Shown piece after piece: positions 1 through 64,000 of a DNA stretch of 64,000 nucleotides (within the stretch, counting starts at the first letter, position 1; each line of letters starts with the position of its first letter). The translations under genes were made by a program, and so were the position numbers. This DNA comes from Octopus sinensis. Its lineage: Eukaryota. The stretch spans positions 62,001 through 126,000 of the forward strand of contig NW_021836000.1 of assembly GCF_006345805.1 (NCBI RefSeq). The letters run 5' to 3'. The notes under the pieces are model-generated. The model was not told the origin of the DNA. It made no database searches and worked only from the letters and a program-made list of their open reading frames with translations.

Positions 1-139
1 TTTAATCTTATTCTCCCGTTATAATTTTTAAATCATTCTTGCCGTAATTTTTAAATCATATTCTTGGAGTGACATTTCTTGTAAGACGGTCAACAATTGT
101 TGGAATAAAACATGCCTCATGAGTAGAATTATTGCTCAA

Positions 140-600
140 TGTTCGTTATATTGCATAGTCCACCGTCATGCATTGATGATGAAAACGATACATGATAATT
201 TGAAAATTTTCATGAATGTAGTAATAAAAACGATAAACTATTTTAAAGCCAAAGCACTCAATTCGCGTCTCAATTTTTAGATATTTTCTTGATATTTCGG
301 ATCTTAATAAATACTATTGTTTCTAAACAACCCATTTTTAATTTCAGTTGAAAATCTTCCTTCTGAAAATTGTATAATTCAGGAAGAATTTGTCGACATG
401 AAAAATGATAGATATGAAAAAAACGTATTCACTGAAGTTTTGCAAAGCAATTTCTGGATTCAGATGGCTGATTCCTATTCAGAATTAGCAAAGATGCTAC
501 TTTAAGTGCTTATTCCATTTGCAACTACATATGAGTGTGAGACGGCATTTTTAACACTACCTACCATTAAATCAAAATTCCAAATAGATTAGATGTGTCA
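140..600 (+). pseudogene. hAT (Buster/ZBED5-like) transposase fragments
   Basis: Manual translation gives YCIVHRHAL..VIKTINYFKAKALNSRL and FWIQMADSYSELAKMLL*VLIPFATTYECETAF, typical Buster-type insertion and dimerisation segments. Paralogs at ~32300-32760 and ~53060-53370. Confidence 0.75.
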
Positions 601-689
601 AATGAAGAAAATTAATTTTCTTAGTAAATTAGCCAATTTGAGAATTGGCCACAATTTTTGAATTAATTTTGTTTATTTAGAAAAATTAC

Positions 690-1030
690 TACAAGCAATG
701 GATTTTGGAATTATAACAACCTCAAGACTCATTTCATGAGAAGAAAGCTAGAGTACTTAACTGATTTGCTGGAGACTTAAAATATTTCTGTATACAATTC
801 ATACAAAAAATTGACATTAAAAGATGCAATTTTGTTTGTTAATATGGGTTGGGGTGACGTATCTACTGAAACCATTCAAAATTGTTTTAAGATTTTAAAT
901 AAATCTAGTCACGAAAATCCATTAATTTAACATTATGACATTGAAATTGAAAGAACTGATATTTTTGATCCTTTAATGAGTGAAGATTTTTTAAATATCG
1001 AATGCACATCAATTTTTACAATAAATTAGT
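690..1030 (+). pseudogene. pogo/Tigger transposase C-terminal fragment
   Basis: Reads QAMDFGIITTLKTH...LTLKDAILFVNMGWGDVSTETIQNCFK, matching the pogo QPxDxGII and AW..V...TI.NC motifs; contains an in-frame stop. Confidence 0.65.
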
Positions 1031-1159
1031 ACTTATTTAAGACCATAATCTGTTTAAAAAATAACCTAAAACTTGAATGACAGCAGACCACGATTAATTT
1101 GTATAAAATACGTGAATTAAGATATTGGTTTAGCTAGACAATAATGATGTTGTCCTTTC

Positions 1160-2620
1160 ATATGCGGATGACATCGTATTAGCCTCACGGGACCAGGACA
1201 TCCAGAAGGCCTCTAAAAAACTCCAAGCTAACTTGGATCGGCTCAACCTATGGCTAACTGACAACCGAATCGTGATAAACGCGGAGAAATCCGCCACCTC
1301 ACTTTTCACATCTGATAAAAGATTGGGAATGGCTTCTGTCGACTTGAAGTTTAACAATGTGTCCATACCCTTCTACAGAAGTCAGACCGTTCTAGGGGTA
1401 ACCCTCGAGATGCACCTTTGCTTCTCCTCGGACACAGACAACCTTCTTTACAAATGCAAAAAAAATGAAAATTACACATCGATAAAACAAAATTAAATCG
1501 CTGCTTTTTCCATGATATGATTATGCAGTGTTTATAAAAACTTATTTGCTTAAATTAATTACAGATCTCTTTGACACTATAAAGGTTGATGAACAGCAAG
1601 ACTCTCACGAATGTTATATATATTTTTTAAAAAGTGAATGAAATTATTTTTGAATAATATTATTTTTGAACACTTGATACTTATCTTTGTGTAATACATT
1701 CCAAGATTTCTATTCACCAAAGCTGAAAAAGTGGCCAGCTAACTTCCTCAGCGGTCGAAGAGGCCGGATCCAACAAAACAATACAAGATCGATGTCACGA
1801 TACTTTCCAAACGGAGTCCCTCAAGGCTCACCCCTTTCGCCAGTTCACTTTAACTTATTCTTATCGGACCTCCCGCTGCCAAACGACAAGGACTTAATCC
1901 TACTATCATACGCTGACAATATTGTGATTTCCGGCGTCATCGGCGAAAAGTCTCTTTCCTTTCTAAAAAAGCTTGGCCGCATGATCTCCCATAAACGGGG
2001 ACCCACGCGAGTCCAAGTGGCTTTTCGAAAGGATTTCCTTGGCCATAGTACGTGGAAACTGTGTTTCCATTTACGATGCCGGGAATTTAGTTAGTTAATA
2101 ACTATTTGTTAATTACATATAACAAAAAAAAAAAAAAAATATTGTGATTGGTACTCGGAGCTGTGAGGTTAACATAGCAAGTTCAAAACTACAGAACTAC
2201 CTCCACAATCTCGAAAGTTGGCTTTCGATAAATCGACTATCAACGAGTTCTGAAAAATCAGTCACTACGCTTCTGACTTCAGCAAGGAAGCTTGGGAAAA
2301 TGGTGGTGAACTTATATCTAAACAACATGGAAATCCCATTTAAAAAATCCCAGAAAATCCTCGGCGCGATTTAAGATAGTCATATGTGTTTCTCCCAACA
2401 GGTTGAAAATGTTAGAACTAGCTACATGAAGAAACTGAACATCTTAAAAGTGTTCCTCCGAAAATGCAAACAATGGATCAGCTTCCTCACACGCCAATCA
2501 ATCTACCGGCAATAAATCGAACCCTCCATTAGTTATGTTTGTGGTGCGTGGGGAGGGTTTGTCAGTGAAACGAACCGTGAAAAATCGAAAAAACTCAAGA
2601 ACGATTTCGGAAAGCACTAC
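1160..2620 (+). pseudogene. Decayed, rearranged Jockey/I-like LINE reverse transcriptase
   Basis: Motifs NGVPQGSPLSP..FNLFLSD, YADN and K.LG; frameshifted. Paralogs at ~17040-18070 and ~33330-34560; related to the ORF at 43632-45095. Confidence 0.85.
1930..2137 (+). mobile_element. 5'-truncated CRE-like retrotransposon 3' end (lineage 4) with poly(A) and 12-bp TSD
   Basis: Encodes SGVIGEKSLSFLKKLGRMISHK then (frameshift) DPRESKWLFERISLAIVRGNCVSI, followed by an A-run at 2124-2139. TSD AATATTGTGATT at 1918-1929 and 2138-2149; the paralog at ~17755-17780 shows the empty site. Confidence 0.9.
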
Positions 2621-3899
2621 TAGGACCGAATGAACATCTATACATCGAATGATTAATTAGTTCTATGTTTTGGACAATCGTGATCTTTAGCAAAATACTC
2701 TCAATGAATGCTGTAATAAATTGCTGGACCAACAAATTAGATGACGCCAATTCAAACAAAATTTTCCAAATAACCAACCACTTAATAATTGGATTCACAG
2801 GGAACATGCACGTTTTCGATAATTTGTTCATTTCAAGTCGTTTTAATTATTTGTATTTTTCTAATTAATTTGTTATGTAGATTGCAGCATCATGTGGATC
2901 CAGGAAATTTAATAATACTAATTACGTCCTTAAATTATTGCTGAGCGGATCAGCAGTCGCTGCAGTTGATCAAAAATAAAATAAATTAAAGAATAAAAAC
3001 GTCAGACGAAGTAAAATTTTTTGCATTACTATCAGACACGCAGCCAAAACAGATTCTCATACTGGCAAAAATGCCATCGTTAGGAGAAATAAGATTTTGA
3101 GTAATCAAATAGACCAATATGGAGCATATGCAATTTACACTCATTTCACAGTCTCAGGAGGAACGTACACCATCGGATATATTAAAAAAATAATTACATG
3201 AATAAAGAAATAAATTGAGTTATAAAATGATAAAAAAATAAAAATTTTCATTAAAAAATAAGATGAAATCCAATAAATGAAGATGACAGAAAAAATAATA
3301 GTTTTTCAAAAGTTTCAAAATAAGTAAAAACCAGATTAATAGAATAAAATCGGACAATATCATTAAAATTATGAAATTTCAGAAAATTTAATTATTAAAA
3401 GAAATTACATATCGAATTATTCTTTCTGAATCCAATTAAATAATAAAGTGTGACAAATAATTGAATGAATACCACAAGTAAATCAAGCGCGTGCTGACAC
3501 GTGGTTAATTTATTATTTGTTTCAAAAATTAAGATAATTAAACAATAATTAATACAAAATAAACTTTATTTTAATTACAGCACAGTTTAAAATGTCAGTA
3601 ATTTTTACCCTTGTTAAAGAACGGGAATCTAAGAATAATCAGAGTCTCAAAAGGGTGTTTTTTATTTATTTAACCTCATTCCCCCTGATATTGGGAGGAA
3701 TGCGGCACGAAGAAAACACCGAAGACCTCTTAGGGTCACACCATAAATTAAGGAGAGAAATCTTCTATAAGATCTCCTTATGGCGGTGAGATTTTGCAAT
3801 CCAGAACGACGTGCGTTACTCTGTGTCGTCCGTCATGGCAGATTGGACAGGACGCATCAACGTCCTTATCCAGTTTGTTTTTATTTGAAAATAACAAAT

Positions 3900-4286
3900 T
3901 ATAAAATGATGGATAAGTTAGAAAATTTAGCGCAAAATAATCTTTTGAGACACTCTAAAAATATTATGAGTTTAGATTTCAACTTGGAAAAGATTTAAAA
4001 AATAAGAAAATTTGAAATTGACTGATTATTTTAAAAAATGTTTTAAAAAGAATGATTTATTAATTAATCAAAATAGAATAAAAAAACAGAATAGAAATCT
4101 ATCAAACTATAAAGCAAAAAAGCACAACTTATTGTCTTATCTCCATATAAACACTTTGGAAGATGTGAAAGAGTTCTTTCTTCGAAAAATAAACCAAAAT
4201 TTAAATTAAATGAACTATAATTCAATAGTTTGAATCAGACCTCCGCTTTCTGGGACACTTTGGTGCCCCATCTCAGGGTTAGACTG
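3900..4286 (+). mobile_element. Right end of a pogo-like element
   Basis: Ends ...GGTGCCCCATCTCAGGGTTAGACTG|TA, the inverse of the left end CAGTCTAACCCCGGGGTGGGGCACC at 49237. Paralog ends at 18965. Confidence 0.75.
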
Positions 4287-5202
4287 TAATAATTTTGAGA
4301 AATCCTTCCAACAAATTAGATCGTTTTTTCGATTTGTCTGACCCAATAAAATTCTCGAATAATCTAAATTCTGGTTAAACTATTGTCAGGAAAAAGAAAA
4401 ATTAAATTTGAAATGGCTACGGAATGCAAAGTTCGAATTAAAATGATATAAACCTCACTTTTGTTCTGATTTTTAACGCAATTTCTTCGATGATTTGTTC
4501 TTATCACGAATAGGTAATTTTCAATATTATGGAAATTGATTATTGACAAACAAATACAGTTTTAGTTAAAAAAAATTCGTGCTCTTCAAGAGCTTTCATT
4601 TCTTCACACTCTTTACGATGTATACTGAGCTTTTCAATATACTGCTGTTTTTGATTAAATCTCTATAAATACCCTGTGTGAGGCAATTAAATCTGAAGTA
4701 AAACTCTGTATGGAAATCAGGCATTCTAATTTTCTTTCGTTTTTACCGACATCACCAATGGTGTCCCATATATATCAATTGAGAGAAGACGGACTCTTTG
4801 TTAAATCCGCTCAATACACGTGGTTACAATTGACATTAACAAGAATTCGCAAAGAAAATGTTTTATGGGCACATGGTGTATTGGACCTGATGGAGATATC
4901 ATAAACCAGAGTCAACTCCATCTTCATACAGCATAAATGGCATATATATCAATGACAAATATGAACTCTTTATTCCGAATCTAGATGACACTGTAGAAGC
5001 CTACGATCTAGTAGTAAATCTAACACAAAATGAAAAGAGTATAGAGGAGGTTTTGAACAAGATATTTCATCAACTGAAGAAGAAAAAATGATAGTCAAAG
5101 AAAGAGATGGATAACCAAGTCTGAACAAACTGGGCTGGATGGAGTGATACAAAACCAATAACTCAATTGAAAAAAATAAAACTACCAAAATGACAAATCC
5201 AA

Positions 5203-5476
5203 TATCTATTTTACTGATTGGAATGTAAAAACATTTCACAAAACAAAATTAAATCAGGAAATAAACAATTAATGCATATTACAATATTGATAAGACAAAC
5301 ACAGAACTAACAATTGTAAACAATCGAAAGATTGGAATCAAAATCCGGTATCTATTTTACTGATTGGAATGTAAAAACATTTCACAAAACAAAATTAAAT
5401 TAGGAAATAAACAATTAATGCATATTACAATATTGATAAGACAAACTCAGAACTAACAATTATAAACAATCGAAAG
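5203..5476. repeat. Tandem duplication of a ~146-bp AT-rich unit (2 copies)
   Basis: TATCTATTTTACTGATTGGAATGTAAAAAC... recurs at 5203 and 5349. The same pair is at ~19883-20157 and a single unit at ~38686. Confidence 0.8.
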
Positions 5477-7019
5477 TCCTGCGCAAATATTAATATGCAT
5501 TCATTTGAAATAACATGAATAATAATATGAATTAATATTTACAAAATGTGAAAAGTAAAAAATGTGCCACGTTATAATAAATAGTAAAATATTATGTAAA
5601 ATTTTATTATATTTATTCGAATTATTAAAAAAATTTAATAACAAAAATAAATAATTTTTTAAAAGTTTAATAGCATAGGAAGAATATTTTACCAAATTCG
5701 CCAAAAAAATTTTTCCCTGAAACAATGCATTGTTCACACTGATGGTCTGATTAGGCACTTGTGTGCACGTTTTTTCGATATTTTGACAGGCAAATGTATA
5801 AGCGGGAAACTATTCGGTATGAAAAACAGTGATATATAAATTTAATCATGTTTTTTTACATTCTGAGATCAACTTAAAACTCTACAAACTGACAGAACTA
5901 AACATACTTAAGCACGCAATCTTTTTTTTGGAAAACGCAAATAAATCACAAGCAATGTTGATTTCCAATTCTGAAATTGTTTATGAAACAAACAGGCTGT
6001 GAACAATATAAAAAGTCTGCTTTAACTTACTCCCCTTCCCATCGAATTAAAAACAGAAATGACTTATGCAAAATGCCAGGTCTACATTTAATTCTCTATC
6101 CAGCTAGTAAGCTGTCGCTTTGTTTGACAGACTAGAAAGAAATGACAGAACTGCTCGGGTTATTTTCATTTCCTGGGACTACTCATCAATAAACCAACGT
6201 TGATTTATTAGAAAATATACATCTGACGGATGTCTGAGTGAGGACTCTCTCGAGGTAGATTATCCTCATGCGGGAGGAGTTGGTCCTCACTCAACAATTA
6301 AGGAATGAGACAAGTTGTGTCATTCGTGGAATCTCATTTCTGTAGTGATCGAATACTTTTTGAGCATATACTTCCCACAAAATGTAACCACTGTCACTTT
6401 GGGTGTCTTTGAACGTGAAGACTTTCCCTATACTGAAGACATGTCTTCATTCTTACCAGCAGGAAAGAGTGAGTTGGCTGAGGTTTTTCCACAAATATGG
6501 ACTATGTGGAATACTGGCCGACGATATGGGAAGACACTCCAAGTACTAGTCTCCCTCCATAGCCACTACAAGTCCAATTTATTGGTAAGAAATCTTTCTC
6601 GACATTTTGTCAGGACTGTATTGTACCTTAGAAATCAGGATGTCAGGTCTAACCTCAGGATGTGTTCCATCAGAAGGCTGATTGAATAAAAATCTATCTC
6701 AAGGTCTTTTTGCAATAATCAATGTTATAGGTGCAAATTTGTACAAATCTGATTTACATGAATGGATTATAAAATTTGCAGTCAATGATTACTAAATCAA
6801 ACTGAAACGAAATAACAAGTGCACTCAAAATGTACGCACTGAATGAAAATTCCGTTCATCCCCTTGTAAAAAGATCATAAATAGCCCTGCCACAAGACGT
6901 AAATGACATGTTGACATCTCGCTCAGGCCGGCCACACTTTTTTGTAAAGATTTCGGAATACTACCAACCCTTCAAGCACTACACGACCCCTTGTTGCCCT
7001 GTGTTCGTATTAAACTAGC

Positions 7020-7832
7020 CAGGTTTGTTAAATTTAAATCATTTGATTTAATCAACAATAAAAATCAATGATTTAAATCATTAAAAAAATCAAAAAAATC
7101 AAAAAAATCATTTAAATTTTTTTAAATGTCTGGAAGAAAGCGTGATTCTTTGTGGGCTTATTTGATAAACGTATTATTCCTGGAAAGACCGGAAGCCGTG
7201 CCAGATGTCGTAATTGTGGGAAGGACATACAAGGTCTTGTATCTCGGATGAGGCAGCATCATTTATTATGTCGAAGTAATATTGATATCCCTGAAAATAT
7301 GCCGAGACCTGAAAGCGAATTTCCTCCAAGGATGAAGGACCATTCATTAATCAATTTCGTAACTACGACGACTTCATCTAAGAAAGATTTGATGGATCTG
7401 CAACTCGCTAGATACATATTTTCTACAAACACTCCGTTTGCTGCTGTAGAACATCCCGAATTTGTCAAATTCGTCCAAATGCTTCTTCCTGGGTATCGTT
7501 TACCCTCTCGTCATCAAATTGGTGGTACATTACTTGATCATGTGTACGACCAAATACATGAAGACTGTCGACAAAGACTCCAGGACAAAACAGTGTCTAT
7601 GATGTTGGACGGGTGGAGCAACATTCATAATGAACCCGTTATTTGTGTCTCGGTTGTGACATCAGATGGGGAAAATTATCTCATTGACACTGTGGACACT
7701 TCTGGATATAGCCACACTGCGGAATATCTTCAATCTGTTGCTTTAGCCTCCGCACAATTGGCTGAACAACGGTTTGGATGTAAAATCGGCAGTCTTGTAA
7801 CGGATAATGCTGCCAACATGACTAAAATTTAG
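7020..7832 (+). mobile_element. 3'-truncated hAT element (BED finger + start of RNase H domain)
   Basis: Left end CAGGTTTG with repeated GATTTAAATCA motifs. ORF has W..CRNC..H..C (BED) and LDGWSN, and stops at TDNAANMTKI. A 1-bp deletion near the start relative to the 21813 copy breaks the frame. Confidence 0.85.
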
Positions 7833-8091
7833 TTTAACTAGCTAATTTTTATTTAAACCATCAATTCACTAGTTTAACAATCGTTAATATGCCATGAAAT
7901 ACGTACAAAACTATTCTGTTCTATAATCTGAAAAAATCTTTGGGAAAATAATGGTATAGAAATATAAGTAACAATTTAATCAGAAATTAATAATTATCAC
8001 AATGTATCAGGTCGCATAAACATTATTTCGAATTGAAATAATGCGTGATTACCTGAAATTATATTTTTGCTGAAAATACGATCAAATAATA

Positions 8092-8196
8092 TGTCACATG
8101 GGTGATCAGACCCCTATGGGCAACCTGGCCTTTACGTGTTTCCATGGCAACTACATAGCAAATATTTACTAAAAGGCCAACTAATATAAAGGCAAA
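8092..8196. mobile_element. Terminal fragment of the TGT...ACA (Ginger-like) non-autonomous element
   Basis: TAATA|TGTCACATGGGTGATCAGACCCCTATGGGC..., matching 22778 and 40865; interrupted at 8197 by the CRE-like element. Confidence 0.85.
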
Positions 8197-8279
8197 TACC
8201 CAGGCTTGTATTTGGGATTAAATATATTATATATACAGTCAAATTAATTAATAGAGAATTAATGTCGTGAACTTGAGGG

Positions 8280-11264
8280 TTAGTCCGACGACGAAGCACT
8301 GCGGATAGAGAGGCAGTTCCCGCGAAGAATTGCAACCGAGATGCGCTGGAAAAGCCAGCTCGTCTCCCTCCGGTCATTTGTATTCTGTGAGATTCTTCCT
8401 CCCACAACCCGTAACAGATTTTCTACCTTCTTTCCAACCACACCGGAGGTCTCAAAGGCTAGGGGGACAAACTCAACGACGTTCGGAAGCACAGCGTACT
8501 TCGTCAACTTCCTTTCTTCTGCCAGCGCACATGCGTAGCCTGGTGTACTGGCTGTTCCTGTGAGCACAGTATCTGAAAAGGAGTCGACGCAAGTTACATC
8601 CCAAACAAGAGACCTTCCTCCTCTAAAGGGGAATATAGTCATCCCGTCAGGACGCTTTCCGTCACTGCGGCAGAGCCCAATAGGTTCAAGGGTCGATGGG
8701 AATCCCGCAGAATCCAAAGCCCTTTTCACCACTTCATTGAGGAGGACGTGGCGGGGAAATCGGCCAGCACTCCTCCTACAGGACAATGCGTGTAAACCGT
8801 TCGAAGGAATCAAAAAACCACAGCGACAACGGTGAGGTTGGCAGATTTCAAGTCCAAGTCGAAGACACACTCCGATACGTATAGTTTCGTCTTCCATAAG
8901 CAGACCATTGGACGCCAACGGAAGTGCGTTTAGCCAGTCTCCTGAGTGAGGCTGACAGGCACAGTTCAAAGAAGCCAGTTCCAACTGGTCGACTCGCGTG
9001 CGAAGACTCTCCAACAGGTGTGTGCACCAGATGACATCCCAACTCTTCTGTATTGAAGGAATCTCCGGAAGGCCAAGTCCGAGCGATCTCCAGGCGAGAA
9101 CAGCAACAGGGTATTCCGTAAGCTCATCAAGTTCGAGTGAGTTGATAAGAACAGAGCGAACGAAATTGCCGGAAGCAGACATCGACGAGAGATAACAAGG
9201 CAAAGCAAGATCTGCACAAGAACGAACCCCAAGGCCACCAAAGCGGAGTGGAAGTGCGGCACGTGTACGTCCCACGTCAGTGAACAAAGTGTTCAGTAGT
9301 AACTGTAATGATGATGTAACCGCGTCATCCAAATCCAAAAGTTCTTGACGTGAGCGAAAACAAGGAGACGTTCGGAGCAAAAAGGTTAAACGGGGGATAA
9401 AAAGAAAGTTTTTCAGCAAAAACAGCCCCAGATGGGAGCCAAACAGTCGTAATCGGTCGCAGAGAGGAGCAATCTTATCTCGTTGTGAAACGATAGCCTT
9501 CGCAATTCCCTTATCAGAAATCGGTGAACCCAGAATCACAAGATCCGCGAGAGCGGTTATACGAAGGCCGTCAATTTTCTCCGAAAGGGCCATAAAAACC
9601 TCACTCTGTTGGGTTAGCGGCTCCGTAAGTCCGATTAGTTCACATTTTGCACCATTTAGAGAAAGGCCAATCTTCAAAAATTCAGATATTATCTTCGAGG
9701 CGTCGTCCATAATGACTTCTAAAGGCCCACCAAGAGTGACGTCATCCAAATACCAAAAATTGATAGGCGAAGAAATGCCACGTGCAACGTGATCAACACA
9801 GACAGCGAATAGTAGAGGACCGAGGGGGTCGCCCTGTTGGATTCCACACTCAGAGTTGATAACTTTTCCGGAAAAAAGTAAGCTGCTCGGCAAGGAATAG
9901 GCCAAGGATACAATTGGGAGAAGATCAGGGCAACGTTCACCAACAGCCTCAAGCATGTGGTCTCTTCTGACACTATTAAAAGCATTCTTGACATCGAGCT
10001 TAAGCAAGAAGGGTACATTCTTCGGTTTCGAAATAGTCACCTGGCGAGAGGCGTGAGCTAGTGCTTCACAGGCCCCTTTAACACCAACGCCGAACTGGAA
10101 TGGCAAGAATTCCCGACACAATTGCGGAATAACACGACGTGACATTATTTTGGCAGCAAGGCGTCTGAAGACATTACCAACTGCAATTGGCCGTAAACCG
10201 CCATCACTCTTACGGAGAGCTGTTAGATTGGCCGAAAATAGGAGATCCCTCGCAACAGCAGGGATGGCGCCCGTGACAATTCGAGAGCAAAGCCGATTGA
10301 TCGAATCCAGGAGAGCACGGCCCGAGTCGGCAGTCAAAGGAGATATAAGGTCCCTCAGATGTATGGGCTTTATTCCGTCAATGCCTCCACTGCTGCTGAG
10401 CGGGAAGGACGACAAAGCAGCTGAGACCTCGGAGTTAGTCGTATGGGGGACATCGGCCGAGCACGGATTGGACGTTAATCGAAGATTTTCAGGGGCACTA
10501 GGATGCTTGTGGCACAATTCCAAGTACACGGCCTCTGAAGGAGGCGCCACGGGCGTGTTTGAAGAGATCACCCGGACTGCCCCACTGACGTCCCCTTGCA
10601 TAAGTTTACTTTTAACTGCCCGTATCATGAAAGAACAATCCGTGTCGTGCGTAGAGGCACAGGACTCCACGTTCTGGGGTTTGGAAGATAAGAGGCCAAC
10701 AGACAGCCAGTCCGGGTCAAAATCTGAATGAACAAAACAGGAACAAGCGTCTTTAATCCGCTGGGCTGGTGATACCTGTCGGCCATCCCGCAATCGAACG
10801 GTACGAGACCCCAAGCATAAGGGAGCAAAGCAGAAGAGTTTAAACCAAGCTTCATGAGAATCGGACGACAGTGCCTGATCGATGATAGTAGAAAGGGCCT
10901 TCGCGGCCGATAGTCTCGCTGACTTAGGGATTCTCGCCAGCACAGGTGATGAAATCCGAAAGGTAGAAAGGAGGCATAAGAAAATCTCGCTATCCAGGCA
11001 GTGGGAAGTAGCTTTCATAACAGAAGCGGGGCGGATTAGGTTGTATGGATTAAGAGAAGGCACAAGACATCCAGAACACTTCCAATTAGATAATAACAGA
11101 GAGCGGGCTTTGGAGAGTCCCACGCAGGAAAGGTGGAAGAAAAGGCCACAAGAAACACAAGTACGTCCCTTCTTGCGAGAATTCAATACATTGCAACCAG
11201 AGCATAAAGAAACGATATTACCATTGTTGGGCTCCTTCTTCAACGCAACTTTTTCTATCTTCAT
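8280..11264 (-). CDS. Non-LTR retrotransposon polyprotein, PHD finger-RT-restriction-like endonuclease (CRE-like lineage 1), 994 aa
   Basis: PHD C4HC3 (CSGC..CVSC..HLSC..WKCSGC). RT motifs GLRPIAVG, KLDVKNAFN, GIQQGDPLGPLLF, WYLDD. CRCG..HALSC knuckle, RH, KRPDG, WDVTC, EERKLTKY. Probable start MKIEK at 11264; the 39 upstream codons translate a T-rich leader. Confidence 0.93.
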   Translation of the reverse strand: MKIEKVALKKEPNNGNIVSLCSGCNVLNSRKKGRTCVSCGLFFHLSCVGLSKARSLLLSNWKCSGCLVPSLNPYNLIRPASVMKATSHCLDSEIFLCLLSTFRISSPVLARIPKSARLSAAKALSTIIDQALSSDSHEAWFKLFCFAPLCLGSRTVRLRDGRQVSPAQRIKDACSCFVHSDFDPDWLSVGLLSSKPQNVESCASTHDTDCSFMIRAVKSKLMQGDVSGAVRVISSNTPVAPPSEAVYLELCHKHPSAPENLRLTSNPCSADVPHTTNSEVSAALSSFPLSSSGGIDGIKPIHLRDLISPLTADSGRALLDSINRLCSRIVTGAIPAVARDLLFSANLTALRKSDGGLRPIAVGNVFRRLAAKIMSRRVIPQLCREFLPFQFGVGVKGACEALAHASRQVTISKPKNVPFLLKLDVKNAFNSVRRDHMLEAVGERCPDLLPIVSLAYSLPSSLLFSGKVINSECGIQQGDPLGPLLFAVCVDHVARGISSPINFWYLDDVTLGGPLEVIMDDASKIISEFLKIGLSLNGAKCELIGLTEPLTQQSEVFMALSEKIDGLRITALADLVILGSPISDKGIAKAIVSQRDKIAPLCDRLRLFGSHLGLFLLKNFLFIPRLTFLLRTSPCFRSRQELLDLDDAVTSSLQLLLNTLFTDVGRTRAALPLRFGGLGVRSCADLALPCYLSSMSASGNFVRSVLINSLELDELTEYPVAVLAWRSLGLGLPEIPSIQKSWDVIWCTHLLESLRTRVDQLELASLNCACQPHSGDWLNALPLASNGLLMEDETIRIGVCLRLGLEICQPHRCRCGFLIPSNGLHALSCRRSAGRFPRHVLLNEVVKRALDSAGFPSTLEPIGLCRSDGKRPDGMTIFPFRGGRSLVWDVTCVDSFSDTVLTGTASTPGYACALAEERKLTKYAVLPNVVEFVPLAFETSGVVGKKVENLLRVVGGRISQNTNDRRETSWLFQRISVAILRGNCLSIRSASSSD

Positions 11265-11340
11265 ATTGAAAATTAACAAAAAAAACAATAAACAGAGAAA
11301 AAATAAGATAATAAAAAACCAAAAGATATATAACAAACAA

Positions 11341-12186
11341 TTAAAATGAAAAAAATTTTGGATATTGACATCTAAAATCAATTAACCACAATTTAATACT
11401 TCTATGAAATAGATAAAAAGGGGTTTTCTTCATGGAAGAATGCAAGCTTTTATTATAATTGTACACTACCAAGTCCAAACATGAAATCCATTCTTTATTT
11501 TGATGTATGAAAAGTTTTTTTTGTAACCAACGAGTTAACGTTTGGTTACAACGTTCTACTTGGCCCTGCGACTGAGGATGCCTTGGACGACAAAACTTTT
11601 GTAAAATGTTAAATTCTGTGCATAAAGAATTTACTAGTTCATTTTTGAACTCTTTCCCATTGTCAGATTGTAAAATCTGAGGAGGTCCAAAACAATAAAA
11701 GATAGTTCTTAAAGCTGAACAAATAGCAGTTGCTTTTTTTGAGACGATAGCTTTTGCAAAACAAAATTTGGAATATACGTCAATGATATTAAATATATAT
11801 TTAAAGCCATCATTGGCTTGGAACCATCGACTTAAATCCACCAAGTCCATTTGAAATCTTTCTCGTGGAAACTTTGCTTTAATGTGAATCATAGGAATTT
11901 GAGCTTTTAAAGGTTGGCTTTGTGCACATGCTGTGCATTCGGAACATACTTCACGTATAACGGACCTTTTGATAGTGAAATAATAATTGTCGCAAAATTC
12001 TTTGAGTTTATTAATCCCATAATGGGTGGTCAAATGATGTTTCATGCATTCCATCTTCATAGTTAGAATGTCGTTCTGTGCAATAACTCGTTTGTGAGCC
12101 TCGTCATTAGTAAAAAATATTGAATCTTCTAACAAGAAAAGATTGGGCTTCTTGATAAATAAAATAGTGAAAAATTGTGAATGCAA
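11341..12186 (-). CDS. Ginger-like transposase/integrase (HHCC + DDE core), intronless, probably C-terminally truncated
   Basis: HHLTTHYG..CTAC zinc motif; FQMDLVD, QSDNGKEF and QGQVERCN catalytic motifs. No gag, RT or LTR adjacent. Confidence 0.85.
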   Translation of the reverse strand: MHSQFFTILFIKKPNLFLLEDSIFFTNDEAHKRVIAQNDILTMKMECMKHHLTTHYGINKLKEFCDNYYFTIKRSVIREVCSECTACAQSQPLKAQIPMIHIKAKFPRERFQMDLVDLSRWFQANDGFKYIFNIIDVYSKFCFAKAIVSKKATAICSALRTIFYCFGPPQILQSDNGKEFKNELVNSLCTEFNILQKFCRPRHPQSQGQVERCNQTLTRWLQKKLFIHQNKEWISCLDLVVYNYNKSLHSSMKKTPFYLFHRSIKLWLIDFRCQYPKFFSF

Positions 12187-12399
12187 AAAAGATGTGTTGA
12201 TATCACAAATTAAAATAACCCCGAGTTAACAATTCTTTTTGTTTTGTAAATATCTTATCATGTTGCGTTAACTTTTTTTAATAAAAATTACAAAATAAGG
12301 CAACTCCCTGATTTGTACGGTTAAATAAACTACAAAATGAGGTTAAACTTCTGATATGTTAATAGAGCTTAATAGATAGAATTACGGATAAGATATTAA

Positions 12400-12660
12400 G
12401 GTTAGGAAATGGTTAGGAATAGGGTGATTTGGATTAGAAAATGGTTAGGGTTAAGGTTAGGGTGTGGTTGGGTTAGAATCAAGATAGGGGTAAGGTTAGG
12501 GTTAGGGTTTGGTTGAATTAGGATCAAGGTAGGGTTAAGGTTTGGTTGGATTAAGATCAAGATAGGGTTAAGGTTGGCGTTAGAGTAGGCATTAAGGTTA
12601 GAGTTTGGATTAATAAATGGTTAGGGTTCGGATATGGTTTAAGTTTTTGTTGGAATAGAG
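12400..12660 (+). repeat. Degenerate TTAGGG-like hexamer array (interstitial)
   Basis: Six-base periodicity (GGTTAG, GGTTAA, GGTTTG, GGATTA...) with several exact TTAGGG units. Confidence 0.85.
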
Positions 12661-12912
12661 TCAAAGTATAAGTTTTTAAGAATAATTTCTATTTTTATAA
12701 TATTAATTTTTCTTTTTATAAGTTTATATAAAATAATAAATTATATTTTCATTTTTGAACAATTACTATGTGGTGTTCAAAATTGAGATTTCAATTTTTA
12801 TGAAGCCTGTCACCTGTCAACGTCAACTGTCATGTCTCAGGGTCAAAGTGTAACGCTTAAAATTGGTGTAACCCGCATGGAGCGCCACATTCACTATCAT
12901 TTTTCACGTAAC

Positions 12913-15900
12913 TTGAAACACGTGTACACGTTGTTGTTGTTGTGGTGTAATTTTTTTTTTTCAATTTATCTGTTATTTTTCATATCTTTTGTATAATTTA
13001 ATACATTCCTTTTCCTTTTTCTTTCGCTTTATTGCATCATTCTTTACATGGCAACTTGTTCCTCTTGTAAATCATCCAATTCCCGCAAGAAGGGCCGCTT
13101 GTGCTCCTCTTGCGATCTGTACTTCCATCTATCCTGCGTCGGGCTCTCCAGGGCCAGCTCGGCCGTTATCCTATGCTGGAAGTGCCCGAGTTGCCTTGGT
13201 CTACCCAAACGCATATCCCCAATTCCCGGGAGCCATTTTACCCCTTCTCAATTCCTCAAATCCTTATCTGCTTTCCGAAGCGAATCATTCATCCCAGTAA
13301 GGATTCCAAAATCGGCCAGACCCACTGTGGCCAAGTCCCTCGCAGCCTTGATCGACCAGGCGCTGGCTTCCAGCGCTCCTGACCCTTGGTTCAAGCTGTT
13401 CTCTTTCTTTCCCGTTTGCCTCAATTCTTCTCCCATGCGCTCATGCGCTGCTAATCACGTTTCTTCTGCCCAGCGGATTAAGGACCGTTGTACATCTTAC
13501 GTCCACTCAGAGTTCAACTCTGATTGGCTGTCTGTCTCTCTTACGCCCCCTTGTAAGGAGGCACCCTCAAAACGGCCCGGTCTCGCAGAATTGCGCTTTT
13601 CCCGGGCAGTCCGAAGCAAACTCCTCCAGGGCGATATCTCTGGTGCAGTGCGCGCAATTTCATCCAACTCCTCTGTGGCTCCTCGGTGTGATGCTGTCCT
13701 GAATCAACTCCGCAGCAAACACCCCCAAGCTCCCACCGACCTCCGTGCAACACCGACGTTAGTTTCGGCTCCGTCCAACCCGATAACCTCGTCTGAGGTT
13801 TCGGCCGCTCTCGGGTCTTTTGCGCCCAGTAGCAGCGGCGGGATAGACGGTGTAAAGCCCATCCACCTACGCGATCTCCTGAGCCCATTGACCCACGAAT
13901 CCGGAAAAGACCTGCTATCTTCTGTCACTCGTCTTTGTTCGCACATTGTCTCGGGCGAGATTCCAACCGTCGCCAGAGATCTTCTTTTCTCTGCTGGCCT
14001 CATTGCCCTGTCGAAAGCCGATGGCGGCGTGAGGCCCATTGCGGTCGGTAACGTTTTCAGGAGACTCTCGGCCAAGATAATGTCCCGCAGGGTGGTTCCC
14101 CCCCTGAGTCTGGAGTTTCTCCCTTTCCAGTACGGTGTCGGCGTCCAAGGTGCCTGCGAAATTCTCGCGCACGGCACTCGCCAACTTGTCCAGTCAAAGC
14201 CAGAAGACTGCAAGTTCATCGTGAAGCTGGACGTCAGCAACGCATTCAACTGCGTCCGCCGGGACCATCTGCTCGAAGTGGTCTCGGCACGTTGCCCCGT
14301 TCTCTTCCCAATTGTAAAGCTGGCATACTCTGCCCCAAGCTGCCTTCTGATCCATGATCAGATCATCATGTCAGAATGCGGCATTCAGCAGGGTGACCCA
14401 CTGGGCCCATTGCTGTTTGCCCTCTCCGTTGACCACATTGCACGGAACCTTTCTTCCACTGTTAACTTCTGGTACCTGGACGACGTGACGATCGGTGGAC
14501 CTACAGAGGTCGTTATGGAAGACGTTAAGAGAATCACTTCCGGTTTCTCCAAGATCGGACTATCTCTTAACGGCGAAAAATGCGAACTCGTAAACATTTC
14601 TCTTGCCCCCGCCGCTCTCCGCAACACATTCTCCTCTCTCAGCAGCCTGATCGTTGGGTTAAGGCTAACGCCCACCAGCGATCTAGTTATCTTGGGCTCT
14701 CCAATTTCCGCTGAAGGCATAGAAAATGCCTTATCGTCTAAATGGGACGAAATTAAACTACTCACTGATCGGATCCGTGGGCTTGGCTCGCATCTTGCGT
14801 TTTTCTTGTTGAAGAACTTTCTTTTCGTCCCCAGACTGACCTATATTCTCCGTTCCTCCCCGTGTTTCGCTGCCACAGAGTCATTATCCAGAATCGATAA
14901 TCTTGTCCACCAATCGCTAACATTCCACCTCAATTTGAGGTTCACTGGTGACGGTTTTACCCGTGCCAGTTTACCAACTCGCTTCGGGGGGATCGGGATC
15001 CGCTCTTGTGCGGACCTGGCCCTACCCTGCTATCTCTCATCCATGTCGGCTTTCAGGAATTCCGTTTGCTCAGTTCTACTTCCCTCTCTCGAACTTAATG
15101 AGCTCTCGGAATTCTCATCTGCATGCCGTACGTGGTGCTCACTCGACCTTGATTTTCCCACGATCCCTTCAGTTCAAAGGGGCTGGGACGAAATTCTCTG
15201 CTCGAACACATTACGAAAACTTCGCTCCAAGTCGGACCAACTCCAGCTGGCCACCCTTAACTGCGCCTGTCAGCCGCACACGGGTGACTGGCTCAAAGCT
15301 CTCCCCACTCCTAGTACGGGGTTACTACTGGACGACGAATCCTTGCGGATTGGGATCAGCTTACGATTGGGTTTGGACATCTGCCAGCCCCACCCTTGCC
15401 GGTGCGGGTCCTCAATTTCGTCAAACGGCTTGCACGCCTTGTCGTGTAAGAAGAGTGCCGGGAGAATTCCCCGTCACACTCATCTGAATGACGTTGTGAG
15501 GAGGGCTCTAGAGTCGGCTGGTTTCCCTTCCACCCTAGAGCCAGTCGGCCTTTCCCGGAGCGACGGCAAGCGTCCCGACGGGATGACGACCTTTCCTTTT
15601 AGGGAAGGCAAGTCCCTGGTTTGGGATGCCACGTGTGTCGACTCTTTTTCGGCGACAATGCTTCCCAGGACTGTCGCAAACCCGGGTTCCGCCAGTGCGC
15701 TGGCTGAAGAGACAAAGATGACGAAATACCGGTGTATTTCGGACGCTTTTGAGTTTGCCCCCCTCGCCTTCGAAACCTCTGGAATCGTCGGAAAGGCTGC
15801 GACTCAACTCCTCACCGCCATTGGTAGAAAAATCTCCACAAAAACAAACGACCGGAGGGAGACGAGCTGGCTGTTCCAGCGAATCTCGGTTGCTGTGCTC

Positions 15901-15995
15901 CGCGGAAACTGCCACTCAATACGCAGCGCGGCATCGTTGAGCTGACCCTCAGGCCCTCGACAATTCCCTTAGCCACCCAATTGCTTACTTTTTTC
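12913..15995 (+). mobile_element. Full-length CRE-like retrotransposon (lineage 2) with 13-bp TSD
   Basis: Direct repeat TTTTTCACGTAAC at 12900-12912 and 15996-16008 brackets a T-rich leader, the ORF and a ~50-nt 3' UTR; no poly(A). Confidence 0.85.
13048..15945 (+). CDS. PHD finger-RT-restriction-like endonuclease polyprotein (CRE-like lineage 2), 965 aa
   Basis: CSSC..CSSC..HLSC..WKCPSC PHD; GVRPIAVG, KLDVSNAFN, GIQQGDPLGPLLF, WYLDD; CRCG..HALSC, RH, KRPDG, WDATC, EETKMTKY, FETSG. Uninterrupted ORF. Confidence 0.95.
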   Translation: MATCSSCKSSNSRKKGRLCSSCDLYFHLSCVGLSRASSAVILCWKCPSCLGLPKRISPIPGSHFTPSQFLKSLSAFRSESFIPVRIPKSARPTVAKSLAALIDQALASSAPDPWFKLFSFFPVCLNSSPMRSCAANHVSSAQRIKDRCTSYVHSEFNSDWLSVSLTPPCKEAPSKRPGLAELRFSRAVRSKLLQGDISGAVRAISSNSSVAPRCDAVLNQLRSKHPQAPTDLRATPTLVSAPSNPITSSEVSAALGSFAPSSSGGIDGVKPIHLRDLLSPLTHESGKDLLSSVTRLCSHIVSGEIPTVARDLLFSAGLIALSKADGGVRPIAVGNVFRRLSAKIMSRRVVPPLSLEFLPFQYGVGVQGACEILAHGTRQLVQSKPEDCKFIVKLDVSNAFNCVRRDHLLEVVSARCPVLFPIVKLAYSAPSCLLIHDQIIMSECGIQQGDPLGPLLFALSVDHIARNLSSTVNFWYLDDVTIGGPTEVVMEDVKRITSGFSKIGLSLNGEKCELVNISLAPAALRNTFSSLSSLIVGLRLTPTSDLVILGSPISAEGIENALSSKWDEIKLLTDRIRGLGSHLAFFLLKNFLFVPRLTYILRSSPCFAATESLSRIDNLVHQSLTFHLNLRFTGDGFTRASLPTRFGGIGIRSCADLALPCYLSSMSAFRNSVCSVLLPSLELNELSEFSSACRTWCSLDLDFPTIPSVQRGWDEILCSNTLRKLRSKSDQLQLATLNCACQPHTGDWLKALPTPSTGLLLDDESLRIGISLRLGLDICQPHPCRCGSSISSNGLHALSCKKSAGRIPRHTHLNDVVRRALESAGFPSTLEPVGLSRSDGKRPDGMTTFPFREGKSLVWDATCVDSFSATMLPRTVANPGSASALAEETKMTKYRCISDAFEFAPLAFETSGIVGKAATQLLTAIGRKISTKTNDRRETSWLFQRISVAVLRGNCHSIRSAASLS

Positions 15996-16229
15996 TTTTT
16001 CACGTAACCTAAGGATTGAGACTATACTGATACAACATCTTTTGGAAGATACCATCTTTTAATTAAAATGACGCTTATAATAAATTATTTTCTTTGTTTA
16101 TTTAATGTCAAACTATGTAGGTCACGCTGTCAACAATGAAGGTCGCTCTGGTCGCCTGTGTGAGGCGGGCATATTAAACCAAATTCAAGATTTTGAGGAT
16201 TTGCCTTATGTGTGCATATCGATTCTAAG

Positions 16230-17040
16230 GGATGAGATTGAACACCCTCCATTTTGCATCCAGAATCTCATACGAAATTTGTATGGTTCCTGTTATCATT
16301 GAAAAGAATTCTGAACAACATTCTGGATTGATTTTGTACAAGCCCAGGATCCCGAGTTGTGGTAGAGTATATGTTTTAGCAGTTTATTGCAAATATGAAT
16401 TCTCGTCCTCACCTAAGTCGTTTTTGGGTGATCCATGCTTGCGCTTTAAGTAAATGTCTTTCTTTCTGTAATATCCTCGTGTAACCGAAGAGTCGCTTTC
16501 CTATTGATAGGGAGACGTCTCTTCTATACATTTTGTTTAAGATCCAATTGATGGCTTTATACAGTTTCTTTGTTCATCATTTAGAGAATTTGGCATTTAG
16601 ATCATTCGAGTCTGAGATTTTTTTATTCAGGTCTGAGTTTGCAAATATTGTTTCCTTTGTGGTTATTTCATTATCTAATTTGCGCAGTTCTAAATTGGTC
16701 GTTAGTTTTCTTCAATACTTCGATTTTAATATTGTTCCAAAATGTTTGCCTCTGCTGTTTAATACGAAGGCTCCGATCTTTTGGAGTATAAAAGCTGGGA
16801 TGTTCAATTGCGTTTTTTGGTGTTGGAAGAAGCAGATCGTCTGTTGGGAGTAGACTTTGAGACACAACTGAGCTAAATCATCCCATTCCTCTCAACAAAA
16901 AACGACAGGCGTTGATGTTCAGTGCCACGGACAGTCCAATCCTTAACAAAGTGACAAAATCTTCCAATCCTTTCAAGTACAAAGAGGAAACAACGACAGT
17001 CAAATTGTTGGACCAACGTTTCGTTCTAATGGAAACAGCC
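16230..17040 (-). pseudogene. Decayed non-LTR fragment, paralog of part of 29400-31330
   Basis: Clear nucleotide similarity to ~30160-31330; multiple stops. Confidence 0.55.
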
Positions 17041-18070
17041 AGAAGGCCTCTAAAAGACTTCAAGCTAACTTGGATCGGCTCAACCTATGGCTAGCTGACA
17101 ACCGACTCGTGGTAAACGCGGAGAAATCCGCCACCTCACTTTTCACATCTGATAAAAGATTGGGAATGGCTTCTGTCGACTTGAAGTTTAACTGTGTGTC
17201 CATACCCTTCTACAAAGTCAGACCGTTCTAGGGTAACCCTCGAGATGCACCTCTGCTTCTCCCCGCACGCAGACAACCTCCTTTACAAATGCAAAATAAA
17301 TGAAAATTACACATCGATAAAACAAAATTAAATCGCTGCTTTTTCCATGATATGATTATGCAGTGTTTATAAAATAACTTATTTTGCTTAAATTAATTAC
17401 AGATCTCTTTGACACTATAAAGGTTGATGAACAGCAAGACTCTCACGAATGTTATATATATTTTTTAAAAACTGAATGAAATTATTTTTTGAATAATATT
17501 ATTTTTGAACACTTGATACTTATCTTTGTGTAATACATTCCAAGATTTCTATTCACCAAAGCTGAAAAAGTGGCTAGCTAACTTCCTCAGCGGCCGAAGA
17601 GGCAGGATCCAACAAAACAATACAAGATCGATGTCACGAAATTTTCCAAACGGAGTCCCTCAAGGCTCAGCCCTTTCGCCAGTTCTCTTTAACTTATTCT
17701 TATCGGACCTCCCGCTACCAAACGACAAAGACTCAATCGTACTATCATACGCAGACAATATTGTGATTGCTACTCGGAGCCGTGAGGTTAACATAGCAAG
17801 TTCAAAACTACAGAACTACCTCCACAATCTCGAAAGTTGACTTTCGATAAATCGAATATCAACGAGTCCTGAAAAATCAGTCCCTACGCTTCTCCTCGGC
17901 GCGACTTACGATAGTCATATGTGTTTCTCCCAACAAGTTGAAAATGTTACAACTAGCTGCATGAAGAAACTGAACATCTTGAAAGTGTTCCTCCGAAAAT
18001 GCAAACAATGGATCAGCTTCCCCACACGCCAATCAATCTACCGGCAATAAATCGAACCCTCCATTAGTTA
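17040..18070 (+). pseudogene. Decayed Jockey/I-like LINE RT (paralog of 1160-2620, empty of the 1930 insertion)
   Basis: NGVPQGSALSPVLFNLFLSD and YADNIV motifs; nucleotide paralogy. Confidence 0.85.
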
Positions 18071-18139
18071 TGCTTGTGGGGCGTGGGGAGGGTCTGTCAG
18101 TGAAACGAACAGTGAAAATTAGTTCTATGCTTTGGACGG

Positions 18140-18965
18140 GTATCTTGATTTTAATAATAATTCCAAGATTTCTATTGAAACAAACAAATATTAAAATTGC
18201 AAAGTGTCTACAAACTTCTTCTGAAAGAGAAGTTGCAAAAAAATTCAAGATAAGCAAAGACACTATTTCCCAAATAAAAAAACATTTCTTCTTTCATTAA
18301 TACCGGATCAGTCATTTCAAGGTTAGTTCAAATAGATGAAGTTGAACAAGTTTCTAATGAAATAAATCAATTTGACTATCAAAGATTAACGACGACTTTC
18401 TCCTGGAAGCAAATTGAGGAAAATAGAGAAGAATTAGTTGAAGATAAAAATTGCTGGGAAGAAGTCCTGGAAGAAATATAACTGAAGTAATATCTGAAGA
18501 AAACAAAGATCTATTCAAAAGTCGCTAATTTTATAATGGAATTGGCACAGAGGAAAAAACAACGATATTGGAAACGTATAAAATGATGGATAAGTTAGAA
18601 AATTTAGCGCAAAATAATCTTTTGAGACACTCTAAAAATATTATGAGTTTAGATTTCAACTTGGAAAAGATTTAAAAAATAAGAAAAATTTGAAATTGAC
18701 TGATTATTTTAAAAAAATGTTTTAAAAAGAATGATTTATTAATTAATCAAAATCAAATAAAAAAACAGAATAGAAATCTATCAAACTATAAAGCAAAAAA
18801 GCACAACTTATTGTCTTATCTCCATATAAACACTTTGGAAGATGTAAAAGAGTTCATTCTTGGCAAAATAAACCAAATTTTAAATTAAATGAACTATAAT
18901 TCAATAGTTTGAATCAGATCCCCGCTTTCTGGGACACTTTGGTGCCTCATCTCAGGGTTAGACTG
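18140..18965 (+). mobile_element. Internally deleted pogo-like element
   Basis: HTH-like KIAKCLQTSSEREVAKKFKISKDTISQIK; right TIR ...CAGGGTTAGACTG|TA. Confidence 0.65.
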
Positions 18966-21900
18966 TAATAATTTTGAGAAATCCTTCCAACAAATTAGAT
19001 CGTTTTTTCGATTTGTCTGACCCAATAAAATTCTCGAATAATCTAAATTCTTGGTTAAACTATTGTCAGGAAAAAGAAAAATTAAATTTACAAGCGCTAT
19101 GGAATGCAAAGTTCGCATTAAAATGATATAAACCTCACTTTTGGTCTTATTTTTTACGCAATTTCTTAAATGATTTGTTCTTATCACGAATAGGTAATTT
19201 TCAATATTATGGAAATTGATTATTGACAAACAAATACAGTTTTAGTTAAAAAAAATTCGTGCTCTTCAAGAGCTTTCATTTCTTCACACTCTTTACGATG
19301 TATACTGAGCTTTTCAATATACTGCTGTTTTTGATTAAATCTCTATAAATACCCTGTGTGAGGCAATTAAATCTGAAGTAAAACTCTGTATGGAAATCAG
19401 GCATTCTAATTTTCTTTCGTTTTTACCGACATCACCAATGGTGTCCCATATATATCAATTGAGAGAAGACGGACTCTTTGTTAAATCCGCTCAATACACG
19501 TGGTTACAATTGACATTAACAAGAATTCGCAAAGAAAATGTTTTATGGGCACATGGTGTATTGGACCTGATGGAGATATCATAAACCAGAGTCAACTCCA
19601 TCTTCATACAGCATAAATGGCATATATATCAATGACAAATATGAACTCTTTATTCCGAATCTAGATGACACTGTAGAAGCCTACGATCTAGTAGTAAATC
19701 TAACACAAAATGAAAAGAGTATAGAGGAGGTTTTGAACAAGATATTTCATCAACTGAAGAAGAAAAAATGATAGTCAAAGAAAGAGATGGATAACCAAGT
19801 CTGAACAAACTGGGCTGGATGGAGTGATACAAAACCAATAACTCAATTGAAAAAAATAAAACTACCAAAATGACAAATCCAATATCTATTTTACTGATTG
19901 GAATGTAAAAACATTTCACAAAACAAAATTAAATCAGGAAATAAACAATTAATGCATATTACAATATTGATAAGACAAACACAGAACTAACAATTGTAAA
20001 CAATCGAAAGATTGGAATCAAAATCCGGTATCTATTTTACTGATTGGAATGTAAAAACATTTCACAAAACAAAATTAAATTAGGAAATAAACAATTAATG
20101 CATATTACAATATTGATAAGACAAACTCAGAACTAACAATTATAAACAATCGAAAGTCCTGCGCAAATATTAATATGCATTCATTTGAAATAACATGAAT
20201 AATAATATGAATTAATATTTACAAAATGTGAAAAGTAAAAAAATGTGCCACGTTATAATAAATAGTAAAATATTATGTAAAATTTTATTATATTTATTCG
20301 AATTATTTAAAAAATTTAATAACAAAAATAAATAATTTTTTAAAAGTTTAATAGCATAGGAAGAATATTTTACCAAATTCGCCAAAAAAATTTTTCCCTG
20401 AAACAATGCATTGTTCACACTGATGGTCTGATTAGGCACTTGTGTGCACGTTTTTTCGATATTTTGACAGGCAAATGTATAAGCGGGAAACTATTCGGTA
20501 TGAAAAACAGTGATATATAAATTTAATCATGTTTTTTTACATTCTGAGATCAACTTAAAACTCTACAAACTGACAGAACTAAACATACTTAAGCACGCAA
20601 ATCTTTTTTTTGGAAAACGCAAATAAATCACAAGCAATGTTGATTTCCAATTCTGAAATTGTTTATGAAACAAACAGGCTGTGAACAAATATAAAAAGTC
20701 TGCTTTAACTTACTCCCCTTCCCATCGAATTAAAAACAGAAATGACTTATGCAAAATGCCAGGTCTACATTTAATTCTCTATCCAGCTAGTAAGCTGTCG
20801 CTTTGTTTGACAGACTAGAAAGAAATGACAGAACTGCTCGGGTTATTTTCATTTCCTGGGACTACTCATCAATAAACCAACGTTGATTTATTAGAAAATA
20901 TACATCTGACGGATGTCTGAGTGAGGACTCTCTCGAGGTAGATTATCCTCATGCGGGAGGAGTTGGTCCTCACTCAACAATTTAAGGAATGAGACAAGTT
21001 GTGTCATTCGTGGAATCTCATTTCTGTAGTGATCGAATACTTTTTGAGCATATACTTCCCACAAAATGTAACCACTGTCACTTTGGGTGTCTTTGAACGT
21101 GAAGACTTTCCCTATACTGAAGACATGTCTTCATTCTTACCAGCAGGAAAGAGTGAGTTGGCTGAGGTTTTTCCACAAATATGGACTATGTGGAATACTG
21201 GCCGACGATATGGGAAGACACTCCAAGTACTAGTCTCCCTCCATAGCCACTACAAGTCCAATTTTATTGGTAAGAAATCTTTCTCGACATTTTGTCAGGA
21301 CTGTATTGTACCTTAGAAATCAGGATGTCAGGTCTAACCTCAGGATGTGTTCCATCAGAAGGCTGATTGAATAAAAATCTATCTCAAGGTCTTTTTGCAA
21401 TAATCAATGTTATAGGTGCAAATTTGTACAAATCTGATTTACATGAATGGATTATAAAATTTGCAGTCAATGATTACTAAATCAAACTGAAACGAAATAA
21501 CAAGTGCACTCAAAATGTACGCACTGAATGAAAATTCCGTTCATCCCCTTGTAAAAAGATCATAAATAGCCCTGCCACAAGACGTAAATGACATGTTGAC
21601 ATCTCGCTCAGGCCGGCCACACTTTTTTGTAAAGATTTCGGAATACTACCAACCCTTCAAGCACTACACGACCCCTTGTTGCCCTGTGTTCGTATTAAAC
21701 TAGCCAGGTTTGTTAAATTTAAATCATTTGATTTTAATCAACAATAAAAATCAATGATTTAAATCATTAAAAAAAATCAAAAAAATCAAAAAAATCATTT
21801 AAATTTTTTTAAATGTCTGGAAGAAAGCGTGATTCTTTGTGGGCTTATTTTGATAAACGTATTATTCCTGGAAAGACCGGAAGCCGTGCCAGATGTCGTA

Positions 21901-24319
21901 ATTGTGGGAAGGACATACAAGGTCTTGTATCTCGGATGAGGCAGCATCATTTATTATGTCGAAGTAATATTGATATCCCTGAAAATATGCCGAGACCTGA
22001 AAGCGAATTTCCTCCAAGGATGAAGGACCATTCATTAATCAATTTCGTAACTACGACGACTTCATCTAAGAAAGATTTGATGGATCTGCAACTCGCTAGA
22101 TACATATTTTCTACAAACACTCCGTTTGCTGCTGTAGAACATCCCGAATTTGTCAAATTCGTCCAAATGCTTCTTCCTGGGTATCGTTTACCCTCTCGTC
22201 ATCAAATTGGTGGTACATTACTTGATCATGTGTACGACCAAATACATGAAGACTGTCGACAAAGACTCCAGGACAAAACAGTGTCTATGATGTTGGACGG
22301 GTGGAGCAACATTCATAATGAACCCGTTATTTGTGTCTCGGTTGTGACATCAGATGGGGAAAATTATCTCATTGACACTGTGGACACTTCTGGATATAGC
22401 CACACTGCGGAATATCTTCAATCTGTTGCTTTAGCCTCCGCACAATTGGCTGAACAACGGTTTGGATGTAAAATCGGCAGTCTTGTAACGGATAATGCTG
22501 CCAACATGACTAAAATTTAGTTTAACTAGCTAATTTTTTTAAACCATCAATTCACTAGTTTAACAATCGTTAATATGCCATGAAATACGTACAAAACTAT
22601 TCTGTTCTATAATCTGAAAAAATCTTTGGGAAAATAATGGTATAGAAATATAAGTAACAATTTAATCAGAAATTAATAATTATCACAATGTATCAGGTCG
22701 CATAAACATTATTTCGAATTGAAATAATGCGTGATTACCTGAAATTATATTTTTGCTGAAAATACGATCAAATAATATGTCACATGGGTGATCAGACCCC
22801 TATGGGCAACCTGGCCTTTACGTGTTTCCATGGCAACTACATAGCAAATATTTACTAAAAGGCCAACTAATATAAAGGCAAATACCCAGGCTTGTATTTG
22901 GGATTAAATATATTATATATACAGTCAAATTAATTAATAGAGAATTAATGTCGTGAACTTGAGGGTTAGTCCGACGACGAAGCACTGCGGATAGAGAGGC
23001 AGTTCCCGCGAAGAATTGCAACCGAGATGCGCTGGAAAAGCCAGCTCGTCTCCCTCCGGTCATTTGTATTCTGTGAGATTCTTCCTCCCACAACCCGTAA
23101 CAGATTTTCTACCTTCTTTCCAACCACACCGGAGGTCTCAAAGGCTAGGGGGACAAACTCAACGACGTTCGGAAGCACAGCGTACTTCGTCAACTTCCTT
23201 TCTTCTGCCAGCGCACATGCGTAGCCTGGTGTACTGGCTGTTCCTGTGAGCACAGTATCTGAAAAGGAGTCGACGCAAGTTACATCCCAAACAAGAGACC
23301 TTCCTCCTCTAAAGGGGAATATAGTCATCCCGTCAGGACGCTTTCCGTCACTGCGGCAGAGCCCAATAGGTTCAAGGGTCGATGGGAATCCCGCAGAATC
23401 CAAAGCCCTTTTCACCACTTCATTGAGGAGGACGTGGCGGGGAAATCGGCCAGCACTCCTCCTACAGGACAATGCGTGTAAACCGTTCGAAGGAATCAAA
23501 AAACCACAGCGACAACGGTGAGGTTGGCAGATTTCAAGTCCAAGTCGAAGACACACTCCGATACGTATAGTTTCGTCTTCCATAAGCAGACCATTGGACG
23601 CCAACGGAAGTGCGTTTAGCCAGTCTCCTGAGTGAGGCTGACAGGCACAGTTCAAAGAAGCCAGTTCCAACTGGTCGACTCGCGTGCGAAGACTCTCCAA
23701 CAGGTGTGTGCACCAGATGACATCCCAACTCTTCTGTATTGAAGGAATCTCCGGAAGGCCAAGTCCGAGCGATCTCCAGGCGAGAACAGCAACAGGGTAT
23801 TCCGTAAGCTCATCAAGTTCGAGTGAGTTGATAAGAACAGAGCGAACGAAATTGCCGGAAGCAGACATCGACGAGAGATAACAAGGCAAAGCAAGATCTG
23901 CACAAGAACGAACCCCAAGGCCACCAAAGCGGAGTGGAAGTGCGGCACGTGTACGTCCCACGTCAGTGAACAAAGTGTTCAGTAGTAACTGTAATGATGA
24001 TGTAACCGCGTCATCCAAATCCAAAAGTTCTTGACGTGAGCGAAAACAAGGAGACGTTCGGAGCAAAAAGGTTAAACGGGGAATAAAAAGAAAGTTTTTC
24101 AGCAAAAACAGCCCCAGATGGGAGCCAAACAGTCGTAATCGGTCGCAGAGAGGAGCAATCTTATCTCGTTGTGAAACGATAGCCTTCGCAATTCCCTTAT
24201 CAGAAATCGGTGAACCCAGAATCACAAGATCCGCGAGAGCGGTTATACGAAGGCCGTCAATTTTCTCCGAAAGGGCCATAAAAACCTCACTCTGTTGGGT
24301 TAGCGGCTCCGTAAGTCCG

Positions 24320-24320
<1 letters not shown>
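18577..24320 (+). repeat. ~5.7-kb segmental duplication of 3900-9634
   Basis: Colinear and near-identical from ~19170, with mostly homopolymer-length differences; more diverged in the first ~600 bp. Confidence 0.95.
21705..22520 (+). mobile_element. 3'-truncated hAT element, BED-finger ORF 21813-22520
   Basis: Same as 7020-7832 but the ORF is open from MSGRKRDSLW (235 aa). Confidence 0.85.

Positions 24321-24346
<26 letters not shown>
22883..24346 (-). mobile_element. Truncated CRE-like lineage 1 copy with 14-bp TSD and an A-run at the 5'-truncated side
   Basis: Near-identical to 8197-9634. A-run at 24321-24346; TSD AATATAAAGGCAAA at 22869-22882 and 24347-24360. Confidence 0.9.
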
Positions 24347-24353
<7 letters not shown>

Positions 24354-24512
24354 AGGCAAACGAAACGAACTAATGATTGAACTTTAAATTTTTGAGAAAA
24401 TGATGTTTTATATTTGAACCATGCTTGCTTTAAAATAATAAAATTCTTTACAACATTAGCAAATTATAACGTGAATTATTTTTATTTTCGATAATATAAA
24501 TTGCAACATTAG

Positions 24513-24518
<6 letters not shown>

Positions 24519-24552
<34 letters not shown>

Positions 24553-25544
24553 AGAAAATGGAACAGGAAGTCAGCTACTAGCCGCAGAGAGAATAGAGAA
24601 ACTGTTCCCCCTGAGTACGGCTATTGAGACGCGCTCAAAAAGCCGATTGACCTCGCGGGGGTCGTTTCTAATCCTCCCGAGGAGACGGCCTCTCACGGTG
24701 AGAAAACGTAGCGTGGCTGGGCCGAATGTGCCTGATGTTTCGACTGAAACAGGCACAAAGAGGAATCTGTCGGCGAGCGAGGCGTACTTGTCTTTCTTCC
24801 GGGTCTCTGCCCTCCTCGCCGCTGTGCCAGCTTCGATCGCGGACGCGAGAAGGCATGTTGACGCAAAAGTGTCAGAGCATGTCGCGTCCCAGACGATCGC
24901 TTTGCCGCACTTGAACGGGAAGAGCGAGACGCCGTCCGGCCTCTTGCCATCGCCCCTGTTAAGGCCAGAGGGCTCCAGCTGGCACGGGATGCCGGTTGCC
25001 TCGAGCAGACGCTTTATTATGGAATTAAGCTGTCCGTGCCTGGGGAACCTCCCAGGGAATTTGCGGCAGGAGAGCGGGTGTAGACCTTTGCGGTCTATAT
25101 GAGCCCCGCAACGGCATTGGTGAGGCTGGCAAATGTCCAAGCCGAGTCGGAGAGATATTCCGATTCTTAAACAGTCTGGGTCCAGGAAGGTTCCAGCTGC
25201 AGGGGAAGGATAGGCGTTGATCCAGGCGCCAGTCCGTGGAGATGCTCCAGACAACAGACAAGCACGCCGGTGTTGGTCTCCGTGAGACAGTAAGTACCGG
25301 AAAGACTGAGAGCTGCTGATCTCCGTCCATTCGCGCATAAGGCATAGGTCAACGGGAGTTTTTAGTCCGCAATCTGTCCACAACGATGTGCCGTATGAAA
25401 GCTCTGAGTCCGTGAGCGATCCAGAGGGAGAAGGAAGGATCTGGACTACGAGAGGCATGCATCGGTGAGAAGAAGAAAGAAAGCATGGCAAGGAGAGAAC
25501 CGAGGGGGCTTGGAATCCGAGACCCCCGTGCCTGATAGGCAGGA
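24519..25544 (-). mobile_element. 5'-truncated CRE-like retrotransposon (lineage 3) with poly(A) and 9-bp TSD
   Basis: ORF ..LPIRHGGLG..CRCG..HPLSC..RH..KRPDG..WDATC..KKDKY..LRGNSFSI. T-run on the plus strand at 24517-24544; TSD TAGCAAATT at 24510-24518 and 25545-25553; empty site at ~41118. Confidence 0.92.
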
Positions 25545-25598
25545 TAGCAAATTATAATTTACATCAAATTTTTTGCAAAGTTTGTAACAACTTTAACT

Positions 25599-25741
25599 CT
25601 AACCTTAACCCAAACCCTAACGTTGGCAAGTGACAACATAAATATTCAAAATCTAACCCTAACCTTAATCCAAACCCTAACGTTGGCAAGTGACAACATA
25701 AATATTCAAAATCTAACCCTGACCTTAACCCAAACCCTAAC
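25599..25741. repeat. 60-bp tandem repeat (~2.4 copies) containing CCCTAA-like hexamers
   Basis: Unit CTAACCTTAACCCAAACCCTAACGTTGGCAAGTGACAACATAAATATTCAAAATCTAACC with period 60; also at ~41173-41317. Confidence 0.9.
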
Positions 25742-26218
25742 TCGAAATTAAATGATGTTTCTGCTGACGATTCTTCAGACATTTTTTACAAAAATTGGAA
25801 GCCTTTTTGGCCAACCGGTGTTTGCTTCGAGCATTCATATCCTCCGGGAATATCCCGATTAACGCTTCCTTAATTTGATTGTATTCGTTAATATTTCTGA
25901 CGTAACCCTTAAACCCAGACATCACAAAGTGTGAGTAACCACGCTGTTAAAATTAATATACTTTTGGGTAAGCCATTTTTAAAAGATAATTCAAATGTAA
26001 TTTTAAATTAGAATAATTGATTAATCTACACTCTTCCATATATAAATTGCTATATTCAATATTTAATACCTTTTCTGCGGTTTCCATAGAAACACGTAAA
26101 AGGACTGGCTGCCCATAGCGACATAGTCGCCCATGTGACATAATATGTGTGAAGTTAGGGGCGTTTGTTTAATATGTGTTATATTGATGTTATAAAAAAT
26201 TATATTATAATTTTTCCC

Positions 26219-27138
26219 ATGTTTATTGTAGGTAGTACATACGAAACAACTTTAAGAGAACTTCTAGGAAGTGATACAATCGGGATAATATCATTTTTTA
26301 AGGCAAAAGGACTAATTAAATCAAAAATGATGTGTGTTTACTGCATAAAAGAAATGGTTTGGGTTTTCAAGCGTACCTTATCTGACCAATATACTTGGAA
26401 ATGTCAGAATCAAAACTGTTCAAAATACAAGACCACATTGTCAATACGAACAGGTTCTGTTTTGACTACTTCGAGTATAAGTCTCAAAACATGGTTAGAT
26501 ATTTTGTATAGGTGGAGCAATGAAGAATCAATTGTTATGATTAAAAAATCACTGACTGTATCATCTCCAACACTTATAGAAATTTTTAAAACCATTAGAA
26601 AATGTATTAACAGACACTTTGAAAGTAATCCCGTAAAATTGGGTGGAGAAAATGTAGTCTGCCAAATCGATGAAAGTCTCTTTTGTCATAAACAAAAGTA
26701 CCATCGGGGTAGACTAGCTAATTCTCAAGTGTGGGTATTCGGTATTGTTGATACCTCATTTTCACCGGCAAAAGGTTTTATGCGAGTGATTCCAAATCGA
26801 TCAGGGCCACTTTAAAACCAATTATCTGTGAAGTGATTCTGCCAGGATCAATTATCCATAGTGATGAATGGAGGGCCTATTCCAATTTGAATGTTTTTGG
26901 GTATGACCACGCTACTGTAAACCACTCAAATAACTTTATTGAACCAACCACCGGTGTTCATACCCAACATGTGGAGTCCTATTGGAATAAAAACAAATTG
27001 CGTTGTAAGAAAATGAAAGGTGTCAAAAAAGAATTTTTACAAGACTACCTAAACGAATTTGTGTGGCGTGACAACGTAATTGGTGATCCTTTTGAAAAGT
27101 TAATGGAGCTTTTGAAAAATTATTATGTTGTTCAATAA
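26219..27138 (+). pseudogene. Merlin (IS1016/ISXO2-like) transposase, intronless, one frameshift
   Basis: CVYC..WKCQ zinc motif; [19 protein letters not shown]; (frameshift near 26805) GSIIHSDEWRAY..VNHS..TGVHTQHVESYW..YLNEF.WR. Confidence 0.9.
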
Positions 27139-27426
27139 ACTTGTTTCTAAAGTATAGTATTTATTTATAAATTTGATTTTTAGTTTTACATTATGTCACC
27201 GGTTTTATAGCCCACTGGGTTGGATAACCCACCTACTGCCATATTTTATAATAATAATATTTTTCCTATATTTAATTTCATTGGAAAAAATGATTTTCTT
27301 AATTATTTTAATAATTTATTGTTCTTTTTTATTTAAATATTTTAGCGTGAAAACTATAACTTTTTATTAATAAAGTTTAAAAACTGTGAAAATAAGTAGG
27401 GTTGTTCAATAAAGTTCAATTAGAAT

Positions 27427-28792
27427 ATGGTTCTTTTGAAATTAACGACAAACCAACTTAATGAAATAAAAAATTTTGATGACACCACTACTATATACGA
27501 TAAAGAGAAAAGGAGAAGGCTCAGGACGCTTAAAAATCGTTTTTGCTTCAAAGTTCCTGAAAAAACGTATATAAAAGTCGGAAATAAAAAACTGCGTTTT
27601 TTTACTCTAGAAGAAAGTGAGCTAAAGTTAAAAATTATTGAGGTATCTATTTCAAAACAATTGAAGATCGTGCATATGAATACTCATTTTGGTAGAGACA
27701 GAATGCTATCGTTACTAAGAGACTAAATATATTCAGTAACAAGGGAAGAAATTTGTAGTGTGATAGGAAAATGTGTCTATTGCCAAGTAATGTTGTTAAT
27801 CAGTGTTAGTCGAAAAATTTCATGGCAACAAAACCAACTATCACCCCCATAATTGCAAGAGGACCTAGAGATCGGTATATTGCAGATTTAGTGGATCTGA
27901 GGAGATATTCAAACCTTAACAGCAATTATGGATGGGTCTTTTTTTTGAATAAGTCATAGTTGGTTGTTGTAATCGACTCTTTTTCCAAATTTGCAGTGGT
28001 AAAACTCGCAAAAACGAAATCAGCCGAAGAAATAACAAGAAAGTTAAAAAAGATTTTCTTCTCAATCCGACCCCCGTTTATCTTGCAGACAGACAACGGG
28101 AAAGAGTTCAAGAATAAATGCATGGAAATAATGTGCTCCGAAATAAACATCACTCATATATGTGGACGACCTAGAGCACCCTGGGTTCAGGGGCAAGTGG
28201 AGAGGTTTCTTATAGTCAATTTATTTGTAGGTTTAATCAATCAATTAAAAGATGGATTAGCTCTACAAGTGCATACAACGGAATGCTAGGGAAATTCAAG
28301 GATTTTTATCAGGAAATTGTATACAAATATAACTCCACACAACATGAAACTACCAAATGGGCGTCCTTCAAATTTTTTATGGGGGATAAAAAAGATTCGG
28401 AGAGAACAGAAGATCAAATAAATGCATTGTTAATGTTCGACGGAACAAATGCAGAACAAAGTGATGAGTCAAATTCGAATTATTTTGAAAATGACGATAA
28501 AAGAACTGAGAAAGAAGTGCATGAAAACCTTGTTAAAGCTGGAGAGAAAATGAAAAAACGTCGTAAGTGGAAATATGACGCAGAAGACATTGAAATTGGA
28601 GATACAGTGCTGCTGAAACACGACAGGGATGATAACCCTGGTAACCGGAGATACCCATTATATGACGAACTGGATATAAATAAGTACACAGTTTCAGAAA
28701 AATTTGAAACTAGTTGTCATTTTTATATTTTATCGAACAGCTTCGACAATAGAGTAATGTTTTTTTATAAAAATAGAATTTTTATCCTGTAA
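27427..28792 (+). pseudogene. Intron-containing Ginger-like transposase/integrase with one nonsense codon
   Basis: Removing GT-AG introns 27787-27809, 27936-27959 and 28205-28230 gives HMNTHFGRDR..CVYCQ|SKNF..RYIADLVD..YGW|LVVVIDSFSK..QTDNGKEF..QGQVER|FNQ. TAA at 27724. Putative 5' end TGTCACCGG at 27194. Confidence 0.88.
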
Positions 28793-29399
28793 GTTCATTT
28801 TTTGAATGGATGATGCTTCCGCTTACATTTTTATTTTTTGGATCTTACTATTTTGAATTTCGAGAACTCTGCGTTGAAATTCGCCTTGTGCGAGAAAAAT
28901 TACCTGAATAATTAATATTTCTTATATAAAATTTGTTTGATTATTCATTATTATAATGCCACAATAACAAAATTTGGTCATTGTAGATATAGAGCAAGTA
29001 CACTTGAAGCAGATAAAGTAATTGTTGAAAAATATTATAAAAAGTTAGTCCCGACGGTTTGAAGACTCAAGTGACCTACACAGTGATTAGATAATATTAA
29101 GTTATATGTTTAAGACACAAAACTATGTATTAAGAACTGCAAGCCCGCCTTTATAAAATTAAATGATATCGCCAATAAGTTTGCGACTACAAAAGCACAA
29201 AAGACTAAAAGATCAACTGGAAATATATAACGAGAAATTAATAATTATGTTAATACTTTGGAGAATATTTTCGAAAAGGAACTACATAATAAAATATTGT
29301 CAGGAATAAAAGAAATAAATTACGAGCAAAACAAACATCAGACACTGCTCCAAATTATTCGTTAAAATACTCAGTATAACCTACCCTTGTGTTTACGAA

Positions 29400-31330
29400 G
29401 ACGTTATAATTATTTTACAAATTGGCAAAAGGTCTTTGTATTCTCTTCTCAGAGGTTTTTCTTTTTTGGATAAATTGTGCCTGAGTCCGTCATTAAATTC
29501 TTAGTGGATATGCAACCATGTGCTACATTTCTAATTATAAATCTCGTGACCTTAAATACTATTTTTATTTGCCTTTCCAATGGGTCTTTGCATATGAGCC
29601 AACCATAAATATCTACTTAGAAGGGAAAGACTGAATCGATCATTTCGGATATTAATCTCCATTTCCATAATTACACTCACTTTTAAAAGTTACATAAAAT
29701 TTCGATTTCCATTCTCCACGGGAACAGTAAATAAATTCTCTCTACACACAAATAGCTTATTATCTCTGATTAATAAAATTTAATTATTTAGAGATGTGAA
29801 AAATAGATTTTCACTAGGTCTAAATTTCTTAAATTTTCTGTCCTGCTAATTCTGAATCTTGTGCAAAAATACAAATGCAAAAATTTAACAACTTCATTGT
29901 GTCTTTGGAGGTAAGAATAATTGAGCATTCTGTTACATCTTGTAGGAAGAAGGTTTGGTATCTTCTTAATCCACGCTTGTCGTCATAATCCACAGTTTAG
30001 TAAAAGGAGACATGTTTCTATCCCGAGTATCTGATGCTTCCGTCAATTAGCTATGGGAATATATGTCAAAAAACATTGCTGTATTGAGCACCTGCGTCAA
30101 GGATTGCTACTTTCATTAAAGACTACGCACATTCGAATTATTTTTTTATCAAATTTAAATTGCATCCAGAATCTCATACGAAATTTGTATGGTTCCGGTT
30201 TTCATTGAAAAGAATTCTGAACAACATTCTGGATTGATTTTGTACAAGCCCAGGATCCCGAGTTGTGATAGAGTATATGTTTTAACAGTTTTTGTAAATA
30301 TGAATTCTCGTCCTCACCTAGGTCCTTTTTGGGTGATCCATGCTTTCGCTTTAAGTAAGTGTCTTCCTTCCTGTAATATCCTCATGTAACCGAGGAGGGA
30401 GACCCATTTCTTTGTTTTACCATAGATTTCATCGGCCTTATCTTTTCTTTTGTCAATTCTATGATTTCCGTTTTTTATGTTCATTTTTAGTATTCAGACT
30501 GACATATTCTTTTGAATTAACTCTTTTAGCTCTTCTTTATTTCAAGGACCGGTCTCGATTCTCGAAGAGCCGAATCAAAATAGATCACAAACAGAATAAG
30601 AGATAATGGAACTCCTTATTGGGATCGAGTATTGTTTCAAACCTTCTCTACAATCCATCTCTAGTCATCGCTTCTAATCATTTTGACCGTCAAGTATTTA
30701 AGTACTTATAGAAGTTTGGTTCTATCGATCAAATAGTGCTTGTTTAGACCACAGGTCTGAAATTCTCAACCTTACCTCGGGTTTGTGTGGTTTTAAATAG
30801 GAGCCGCTTTCCTATTGGTAGGGAGACGTCTCTTCTATAAATTTCATATTAGATACAATTGATGGCTTTGTACAGTATCTTTGTTCCTCATTTAAATAAT
30901 TTGGCATTTAGATCATTCGAGTCTGAGATTTTTTTATTCAGGTCTGAGTTTGCAAATATTGTTTCTTTTGTGGTTATTTCATTATCTAATTTCACAGTTC
31001 TAAATTGGTCGTTAGTTTTCTTCAATACTTCGATTTTAATATTATTCCGAAATGTTTTCCTATGCTGTTTAATACGAAGGCGCCGATCTTTTGAAGTATA
31101 AAAGCTGAGATGTTCAATTGCGTTTTTTGGTGTTGGAAGAAGCAGATCGTCTGTTGGGAGTAGACTTTGAGACACAACTGAGCTAAATCATCTCCTTCCT
31201 TTCCACAAAAAACCGACAGGCGTTGATGTTCAGTGCCACGGACAGTCACAAAGTGACAAAATCTTCCAATCCTTTCAAGTACAAAGAGGAAACAACGACA
31301 GTCGACTTGTCGGACCAACGTTTCGTTCTA
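29400..31330 (-). pseudogene. Heavily decayed R4/Dong-like RLE non-LTR retrotransposon
   Basis: Fragments GKVENFRPV and SQ*GVPLS (RT) and TRCNRMLNYSYLQRHNEVVKFLHLYFC (29881-29904 encodes RHNEVVKF); many stops. Confidence 0.6.
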
Positions 31331-31619
31331 ATGGAAGCAGAAAAAAAATTTCTACCTGCTTGTCCTCTTTGACCCCTTCCTTCATGAAAATCCCGCAACT
31401 CCAGTGATAGTCTTCATAAATCTATACAAGTAGGGGATTATCATTATTTATTATTATCACATATTGAATTGCCTACAACTTGTGCATTCCGTTTATGCCA
31501 TCCTTTTCATCATCCTCTCTACGAAATTAGTTAGATGCTTAATAATTTGATTAAGAAATTAATCACGTGTTTTTGTCTCGTGTTTTGGTAAATCATGATG
31601 TTCTTTATATGTAACTTAA

Positions 31620-32290
31620 TCAAAATATCGCTGATAATTAACAATCGTTCCAAATCTCTGAATTTAAAAGAAAAAATGGCTATTATTGAATACTGCAAAA
31701 AACTAACATGTAAAACACACTAAAGTTTTCGAAATATTTTCCTTTCTATTCAAGAAGGAAATCAAACATCGAAATTTAAATTCTATACCACGAAATTTAA
31801 AATTCAAAAATATTGATTTGAGTTAAAGGAATGGGTTAATATGGTTGAAGCCGGAGGTGGCTCTTATAATGATGCAATCCTCCAGGAAAAAGCAAAGTTA
31901 TTATATGGAAATGGAAATATGTATTCTAATTAAAATAAAGTATTTAAAGGAACTAATGGCTGGGTGTCGAAATTTAAAAAACGTTACAATATTTATATGA
32001 GAATTTCAGATTTTTGTAGATATTTATACAACCAAACTTCGTGGATGACTTCAAAAGAATTCAATTTATGGTTGATGGATATAGATGTTCGGGTAAAGTT
32101 ATCAACCCGGGAAATTATGTTAATTCCCTGACATTAATGTTAATTTAATCGGGCAAACTCATTATTTAATCTTATTCTCCCGTTATAATTTTTAAATCAT
32201 TCTTGCCGTAATTTTTAAATCATATTCTTGGAGTGACATTTCTTGTAAGACGGTCAACAATTGTTGGAATAAAACATGCCTCATGAGTAG
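31620..32290 (+). pseudogene. pogo/Tigger transposase fragments
   Basis: SLNLKEKMAIIEY, DAILQEKAK, FKGTNGWVSKFKKRYNI (CENP-B-type HTH) and WSDISCKTVNNCWNK. Confidence 0.7.
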
Positions 32291-35200
32291 AATTATTGCT
32301 CAATGTTCGTTATATTGCATAGTCCACCGTCATGCATTGATGATGAAAACGATACATGATAATTTGAAAATTTTCATGAATGTAGTAATAAAAACGATAA
32401 ACTATTTTAAAGCCAAAGCACTCAATTCGCGTCTCAATTTTTAGATATTTTCTTGATATTTCGGATCTTAATAAATACTATTGTTTCTAAACAACCCATT
32501 TTAATTTCAGTTGAAAATCTTCCTTCTGAAAATTGTATAATTCAGGAAGAATTTGTCGACATGAAAAATGATAGATATGAAAAAAACGTATTCACTGAAG
32601 TTTCGCGAAGCAATTTCTGGATTCAGATGGCTGATTCCTATTCAGAATTAGCAAAGATGCTACTTTAAGTGCTTATTCCATTTGCAACTACATATGAGTG
32701 TGAGACGGCATTTTTAACACTACCTACCATTAAATCAAAATTCCAAATAGATTAGATGTGTCAAATGAAGAAAATTAATTTTCTTAGTAAATTAGCCAAT
32801 TTGAGAATTGGCCACAATTTTTGAATTAATTTTGTTTATTTAGAAAAATTACTACAAGCAATGGATTTTGGAATTATAACAACCTCAAGACTCATTTCAT
32901 GAGAAGAAAGCTAGAGTACTTAACTGATTTGCTGGAGACTTAAAATATTTCTGTATACAATTCATACAAAAAATTGACATTAAAAGATGCAATTTTGTTT
33001 GTTAATATGGGTTGGGGTGACGTATCTACTGAAACCATTCAAAATTGTTTTAAGATTTTAAATAAATCTAGTCACGAAAATCCATTAATTTAACATTATG
33101 ACATTGAAATTGAAAGAACTGATATTTTTGATCCTTTAATGAGTGAAGATTTTTTAAATATCGAATGCACATCAATTTTTACAATAAATTAGTACTTATT
33201 TAAGACCATAATCTGTTTAAAAAATAACCTAAAACTTGAATGACAGCAGACCACGATTAATTTGTATAAAATACGTGAATTAAGATATTGGTTTAGCTCG
33301 ACAATAATGATGTTGTCCTTTCATATGCGGATGACATCGTATTAGCCTCACGGGACCAGGACATCCAGAAGGCCTCTAAAAAACTCCAAGCTAACTTCGA
33401 TCGGCTCAACCTATGGCTAACTGACAAACGAATCGTGGTAAACGCGGAGAAATCCGCCACCTCACTTTTCACATCTGATAAAAGATTGGGAATGGCTTCT
33501 GTCGACTTGAAGTTTAACAGTGTGTCCATACCCTTCTATAGAAGTCAGACCGTTCTAGGGGTAACCCTCGAGATGCACCTTTGCTTCTCCTCGGACACAG
33601 ACAACCTTCTTTACAAATGCAAAAAAAATGAAAATTACACATCGATAAAACAAAATTAAATCGCTGCTTTTTCCATGATATGATTATGCAGTGTTTATAA
33701 AGTAACTTATTTTGCTTAAATTAATTACAGATCTCTTTGAAACTATAAAGGTTTGATGAACAGCAAGACTCTCACGAATGTTATATATATTCTCTAAAAA
33801 CTAAATGAAATTATTTGTTGAATAATATTATTTTTGAACACTTGATACTTATCTTTGTGTAATACATTCCAAGATTTCTATTCGCCAAAGCTGAAAAAGT
33901 AGCTAGCTAACTTCCTCAGCGACCGAAAAGGCAGGATCCAACAAAACAATACAAGATCGATGTTACGATATTTTCCAAACGGGATCCCTCAAGGCTCACC
34001 CCTTTCACCAGCCCTTTTTAACTTATTCTTATCGGATCTCACGCTACCAAACGACAAAGACTCAATCGTATTATCATACGCTGACGATATCGTAATTGCT
34101 ACCCGGAGCCGTGAGGTTAACATAGCAAGTTCAAAACTACAGAACTACATCCACAATCTCGAAAGTTGACTTTCAATAAATCGACTATCAACGAGTTCTG
34201 AAAAATCAGTCACTACGCTTCTGACTTCAGCAAGGAAGCTTGGGAAAATGGTGGTGAACTTATATCTAAACAACATGGAAATCCCATTTAAAAAATCCCA
34301 GAAAATCCTCGGCGCGATTTAAGATAGTCATATGTGTTTCTCCCAACAGGTTGAAAATGTTAGAACTAGCTACATGAAGAAACTGAACATCATAAAAGTG
34401 TTCCTCCGAAAATGCAAACAATGGATCAGCTTCCTCACACGCCAATCAATCTACCGGCAATAAATCGAACCATCCATTAGTTATGCTTGTGGGGCGTGGG
34501 GAAGGTCTGTCAGTGAAACAAACCGTGAAAAATCGAAAAAACACAAGAAAGATTTCGGAAAGCACTACTAGGACCGAATGAACATCTATACATCGAATGA
34601 TTAATTAGTTCTATGTTTTGGACAATCGTGATCTTTAGCAAAATACTCTCAATGAATGCTGTAATAAATTGCTAGACCAACAAATTAGATGACGCCAATT
34701 CAAACAAAATTTTCCAAATAACCAACCACTTAATAATTGGATTCACAGGGAACATGCACGTTTTCGATAATTTGTTCATTTCAAGTCGTTTTAATTATTT
34801 GTATTTTTCTAATTAATTTGTTATGTAGATTGCAGCATCATGTGGATCCAGGAAATTTAATAATACTAATTACGTCCTTAAATTATTGCTGAGCGGATCA
34901 GTTGATCAAAAATAATATAAATTAAAGAATAAAAACGTCAGACGAAGTAAAATTTTTTGCATTACTATCAGACACGCAGCCAAAACAGATTCTCATACTG
35001 GCAAAAATGCCATCGTTAGGAGAAATAAGATTTTGAGTAATCAAATAAACCAATATGGAGCATATGCAATTTACACTCATTTCACAGTCTCAGGAGGAAC
35101 GTACACCATCGGATATATTAAAAAAATAATTACATGAATAAAGAAATAAATTGAGTTATAAAATGATAAAAAAATAAAAATTTTCATTAAAAAATAGGAT

Positions 35201-35358
35201 GAAATCCAATAAATGAAGATGACAGAAAAAATAATAGTTTTTCAAAAGTTTCAAAATAAGTAAAAACCAGATTAAAGGAATAAAATCGGACAATATCATT
35301 AAAATTATGAAATTTCAGATAATTTAATTATTAAAAGAAATTACATATCGAATTATTC
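32165..35358 (+). repeat. ~3.2-kb segmental duplication of 1-3423
   Basis: Colinear paralogy with scattered substitutions; lacks the 1930-2137 insertion. Confidence 0.95.
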
Positions 35359-35384
35359 CTTCTATTTTGAAAGGAAAAATTTTA

Positions 35385-36150
35385 TTTTAAAATAAAAGGC
35401 TGTTAGTGAGGGTATAATTAAGACCTTCGGCATTTCTGCCTTTTCAGTCCCGCACACACGCTCGCCTCTCAGCCGCAAACTAAGACTTACCGTCTTACCT
35501 GCCACCCAGACATTATCTTTTCTAAGACCTCAGAGAGGCCTTTGAGCGACAATTCCTGGGTGTCCGTGAGCTCCACTCGCCATCCTAAGCCATGGGCTAG
35601 CCGGATGGCTCGTCTTCTGACTTTCTTAAGCGCGTCAACGTACTTCTCTCGGTCCTCACAGAAGTGCCAGGCATGTACACCATAGGTCAACACGGGCAAC
35701 ACCATGGCGTTAAACACACGTAGCCAAGCACCTCTCCGCAGCCGGAAAGCACGCAACGCGCCTAATCGCTGCATTGCACGCATTTTCGTACGTGCAATGT
35801 GATCATCAAACTTACCGGACGGCTTAAAGAGCACGCCCAAATAAGTCATCCGATCAACTGCAGCAATTGCTGACCCGTTCAGCAATAACCTAGGAGCGTA
35901 ATTAGTGTAACCCCTCGTCCTTTTACAGACTTTGAGAACACTGCACTTATCCGCACGCATCTTTAGACCCCTACTCCCACACCAGTTTACAAGTCCATCC
36001 ACAGCAACCTGTAGCCTACGACACGCACACTCAGGTTTCATCGAGTGATCCCAGAGGATGATGTCGTCTGCATAAATTACCATTTCAGTACGAGCATTGA
36101 CTGGCATGGGCGCAGATGCCATAAAGACATTAAAAAGCGTGGGACTCAGC
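35385..36150 (-). mobile_element. 5'-truncated GC-rich LINE (RT C-terminal half)
   Basis: LSPTLFNVFM..YADDIILW..YLGVLF..LPVLTYG; truncated just inside the QG..LSP motif. The 3' end is duplicated at 37645-37918. Confidence 0.85.
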
Positions 36151-36259
36151 AAAAAAAAAGGGCACATGTTTGTTGTGGATGGTTGTGCTTGATTCTTCTG
36201 GTACTGAACATTTGGACTGCAGAGCCGAAAATAACATGAAACCTTTAAAAAAAAAAAAG

Positions 36260-36893
36260 AACGGCCAAGGAGGGTGTCCAGACTCGTTCTGTTATTGAAA
36301 ATTCAAGATCCCCCTGTCTGGAAACGAACACGAAAATAAATGCCCTTAGAGCTATTATTTCCTCTATTAATATTGAAGATAGAAAACAGTGGGCAATTTC
36401 AATTCACAAAGCTATCCGCTTGAGGATGGGGCGTGTCCCTAGGGGCGTCATATTGGAGGGTTTTAACTCAAAATTTGGAGATGCAATTTCTTTGTCGGAA
36501 TATAAAACGCTTGAGTATTTGCATAAAAGGCAAAATTCAAGCACTAATATTGATGAATCAGGAAAAGTGAGTCATTTCTCAAGTGGATGTGATGCAAAAC
36601 TGTTCTCTTGTTGCAAATTGACATTTATGCAACAGTTGGAAAAAATAGTATTGATTGATCATTCCCTTCGACCATGTACAAAAAAGCTTCCCTATTCAAA
36701 ACTAAACTTTCCTTTACTGGAGTGTCTGAATCGTGTAGTAGCTGCATATATCAAAGAGAATCCCCCTAATTCAATTCCGAATCTTGATGACACTTTAGAA
36801 TCTTACGATCTAGTAGTCAATCTAACCAAAAATGAAAAGAATATTGAAGAGGTTTTGAACAAGATATTTCATCAACTGAAGAAAAAAAAATGA
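36260..36893 (+). other. Open ~210-codon frame of unknown origin, possibly a non-LTR N-terminal/linker fragment
   Basis: Its C-terminal part (IPNLDDT..YDLVVNLT.NEK.IEEVLNKIFHQLKKKK) is conserved at 4970-5090 and 19650-19770. Assignment is tentative. Confidence 0.35.
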
Positions 36894-37031
36894 TAGTTAA
36901 AGAGAAGGATGGATGACCAAGTCTGAACAAACTGGGCTGAATGGAGTCATTGAAGCATAAAATAGTGTTTGTCATTTACTACCTTGTGGTTACGTGGAAA
37001 TTGTGGTTACGTGGAGATTTTTCCTATACTA

Positions 37032-38580
37032 CAGTACGACCCCGGTTTGGGGCAGACCCCATGGGTGGGGCACCCTCGGGTTTTGGGGCACCCCCGCTTT
37101 TAGGGGCAGTTTTTGAAAACAGTAAATTTTTCATTCTATTATTTATTTTTGATGACCCCGGTTTGGGGCACTTATTTAATTTATTTAATTACAAAATGTT
37201 AGTTTATTTATTAATTATTAATTAATACTATTATTTCACGTGTTTATTTTGACTTTAGTATGGTTCGTAAAAAGAATTCAAAGATTAATTATGAAACAAA
37301 AATTAAAATCGCTAAAGATATAAAACATGGTCAATTTTCAGAAAGAGATCTTGCTAAAAAGTATAAAACGAGCAAAGGTATCTTTTTTAACTAATTATTA
37401 ATTACAGGTACTATTTCTCGCATTAAACAAAATTTTGTTTATTATTTTGACGCGGGATTAACTGAATCCGATAGAATCAAGGAATCACATGATCCAAATA
37501 ATGAATTAGATAGATTAGTTTTTGAAACTTTTCTACGTCTGAGAGATGAATTTCTTCCAATTTCTGGAACTATCTTAAAACTGATTGCAAAAAAATTATC
37601 TAAAAAGATAAATTATGAATCATTTAAGGCATCAAATGGATCATTTAAAAATAAAAGGCTGTTAGTGAGGGTATAATTAAGACCTTCGGCATTTCTGCCT
37701 TTTCAGTCCCGCACACACGCTCGCCTCTCAGCCGCAAACTAAGACTTACCGTCTTACCTGCCACCCAGACATTATCTTTTCTAAGACCTCAGAGAGGCCT
37801 TTGAGCGACAATTCCTGGGTGTCCGTGAGCTCCACTCGCCATCCTAAGCCATGGGCTAGCCGGATGGCTCGTCTTCTGACTTTCTTAAGCGCGTCAACGT
37901 ACTTCTCTCGGTCCTCACTTGCTAATCCGGATGAACTTGATGAATTCTATTCCACTCTCACAAATTTCAATGTCAATCTTAGACAAGTCATTACAGTTGT
38001 CGGGGAGGCATGGAAAATGATGTCAGAGACAACGATAATTAATTGCTGGCAGAAAATAAATGAAAACAGATCAAAAATTTCGGATAATGTACAGTTGGAC
38101 GAAGAATTAATAGATGACGTGATTTCAGATGTTATTTCAATGGATTCGACAGATATTATTGAGGACAAAATTACTTATGATGGATATGAATCTAAAAAAT
38201 CATCAATTAAAGAAATCATAAACATCGTGAATTCTCTAGAAGATAATATTTTCAGTACATGTCCACAATTTTTGAAAATCTACTACGAATTTAGAAAAAA
38301 CCTATCAGGAGAACTGAAAAAAAACCAATTCGGTGAGAAAATTACTGATTACTTTTAATAGTATTTTTTGTTGGATTTATTAAAATTTTTAAATTTTATT
38401 AAGAAAGGACTATGTTAGAATTTTTATTAATATTAAATAATTTTAATTTATAGTCTAAAATGCAATAAAAATCTATTGAGGAGAAAATAAAAGCAAAAAA
38501 TCTTTACCCTCGCATTTTGGGGCACCCCCGCTTTTTGGGGCACTATGATAAAAATGCTGCCCCAAACCGGGGTCGTACTG
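37032..38580 (+). mobile_element. pogo/Tigger-like element with perfect 24-bp TIRs and TA TSD; DDE core deleted
   Basis: TA|CAGTACGACCCCGGTTTGGGGCAG...CTGCCCCAAACCGGGGTCGTACTG|TA. ORF from 37260 with 30-nt intron 37378-37407 gives ..KYKTSK|GTISRIK..LPISG..FKASNG; C-terminal AW..TIINCWQK. Confidence 0.92.
37645..37918 (-). mobile_element. Short 3' fragment of the 35385-36150 LINE nested in the pogo element
   Basis: Near-identical sequence; it replaces the pogo catalytic region. Confidence 0.9.
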
Positions 38581-38669
38581 TAATAGCATTTATTGGTTAT
38601 TCAATAAATATTGATCACGTAATAGTACTCAGATAAGATAAAAAATCAATTCAAAAAATAAAACTACCA

Positions 38670-40040
38670 AAATGGCAAATCCGGTATCTATTTTACTGAT
38701 TGGAATGTAAAAACATTTCACAAAACAAAATTAAATTAGGAAATAAACAATTAATGCATATTACAATATTGATAAGACAAACTCAGAACTAACAATTATA
38801 AACAATCGAAAGTCCTGCGCAAATATTAATATGCATTCATTTGAAATAATATGAATAATAATATGAATTAATATTTACAAAATGTGAAAAGTAAAAAAAT
38901 GTGCCACGTTATAATAAATAGTAAAATATTATGTAAAATTTTATTATATTTATTCGAATTATTAAAAAAATTTAATAACAAAAATAAATAATTTTTTAAA
39001 AGTTTAATAGCATAGGAAGAATATTTTACCAAATTCGCCAAAAAAATTTTTCCCTGAAACAATGCATTGTTCACACTGATGGTCTGATTAGGCACTTGTG
39101 TGCACGTTTTTTCGATATTTTGACAGGCAAATGTATAAGCGGGAAACTATTCGGTATGAAAAACAGTGATATATAAATTTAATCATGTTTTTTTACATTC
39201 TGAGATCAACTTGAAAACTCTACAAACTGACAGAACTAAACATACTTAAGCACGCAAATCTTATTTTTGGAAAACGCAAATAAATCACAAGCAATGTTGA
39301 TTTCCAATTCTGAAATTGTTTATGGAACAAACAGGCTGTGAACAAATATAAAAAGCCTGCTTTAACTTACTCCCCTTCCCATCGAATTAAAAACAGAAAT
39401 GACTTATGCAAAATGCCAGGTCTACATTCAATCCTCTATCCAGTTAGTAAGCTGTCGCTTTGTTTGACAGACTAGAAAGAAATGACAGAACTGCTCGGGT
39501 TATTCTCATTACCTGGGACTACTCATCAATAAACCAACGTTGATTTATTAGAAAATAGACATCTGACGGATGTCTGAGTAGGGACTCTCGTCGAGGTAGA
39601 TTATCCTCATGTGGGAGGAGTTGGTCCTCACTCAACATTTTAAGTAATGAGACAAGTTGTGTCATTTCGAATACTCCTTGAGTATATACTCCCCAGTAAA
39701 TGTATCCACTGTCACTTTGGGTGTCTTTGAACGTGAAGACTTTTCCTATACTGAAGACATGTCTTCTTTCTTACCGGAAGGAAAGAGTGAGTTGGCTGAG
39801 GTTTTTCCACAAATATGGACTATGTGGAATACTGGCCGACGATATGGGAAGACACTCCAAGTACTAGTCTCCCTCCATAGCCACTACAAGTCCAATTTTA
39901 TTGGTAAGAAATCTTTCTCGACATTTTGTCAGGACTGTATTGTACCTTAGAAATCAGGATGTCAGGTCTAACCTCAGGATGTGTTCCATTAGAGGGCTGA
40001 TTGAATAAAAATCTATCTCAAGGTCTTTTTGCAGTAATCA
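38670..40040 (+). repeat. Third, more diverged copy of the ~5340-6740 / ~20020-21420 segment
   Basis: Colinear nucleotide paralogy. Confidence 0.9.
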
Positions 40041-40059
40041 ATGTTATAGGTGCTTTAGT

Positions 40060-40800
40060 GGCCATTAATTTTTTGGACAATGAAAGAATTCAGCTAGATC
40101 TTGTAGATCTAAAAAAGTTTTCAGTCGTAAATAATAATCACAAATGGATTTTAACAGTCATCGATGTTTATAGTAGGTTTGTAGTAGGTCTCTCAACAAT
40201 TTATTCAGATTTGCATTTGTCAGACCACTTTCTTCAAAAGAAGTATGCAACAACTTAAGATCACTTTTCTGCCTATATGGACATTGCAAAATTTTGCAAT
40301 CAGATAATTTTTCAGATTTCAAGAATGTGTCTCTGAAACAGTTCTAACGAATATTGATTTTTTAAGTACCGGGGGAAAAAACCTAGTCTTAGGTACCGCG
40401 AGCACAAAAAGGTTGGGAAACGCTGATATAAAGAAACACTAGAAAAAATCAAAGAAATAAAGGACCCCAACTTTGATACATCGTCAATCGAGCGGGATGA
40501 ACGATACAGGCTCACAAATCGGGAAGAAAATTTTATTTTGAAACATATTTTCGAATGGGTTAAATTACGTTTTTCTGTGATGAAATCGAATTAAGTGCGT
40601 TGAGGCGCAACTTAATAAATAAAAGTTAGGCGGAACATAACCACTTTGGGAGAGATCGGCTTTTTTCGAAATTAAGAAATCTCAAATATGGATTGAATAG
40701 AGAAGAAATCTGTAAGGTGATTTTGTTTTGTGCTTTCTGTCTGGTAATAACTCCTTTCAGTAAATATTTCTAGTCCAAAAAAATTATTGTCTACGAATCC
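40060..40800 (+). pseudogene. Two Ginger-like integrase fragments (core, then N-terminal)
   Basis: RIQLDLVD..WILTVIDVYSR|FAFVRPL..ILQSDN (intron 40177-40208) and EHNHFGRDR..REEIC..CAFCL|SKK (intron 40744-40773). Confidence 0.75.
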
Positions 40801-40864
40801 TCCAATTACGTGTAAAGTTAGGCGTTTGTTTAATATGTGTAAAGTTAAGGGCATTTATTTAATA

Positions 40865-41715
40865 TGTCACATGGGTGATCAGACCCCTATGGGCAACCTG
40901 GCCTTTACGTGTTTCCATGGCAACTACATAGCAAATATTTACTAAAAGGCCAACTAAAATAAAGACAATCGATCCGAACTAATGATTGAACTTTAAATTT
41001 TTGAGAAAATGATGTTTTATATTTGAACCATGCTTGCTTTAAAATAATAAAATTCTTTACAACATTAGCAAATTATAACGTGAATTATTTTTATTTTTGA
41101 TAATATAAATTGCAACATTAGCAAATTATAATTTACATCAAATTTTTTGCAAAGTTTGTAACAACTTTAACTCTAACCTTAACCCAAACCCTAACGTTGG
41201 CAAGTGACAACATAAATATTCAAAATCTAAACCCTAACCTTAACCCAAACCCTAACGTTGGCAAGTGCCAACATAAATATTCAAAATCTAACCCTGACCT
41301 TAACCCAAACCCTAACTCGAAATTAAATGATGTTTCTGCTGACGATTCTTCAGACATTTTTTACAAAAATTGGAAGCCTTTTTGGCCAACCGGTGTTTGC
41401 TTCGAGCATTCATATCCTCCGGGAATATCCCGATTAACGCTTCCTTAATTTGATTGTATTCGTTAATATTTCTGACGTAACCCTTAAACCCAGACATCAC
41501 AAAGTGTGAGTAACCACGCTGTTAAAATTAATATACTTTTGGGTAAGCCATTTTTAAAAGATAATTCAAATGTAATTTTAAATTAGAATAATTGATTAAT
41601 CTACACTCTTCCATATATAAATTGCTATATTCAATATTTAATACCTTTTCTGCGGTTTCCATAGAAACACGTAAAAGGACTGGCTGCCCATAGCGACATA
41701 GTCGCCCATGTGACA
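40865..41715 (-). mobile_element. 851-bp TGT...ACA Ginger-like deletion derivative with 5-bp TSD TAATA
   Basis: Imperfect ~60-bp TIRs starting TGTCACATGGG; TSD at 40860-40864 and 41716-41720. Retains N-terminal transposase codons (ORF 41312-41500) and CCCTAA-like repeats. Confidence 0.9.
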
Positions 41716-41793
41716 TAATATGTGTGAAGTTAGAGGCGTTTGTTTAATATGTGTTATATTGATGTTATAAAAAATTATATTATAATTTTTCCC

Positions 41794-42704
41794 ATGTTTA
41801 TTGTAGGTAGTACATACGAAACAACTTTAAGAGAACTTCTAGGAAGTGATACAATCGGGATAATATCATTTTTTAAGGCAAAAGGACTAATGAAATCAAA
41901 AATGATGTGTGTTTACTGCATAAAAGAAATGGTTTGGGTTTTCAAGCGTACCTTATCTGACCAATATACTTGGAAATGTCAGAATCAAAACTGTTCAAAA
42001 TACAAGACCACATTGTCAATACGAACAGGTTCTGTTTTGACTACTTCGAGTATAAGTCTCAAAACATGGTTAGATATTTTGTATAGGTGGAGCAATGAAG
42101 AATCAATTGTTATGATTAAAAAATCACTGACTGTATCATCTCCAACACTTATATAAATTTTTAAAACCATTAGAAAATGTATTAACAAACACTTTGAAAG
42201 TAATCCCGTATAATTGGGTGGAGAAAATGTAGTCTGCCAAATCGATGAAAGTCTCTTTTGTCATAAACAAAAGTACCATCGGGGTAGACTAGCTAATTCT
42301 CAAGTGTGGGTATTCGGTATTGTTGATACCTCATTTTCACCGGCAAAAGGTTTTATGCGAGTAGTTCCAAATCGATCAGGGCCACTTTAAAACCAATTAT
42401 CTGTGAAGTGATTCTGCCAGGATCAATTATCCATAGTGATGAATGGAGGGCCTATTCCAATTTGAATGTTTTTGGGTATGACCACGCTACTGTAAACCAC
42501 TCAATTAACTTTATTGAACCAACCACCGGTGTTCATACCCAACATGTGTAGTCCTATTGGAATAAAAACAAATTGAATAAAAAAGATGTCAAAAAAGAAT
42601 TTTTACAAGACTACCTAAACGAATTTATGTGGCGTGACAACGTAATTGGTGATCCTTTTGAAAAGTTAATGGAGCTTTTGAAAAATTATTATGTTGTTCA
42701 ATAA
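41794..42704 (+). pseudogene. Merlin transposase, second copy with extra stops
   Basis: Near-identical to 26219-27138, shares the same frameshift, and has additional TAA/TAG codons. Confidence 0.9.
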
Positions 42705-42789
42705 ACTTGTTTCTAAAGTATAGTATTTATTTATAAATTTGATTTTTAGTTTTACATTATTTTAATGTTTTCGTCGAATGTTTGACATG

Positions 42790-43045
42790 TATAAATTTAG
42801 GGGCGTTTGTTTAATATGTGTAAATTTAGGGGCGTTTGTTTAATATGTGTAAATTTAGGGGCGTTTGTTTAATATGTGTAAATTTAGGGGCGTTTGTTTA
42901 ATATGTGTAAATTTAGGGGCGTTTGTTTAATATGTGTAAATTTAGGGGCGTTTGTTTAATATGTGTAAATTTAGGGGCGTTTGTTTAATATGTATGAATT
43001 TAAGGGCGTTTGTTTGATATGTGTAAATTTGGGGCGTTTGTTTAA
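42790..43045. repeat. 29-bp tandem repeat (~9 copies)
   Basis: Unit AATTTAGGGGCGTTTGTTTAATATGTGTA. Related units in the same orientation at 40810-40864, 41716-41757 and 26141-26180. Confidence 0.95.
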
Positions 43046-43500
43046 TGTGATCCAAAACATGTACGTGGGAAGCCTCATGCTCCTTTGATACAAGGGTAAG
43101 TCGAGAGGTTAATGATTTAAAATCGATTTGTAGATTCAATCAAAGCATAAAACGCTGGATATCGTCGGCAAGTTCTTCTCGAAAATGTTTTGGACGATAT
43201 TTCCCATTTTATATATTCATGGGTATTGAAAATCCTGGAAGGATTGATGAAGCGGAAATTTAGCAACTTATAGCTTATGATTCGATAGGATTATCAAATG
43301 TTCGATAAAGTGCATTAGAAAATTTAATAATTGCTGACGAAAAAAAAGTTGAAAAAAGAAATTATCATAAAAATAAACATTACACACAGCAAGATTTATC
43401 TCTTTACAGTGCAACCCCTTATTGGGCGACCCCGGACGTGGGGCACCCTCGGGTTTTGGGGCAATTTGAATTTCTATTATGAGTTTTTCTGTTTATTCTT

Positions 43501-45153
43501 CCGAATCTCTAGAGCCATGAATAAACAAGCCTCTATTTCGGCCATGTGGACGATGCTGAGACGCTTAAAGAATCCTGACGAGCGTAAAACAGAAACATAC
43601 CAGCTCAATCTAAACAATTTTATGAAACACTGTGTCAAGATTAGTCATATTCCTTATAAAAAAAATGAACTCACAGCCAAGATTAGAATCAAAGCCATCC
43701 AAAAGGCCCCCGACGACTTATTTTCTTCCTGAAGAGGTGTCTGAAACCATCTCGAATCAGAAGAAAACAAACTCATGTGGACCAAATGGAATTCCAATTA
43801 TTCTACTAAAACCCTTGGGCCCAGTTTCAATAAATGCTTTAACCACGATCTATAACACATCATTATTCACGAACTCTATACCGAACTTATGGAAACTATC
43901 AAAAATCCGGCCAATATTAAAACCTGGAAGAGGGAAAAACGACCCCGGCTCCTATAGATCAATATCCCTTATATGTGTGCTGTCAAGAATCTTGGAAAAA
44001 CTGGTCCTAAAACATATTCGCCCTTTCCTCCCACAATCCACATTCCAACATGGATTCAAGGAAGGATTGTCAACGACCTCCTTCCTCACCACACTAACAG
44101 ATTTCATAAATGAAGGACACAAAAAGAAGAAATTGCAGGAGAAATCAATTGTATGCACTATCGACATTCAAAAAGCGTTTGACTCCGTCCCAAGGAAGAT
44201 CCTAATTCAAAAGATATTTGGTACAAATATTTCTACACCTATGAAACTATGGATAGCGAATTTTTTGAGCGGACGTCGTGGGAAAGTGTGCGTCGGGAAC
44301 GAGAGTTCAAGATCACGCTTTTTGCCCAATGGTGTACCCCAGGGTTCTCCTTTATCCCCGACCCTCTTCAACTTGTTTCTGAATGATCTCCCGGTTCCTA
44401 TGGATAATAATGACATACTACTCTCCTATGCCGATGACATAGTTGTCGCATCTAGAGATGTAAATGTCGAATACGCGAAGGAAAGACTACAAAGAATACT
44501 GGACGACTTATATGGATGGCTATATGAAAACAGACTACATGCATGTTCCGAAAAGTCAGCAGTCACTCTATTCACGAAAAACAGGAAAATGGGGACGAAA
44601 ACTATTGAAGTCACGCTGAATGGAGTCCCAATACCACAAAAGAAAACACAGAAGATATTGGGTGTAACGTTTGATATTTTCCTCTGTTTTTCACCTCATG
44701 TTGAATCGATTGTGTCAACCTGTATAAAGAAAATCAATTTTGTGAAAGCCTTCCTTTGGAACTGCGGGAGAGCTTATCCGCCAGGGGTAGAGACCCTTTA
44801 CAAGCAGTATATCGAGTCAACAATAGGCTATGCATGTGCTGCTTGGGGCTGTAACCTGGCGGCAACGAACCAACTAAAAATCGAAAAAATCCAAGAAAAA
44901 TCTATAAACCTACTGAAGGACCATACCGACAGGAAAATTGTCCATCAAACACTGGAGTCTCTCGTAGAGGCAAATGGGGGGGATCGTGGAGATGGACCAC
45001 AAAAATTTCACCGTACATACAGAAAGTGTGTGGGGTCACGGTCTGAACATCGTGAAAAGATAGCTCGACTGTTGAGAAGTGTCGGAATCACCTGAACACG
45101 TTAGTTAATGGTTAAGACGGTGATTCTGTTTTTTGGCTTAAATGTTTTTTGGC
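43501..45153 (+). mobile_element. Jockey/I-like LINE, 5'-truncated, flanked by a 32-bp direct repeat
   Basis: AATTTCTATTA(T/G)GAGTTTTTCTGTTTATTCTT at 43469-43500 and 45154-45185; inserted just inside a pogo-like left end at 43407. Confidence 0.8.
43632..45095 (+). CDS. Non-LTR reverse transcriptase (487-aa open frame)
   Basis: GPNGIP, WKLSKIRPILKPG, SYRSISL, QHGFK, DIQKAFDSV, GVPQGSPLSPTLF, YADD, ILGVTFD. Confidence 0.92.
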   Translation: MSRLVIFLIKKMNSQPRLESKPSKRPPTTYFLPEEVSETISNQKKTNSCGPNGIPIILLKPLGPVSINALTTIYNTSLFTNSIPNLWKLSKIRPILKPGRGKNDPGSYRSISLICVLSRILEKLVLKHIRPFLPQSTFQHGFKEGLSTTSFLTTLTDFINEGHKKKKLQEKSIVCTIDIQKAFDSVPRKILIQKIFGTNISTPMKLWIANFLSGRRGKVCVGNESSRSRFLPNGVPQGSPLSPTLFNLFLNDLPVPMDNNDILLSYADDIVVASRDVNVEYAKERLQRILDDLYGWLYENRLHACSEKSAVTLFTKNRKMGTKTIEVTLNGVPIPQKKTQKILGVTFDIFLCFSPHVESIVSTCIKKINFVKAFLWNCGRAYPPGVETLYKQYIESTIGYACAAWGCNLAATNQLKIEKIQEKSINLLKDHTDRKIVHQTLESLVEANGGDRGDGPQKFHRTYRKCVGSRSEHREKIARLLRSVGIT

Positions 45154-45218
45154 AATTTCTATTAGGAGTTTTTCTGTTTATTCTTTATAAGATAATCCCC
45201 GTTATGGGGCATTTAATA

Positions 45219-45465
45219 TGTCACATGCCCCACGCGTTACCATTGCTCTAAATTTTTAAAATTTCAATTAAAAATATTTAGATGATTGAAATATATTTAC
45301 TTATTAATTTAAAAATTAATAATATTATGGATTTTATTTTTCAATGCTTAACCATTAAAATTAAAAAACAATAAATTAAGCATGCTGTTTAATGTCGGGG
45401 TTAGGGCTAGGGTAAAGGTTAGGGTCAGGATTAGGGTTAGGATTAGTGTAAAGGTTAGGGTTTGA
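45219..45465 (+). mobile_element. End of another TGTCACATG element with a TTAGGG-like patch (45391-45465)
   Basis: TAATA|TGTCACATGCCCC...; GGGTTAGGGCTAGGGTAAAGGTTAGGGTCAGGATTAGGGTTAGG. The other end was not found. Confidence 0.6.
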
Positions 45466-45849
45466 AAAAATTTGAAAGTGCTTGTTGTGATACTGTCACG
45501 ATCAAATCAATCTTACCTAATAACCGCGTTAATGTAGAATTTTCAAATGGAGATACAAAGATAGTTTACAAGAAATGAATCAAATAAAGGACAAAATAAT
45601 TAATTTTAAATTTTATAAACTATCAAATTATGTTACTTTAAAGCTTTTCACACAATTCACATTATTTAAAGTATGTTTTAATGTCCGTAGCAGTCATAAT
45701 GTTTTGTTGTATTAAAAATATTATTTTAATTTATTTATTTTAAAGCATCTTTTAGTATATCATTAAATTGTACTCTAATTAACTTTATATATAATTTGAA
45801 TTTATGACCTTATGATTGATTTTTTAATTTTTCTAAAAAATGAAAAATC

Positions 45850-46837
45850 ATATTTCTCAGAGGTAACGAGTGGAACAAGTTTTAAATAAATTCAAGACAA
45901 GCAAAGAAACTATTTCTAGAATCAAACGAGAAATATGTAATTTTGATGGATGTGAAGGTTCTGAGGGCTTCAGAGAACCCGATGATAGTGATAAACATTC
46001 ATTTCTCGACAAGGTCGTTTTTACTTCATTTCAAAAGTAATAATTAAGTTGCATAAATTTCTATAGATTAAGAAATGATAATTTAGTAGTTTCCGGACCA
46101 TTATTACAATCTACTGCCAAGAAAGCAGCTCAAATTTTAAATTTACCAGAATTTAAAGCTTCCAATGGATTGCTTGATCGTTTTAAGAAACGGCATCAAC
46201 TTTTTTTTAAAACAATTTCTGGTGAAAAAAAGGTGTCCACTGACAAATCCGCCCTACTCAGAATTAGAGATTGCACCGGATAAACTTGGAGAATGGTTCT
46301 TAATCATGAACACGGACAAGACTGACGTGGTCGAAGTATCACGCTCGGATACCCAAACTATGGAAAAATGGAGACTTTCGAAGAAGCTTGGCTCTCTGCT
46401 TGGAGACCGAGAAGACATCATGCGGAGAAAGCTACTGGCCGCTGTTGCTCTAAAATCCGTCATGAAAGATTGGCTACGATATTGCCCCGGAAACGAATTA
46501 TATGACGGAGTTATAAAATGTCAATCTATCAAGAAACTAATTTTTTAAATTAATGCAATGGAAGATGGCATTTTTCAGCATGCTCCAGAGATATTAAATA
46601 AATTTTATAATTTTAAGTTGACAATTGATCGATTAATTCAAAAGTACAAATTCGGAGCGAAAATAACGGATCATTTCCCGGCAAGTAAAGACTAAAATTG
46701 CTAAATGAAATTAAGAATAAACATCTTTTGGTTTTAAATTTACAAAACGTTAGTTTTTTCGTTAATATTACAAAACCCCTCTATCTGGGAAACCCCTGTT
46801 TTTGGGGCACTAGGTGCCCCAAAAAGAGGTTAGACTG
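45850..46837 (+). mobile_element. pogo-like element remnant with 30-nt intron and a nested LINE fragment (~46240-46530)
   Basis: KFKTSKETISRIK; SFQK|LRND..VSGPLLQ..FKASNGLLDRFKKRH..SGE (intron 46037-46066); right TIR ..GAGGTTAGACTG|TA. Nested segment reads KKLGSLLGDREDIMRRK. Confidence 0.75.
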
Positions 46838-46839
46838 TA

Positions 46840-47150
46840 TTTCAAAACAAATCTAGGCCTTTTTGCATAATCTGCAAAATTTCTTTGGCGAATAGTTCAA
46901 TGAAATTATCAAGATTAATACACCATTTGAGAACTAGACATCTAAATCTAGTCGGATCTTCGTTTGAATATTTTCAAAATATAAAAAACAAGATTGATGA
47001 ACCTACAACTCTTCAAAAGTTACTCACTCATCGTGCTCTTGCGCGAAAAAGGTTGAGAATCAGTTTTAGCTTACGATTCGACAGAATTATCAAATGTTCG
47101 ATAAAGTGCATTAGAAAATTTAATAATTGCTGGGGAAAAAAAAGTTGAAA
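46840..47150 (+). pseudogene. hAT Buster-type N-terminal (BED-like) fragment
   Basis: C.ICK.SLANSSMKLSRLIHHLRTRH. Confidence 0.6.
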
Positions 47151-47562
47151 AAAAAATTATCATAAAAATAGACATTACATACAGCATGATTTATCTCTTT
47201 ATTTCAATGTTTCTCTGGGCTGCATAAACAAAATTCTGAATAAACTGAAAACTCGACAAGTTAACAAAATTAAAAAATTCCAGTCGGAAATGTAAACCAA
47301 GCGAAATTGGACAAAAACAAAGATGGAAAATCAGATTTCCAGTAAAATGTTAACATTTGAATTTTATGCACATAGGGGCGGCCAAAGTTAAAATAAAGCA
47401 TTTCGGAACACAAATTGAAAAGTCAATATTTTACAAAAATTTAAGAATTATGAATAATAAAGAGATTAAAAAGTAATATTTTACAAAGATTTAATCAAAT
47501 TTTGATCAAAACAAAAAATGCAAGAAAATAAAGTTGATAAATCGTGAAATATCAATAAAAAT

Positions 47563-48432
47563 GGTACTTTTGTCGAAGTGGTCGCAGTTTTTTTAGGCCT
47601 TTTAAAAAATCTAATAATTTTTGAGGTGGAATATATTATATTTTATTTAAGTCGCTCTATCAATAATTTAAAATATTATTAAATTTTTTACTAATTTATT
47701 TTCTAATTTTTTTAATATTATGGCGAGCATGTACCTAATATTGATATAAACTGGCACTATAGGTCACATGGAAAATTCTGTTGTGGACTTATGCAACATC
47801 AAATTCCGACAGCTCCCAATAAGTAAGGATAGGAGCAGAGAAACACTGCTCAGTCTAGTAATTCGATATGTCGAGGTGGGAAGCATTATTTATAGTGACT
47901 GCTGGAAAGGTTAGCATTATTTGATTAACATTTAGGGTATTCAACTGATCAATTGGTTGAAAACGGCTACACACACGAAACCGTTAACCATAAGTAAGGA
48001 AATATAATATATTCAGAAAATTCTTTGTGGATCCAACGACGGGAGTGCACACCCAGACAGTAGAACGAATGTGGGGAAGTGCAAAATGCAAGAATAAAGC
48101 TCAAAGAGGAGCTGTAAGACATCATCTGGGATCTTATTTCGCAGGTTTTTTTAGTTAGTTATTTTTTCAGAATTTATGTGGCGAAAACAAATACAGAACT
48201 ATAAGGAATCTTTTGCACAGATTGTAAAAGACATAAATTCCTTCTACAGTCCTGGAATTTGGATGCCGCGTACTAAAATGACTAAATTGGTTAAATAAAT
48301 TTTTAAATAATTTTAATAACCATTTAAATTAGTGATAGAGGGTTATAAATTAAATAATCTATTTTTCACTAAAAAAATTAATTAATTTTAATTATCTTCT
48401 AAAAAAACTGCGACCACTTCGACAAAAGTACC
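47563..48432 (+). mobile_element. 870-bp Merlin element with perfect 34-bp TIRs, 8-bp TSD and three introns
   Basis: ATAAAAAT|GGTACTTTTGTCGAAGTGGTCGCAGTTTTTTTAG...CTAAAAAAACTGCGACCACTTCGACAAAAGTACC|ATAAAAAT. Spliced frame DRSRETL..GSIIYSDCWKG|YS..VNHK|KFFVDPTTGVHTQTVERMW..YFAE|FMWR. Confidence 0.95.
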
Positions 48433-49236
48433 ATAAAAATGAATATATATAATAGGAAGAAAATCAATTAAAAATATGCATTCAATTGAGATTAAACTAG
48501 TAAGACAATAGACACAAATTAACTGGTAAAATAACTTTTTTCAAGGTATTCTACATGTACCTAATATTTAATCAGCAATAAAATGCATATAGAAAATTAT
48601 ACTTTAAAAAATTTTGAATAAAAAGTAATAATCAACGTACAAAAACAAAACAAACACAACAACAGGAAAGCGTGCAGAACACGCTATTGATAATAATTCG
48701 ATATTTTTATTTATTTAAAAAATAAATATTTTTAGAAAATATATAAGTTATAATTCGATAATTGATTATATAACTTGATTATTGAAAATCCTATGAATAG
48801 AATTGTTTTTATTGTCCAAAAAACTAAAACGTAACGAACAAGGAGAAATCGTTAACGGAAGATAAAAACAAAACACCGAAGTGTCTCTTTCAGTGTATAC
48901 GCCAAGTATTGTGTTCAAACACAAGTTTTCTTCAGGACCATCGGGATTGTGGCCGCAGAAGATACTTGAGAGTCTTCAAACCTTCCTCAAGTTGTCTCCG
49001 TAAGCCAATTTCAATACGAAACGTTTTATCTTTTCCAACTACAGTGAATACCCCCAAATTCGCCATTTTTAAATTCGCCAATTCTTAGATTAGCCTTTTT
49101 TAAAAAATTTTAGTTTCAATGGAGATTCGCCAATTCTGAAATTCGCCACAATTTTTTACAATTTTTAAATACAAAATAAAAAAATATTGATAAATAATGC
49201 ATTTTTAAAATCATGCTCACGGTGGGTTTAGTACTA

Positions 49237-49320
49237 CAGTCTAACCCCGGGGTGGGGCACCAAAGTGCCCCAGAAAGCGGGGGTGCCCTTCTAAACAAGG
49301 AGTCTGATTCAAACTACTGA
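49237..49320 (+). mobile_element. Left end of the pogo-like family whose right ends are at 4286 and 18965
   Basis: TA|CAGTCTAACCCCGGGGTGGGGCACCAAAGTGCCCCAGAAAGCGG. Confidence 0.7.
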
Positions 49321-49482
49321 ATTATTTTTCAACGACTTTAATTACACATTTATTTCTAAGATTCCTTGTGATGGCATATCTTAAATAGACGTCAATAACA
49401 GTTAACAACCACGAAAATTGATCATGGTCATTTACAAACCTTGAAAACTAAAATTAACTGAAAAGGTTAGATGCTAGCTAGT

Positions 49483-49606
49483 GTGGGTGGCTGAAAGAGT
49501 AGTCGAGAGCCTAAGGGTCACTCCAACGACTCCGCGCTGCGTATTGAATAATAGTTTTACGGAGCACGGCGACCGATATTCGCTGAAAAAGCCAGCTCGT
49601 CTCCCC
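49483..49606 (-). mobile_element. Diverged 3'-end remnant of a lineage-2-like CRE element
   Basis: ETSWLFQRISVAVLR plus a 3' UTR resembling AGGCTCTCGAC..CAGCCACCCA of lineage 2. Confidence 0.8.
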
Positions 49607-49659
49607 CCGAACGTAAAAAACCTTGAAAATAACACAATTTTATATTTTTAGATTAATCA

Positions 49660-49960
49660 GAAAATCTGAAACCTCTAATTCGGTACATCCACGAAAATAT
49701 GACTTACGTCGTTATATTGTTTTGGTCGGACTGCAGACTGGCATTCATCGCAGTCTCTTACCACCAGAAGAATAATATTTCTTTAGCAAAACAAAATGGT
49801 TTTCTAAACAATTCTTCTAATGCATTGTGTCCACAATAATTAGCGTCGTAAATCTCTTCTTCAATTGTTCGCATCTTCTGTTTGTTGGTTGAGGTAATAA
49901 CAAGCCTGTGAATAGATAAAGAATCTTAGAGATAGAGCTTTTCGTCTATTAAAACGAATT
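49660..49960 (-). pseudogene. Ginger-like integrase N-terminal fragment
   Basis: ..CGHNALEE.. and (frameshift) VVRDCDECQSAVRPK..PN*RFQI. Confidence 0.55.
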
Positions 49961-51349
49961 TTTTAGCCTTCTTTGTTAGTTTATACACCAAGAAGTTGAT
50001 ATATTCAGTTCTTGTTTTTCGATCATAGCTGAGTAACATCTTAGCTGAATATAATATGAAAATAGTGAGGAATATTGATTATATATTTTGAAGTTGAAAA
50101 GCATAGATACATTCAAGATAGCCAAGATAGTGAGAAAGAGCTCAAACGTACAATAATTTGATAAATTTAGAATACTAACAAGTCTTGAGACTTGGAAATG
50201 TTTAAAAGTCGTCCGATAAACAAGTTGATTTAAGAATGAGATTAAAAAATGAAGAGGAGATAGATTTAGCATATTCGACTCTATTGAAAAAACTATACCA
50301 TTTTCAGTTTAATATTGACATTTTTTGCATCAATTTTGACTATGAAATAATCAATATTGACATTTCTACATCAAGTTTGAAAAAAATTTGGCCGTTCATG
50401 CATCCTTCGTTCTCTCTCAATCCTGCGAGACAATATAGATAAAGCATTATTATTAAACAAAATTTCAAATGGAAAATTGGTTTTTTTCAATATTTTCTTT
50501 TTAAACATTTTACTTATTTAATACATAGGAATTCTCTCTAGCAGTCATCGTTATGCCTGGTTTTATGTGTCCGTGATTGAAGTGAAAATATTGAAATTAA
50601 AATATTTTCAATCTAAAAAGGTTGAATATACATCGGAAATACGGTAATAATTTCTTTTGGAAATTATGAATGTTATGCTATGAAATTTTGTGTCTTATTT
50701 GTATCACTAATTCTGTTTTAAAAGAAATAGACTCTACTGATTTTGATCGTAGAAAAATATCAATTCTAACATAAGTTTTAAAAATATTAAAATTCCTCCA
50801 GCTAATATAGATAATTTAAGTGTATTATTAATAATGTTTTTAATTTTAATTTTTTTATAAAAAGTCAGTAATTTAAATAAATATTCCACGTATTCACCAC
50901 GTGGTGTTTGTTCCACTGTGCTTCATTATTTTTTTGTTGTTAAATCTAACTTTTAGTCCCTATTTTATATGATTTTTATTCAATTTTTATCAAGAATATA
51001 TTCAATAAATGCATTTTAGTAAAAATTAAATACGTTTTTCATTTGTCAAATATTTTCAAACAGAAAATTAGTCAAATTGATTTTCATTCTCTTATCAATG
51101 ATTTAATTTTTATTTAAAATGCCTTTTTATTTATTATATAACCTGGGTTTAGATTGACTATTACCAATTTTCCACAATCAATTACAAATTTTTTTGGACT
51201 AACACAAATTTATGCTTGAGCCAGACAAACATAATTTTCAATCCGTCCTTTAGCAGGCAAATAAATCCATTGGAACAGCGTTCAGCACTGATTTTGCCAA
51301 TGATTTTAATTTTTACATCAGTAGAGGAAATTATAGAAATGATCAAAGA

Positions 51350-52760
51350 ACCGGAAACCAATTAAGACGAATTTGTACTCCTCCACTTAAGCAAAGTTCT
51401 TGAGTTCTCGGAAGTATTAACCGAGAAATGCTTTTGAAAACTTGTCATCTAAGATTTTTGAAGTAAGTAAAAGGTCTGCAAGACTTAACTTGTATGATTT
51501 AATCGAACGAATGATATTATTGCTTCCTCTTGCCTACCTTGATAGAAGTCAACAATGTTTATCTCGACATCTTTGAAATTGGTAATCTGATTTCGTATTG
51601 TCTCAATTTGTTTGGAATAAAATGAAATTAATCAAATTCCTGTTAGATGAAATTTACCGTCAATGAATCGATTTATAAATTTGGTTACAATATCGGCCTT
51701 GTCTTTAAAAATTATTACAAATATAACGTGGATTATGTTTTGAACCTTGTTGTGTACTACTTTCAAAATAATTACATTTTGTTGTATCAATTAGTATAAC
51801 CGAGGAAGAAGTAAATTTTTTCCGAATGACTGGAATTTTATTACAAAGTAATAATTAACTTTGAAATCAGAGAAGATTCTTTTTGACTGTAGAATGTGGA
51901 ATAAGTTTTCCAGTATAGAATTCGTTAGAGGGAAATTTCCTAATTGTTTCGTTCATTCGATATTGAATTGTCAACATATTTACATTTTGTGGATAAAGAA
52001 CTGAAACTTTTTCATTAGGGATACAGATAAATCCCGCCTTTCTGCTTTAATTCGAATTAATCCACGATAATATTACTTTTTGATTTAATTATCGGAGGTA
52101 ATTGGGAATCATCACCTGCCATTTTGCATTTTTTGGACAATAGTAGTCCGATACACCCCGCAGATTCCAAAGCCTAAATATAATTACAAATTAATAAGAC
52201 TTGGGTGCATTCATCAATTATGATAACATCAAATTTTTCAGGAAACGAATTTAGTTTTGAAGCACCAGCTAATGTGGTAAACACAATTCTAGAAACCCGA
52301 ATTATCTCTTCTATCTCAGTTCTTCTGACGTTATTATTAATGTTCATATTATCTCGACGTGCTTCAGAATTGAATATATAAATAAACTCTGGAATCACTT
52401 CTGAATTTTTCGATTGACTCCAAAAAATGAGCTGACATTGCCATTTTACTTGAAATCGAGTTGGCTAGACCTCCCTCTAACATTCGAACTTCGTTTCCAA
52501 TTCTTACAAACGAGGCCTCAGGAATGTTTAAGAAACTGAATCGGTCAAGTAAATTATCTGCAGCAGTATTTGAAAAGCAGTTACCAATATCTGTAAATTT
52601 GAGAAAATATAATAACTCGTTTATTTTTATCAATAAATAACTGCTGAATAATTTCTATTAAGACAGTGGTTTTTCCTGTTCCAGCCAGTCCTCGTATAAC
52701 TGCAAGATTCGGTTTAAAAAGGCATATTTAACGGCATCTTTTTTCACATTGTTGAGTTTT
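51350..52760 (-). pseudogene. Upf1/IGHMBP2-like SF1 helicase, frameshifted, with short introns
   Basis: GLAGTGKTT; SNTAADN; IIIDECTQ|ALE; AGDDSQLPP; MLTIQYRM..FPSNEFY; IVDFYQGR. Introns 52591-52616, 52174-52200, 52045-52076; several frameshifts. Confidence 0.85.
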
Positions 52761-53539
52761 TGGTAAGCAATTTGATTGAAGAATGCGATTAAAAAGAATG
52801 GAGAGGAGATAGATTTACTATATTTAAAAACTAGGTAAAAAATCTTTTATTTTTTATTAAATAAAATTTCAAATATTTATATTGGAAAATTCCATTTTTC
52901 CAATATTTTACTTTTTCGTGATAGGAAGTTCTGAACTTTATATTCTGAAACACATCTCACTTTCAAATGATACTGTTAGTAGACGAATAAATGATCCTGC
53001 TGAGAATATTTTGTAAATTGTAATTGACTCAATTGGTGTCTAAATTCCAAGATATTTTTCTGATATTTCAGATTTTGATAAATACTATTGTTTTCTGAAC
53101 AACCCATTTTCAATTTCAGTTGAAAATCTTCCGTCTGAAAATTGTATAAATCAGGAAGAATTTATCCACATAAAAAATTATGGATATGAAAACACGTATT
53201 TACTGAAGTTTCGCGAAGCGATTTTTGGATTCAGATGGCTGATTCCTATTCAGATTTGATAAAGATGGTACTTTAAGTGCTTAATCCATTTACAATTAAC
53301 ATATGAGTGTGAGACGGCATTTTCAACATTACCTACCATTAAATCAAAAGTGAAATAGATTAGATGTGTCAAGTGAAGAAAAAAACAAATTAAAAATCAT
53401 TTTTGTTTCAAACAATAATTTATTAAATGTCATTTCTTATAGTAATCAAATCTAAATTATTTCATATAATAAATTTCTACTGAATGTCCAAAATAACCAT
53501 TTATTTGAATAGAGAAAATAAAAAAAATTAATGTTAGTT

Positions 53540-53773
53540 TCAAATTCGATTTCCAATATTATCAATTTTCTCCGACAAAAATTCTATAAACTGTACGATC
53601 ATGTTGATCACATTTAGATCATTCGGTGTCAGATTCTCTTCGTTCAAAAAATATTCGTCCAAACATTGGTTTAATTCTTCAATTATATACATTATGTAGC
53701 AAATTTCATTTAATTCATTTTCAAGATTGTCATTATTCTCATTATTGTTCGGGGTTGGAATTTTTTTCACCAT
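53540..53773 (-). CDS. Small acidic/Asn-rich orphan protein (77 aa)
   Basis: Intact ATG-to-stop frame; paralog at 55587-55820 keeps the same frame with codon-multiple indels. Confidence 0.5.
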   Translation of the reverse strand: MVKKIPTPNNNENNDNLENELNEICYIMYIIEELNQCLDEYFLNEENLTPNDLNVINMIVQFIEFLSEKIDNIGNRI

Positions 53774-55586
53774 TTCTGTTTATTTAAATTTTTTCCTATT
53801 TATAATAAAATTCAATGCGTGGAAAAGATTTTGTTTCAATCTATCATTATTATTCATGAAATTACTATTTTGTTAAAAAATCCAGTTTCTACGATTTAAG
53901 TAAAAAATCTTTTTTAATTTCGTCAAATTTTATTAAACGAGATATATTTTAATTGTTCAAAACTTTTATTTTGCATATTTGATATATTTTTGAGTTTTAA
54001 TATGTCATTGGTTTCATTTATATTATGAGTAATTTATATTTAACGTTATTATGACTCATTTTCTGTGCTAGTTTATTAATTTTTATATTATACAATATAG
54101 AAGCAATTTTTACAATATTTTATTAATACAAAGAAGCTAATTAACTAATTAATTGCCTAAAGTCCTGAGCCTTAGACGTGAACATCAATTTTAACCATAA
54201 ATTAGTATTTATTTGAGACCATAATTTATTTAAAAAATTTAAAAAATAACATAAAACTGAATTACAGCAGACCACGATTAATTTGTATAAAATACGTGAA
54301 GCAAGATATTGGTTTGGCTATCAGTTTTATGTATAGAAATCGAAGACAAAAATGACGCAATTTTGTTATAACATTCGAGAAAGAGTCACCTTTAGAAAGA
54401 ACATGTGTTATATTTTATTAATTAAAACTAAAAAATTTACATATGTATTCATTACCCTTCTGTGTTATTGATTCTTAACTGTATTACAACGATTTTTTAA
54501 GAATTACATTTGTGGATTTTATAATAGGTATTAATAATTTATAGGACAAGATAATAAGAGAAAATATAGAAAATTTTTTTAAACATTTATTAACAAAGGA
54601 GCAACATCTTAGCTAGAATTTATGCAAAGATATGAAAATAGTGAGGAATATTAATTATGTTTTTTGAGGTTGAACAGAAATACGGGATAATTTCTTTTGG
54701 AAATTATGAATGTTATGTTTCGAAATATTATTTTTTATTTGTATAATAATTCTGATTAAAAATAGACTACTGTTTTTGATTGTTGGAGAATATCAATTCT
54801 AACATAAGTTTTAAAAATATTAAAATGCCTCCAGCTAATATAAATGATTTAAATCCATTATTAAACATTTTTTTAATTCTAATTTTTTAGAGAAAAAGTC
54901 AAAAATTAAAATTAATATTCCACATATTCTTACACTGTGTTTTGTTCTTTTGCGTCCCTTTTTTTTGTTAAATCTATCTTTTGGTCCCTATCATATGTTT
55001 TTTTGAAAATTTTTTGAGAATATATTCAATAAATGCATTTTATTAAAAATTAAATACGCTGTTTATTTGTCTAATATTTTCACACAAGAAAATAGTCAAA
55101 TTAATTTTCATTTTCGTATCAATGATTTAATTTTTATTTAAAATGCTTTCTTATTTATCAAATCAGGATTCGCTAAAGATAGTGAGAACCAGAACAACAG
55201 CTTTATTATTTCATTTATATCACGGGTTGGATAATTCCTTCTTAAAATCATGAAAATATTATAGAACTTCGAGACAGCTTTATTTCATTTTAGGACTACT
55301 GGAATAATCTTTACTTCTCATTTGCAAGAAGATAGTTTAAAATTATTTCATTCTTCTGTCTTGTAAACAAAAATATTGAGGTTTATTGAAATGGATTCTT
55401 GTTTTAAGTGGCAACTTTTATTTTGGAATTTTGGGTCGACATTATAGACACATCCGAATGTCCTTTCAGTTTACTGCCTGATCATCCATACGTTTATCAT
55501 AACCGAATGTACAGTGCCTGACAAAAAAAATTGTAGGAAATTGAAATTTATTTTAATAAGAAAAAAATAAAAGAAAGAAATAATAG

Positions 55587-55820
55587 CTAATTATTGTTTC
55601 TGTTTCTGAATCGATTTCTAAGAACATCACATCGCTCCGACAAAAATTGTATAAACTGTTCAATTATGTTGATCACATTTATATCATCCAGCGTCTCCTG
55701 TTCGTTCAACCATATGTTTAGCTGATTAAGAATAGATATTATGTTGATAATTTCAACTATTTCATTCTCAAAATTTCCAGTATTCTCATTATTTTCCGGG
55801 GTTGGAATTCTTTACACCAT
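55587..55820 (-). pseudogene. Paralog of the 53540-53773 orphan ORF with a stop at codon 3
   Basis: MV*RIPTPENNEN..NVINIIEQFIQFLSER... Confidence 0.5.
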
Positions 55821-56225
55821 TTCTGCTTTTCTTCATTTTTGCTATTTTTTGCTATTTAATAATATTCAACGCATGAGAAGATTTTGTTTCAATCTAATAT
55901 TTTTTATGAATTGTAATTTGTCATTAATTTTATACATTTTATGAGTAATTTATATTTGACATTATTGTGACTCATTTCTTTTGCTAGTTTGTTAATTTAA
56001 CGTTTACCAAACAGTTAATATCATAAAGAAGTTGTGAGATGCATTCATTTGCACGTTTGCAGACAGTTTATAGCAGCGATTCTCAAGAAATTTTGAGCCA
56101 GGCGTCGCACAAATTAAATCTTTTTTTATAGAGGTCGCACGATTTTTTTGTCAACTAAATGAAGAAAATATATTTGTTATTTCAGTTTGAACGGAAAAAA
56201 ACACATATAATTTTTGTTTTCCCAC

Positions 56226-56393
56226 ACTAAATGGGATTAACACCAAACTAAGTGGGATTAGCAGAAAACTAAGTGGGATTAGCAGAAAGCTAAATGGGAT
56301 TAGCAGAAAGCTAAATGGGATTAGCAGAAAACTAAATGGGATTAACGTCAAACTAAGTGGGATTAATACCAAACTAGATGGGATTAACACCAA
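56226..56393. repeat. 21-bp minisatellite (8 copies)
   Basis: Unit ACTAAGTGGGATTAGCAGAAA and variants. Confidence 0.95.
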
Positions 56394-57348
56394 AAAATTC
56401 TTTTTTTAAATTTTATGTTAACCATATTTAGTGTGTCGGCAATATTAAATTAAATCTTCTGGAAAATTGGTTAACGAACAAAAATATCAATATTTTTATC
56501 TATTAAATTAAAATATTTAAAACTACCTCAACGCGTTTATTCGATAAAATATTAATTATTTCTGCAGCAGAATAATACGGAGACTCAAACTTATCCATTC
56601 GCAATTCACGATTAGTTCCACAGTTTTTTTAACCCGAACCTATTTATTAATGTTTCTAGTTGGTACTTTATCTCTCACGCTAAAAGTATACTTACTATTA
56701 TTAACATTCATTCTCCTGTTCATAGCTTTGTAATAACCTGAATTTTCATCGATTCGACTGATTTCAAAATTGAATTTCTTCGCAGTTGGAAACAAATTGT
56801 CTGACTGGGAATAATCTAAATATAGATTTTAAATCGAATCAAATGAATTTTCAATAGATTCTGGAGTCGAACAATTAACAAAATTCTCCATTTGTTACTA
56901 AGTCATAAACTCATCACTTAAATTATCAAAGAAAATTTTGATATATGTATAACCATGGATTATTGAATTTATTCCCTTTATTCCTTAGAAAATAAATTGA
57001 CAGGTACGTTGTAAATGTAGAAATCATTTTTTAATTTATCAACCAACTTTTTTCGCTGTTGTCCACTATTTTTGACAACTTCTTGGATATCGTGATTAAA
57101 TTTTTATCGTTTGATTACAATTCCTTGAGCACGAGGATTATTGGGCCTTTTGTGGATTTGTTTGATGTTAAAATCAACGCATAGTTGTGTTGTTTCTTGA
57201 TTTTTAAATTCGGACCCATTGTCCGATTGAAGAAATTTGCATGGTCCATTTAGGTGAAACAAAAATCTAAAGTTTTGACACAATTCTTTACAAAACTTAT
57301 AGAGATCAGTATTCAATTAAAAGTTAAAGAAAATCTGTTATTTAGTAT

Positions 57349-57402
57349 TTAATTAGCAGCAGAGGATAAGATGGAATGGCAATTCCCACGCAAGATGGCT
57401 AT
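57349..57402 (-). mobile_element. Micro-remnant of a CRE-like C-terminus (lineage 5)
   Basis: IAILRGNCHSILSSAAN*, homologous to VAVLRGNCHSIRSAASLS*. Confidence 0.7.
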
Positions 57403-57470
57403 ACCATTTTCAAGTCAATTTGACAATTACAAACTTCAAATGTCATCTGGATAATTCAATTTGTCAATTA

Positions 57471-58296
57471 CACGGGTGACTGGCTCAAAGCTCTCCCCAC
57501 TCCTAGTACGGGGTTACTACTGGACGACGAATCCTTGCGGATTGGGATCAGCTTACGATTGGGTTTGGACATCTGCCAGCCCCACCCTTGCCGGTGCGGG
57601 TCCTCAATTTCGTCAAACGGCTTGCACGCCTTGTCGTGTAAGAAGAGTGCCGGGAGAATTCCCCGTCACACTCATCTGAATGACGTTGTGAGGAGGGCTC
57701 TAGAGTCGGCTGGTTTCCCTTCCACCCTAGAGCCAGTCGGCCTTTCCCGGAGCGACGGCAAGCGTCCCGACGGGATGACGACCTTTCCTTTTAGGGAAGG
57801 CAAGTCCCTGGTTTGGGATGCCACGTGTGTCGACTCTTTTTCGGCGACATTGCTTCCCAGGACTGTCGCAAACCCGGGTGCCGCCAGTGCGCTGGCTGAA
57901 GAGACAAAGAGGACGAAATACCGGTGTATTTCGGACGCTTTTGAGTTTGCCCCCCTCGCCTTCGAAACCTCTGGAATTGTCGGAAAGGCTGCGACTCAAC
58001 TCCTCACCGCCATTGGTAGAAAAATCTCCACAAAAACAAACGACCGGAGGGAGACGAGCTGGCTGTTCCAGCGAATCTCGGTTGCTGTGCTCCGCGGAAA
58101 CTGCCACTCAATACGCAGCGCGGCATCGTTGAGCTGACCCCCAGGCTCTCGACAATTCCCTTAGCCACCCAATTGCTTTAAATTCTTTGTTGTATTTTTT
58201 AGCGAAATCTAAATTTAATAAAATGTACAGGAAACACCAAAAAATGCTTTCTTTATTTAAAGTGATTCAGTTTAATTCAAAATTCACGAATTTTGC
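57471..58296 (+). mobile_element. 5'-truncated lineage-2 CRE-like copy with extra 3' sequence, 12-bp TSD
   Basis: Near-identical to ~15279-15986 then ~118 unrelated nt; ATTTGTCAATTA at 57459-57470 and 58297-58308. Confidence 0.88.
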
Positions 58297-58610
58297 ATTT
58301 GTCAATTATAAATTTCAAATGTCATCTGAAAAAATCAATTTGTCAATTACAAATTTCAAATGTCATCTGAAAAAATCAATTTGTCAATTATAAATTTCAA
58401 ATGTCATCTGAAAAAATCAATTTGTCAATTGTAAATTTCAAACGTCATCTGAAAAAATCAATTTGTCGATTATAAATTCCAAATGTCATCTGGATAATTC
58501 AATTTGTCAATAACAAACTTCAAATGTCATCTGCATAATTCAACTTGTCAATAACAAACTTTAAATGTCATCTGAAAAAATCAATTTGTCAATGTCATCT
58601 GAAATAATTG
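58297..58610. repeat. 41-bp tandem repeat (~7.5 copies, plus 1-2 units at 57412-57470)
   Basis: Unit ATTTGTCAATTATAAATTTCAAATGTCATCTGAAAAAATCA; starts at 58297, 58338, 58379... Confidence 0.95.
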
Positions 58611-59749
58611 AAACATATGAAAATTTTGGCGATTGACAGTCTCTATGTTCCTCTCTTGGAGTTAATTTGAGAACAGCTTATCATTGGATTGAAAATGGTC
58701 TTGCAAATGCAAATCTATAAAAAAATTAAAAAACCAACCTACTATAAATTTCAATGACCGTTAAAATCCATTTGAAATTTTCGTTTAGTGTTTAAAATCT
58801 TTTAGGATCTATCATGTCTATATGAATACGTTCATTTGGAAAATAAGCGAACACATGTTGATTTATATCTCCGATCGACAATTAAAAAAAATCTTGAACT
58901 TTTAAAGGACGGGAAATTTTGCAAACTTCACAATTTCGAATGACTTTTTTGATAGCCTAATTCTTGAGGTGAAATATCTTTGTCGACATTCATATTCAAT
59001 TTTATTTACTCCTCCGTGAGAAAACTCGTGTAATGATTTCGCAACAAACTCCATTTCGGTTTCATTACCGAGGGATATGACTAACTTGGGATCACTTGAT
59101 TTAAGATAAAGTCTGAAAATTTATTTCAAATTTACAAAACCTGCCACTGATAATGGTGAAATTCTCCAGCTTCTTTGTAAGTCTATATTTTCGTTGCCTC
59201 AGAAGATTTTCCGGAAATTTTTCATGTAGTGCATCTTTTAAAATTTGATATTCAACGCAAGCTTTTAAAAAACCCTTATAAGAGGCCATTCCAACAAAAG
59301 AATCTTTCATTCTAAATATCACGCTAGAAATTAAGGTTTGTCGCTATAAAAAATAAAATCTTTATAATCAAAACATTTATAAATAAAAACTAATCTAATT
59401 AGGTCATGATACAAATCGGATATACAAAATTAAATGTCAAATGATCAAAAAACATTTTCAACGAAACTTTCCACATTCTATCCGGAACCCAACTACCTCG
59501 ATAGTGCAGCCAAATACTTTAATAAAGTGATACTCGATGAAAGGGAATTATATGTCCAAAAACGTTTCCGGAAAATATTAAAAAGAAAACAAAACCTAGA
59601 AATTATCGACTGATAAAGAAAAGAAACTTCCTCAAACGCAAAAAATTTCTAACCAAAGAAACAACAGAGAAAAAGGACACTGAATATGGTGATCCGGAGC
59701 AAGGTAGACAGTCAAAAAAGCAAAAAGCTGTGGAGGATATCATCAGCTA

Positions 59750-61230
59750 TGAAAAGAAATAGTCCACTATCTAGGATGTAGAAGATGCTACGAAAAATTT
59801 CGGGACTATGATGCACAAACAGGTGTGGAACCTGGTGACTCACTGAATATGAACAAATTTATGAAGCACTGTGTCTCAATCAGCTACAAACCATATCAGA
59901 AACACAATAGGCCACTAAATTCTGTGCGAAAACCAAAAAAGGGACAGCTATCAACCCCTTTTCTACCTGATCAAGTCACATTGGTAATCCAACACACAAA
60001 GAATACAATTTCCTGTAGTCCAGACGGAATACCAATGATTCTCCTCAAGAAACTGGGTCCTGTAGCTATCACGGCATTAACGGCCATCTACAACCAGTCA
60101 GTAAATGAAAACAGTATTCCAAATATATGGAAACAATCCAAAATCCATCCAATCTTAAAACCTGGGAAGGAGAGGAACGAACCAGATGCAGCCTTTCAAA
60201 ATGGCTTTAAGAAAGGACTATCAACTACATCTCATTTACTGTCCCTGAAACAATTTATTACAAAAGGGTTGGAAAGGAAACCAAAACAAAAAAAAGATTG
60301 TATGCTCGATTAATATTCACAATGCTTTTGACACGGTCTCCCGAAAAATTCTTACGCAGAAAATTTACTCGTTGAATATGGAACCAAATTTAAAACTATG
60401 GCTCGCCAATTTCTGAATGAACGTCGGAGTAGAATCTACAAGGGCAATCGAAGATCTGCTTCAAAGCTACTACCGAATGGAGTGCCCCGTATTATTCAAC
60501 TTAATGTTGAACGATATGCCTCTTCCTGAAAACAAGAATGACATTTTACTATCATATGCGGATGGTATAATCGTTGGATCGAGGGATATATGTGTCAGCA
60601 AAGCTACAAAAAGATTACAGAAAAATATAAACAACCTGTGTATATGGCTCAATGCCAATCTCCTGAAAGCAAGCCCGGAAAAGTCTGAGCTAATTTTTTT
60701 CACAACTAACAAAAGACTGGGGAATTTGTCGATAAATGTGACCATGGAAGGGAAATCAATTCCTCAAAATAAAACTCTAAAAATACTAGGGATCACCTTT
60801 GACACCTTTCTAACCTTTACTCCCCATACGGAAAACGTGTTGATGAAATGCAATAAGAAACTAAACTTTCTTAAAGCATTTCTTGGAAACTTGGAAGACG
60901 CCAAAGGAACTTACGGATTAGAGTCTCTATACACCCAATACATTAAACCGACAATTGGTTACGGATGTACAGTATGGGGAAGCAATCTAGCATATACAAA
61001 TGTCAAAAAAATCGACAATGTTCAAATGGAGATTGTAAACCTTCTAGCGAATGTCACGGGGAACAAAATTCAACCAAAGTGACTAGAAGAAATCGTGAAT
61101 GAAAAAGGTGGCGACCTCAGGAAAAAAGTCCATGTTCGGGATTCCCGACCTCTTAGATAATGCGCTGCAGAACACAGAAAAAAGATACGAAGGTTTCTAA
61201 AAGAGGCTGGAATCATTTGAAATAGTTAAT
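59750..61230 (+). pseudogene. Decayed Jockey/I-like LINE RT related to 43632-45095
   Basis: SPDGIP, WKQSKIHPILKPG, FQNGFKKGLST, SYADG, ILGITFD; frameshifts and deletions. Confidence 0.85.
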
Positions 61231-61784
61231 TATGGTTATGACGGTGTTTTTGGTCCTAGTAAATAAAAAAAGGTCAAAAAATGTAAAGGGCTGCCGATTT
61301 ATTAATAAATAATTTGGAGTGATAGGTGGCTTTGTTGCCATTAATTTTTTTTGACTAGCTAATAAATAAATAGTCAATACTTGGCAATGTACACATTTGT
61401 TTAAAACACAAAAAAATCTTCTCTCATTATGTTGTAGAAATATTCCTCAACATACTACTATGTCTATTCCGGCCAAAATGATTTTTATTATGCTAAAACT
61501 TCAATAAAGCAAATAAACTACACAAATTATCTTGAATTTCCTTTCCTTATCTTTAGCTGCAAGAGACTGAGACAGTTGAATCTTACAAATAGAGCTGCCT
61601 GAGTTTGACCTCTTTGATTAAACAAATTGATTATTTCCAATTTTTGAGAAAGTGTAAGATCACGACGTAAGGAAGATGATATGTGTTATAATGATTAAAT
61701 TTTAAAATTACGAAGAAAAAATATTAAATGTACGTAAAATTATTTTTTATAATATTTGATACAAGGTAACAAAATTAGAACCAT

Positions 61785-62500
61785 ACTATAAAGAAAAGAT
61801 CAAAGTGGTGACATACGCAGACGATGTTGATTTTATTTCCTCCGACAGGAATGCTATGGAAAGCTTGTTGGAGGTGATGCCAAATAAACATGCTGAGTGG
61901 TTCCTCAATGTTTGGAGACGAACAAGACGTGATAATGCGTAAACACACGCAAACAACGCACTAAGCAGCCTAAAGGAAATTTGGCTAAAACGCAAATGAC
62001 TCAGTACACATACACGGATACGCTTATTCAAATTACTGGTGAAACCTATTCTCCTTTATAATGCCGGAACATGGGGACTTTCTGATACGAACAATTTGAA
62101 GCCAGATTCCTTCATAAAGACCAACTTCGTCGCACTCTAAGCTCTTAATGGCATTCAAGGCTCAGCAGTAAAACAGTTTATGCCAGAACATCAAGCAAAC
62201 CAATCTCTGATGCAGATAGAGGCTATCCGGACACATCCTAATGGTGGATTTGGATGCACCGGCAAACACCGCTATGGAAGACTATTTCGTAACTGACGGC
62301 TTTTGTATCCATGGAGTCCCAATAAATACTTTCTTGGTGACACTGGAAAGAGACCTTTGGAGTGTCAGAAAACTTTTAAGGACGGGGACGATCTTGACGC
62401 ATTGCGGGACGTCGGCCAAGAAAGAGGGAAATGGTCCAAACTATTAACTCTTATTGTTTCTTGCGCTGCACAAGCTTTGTCATGATCCATTGAATCGCGA
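61785..62500 (+). pseudogene. RTE-like LINE RT C-terminal fragment
   Basis: VVTYADDVDF; TRIRLFKLLVKPILLYNAGTW; NTFLVTLERDL..LRDVGQERGKW. Confidence 0.7.
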
Positions 62501-62934
62501 AAGTGCATAAATAATAATAGGGTAACAAAATGGGCGATTTTCAGAATAGGACTGTGACAATAATTAAACTAAATAATAAAAATAATCATTATATCAATAA
62601 ATAAAGAGTCAAATTACGAGTTTAGACTAAAATACTTTTCAACTAAAAATCGTATTTTCGAATAATTGATTGATCATTTAAATTTCGTGAATATTAAAAG
62701 TATCGTCTTGAGTATGATACTTTTTATATTATGCAAAATTTTAAACGCCTCTTCATGATTTATTTTATTTGCGAGTGTTATTTCATCAAAAATACCACGT
62801 GTTTGTTTTTCATCATCGTTTTTGAGGGATTCTTCTATTTAAACGTGTAATCAAAAAAATCTGATTGTTCCATTGGATACAAAATATTAAATTGCTTTAC
62901 TGTCTCTTCATATTTCTCAATCATATAGCTAGAA

Positions 62935-63890
62935 CAGGGGTCGGCAAATACTTTTGGAGAAGAGCCAATTTTGAACATTTTTGGAAATTTCGAAAAATTG
63001 AAGAGCCACCTTTTACCACTTGTCAAAAATTTAAATTCATAAAATTAAATAGACATTAATTAAAAAAATAATTAAAAATTCATTTTAGAAAATTAAATTA
63101 ATTAGACGCATTAATTTAAATTGCTGACTTTAGCACGTAGAGGGTTTATAACGAACGATAGTGTTGCTTTTTCTTTTCTAAAATCCTTAAACCTTTTTAT
63201 ATTTAAACATTCATTTTTAACCTGTCATTGAAAGATTCCTTCATATACAAAAGAACATTTTTAAAATAAGTTTTATTTATAGTTCGATCATTTTCTTTCA
63301 AATATTAGCGTAATTTAGGAAAATGTAAAATATTTTGTTTCCCTTTTTGCGATTTGGGACCAATTCCCCATCGGCGATCTCGTGGCTTAATAAAAAACTG
63401 GCAATATTTGCAGTCCTGGCATTGTCAGACCAACATTTAAAAGCAGAATTCTCGAACTGATTATTCTTTGTAAGTTCTTCCACAGTTTTCTTTCGGGAAT
63501 CACCAATTGGATATTTTTTGGCGAAATTTAAGTGTTTTGTGTTAAAGTGTCTCTCTAAATTTGACTTTTTATTTTGATTCAAAGTTTCCTGGCAAATGAG
63601 ACATTTCGGTAGTTGTTCTGAATTAGACGTACATGCAAAAGTTTCAGTCCATTTTGATTGAAAATGTCGCTCATTATCGATTTTTTATTAATTTTTTCTT
63701 GCTAGGCATATATCGATGTACCACAAAAAATTAATGTTAAACGTGCAAAGATTTTTTGTTATTAACAAAACAAAAAAAATAGTTAAAAATTGAAATCATT
63801 TATAAAAAAAAATAGTTAAAAATTGAAAGAGCCTACCGAAAGAGTTAAAGAGCCTTCAAAGGCTCGCGAGCCTGCTTTTGCCGACCCCTG
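62935..63890 (-). mobile_element. 956-bp deleted hAT (Buster/GTF2IRD2-like) with TIRs and 8-bp TSD
   Basis: AGCTAGAA|CAGGGGTCGGCAAA...TTTGCCGACCCCTG|AGCTAGAA (central TA). Minus strand encodes CLICQETLNQNKKSNLERHFNTKH. Confidence 0.93.
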
Positions 63891-64000
63891 AGCTAGAAGA
63901 TTGGATTTTTTCTTCACATGGAATCCACTTTGAATGGTGAAACAATTTTTGATAGTTTTTTCGGTTACTTTATTCTAATCAGAAAAGGTAAACAAAACTC

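Follow-up and report, generated by a model that had tools for sequence, protein, structure and literature searches.

Two head-to-head retrotransposons in the window

The window analysed here is a stretch of 64,000 nucleotides from Octopus sinensis (contig NW_021836000.1, positions 62,001 to 126,000 of the forward strand; coordinates below are those of the window). It holds two intact non-LTR retrotransposons with a restriction-like endonuclease (RLE), elements A and B, arranged head to head. Element B is full-length (3083 bp, 12913..15995, + strand), with boundaries defined by a 13-bp target-site duplication (TSD), TTTTTCACGTAAC, whose left copy (12900..12912) and right copy (15996..16008) were read from the sequence and with a TSD script. 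It comprises a 5′UTR (12913-13047), a 965-aa open reading frame (ORF B, 13048-15945, + strand) and a 3′UTR (15946-15995). Element A (8233..11306, − strand) is near-full or full-length; 8233 is its last shared 3′ base, and its true 5′ end lies between 11306 and 11396. ORF A encodes 994 aa from an ATG at 11264 (8280-11264, − strand). This frame is also listed as 8280-11381 from a TTG, but we prefer the ATG, which matches the start of ORF B.

Both ORFs have the domain order PHD finger, N-terminal extension, reverse transcriptase (RT) with a YLDD motif, CCHC zinc knuckle and PD-(D/E)xK RLE. In ORF B (+ strand), the C4HC3 PHD finger occupies aa 4-49 (13057..13194), the RT core defined by Pfam RVT_1 covers aa 323-516 (14014..14595; YLDD at 14473-14484), and the CCHC knuckle and RLE span aa 784-894 (15397..15729), with the residues C784, C786, H796, C800, R809-H810, E831, P843-D844, D860 and K890. 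In ORF A (− strand), the corresponding regions are aa 21-66 (11067..11204), aa 351-544 (9633..10214, Pfam RVT_1; YLDD at 9741-9752) and aa 813-923 (8496..8828). In a BLASTP alignment of 975 columns (12 gaps), the two proteins are 62% identical; with every domain located, this bears out the sequence-only reading of the locus, which had described two alignable PHD–RT–RLE proteins. Nonsynonymous divergence (dN) between A and B is 0.33 in the PHD finger, 1.05 in the linker that follows it and 0.19 in the RLE. A whole-ORF dN/dS was rejected on the ground that dS is saturated across most of the ORF.

Pfam RVT_1 is matched with E values of 1.5e-17 (B) and 2.1e-16 (A), and the catalytic residues D478 and D479 of the YLDD motif are invariant across 72 homologues. 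Sequence matches of the RT in the PDB are to R2, group II intron and retron RTs. At E ≤ 1, Pfam returns only PHD families and RVT_1 for both ORFs, with no N-terminal APE endonuclease. The CCHC/RH/E/PD/D/K string is present in both proteins. Since 18 homologues all keep the PHD pattern and 72 all keep the endonuclease residues, neither motif is a chance occurrence. An RLE profile matches aa 932-996 of R2Bm in register (E 0.0035), and Foldseek aligns the AlphaFold2 model of the RLE (pLDDT 94.6) with R2Bm, R2Tg and R2Pm at E values of 4e-7 to 4e-5 and, further down the ranking, with other PD-(D/E)xK nucleases; at E ≤ 1e-3, all seven matches are R2 proteins. As judged from these alignments and the predicted fold, the endonuclease is a PD-(D/E)xK restriction-like enzyme homologous to that of R2.

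Copies and insertion sites of families A and B, and transcription of family B

Elements A and B each represent a young, multi-copy and recently mobile family. The two families yielded 44 and 48 scored genomic matches that are 97-100% identical and have their 3′ end in common, and a first look at the genome for family B gave 460 candidates for the 3′ 391 bp versus 41 for the 5′ 391 bp. Eight other full-length B copies are 98.5-99.8% identical, and the 965-aa ORF is kept in two of them; several full-length copies are interrupted by stops. Copies end in a short variable AT-rich spacer and poly(A), are flanked by TSDs of 8-14 bp and occasionally contain twin-priming-like inversions. TSDs of at least 8 bp were detected at 16 of 60 copies compared with 5.6% of mismatched controls, and TSDs of at least 10 bp at 9 of 60 compared with 0.8%, in a simple test that left 44 of 60 copies without a clear TSD. 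LTRs and TIRs are absent, as in LINEs that move by target-primed reverse transcription. Together, the 5′ truncation, spacer and poly(A) tails, TSDs and inversions are the marks of target-primed reverse transcription from polyadenylated RNA.

For copy A, no word of at least 7 nt is common to the two flanks; its 5′ junction is a mosaic. No pre-insertion allele of A or B was found, and loci related to the upstream repeats stop before the downstream flanks. The window contains two further copies. A second partial copy of element A, comprising the 3′ 1.4 kb (22919..24320, − strand), forms part of a 5.7-kb segmental duplication (3900-9634 = 18577-24320, 99.4% identical) and is thus not an independent insertion. 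A 5′-truncated, 709-bp copy of family B (57470..58178, + strand) lies within a 41-bp satellite. Several insertions across the genome likewise sit within satellites or other transposable elements (TEs).

The sequence-only reading had set beforehand, as an outcome that would speak against it, insertion at a fixed DNA target. There is no such target: the flanks of about 60 copies on dozens of contigs are mutually unrelated, and insertion is dispersed over many AT-rich sites. This copy structure also decides whether the ORFs could be domesticated host genes or gene-model artefacts, as might be supposed from the NCBI entries of their Octopus sinensis relatives, which read 'uncharacterized protein LOC...'. 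That idea is refuted, and we consider it extremely improbable, by hundreds of near-identical 5′-truncated copies with poly(A) and TSDs on many contigs and by the stops in several full-length copies.

Family B RNA was present in one of four RNA-seq runs. In run X12, coverage of B is even from 12861 to 16012 and the flanks are almost empty, in contrast to the genomic copies of B, whose abundance rises about 10-30-fold towards the 3′ end. These reads carry about 40 fixed differences from the window copy of B, and the claim of expression therefore covers the family and not the window copies themselves: at least family B is transcribed.

The N-terminal PHD finger and its possible role

In both ORFs, the finger has the C4HC3 spacing C-x2-C-x11-C-x2-C-x4-H-x2-C-x13-C-x2-C. 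Across 18 sequences with 29-55% finger identity, C4, C7, C19, C22, H27, C30, W44, C46 and C49 are invariant, including the Trp two residues ahead of the seventh ligand that a PHD finger requires. The match to Pfam PF00628 runs end to end (1-47/47) but scores 19.2 and 17.5 bits against a gathering score of 24; clade member P0013 reaches 30.6 bits. A family PHD profile matches 104 PHD fingers in the PDB, the best being BPTF (E 5e-10), and the AlphaFold2 model (pLDDT 90.6) superposes on the Alfin-like 1 PHD finger with a TM score of 0.83 and an rmsd of 1.1 Å in Foldseek. Among the Foldseek matches listed, 50 of 50 are PHD fingers. Profile and model agree that the predicted PHD fold is genuine.

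In a quick, midpoint-rooted tree search, the PHD bearers cluster together with an SH-aLRT support of 100 (19 PHD-containing and 5 N-truncated models), and every complete member of this clade begins with a PHD finger. Sister clades hold a C2H2 finger, a 'CxxC..HGP..CxGS' finger or a Cys-rich CXC-like motif at the same N-terminal position, which suggests a shared binding function. The PHD–RT–RLE architecture is not rare: ESM Atlas clusters combining PHD and RVT_1 contain 201 and 97 members. Of the environmental homologues, two lie on contigs from metagenome assemblies in ENA, including one from TARA Oceans. The build is common in marine-animal sequences; full-text literature searches found no paper describing a PHD–RT–RLE element.

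Net charge is between +3 and +8 in all 18 fingers; those of BPTF and Alfin, aligned with them, are acidic. Besides Trp44, the sole nearly invariant non-ligand residues are R13 and K14, both in the basic loop, conserved as N-x-R-K-K/R, that separates the first Cys pair from the second. The near invariance of R13 and K14 could mean that the PHD finger acts chiefly in structure or nuclear import, with the R-K-K/R loop acting as a nuclear localization signal (NLS) and no part in target choice, a view with which insertion sites that show AT-richness at most are compatible. We regard this as unlikely, as a bare NLS needs no conserved 46-residue zinc-binding fold (29-55% identity) and the sister clades have retained zinc fingers of other kinds at this position.

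The sequence-only reading had instead proposed that a histone-reading module replaces DNA recognition. On this proposal, the finger would read the state of the histone H3 tail, tether the RNP to particular chromatin and so skew where it inserts, TE-rich chromatin being one example. Its best fold and profile matches are indeed H3K4me2/3 readers (Alfin-like 1 and 3, BPTF, PHF8, PHF2, Pygo and TAF3), and insertions are dispersed rather than sequence-specific, several of them within satellites or other TEs; the genome is highly repetitive. Where the cage Trp would stand, two residues ahead of the PHD His, ORF B has Y and ORF A has F, just as had been noted. Yet over the clade the position matching BPTF W32 varies among F, Y, H, Q, S, N and W, Ser/Asn and Gly take the places of BPTF Y17 and Y23, and the fingers are basic, unlike their acidic counterparts in BPTF and Alfin; the octopus fingers thus have neither the Trp-containing aromatic cage of two to four residues nor the acidic peptide-binding surface of H3K4me3 readers. 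A predicted complex of the ORF B PHD finger with octopus H3 residues 2-41 scored 0.00, which is evidence neither for nor against binding. The replacement half of the proposal is consistent with a PHD finger in the slot where relatives hold other zinc fingers, but its reading half is weakened by the incomplete cage and basic surface, and we hold the proposal as a whole to be doubtful. A bolder version, to which we give little credence, is that the finger is a true chromatin reader, of unmodified or modified histone tails or of another nucleosome surface, and took over from the sequence-specific fingers in a site-specific ancestor of the RLE type to give a dispersed, chromatin-guided LINE widespread in marine invertebrates.

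The explanation we prefer, with a probability of roughly 0.8, is that the window carries one intact copy each of families A and B, autonomous single-ORF LINEs of about 3.1 kb in which the PHD finger would serve as an N-terminal anchoring module. In this capacity, the finger may play the role that zinc fingers and Myb motifs have in R2. Given the conserved basic loop, the net positive charge and the lack of a complete aromatic cage, nucleic-acid binding, or nuclear import together with DNA contact, is a more probable activity than methyl-histone reading. A chromatin role is less likely, though the nearest structural neighbours are all H3K4me2/3 readers and the octopus copies are aromatic at the key cage position.

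Relation to known RLE-type LINEs and PHD-bearing transposons

In RLE-type LINEs such as R2, target choice falls to the N-terminal fingers, and these elements have been studied, and are now being engineered, as machines for site-specific insertion. The elements described here belong to a large natural clade with a PHD finger in the finger slot of R2, three other finger types in sister clades and dispersed insertion, and this series provides ready material to ask how the N-terminal module sets target choice. As the PHD–RT–RLE order is abundant in public data, its value lies in description and experiment and not in rarity. Among cephalopods, the case for activity has been made for an RTE element alone (PMC9115989); families A and B add intact, recently mobile elements, at least one family of which is transcribed.

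R2 elements (R2Bm, R2Tg and R2Pm; structures 8gh6, 8ibw, 9dou and 9nl2) likewise combine an N-terminal zinc module, RT, CCHC knuckle and PD-(D/E)xK endonuclease in a single ORF. The endonuclease motifs align in register with those of the octopus elements, and the fold match has a probability of 1.00. R2 is specific for 28S rDNA and carries C2H2 and Myb motifs (PMC7650587). In contrast, A and B elements carry a PHD finger, show no Pfam match to C2H2 or Myb and insert at dispersed sites instead of in 28S rDNA, and thus lack the features that define the R2 clade. Their RT bears a weak resemblance (31 bits) to that of R2, no closer than its resemblance to the RTs of group II introns or retrons.

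Spliced-leader genes or telomeres are the targets of classical CRE elements, whose fingers are of the C2H2 type. A and B differ in inserting at many sites, with unrelated flanks at about 60 copies in place of CRE-type site specificity, and in carrying a PHD finger. The RLE motif grammar of the CRE clade (SLACS, CZAR, CRE1 and CRE2, and fungal MoTeR, Cnl1 and FoTeR), C..C..H..C / RH(D/N) / E / (R/K)PD / D/E (PMC12857005), is the same as that in A and B. The sole pointer to a 'CRE-like' label for A and B would be the name 'Retrotransposable element SLACS protein' given by the submitters to a barnacle homologue with 41% identity. R4/Dong is also an RLE-type LINE lineage, in which some members are, like A and B, non-site-specific. 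Of the two full-length LINEs reported from an Octopus bimaculoides repeat library, one is labelled 'Dong', with no mention of a PHD finger (PMC9115989).

Recruitment of PHD fingers as accessory domains is common to A and B, CR1/L2-type LINEs, Chlamys Penelope-like elements and Rehavkus transposons. PMC8557442 credits Kapitonov and Jurka 2003 with a PHD domain in ORF1 of CR1/L2-type LINEs. In these other elements the finger sits in a separate ORF1 (APE-type LINEs), inside the RT or GIY-YIG endonuclease of Penelope-like elements or in a DNA transposon (Rehavkus), whereas in A and B it is fused to the N-terminus of an RT–RLE polyprotein. BLAG elements are RLE-type LINEs that have lost site specificity and whose N-terminal zinc fingers vary through recombination; their Cys-His fingers, one to three in number, are of the R2 type, where A and B carry a PHD finger.

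Domain organization of the two ORFs

The two retrotransposon proteins of the window have the same layout. ORF B (13048-15945, + strand) encodes 965 amino acids, and ORF A, listed from a TTG codon at 8280-11381 (- strand), yields 994 amino acids from an ATG at 11264 that lines up with the ORF B start. The proteins are 62% identical in an end-to-end alignment with 12 gaps. Pfam detects RVT_1 in both (E = 1.5e-17 and 2.1e-16) and no APE domain in either, and its PHD model is covered over its full length in both at 19.2 and 17.5 bits, under the gathering score of 24. A regular-expression scan locates a C4HC3 finger, a YLDD box and a CCHC/RH/E/PD/D/K string in both ORFs, so that the description of ORFs and domains in the sequence-only reading was correct.

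The endonuclease points to R2. Residues C784, C786, H796, C800, R809, H810, E831, P843, D844, D860 and K890 are invariant among 72 homologues, and a C-terminal profile aligns with R2Bm 932-996 with every motif in register (E = 0.0035). A model of the last 231 residues (pLDDT 94.6) gave seven Foldseek matches at E <= 1e-3, all R2 proteins, with cap-snatching, Holliday-junction and restriction-type PD-(D/E)xK nucleases ranked below. The reverse transcriptase matches PDB sequences weakly and comparably for R2 (9e-7), retron (3e-6) and group II intron (9e-6) enzymes, and more weakly for L1 ORF2p (4e-4), which indicates that it is not a close relative of that of R2.

Copies, expression and target choice

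Elements A and B are mobile, young and numerous. Searching the 2.72-Gb assembly, in which the window is C12471:62001-126000, with each element plus its flanks returned 44 and 48 scored matches. These are scattered over many contigs and, with few exceptions, are 97-100% identical, have the 3' end in common and differ in where the 5' side is truncated. For family B, the genomic copies of element B, first-look candidates number 460 for the last 391 bp and 41 for the initial 391 bp of the ORF, about 14 of the 41 at >= 98% identity. The window copy of B is flanked by identical 13-bp target-site duplications at 12900-12912 and 15996-16008, which delimit an insert of 3083 bp whose 5'UTR measures 135 nt and whose 3'UTR measures 50 nt. 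Among 60 copies with both junctions, 16 have duplications of at least 8 bp and 9 of at least 10 bp, compared with 5.6% and 0.8% of mismatched flank pairs. Full-length family B copies open with variable (GTT)n-like runs, their 5'UTR exists in at least two variants, and the 965-aa ORF is kept in two of eight other full-length copies. At the 3' end, many copies carry a variable AT-rich spacer of 10-30 nt and, after it, 10-37 A. Beyond a few initial bases (TAAAG, TAAAT or GTAC) these spacers diverge from copy to copy (loci L014-L064 of both families), in contrast to 98-100% identity in the element body; variable polyadenylation sites or an imprecise start of reverse transcription may account for them.

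Rearranged and diverged copies were also observed. In three family B copies (L037, L030 and L027, on C7755, C7757 and C8697) the 5' part is inverted relative to the 3' part, with breakpoints that nearly adjoin in one case (1724/1728), are separated by a short gap in another (2221/2275) and overlap in the third (2429/2304), a pattern resembling twin priming, here in an RLE-type LINE. An unrelated repeat with a palindromic GGGAGGCGCGCCTCCC core at its end adjoins broken copies L029, L030 and L036 at three different internal positions, suggesting a DNA transposon inserted into family B copies. More diverged PHD-coding 5' regions, 71-79% identical to B in DNA, lie at C8845:181345, C8460:17554, C8901:479725 and C9339:20823, and represent several further lineages of the same architecture in this genome.

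No target-site duplication was detected in the flanks of copy A. An LTR-retrotransposon integrase fragment (11397-12186, - strand; rve E = 1.1e-17, zf-H2C2) breaks off at 11397, at the very point where it meets the 5' side of element A, and intact relatives elsewhere run on into different sequence. A second piece of A, its 3' 1.4 kb at 22919-24320, lies inside a 5.7-kb segmental duplication (3900-9634 and 18577-24320; 99.4% identical) and is therefore no separate insertion. The duplication also bears a hAT-like ORF (7152-7832; DUF659 E = 1e-8, weak zf-BED), and its second copy has about 29 A on the + strand just after the breakpoint inside A.

Family B reads, 237 in all, came from one (X12) of the four oligo-dT or poly(A) RNA-seq runs with the same species label. 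Coverage is even between 12861 and 16012 (bins inside the ORF have a depth of about 5- to 16-fold), with no reads in the 600 bp upstream and almost none in the 190 bp downstream. Where 5' read ends fail to align, they match the other 5'UTR variant, and about 40 fixed differences set all the reads apart from the window copy. Because coverage is even despite a 10-30-fold genomic excess of family B 3' ends, RNA is favoured over DNA carry-over, which argues for transcripts of full-length family B copies, not necessarily the window copy.

Insertion at a fixed DNA target, which the sequence-only reading had set against its idea of chromatin-guided integration, is not seen: about 60 copies have unrelated, AT-rich flanks and sit on dozens of different contigs, and no fixed motif was seen in their target sites. 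Duplicated sites begin mostly with A or T, fitting priming on the poly(A) tail. Several insertions lie inside satellites or other TEs, three of them in one 41-bp satellite; in so repeat-rich a genome, these by themselves say nothing on chromatin guidance. That satellite (unit start GACAAATTGAATTATCCAGATGAC) hosts independent insertions of families A and B at L003, L055 and window positions 57430-57470, two of the three at overlapping monomer positions in opposite orientation.

Fold and likely role of the PHD finger

The N-terminal domain is a PHD finger by profile and by predicted fold, as first proposed. A profile of 18 N-termini matches 104 PDB PHD fingers (BPTF, 5.4e-10; Alfin-like 3, 1e-9), and an AlphaFold2 model of residues 1-55 (pLDDT 90.6) superposes on the Alfin-like 1 PHD with a TM score of 0.83 and an rmsd of 1.1 Å; all 50 Foldseek matches listed are PHD fingers. 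The dN values between A and B, 0.33 for the finger against 1.05 for the linker just after it and 0.19 for the endonuclease, indicate that the finger is under constraint.

Its closest structural relatives read H3K4me2/3, and the sequence-only reading had suggested a histone-reading module. From the residues, methyl-histone reading appears unlikely. The Y or F noted two residues before the PHD His is present in both ORFs and occupies the position of BPTF cage residue W32 in an HMM alignment; elsewhere in the clade this position is occupied by F, Y, H, Q, S, N or W, and S/N and G stand at the counterparts of Y17 and Y23. The acidic residues with which readers grip the H3 N-terminus give way to a basic loop, N-x-R-K-K/R, that hardly varies. 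Net charge, counted over about 55 residues, lies between +3 and +8 in each of the 18 fingers, whereas the aligned BPTF and Alfin segments are acidic by simple count. The incomplete cage, basic loop and positive charge together underlie this rating. We favour a finger that would contact nucleic acid, or combine import and anchoring, in the slot that holds ZF (C2H2) and Myb modules in R2 (PMC7650587).

Relatives and classification

With a cut-off of E <= 1e-5, a word-based protein search returned 213 relatives. Among those with names, Octopus sinensis LOC115231754 ranks first at 64% identity, pointing to the host; a barnacle protein, which its submitters named after SLACS, is also among them, as are proteins of a tardigrade, a nematomorph and moths. 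The majority of the relatives lie on contigs of 3-5 kb in ENA, JGI and Logan; two of these contigs were traced to metagenome assemblies, one of them from TARA Oceans. The N-termini of 72 near-full-length relatives comprise C4HC3 PHD fingers (20), CxxC..HGP..CxGS fingers (28), Cys-rich CXC-like (4) and C2H2 (4) types, and a further class of N-terminally truncated models. A maximum-likelihood tree of the common core, taken from residue 85 to the C-terminus, unites 19 PHD bearers with 5 truncated models in a single group (SH-aLRT 100), within which ORFs A and B are sisters; the HGP and CXC types make up its second large group. The largest sister clade (P0047-P0087 and others) has a CxxC-x12-14-H-x-HGP-x5-C-x-GS finger that matches no Pfam family at E <= 1. 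ESM Atlas clusters combining PHD and RVT_1 have 201 and 97 members. The supported clade and these clusters indicate that the architecture is old, conserved and common in sequence data.

Full-text literature searches turned up no published account of a PHD-RT-RLE element. Among transposable elements, PHD fingers have been documented in ORF1 of CR1 (PMC8557442), in Chlamys Penelope-like elements and in Rehavkus transposons; an octopus full-length RLE LINE carries the label 'Dong' (PMC9115989). One clade member, P0010 (TARA Oceans contig L078:348-4874), has a C-terminal UCH (ubiquitin carboxyl-terminal hydrolase) domain (E = 8e-59) besides PHD, RT and RLE, recalling the cysteine protease of NeSL. 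Membership of elements A and B in the RLE-bearing non-LTR group is established and finer placement in the CRE clade is not; unlike classical CRE elements, which are site-specific and carry C2H2 fingers, A and B have neither feature.
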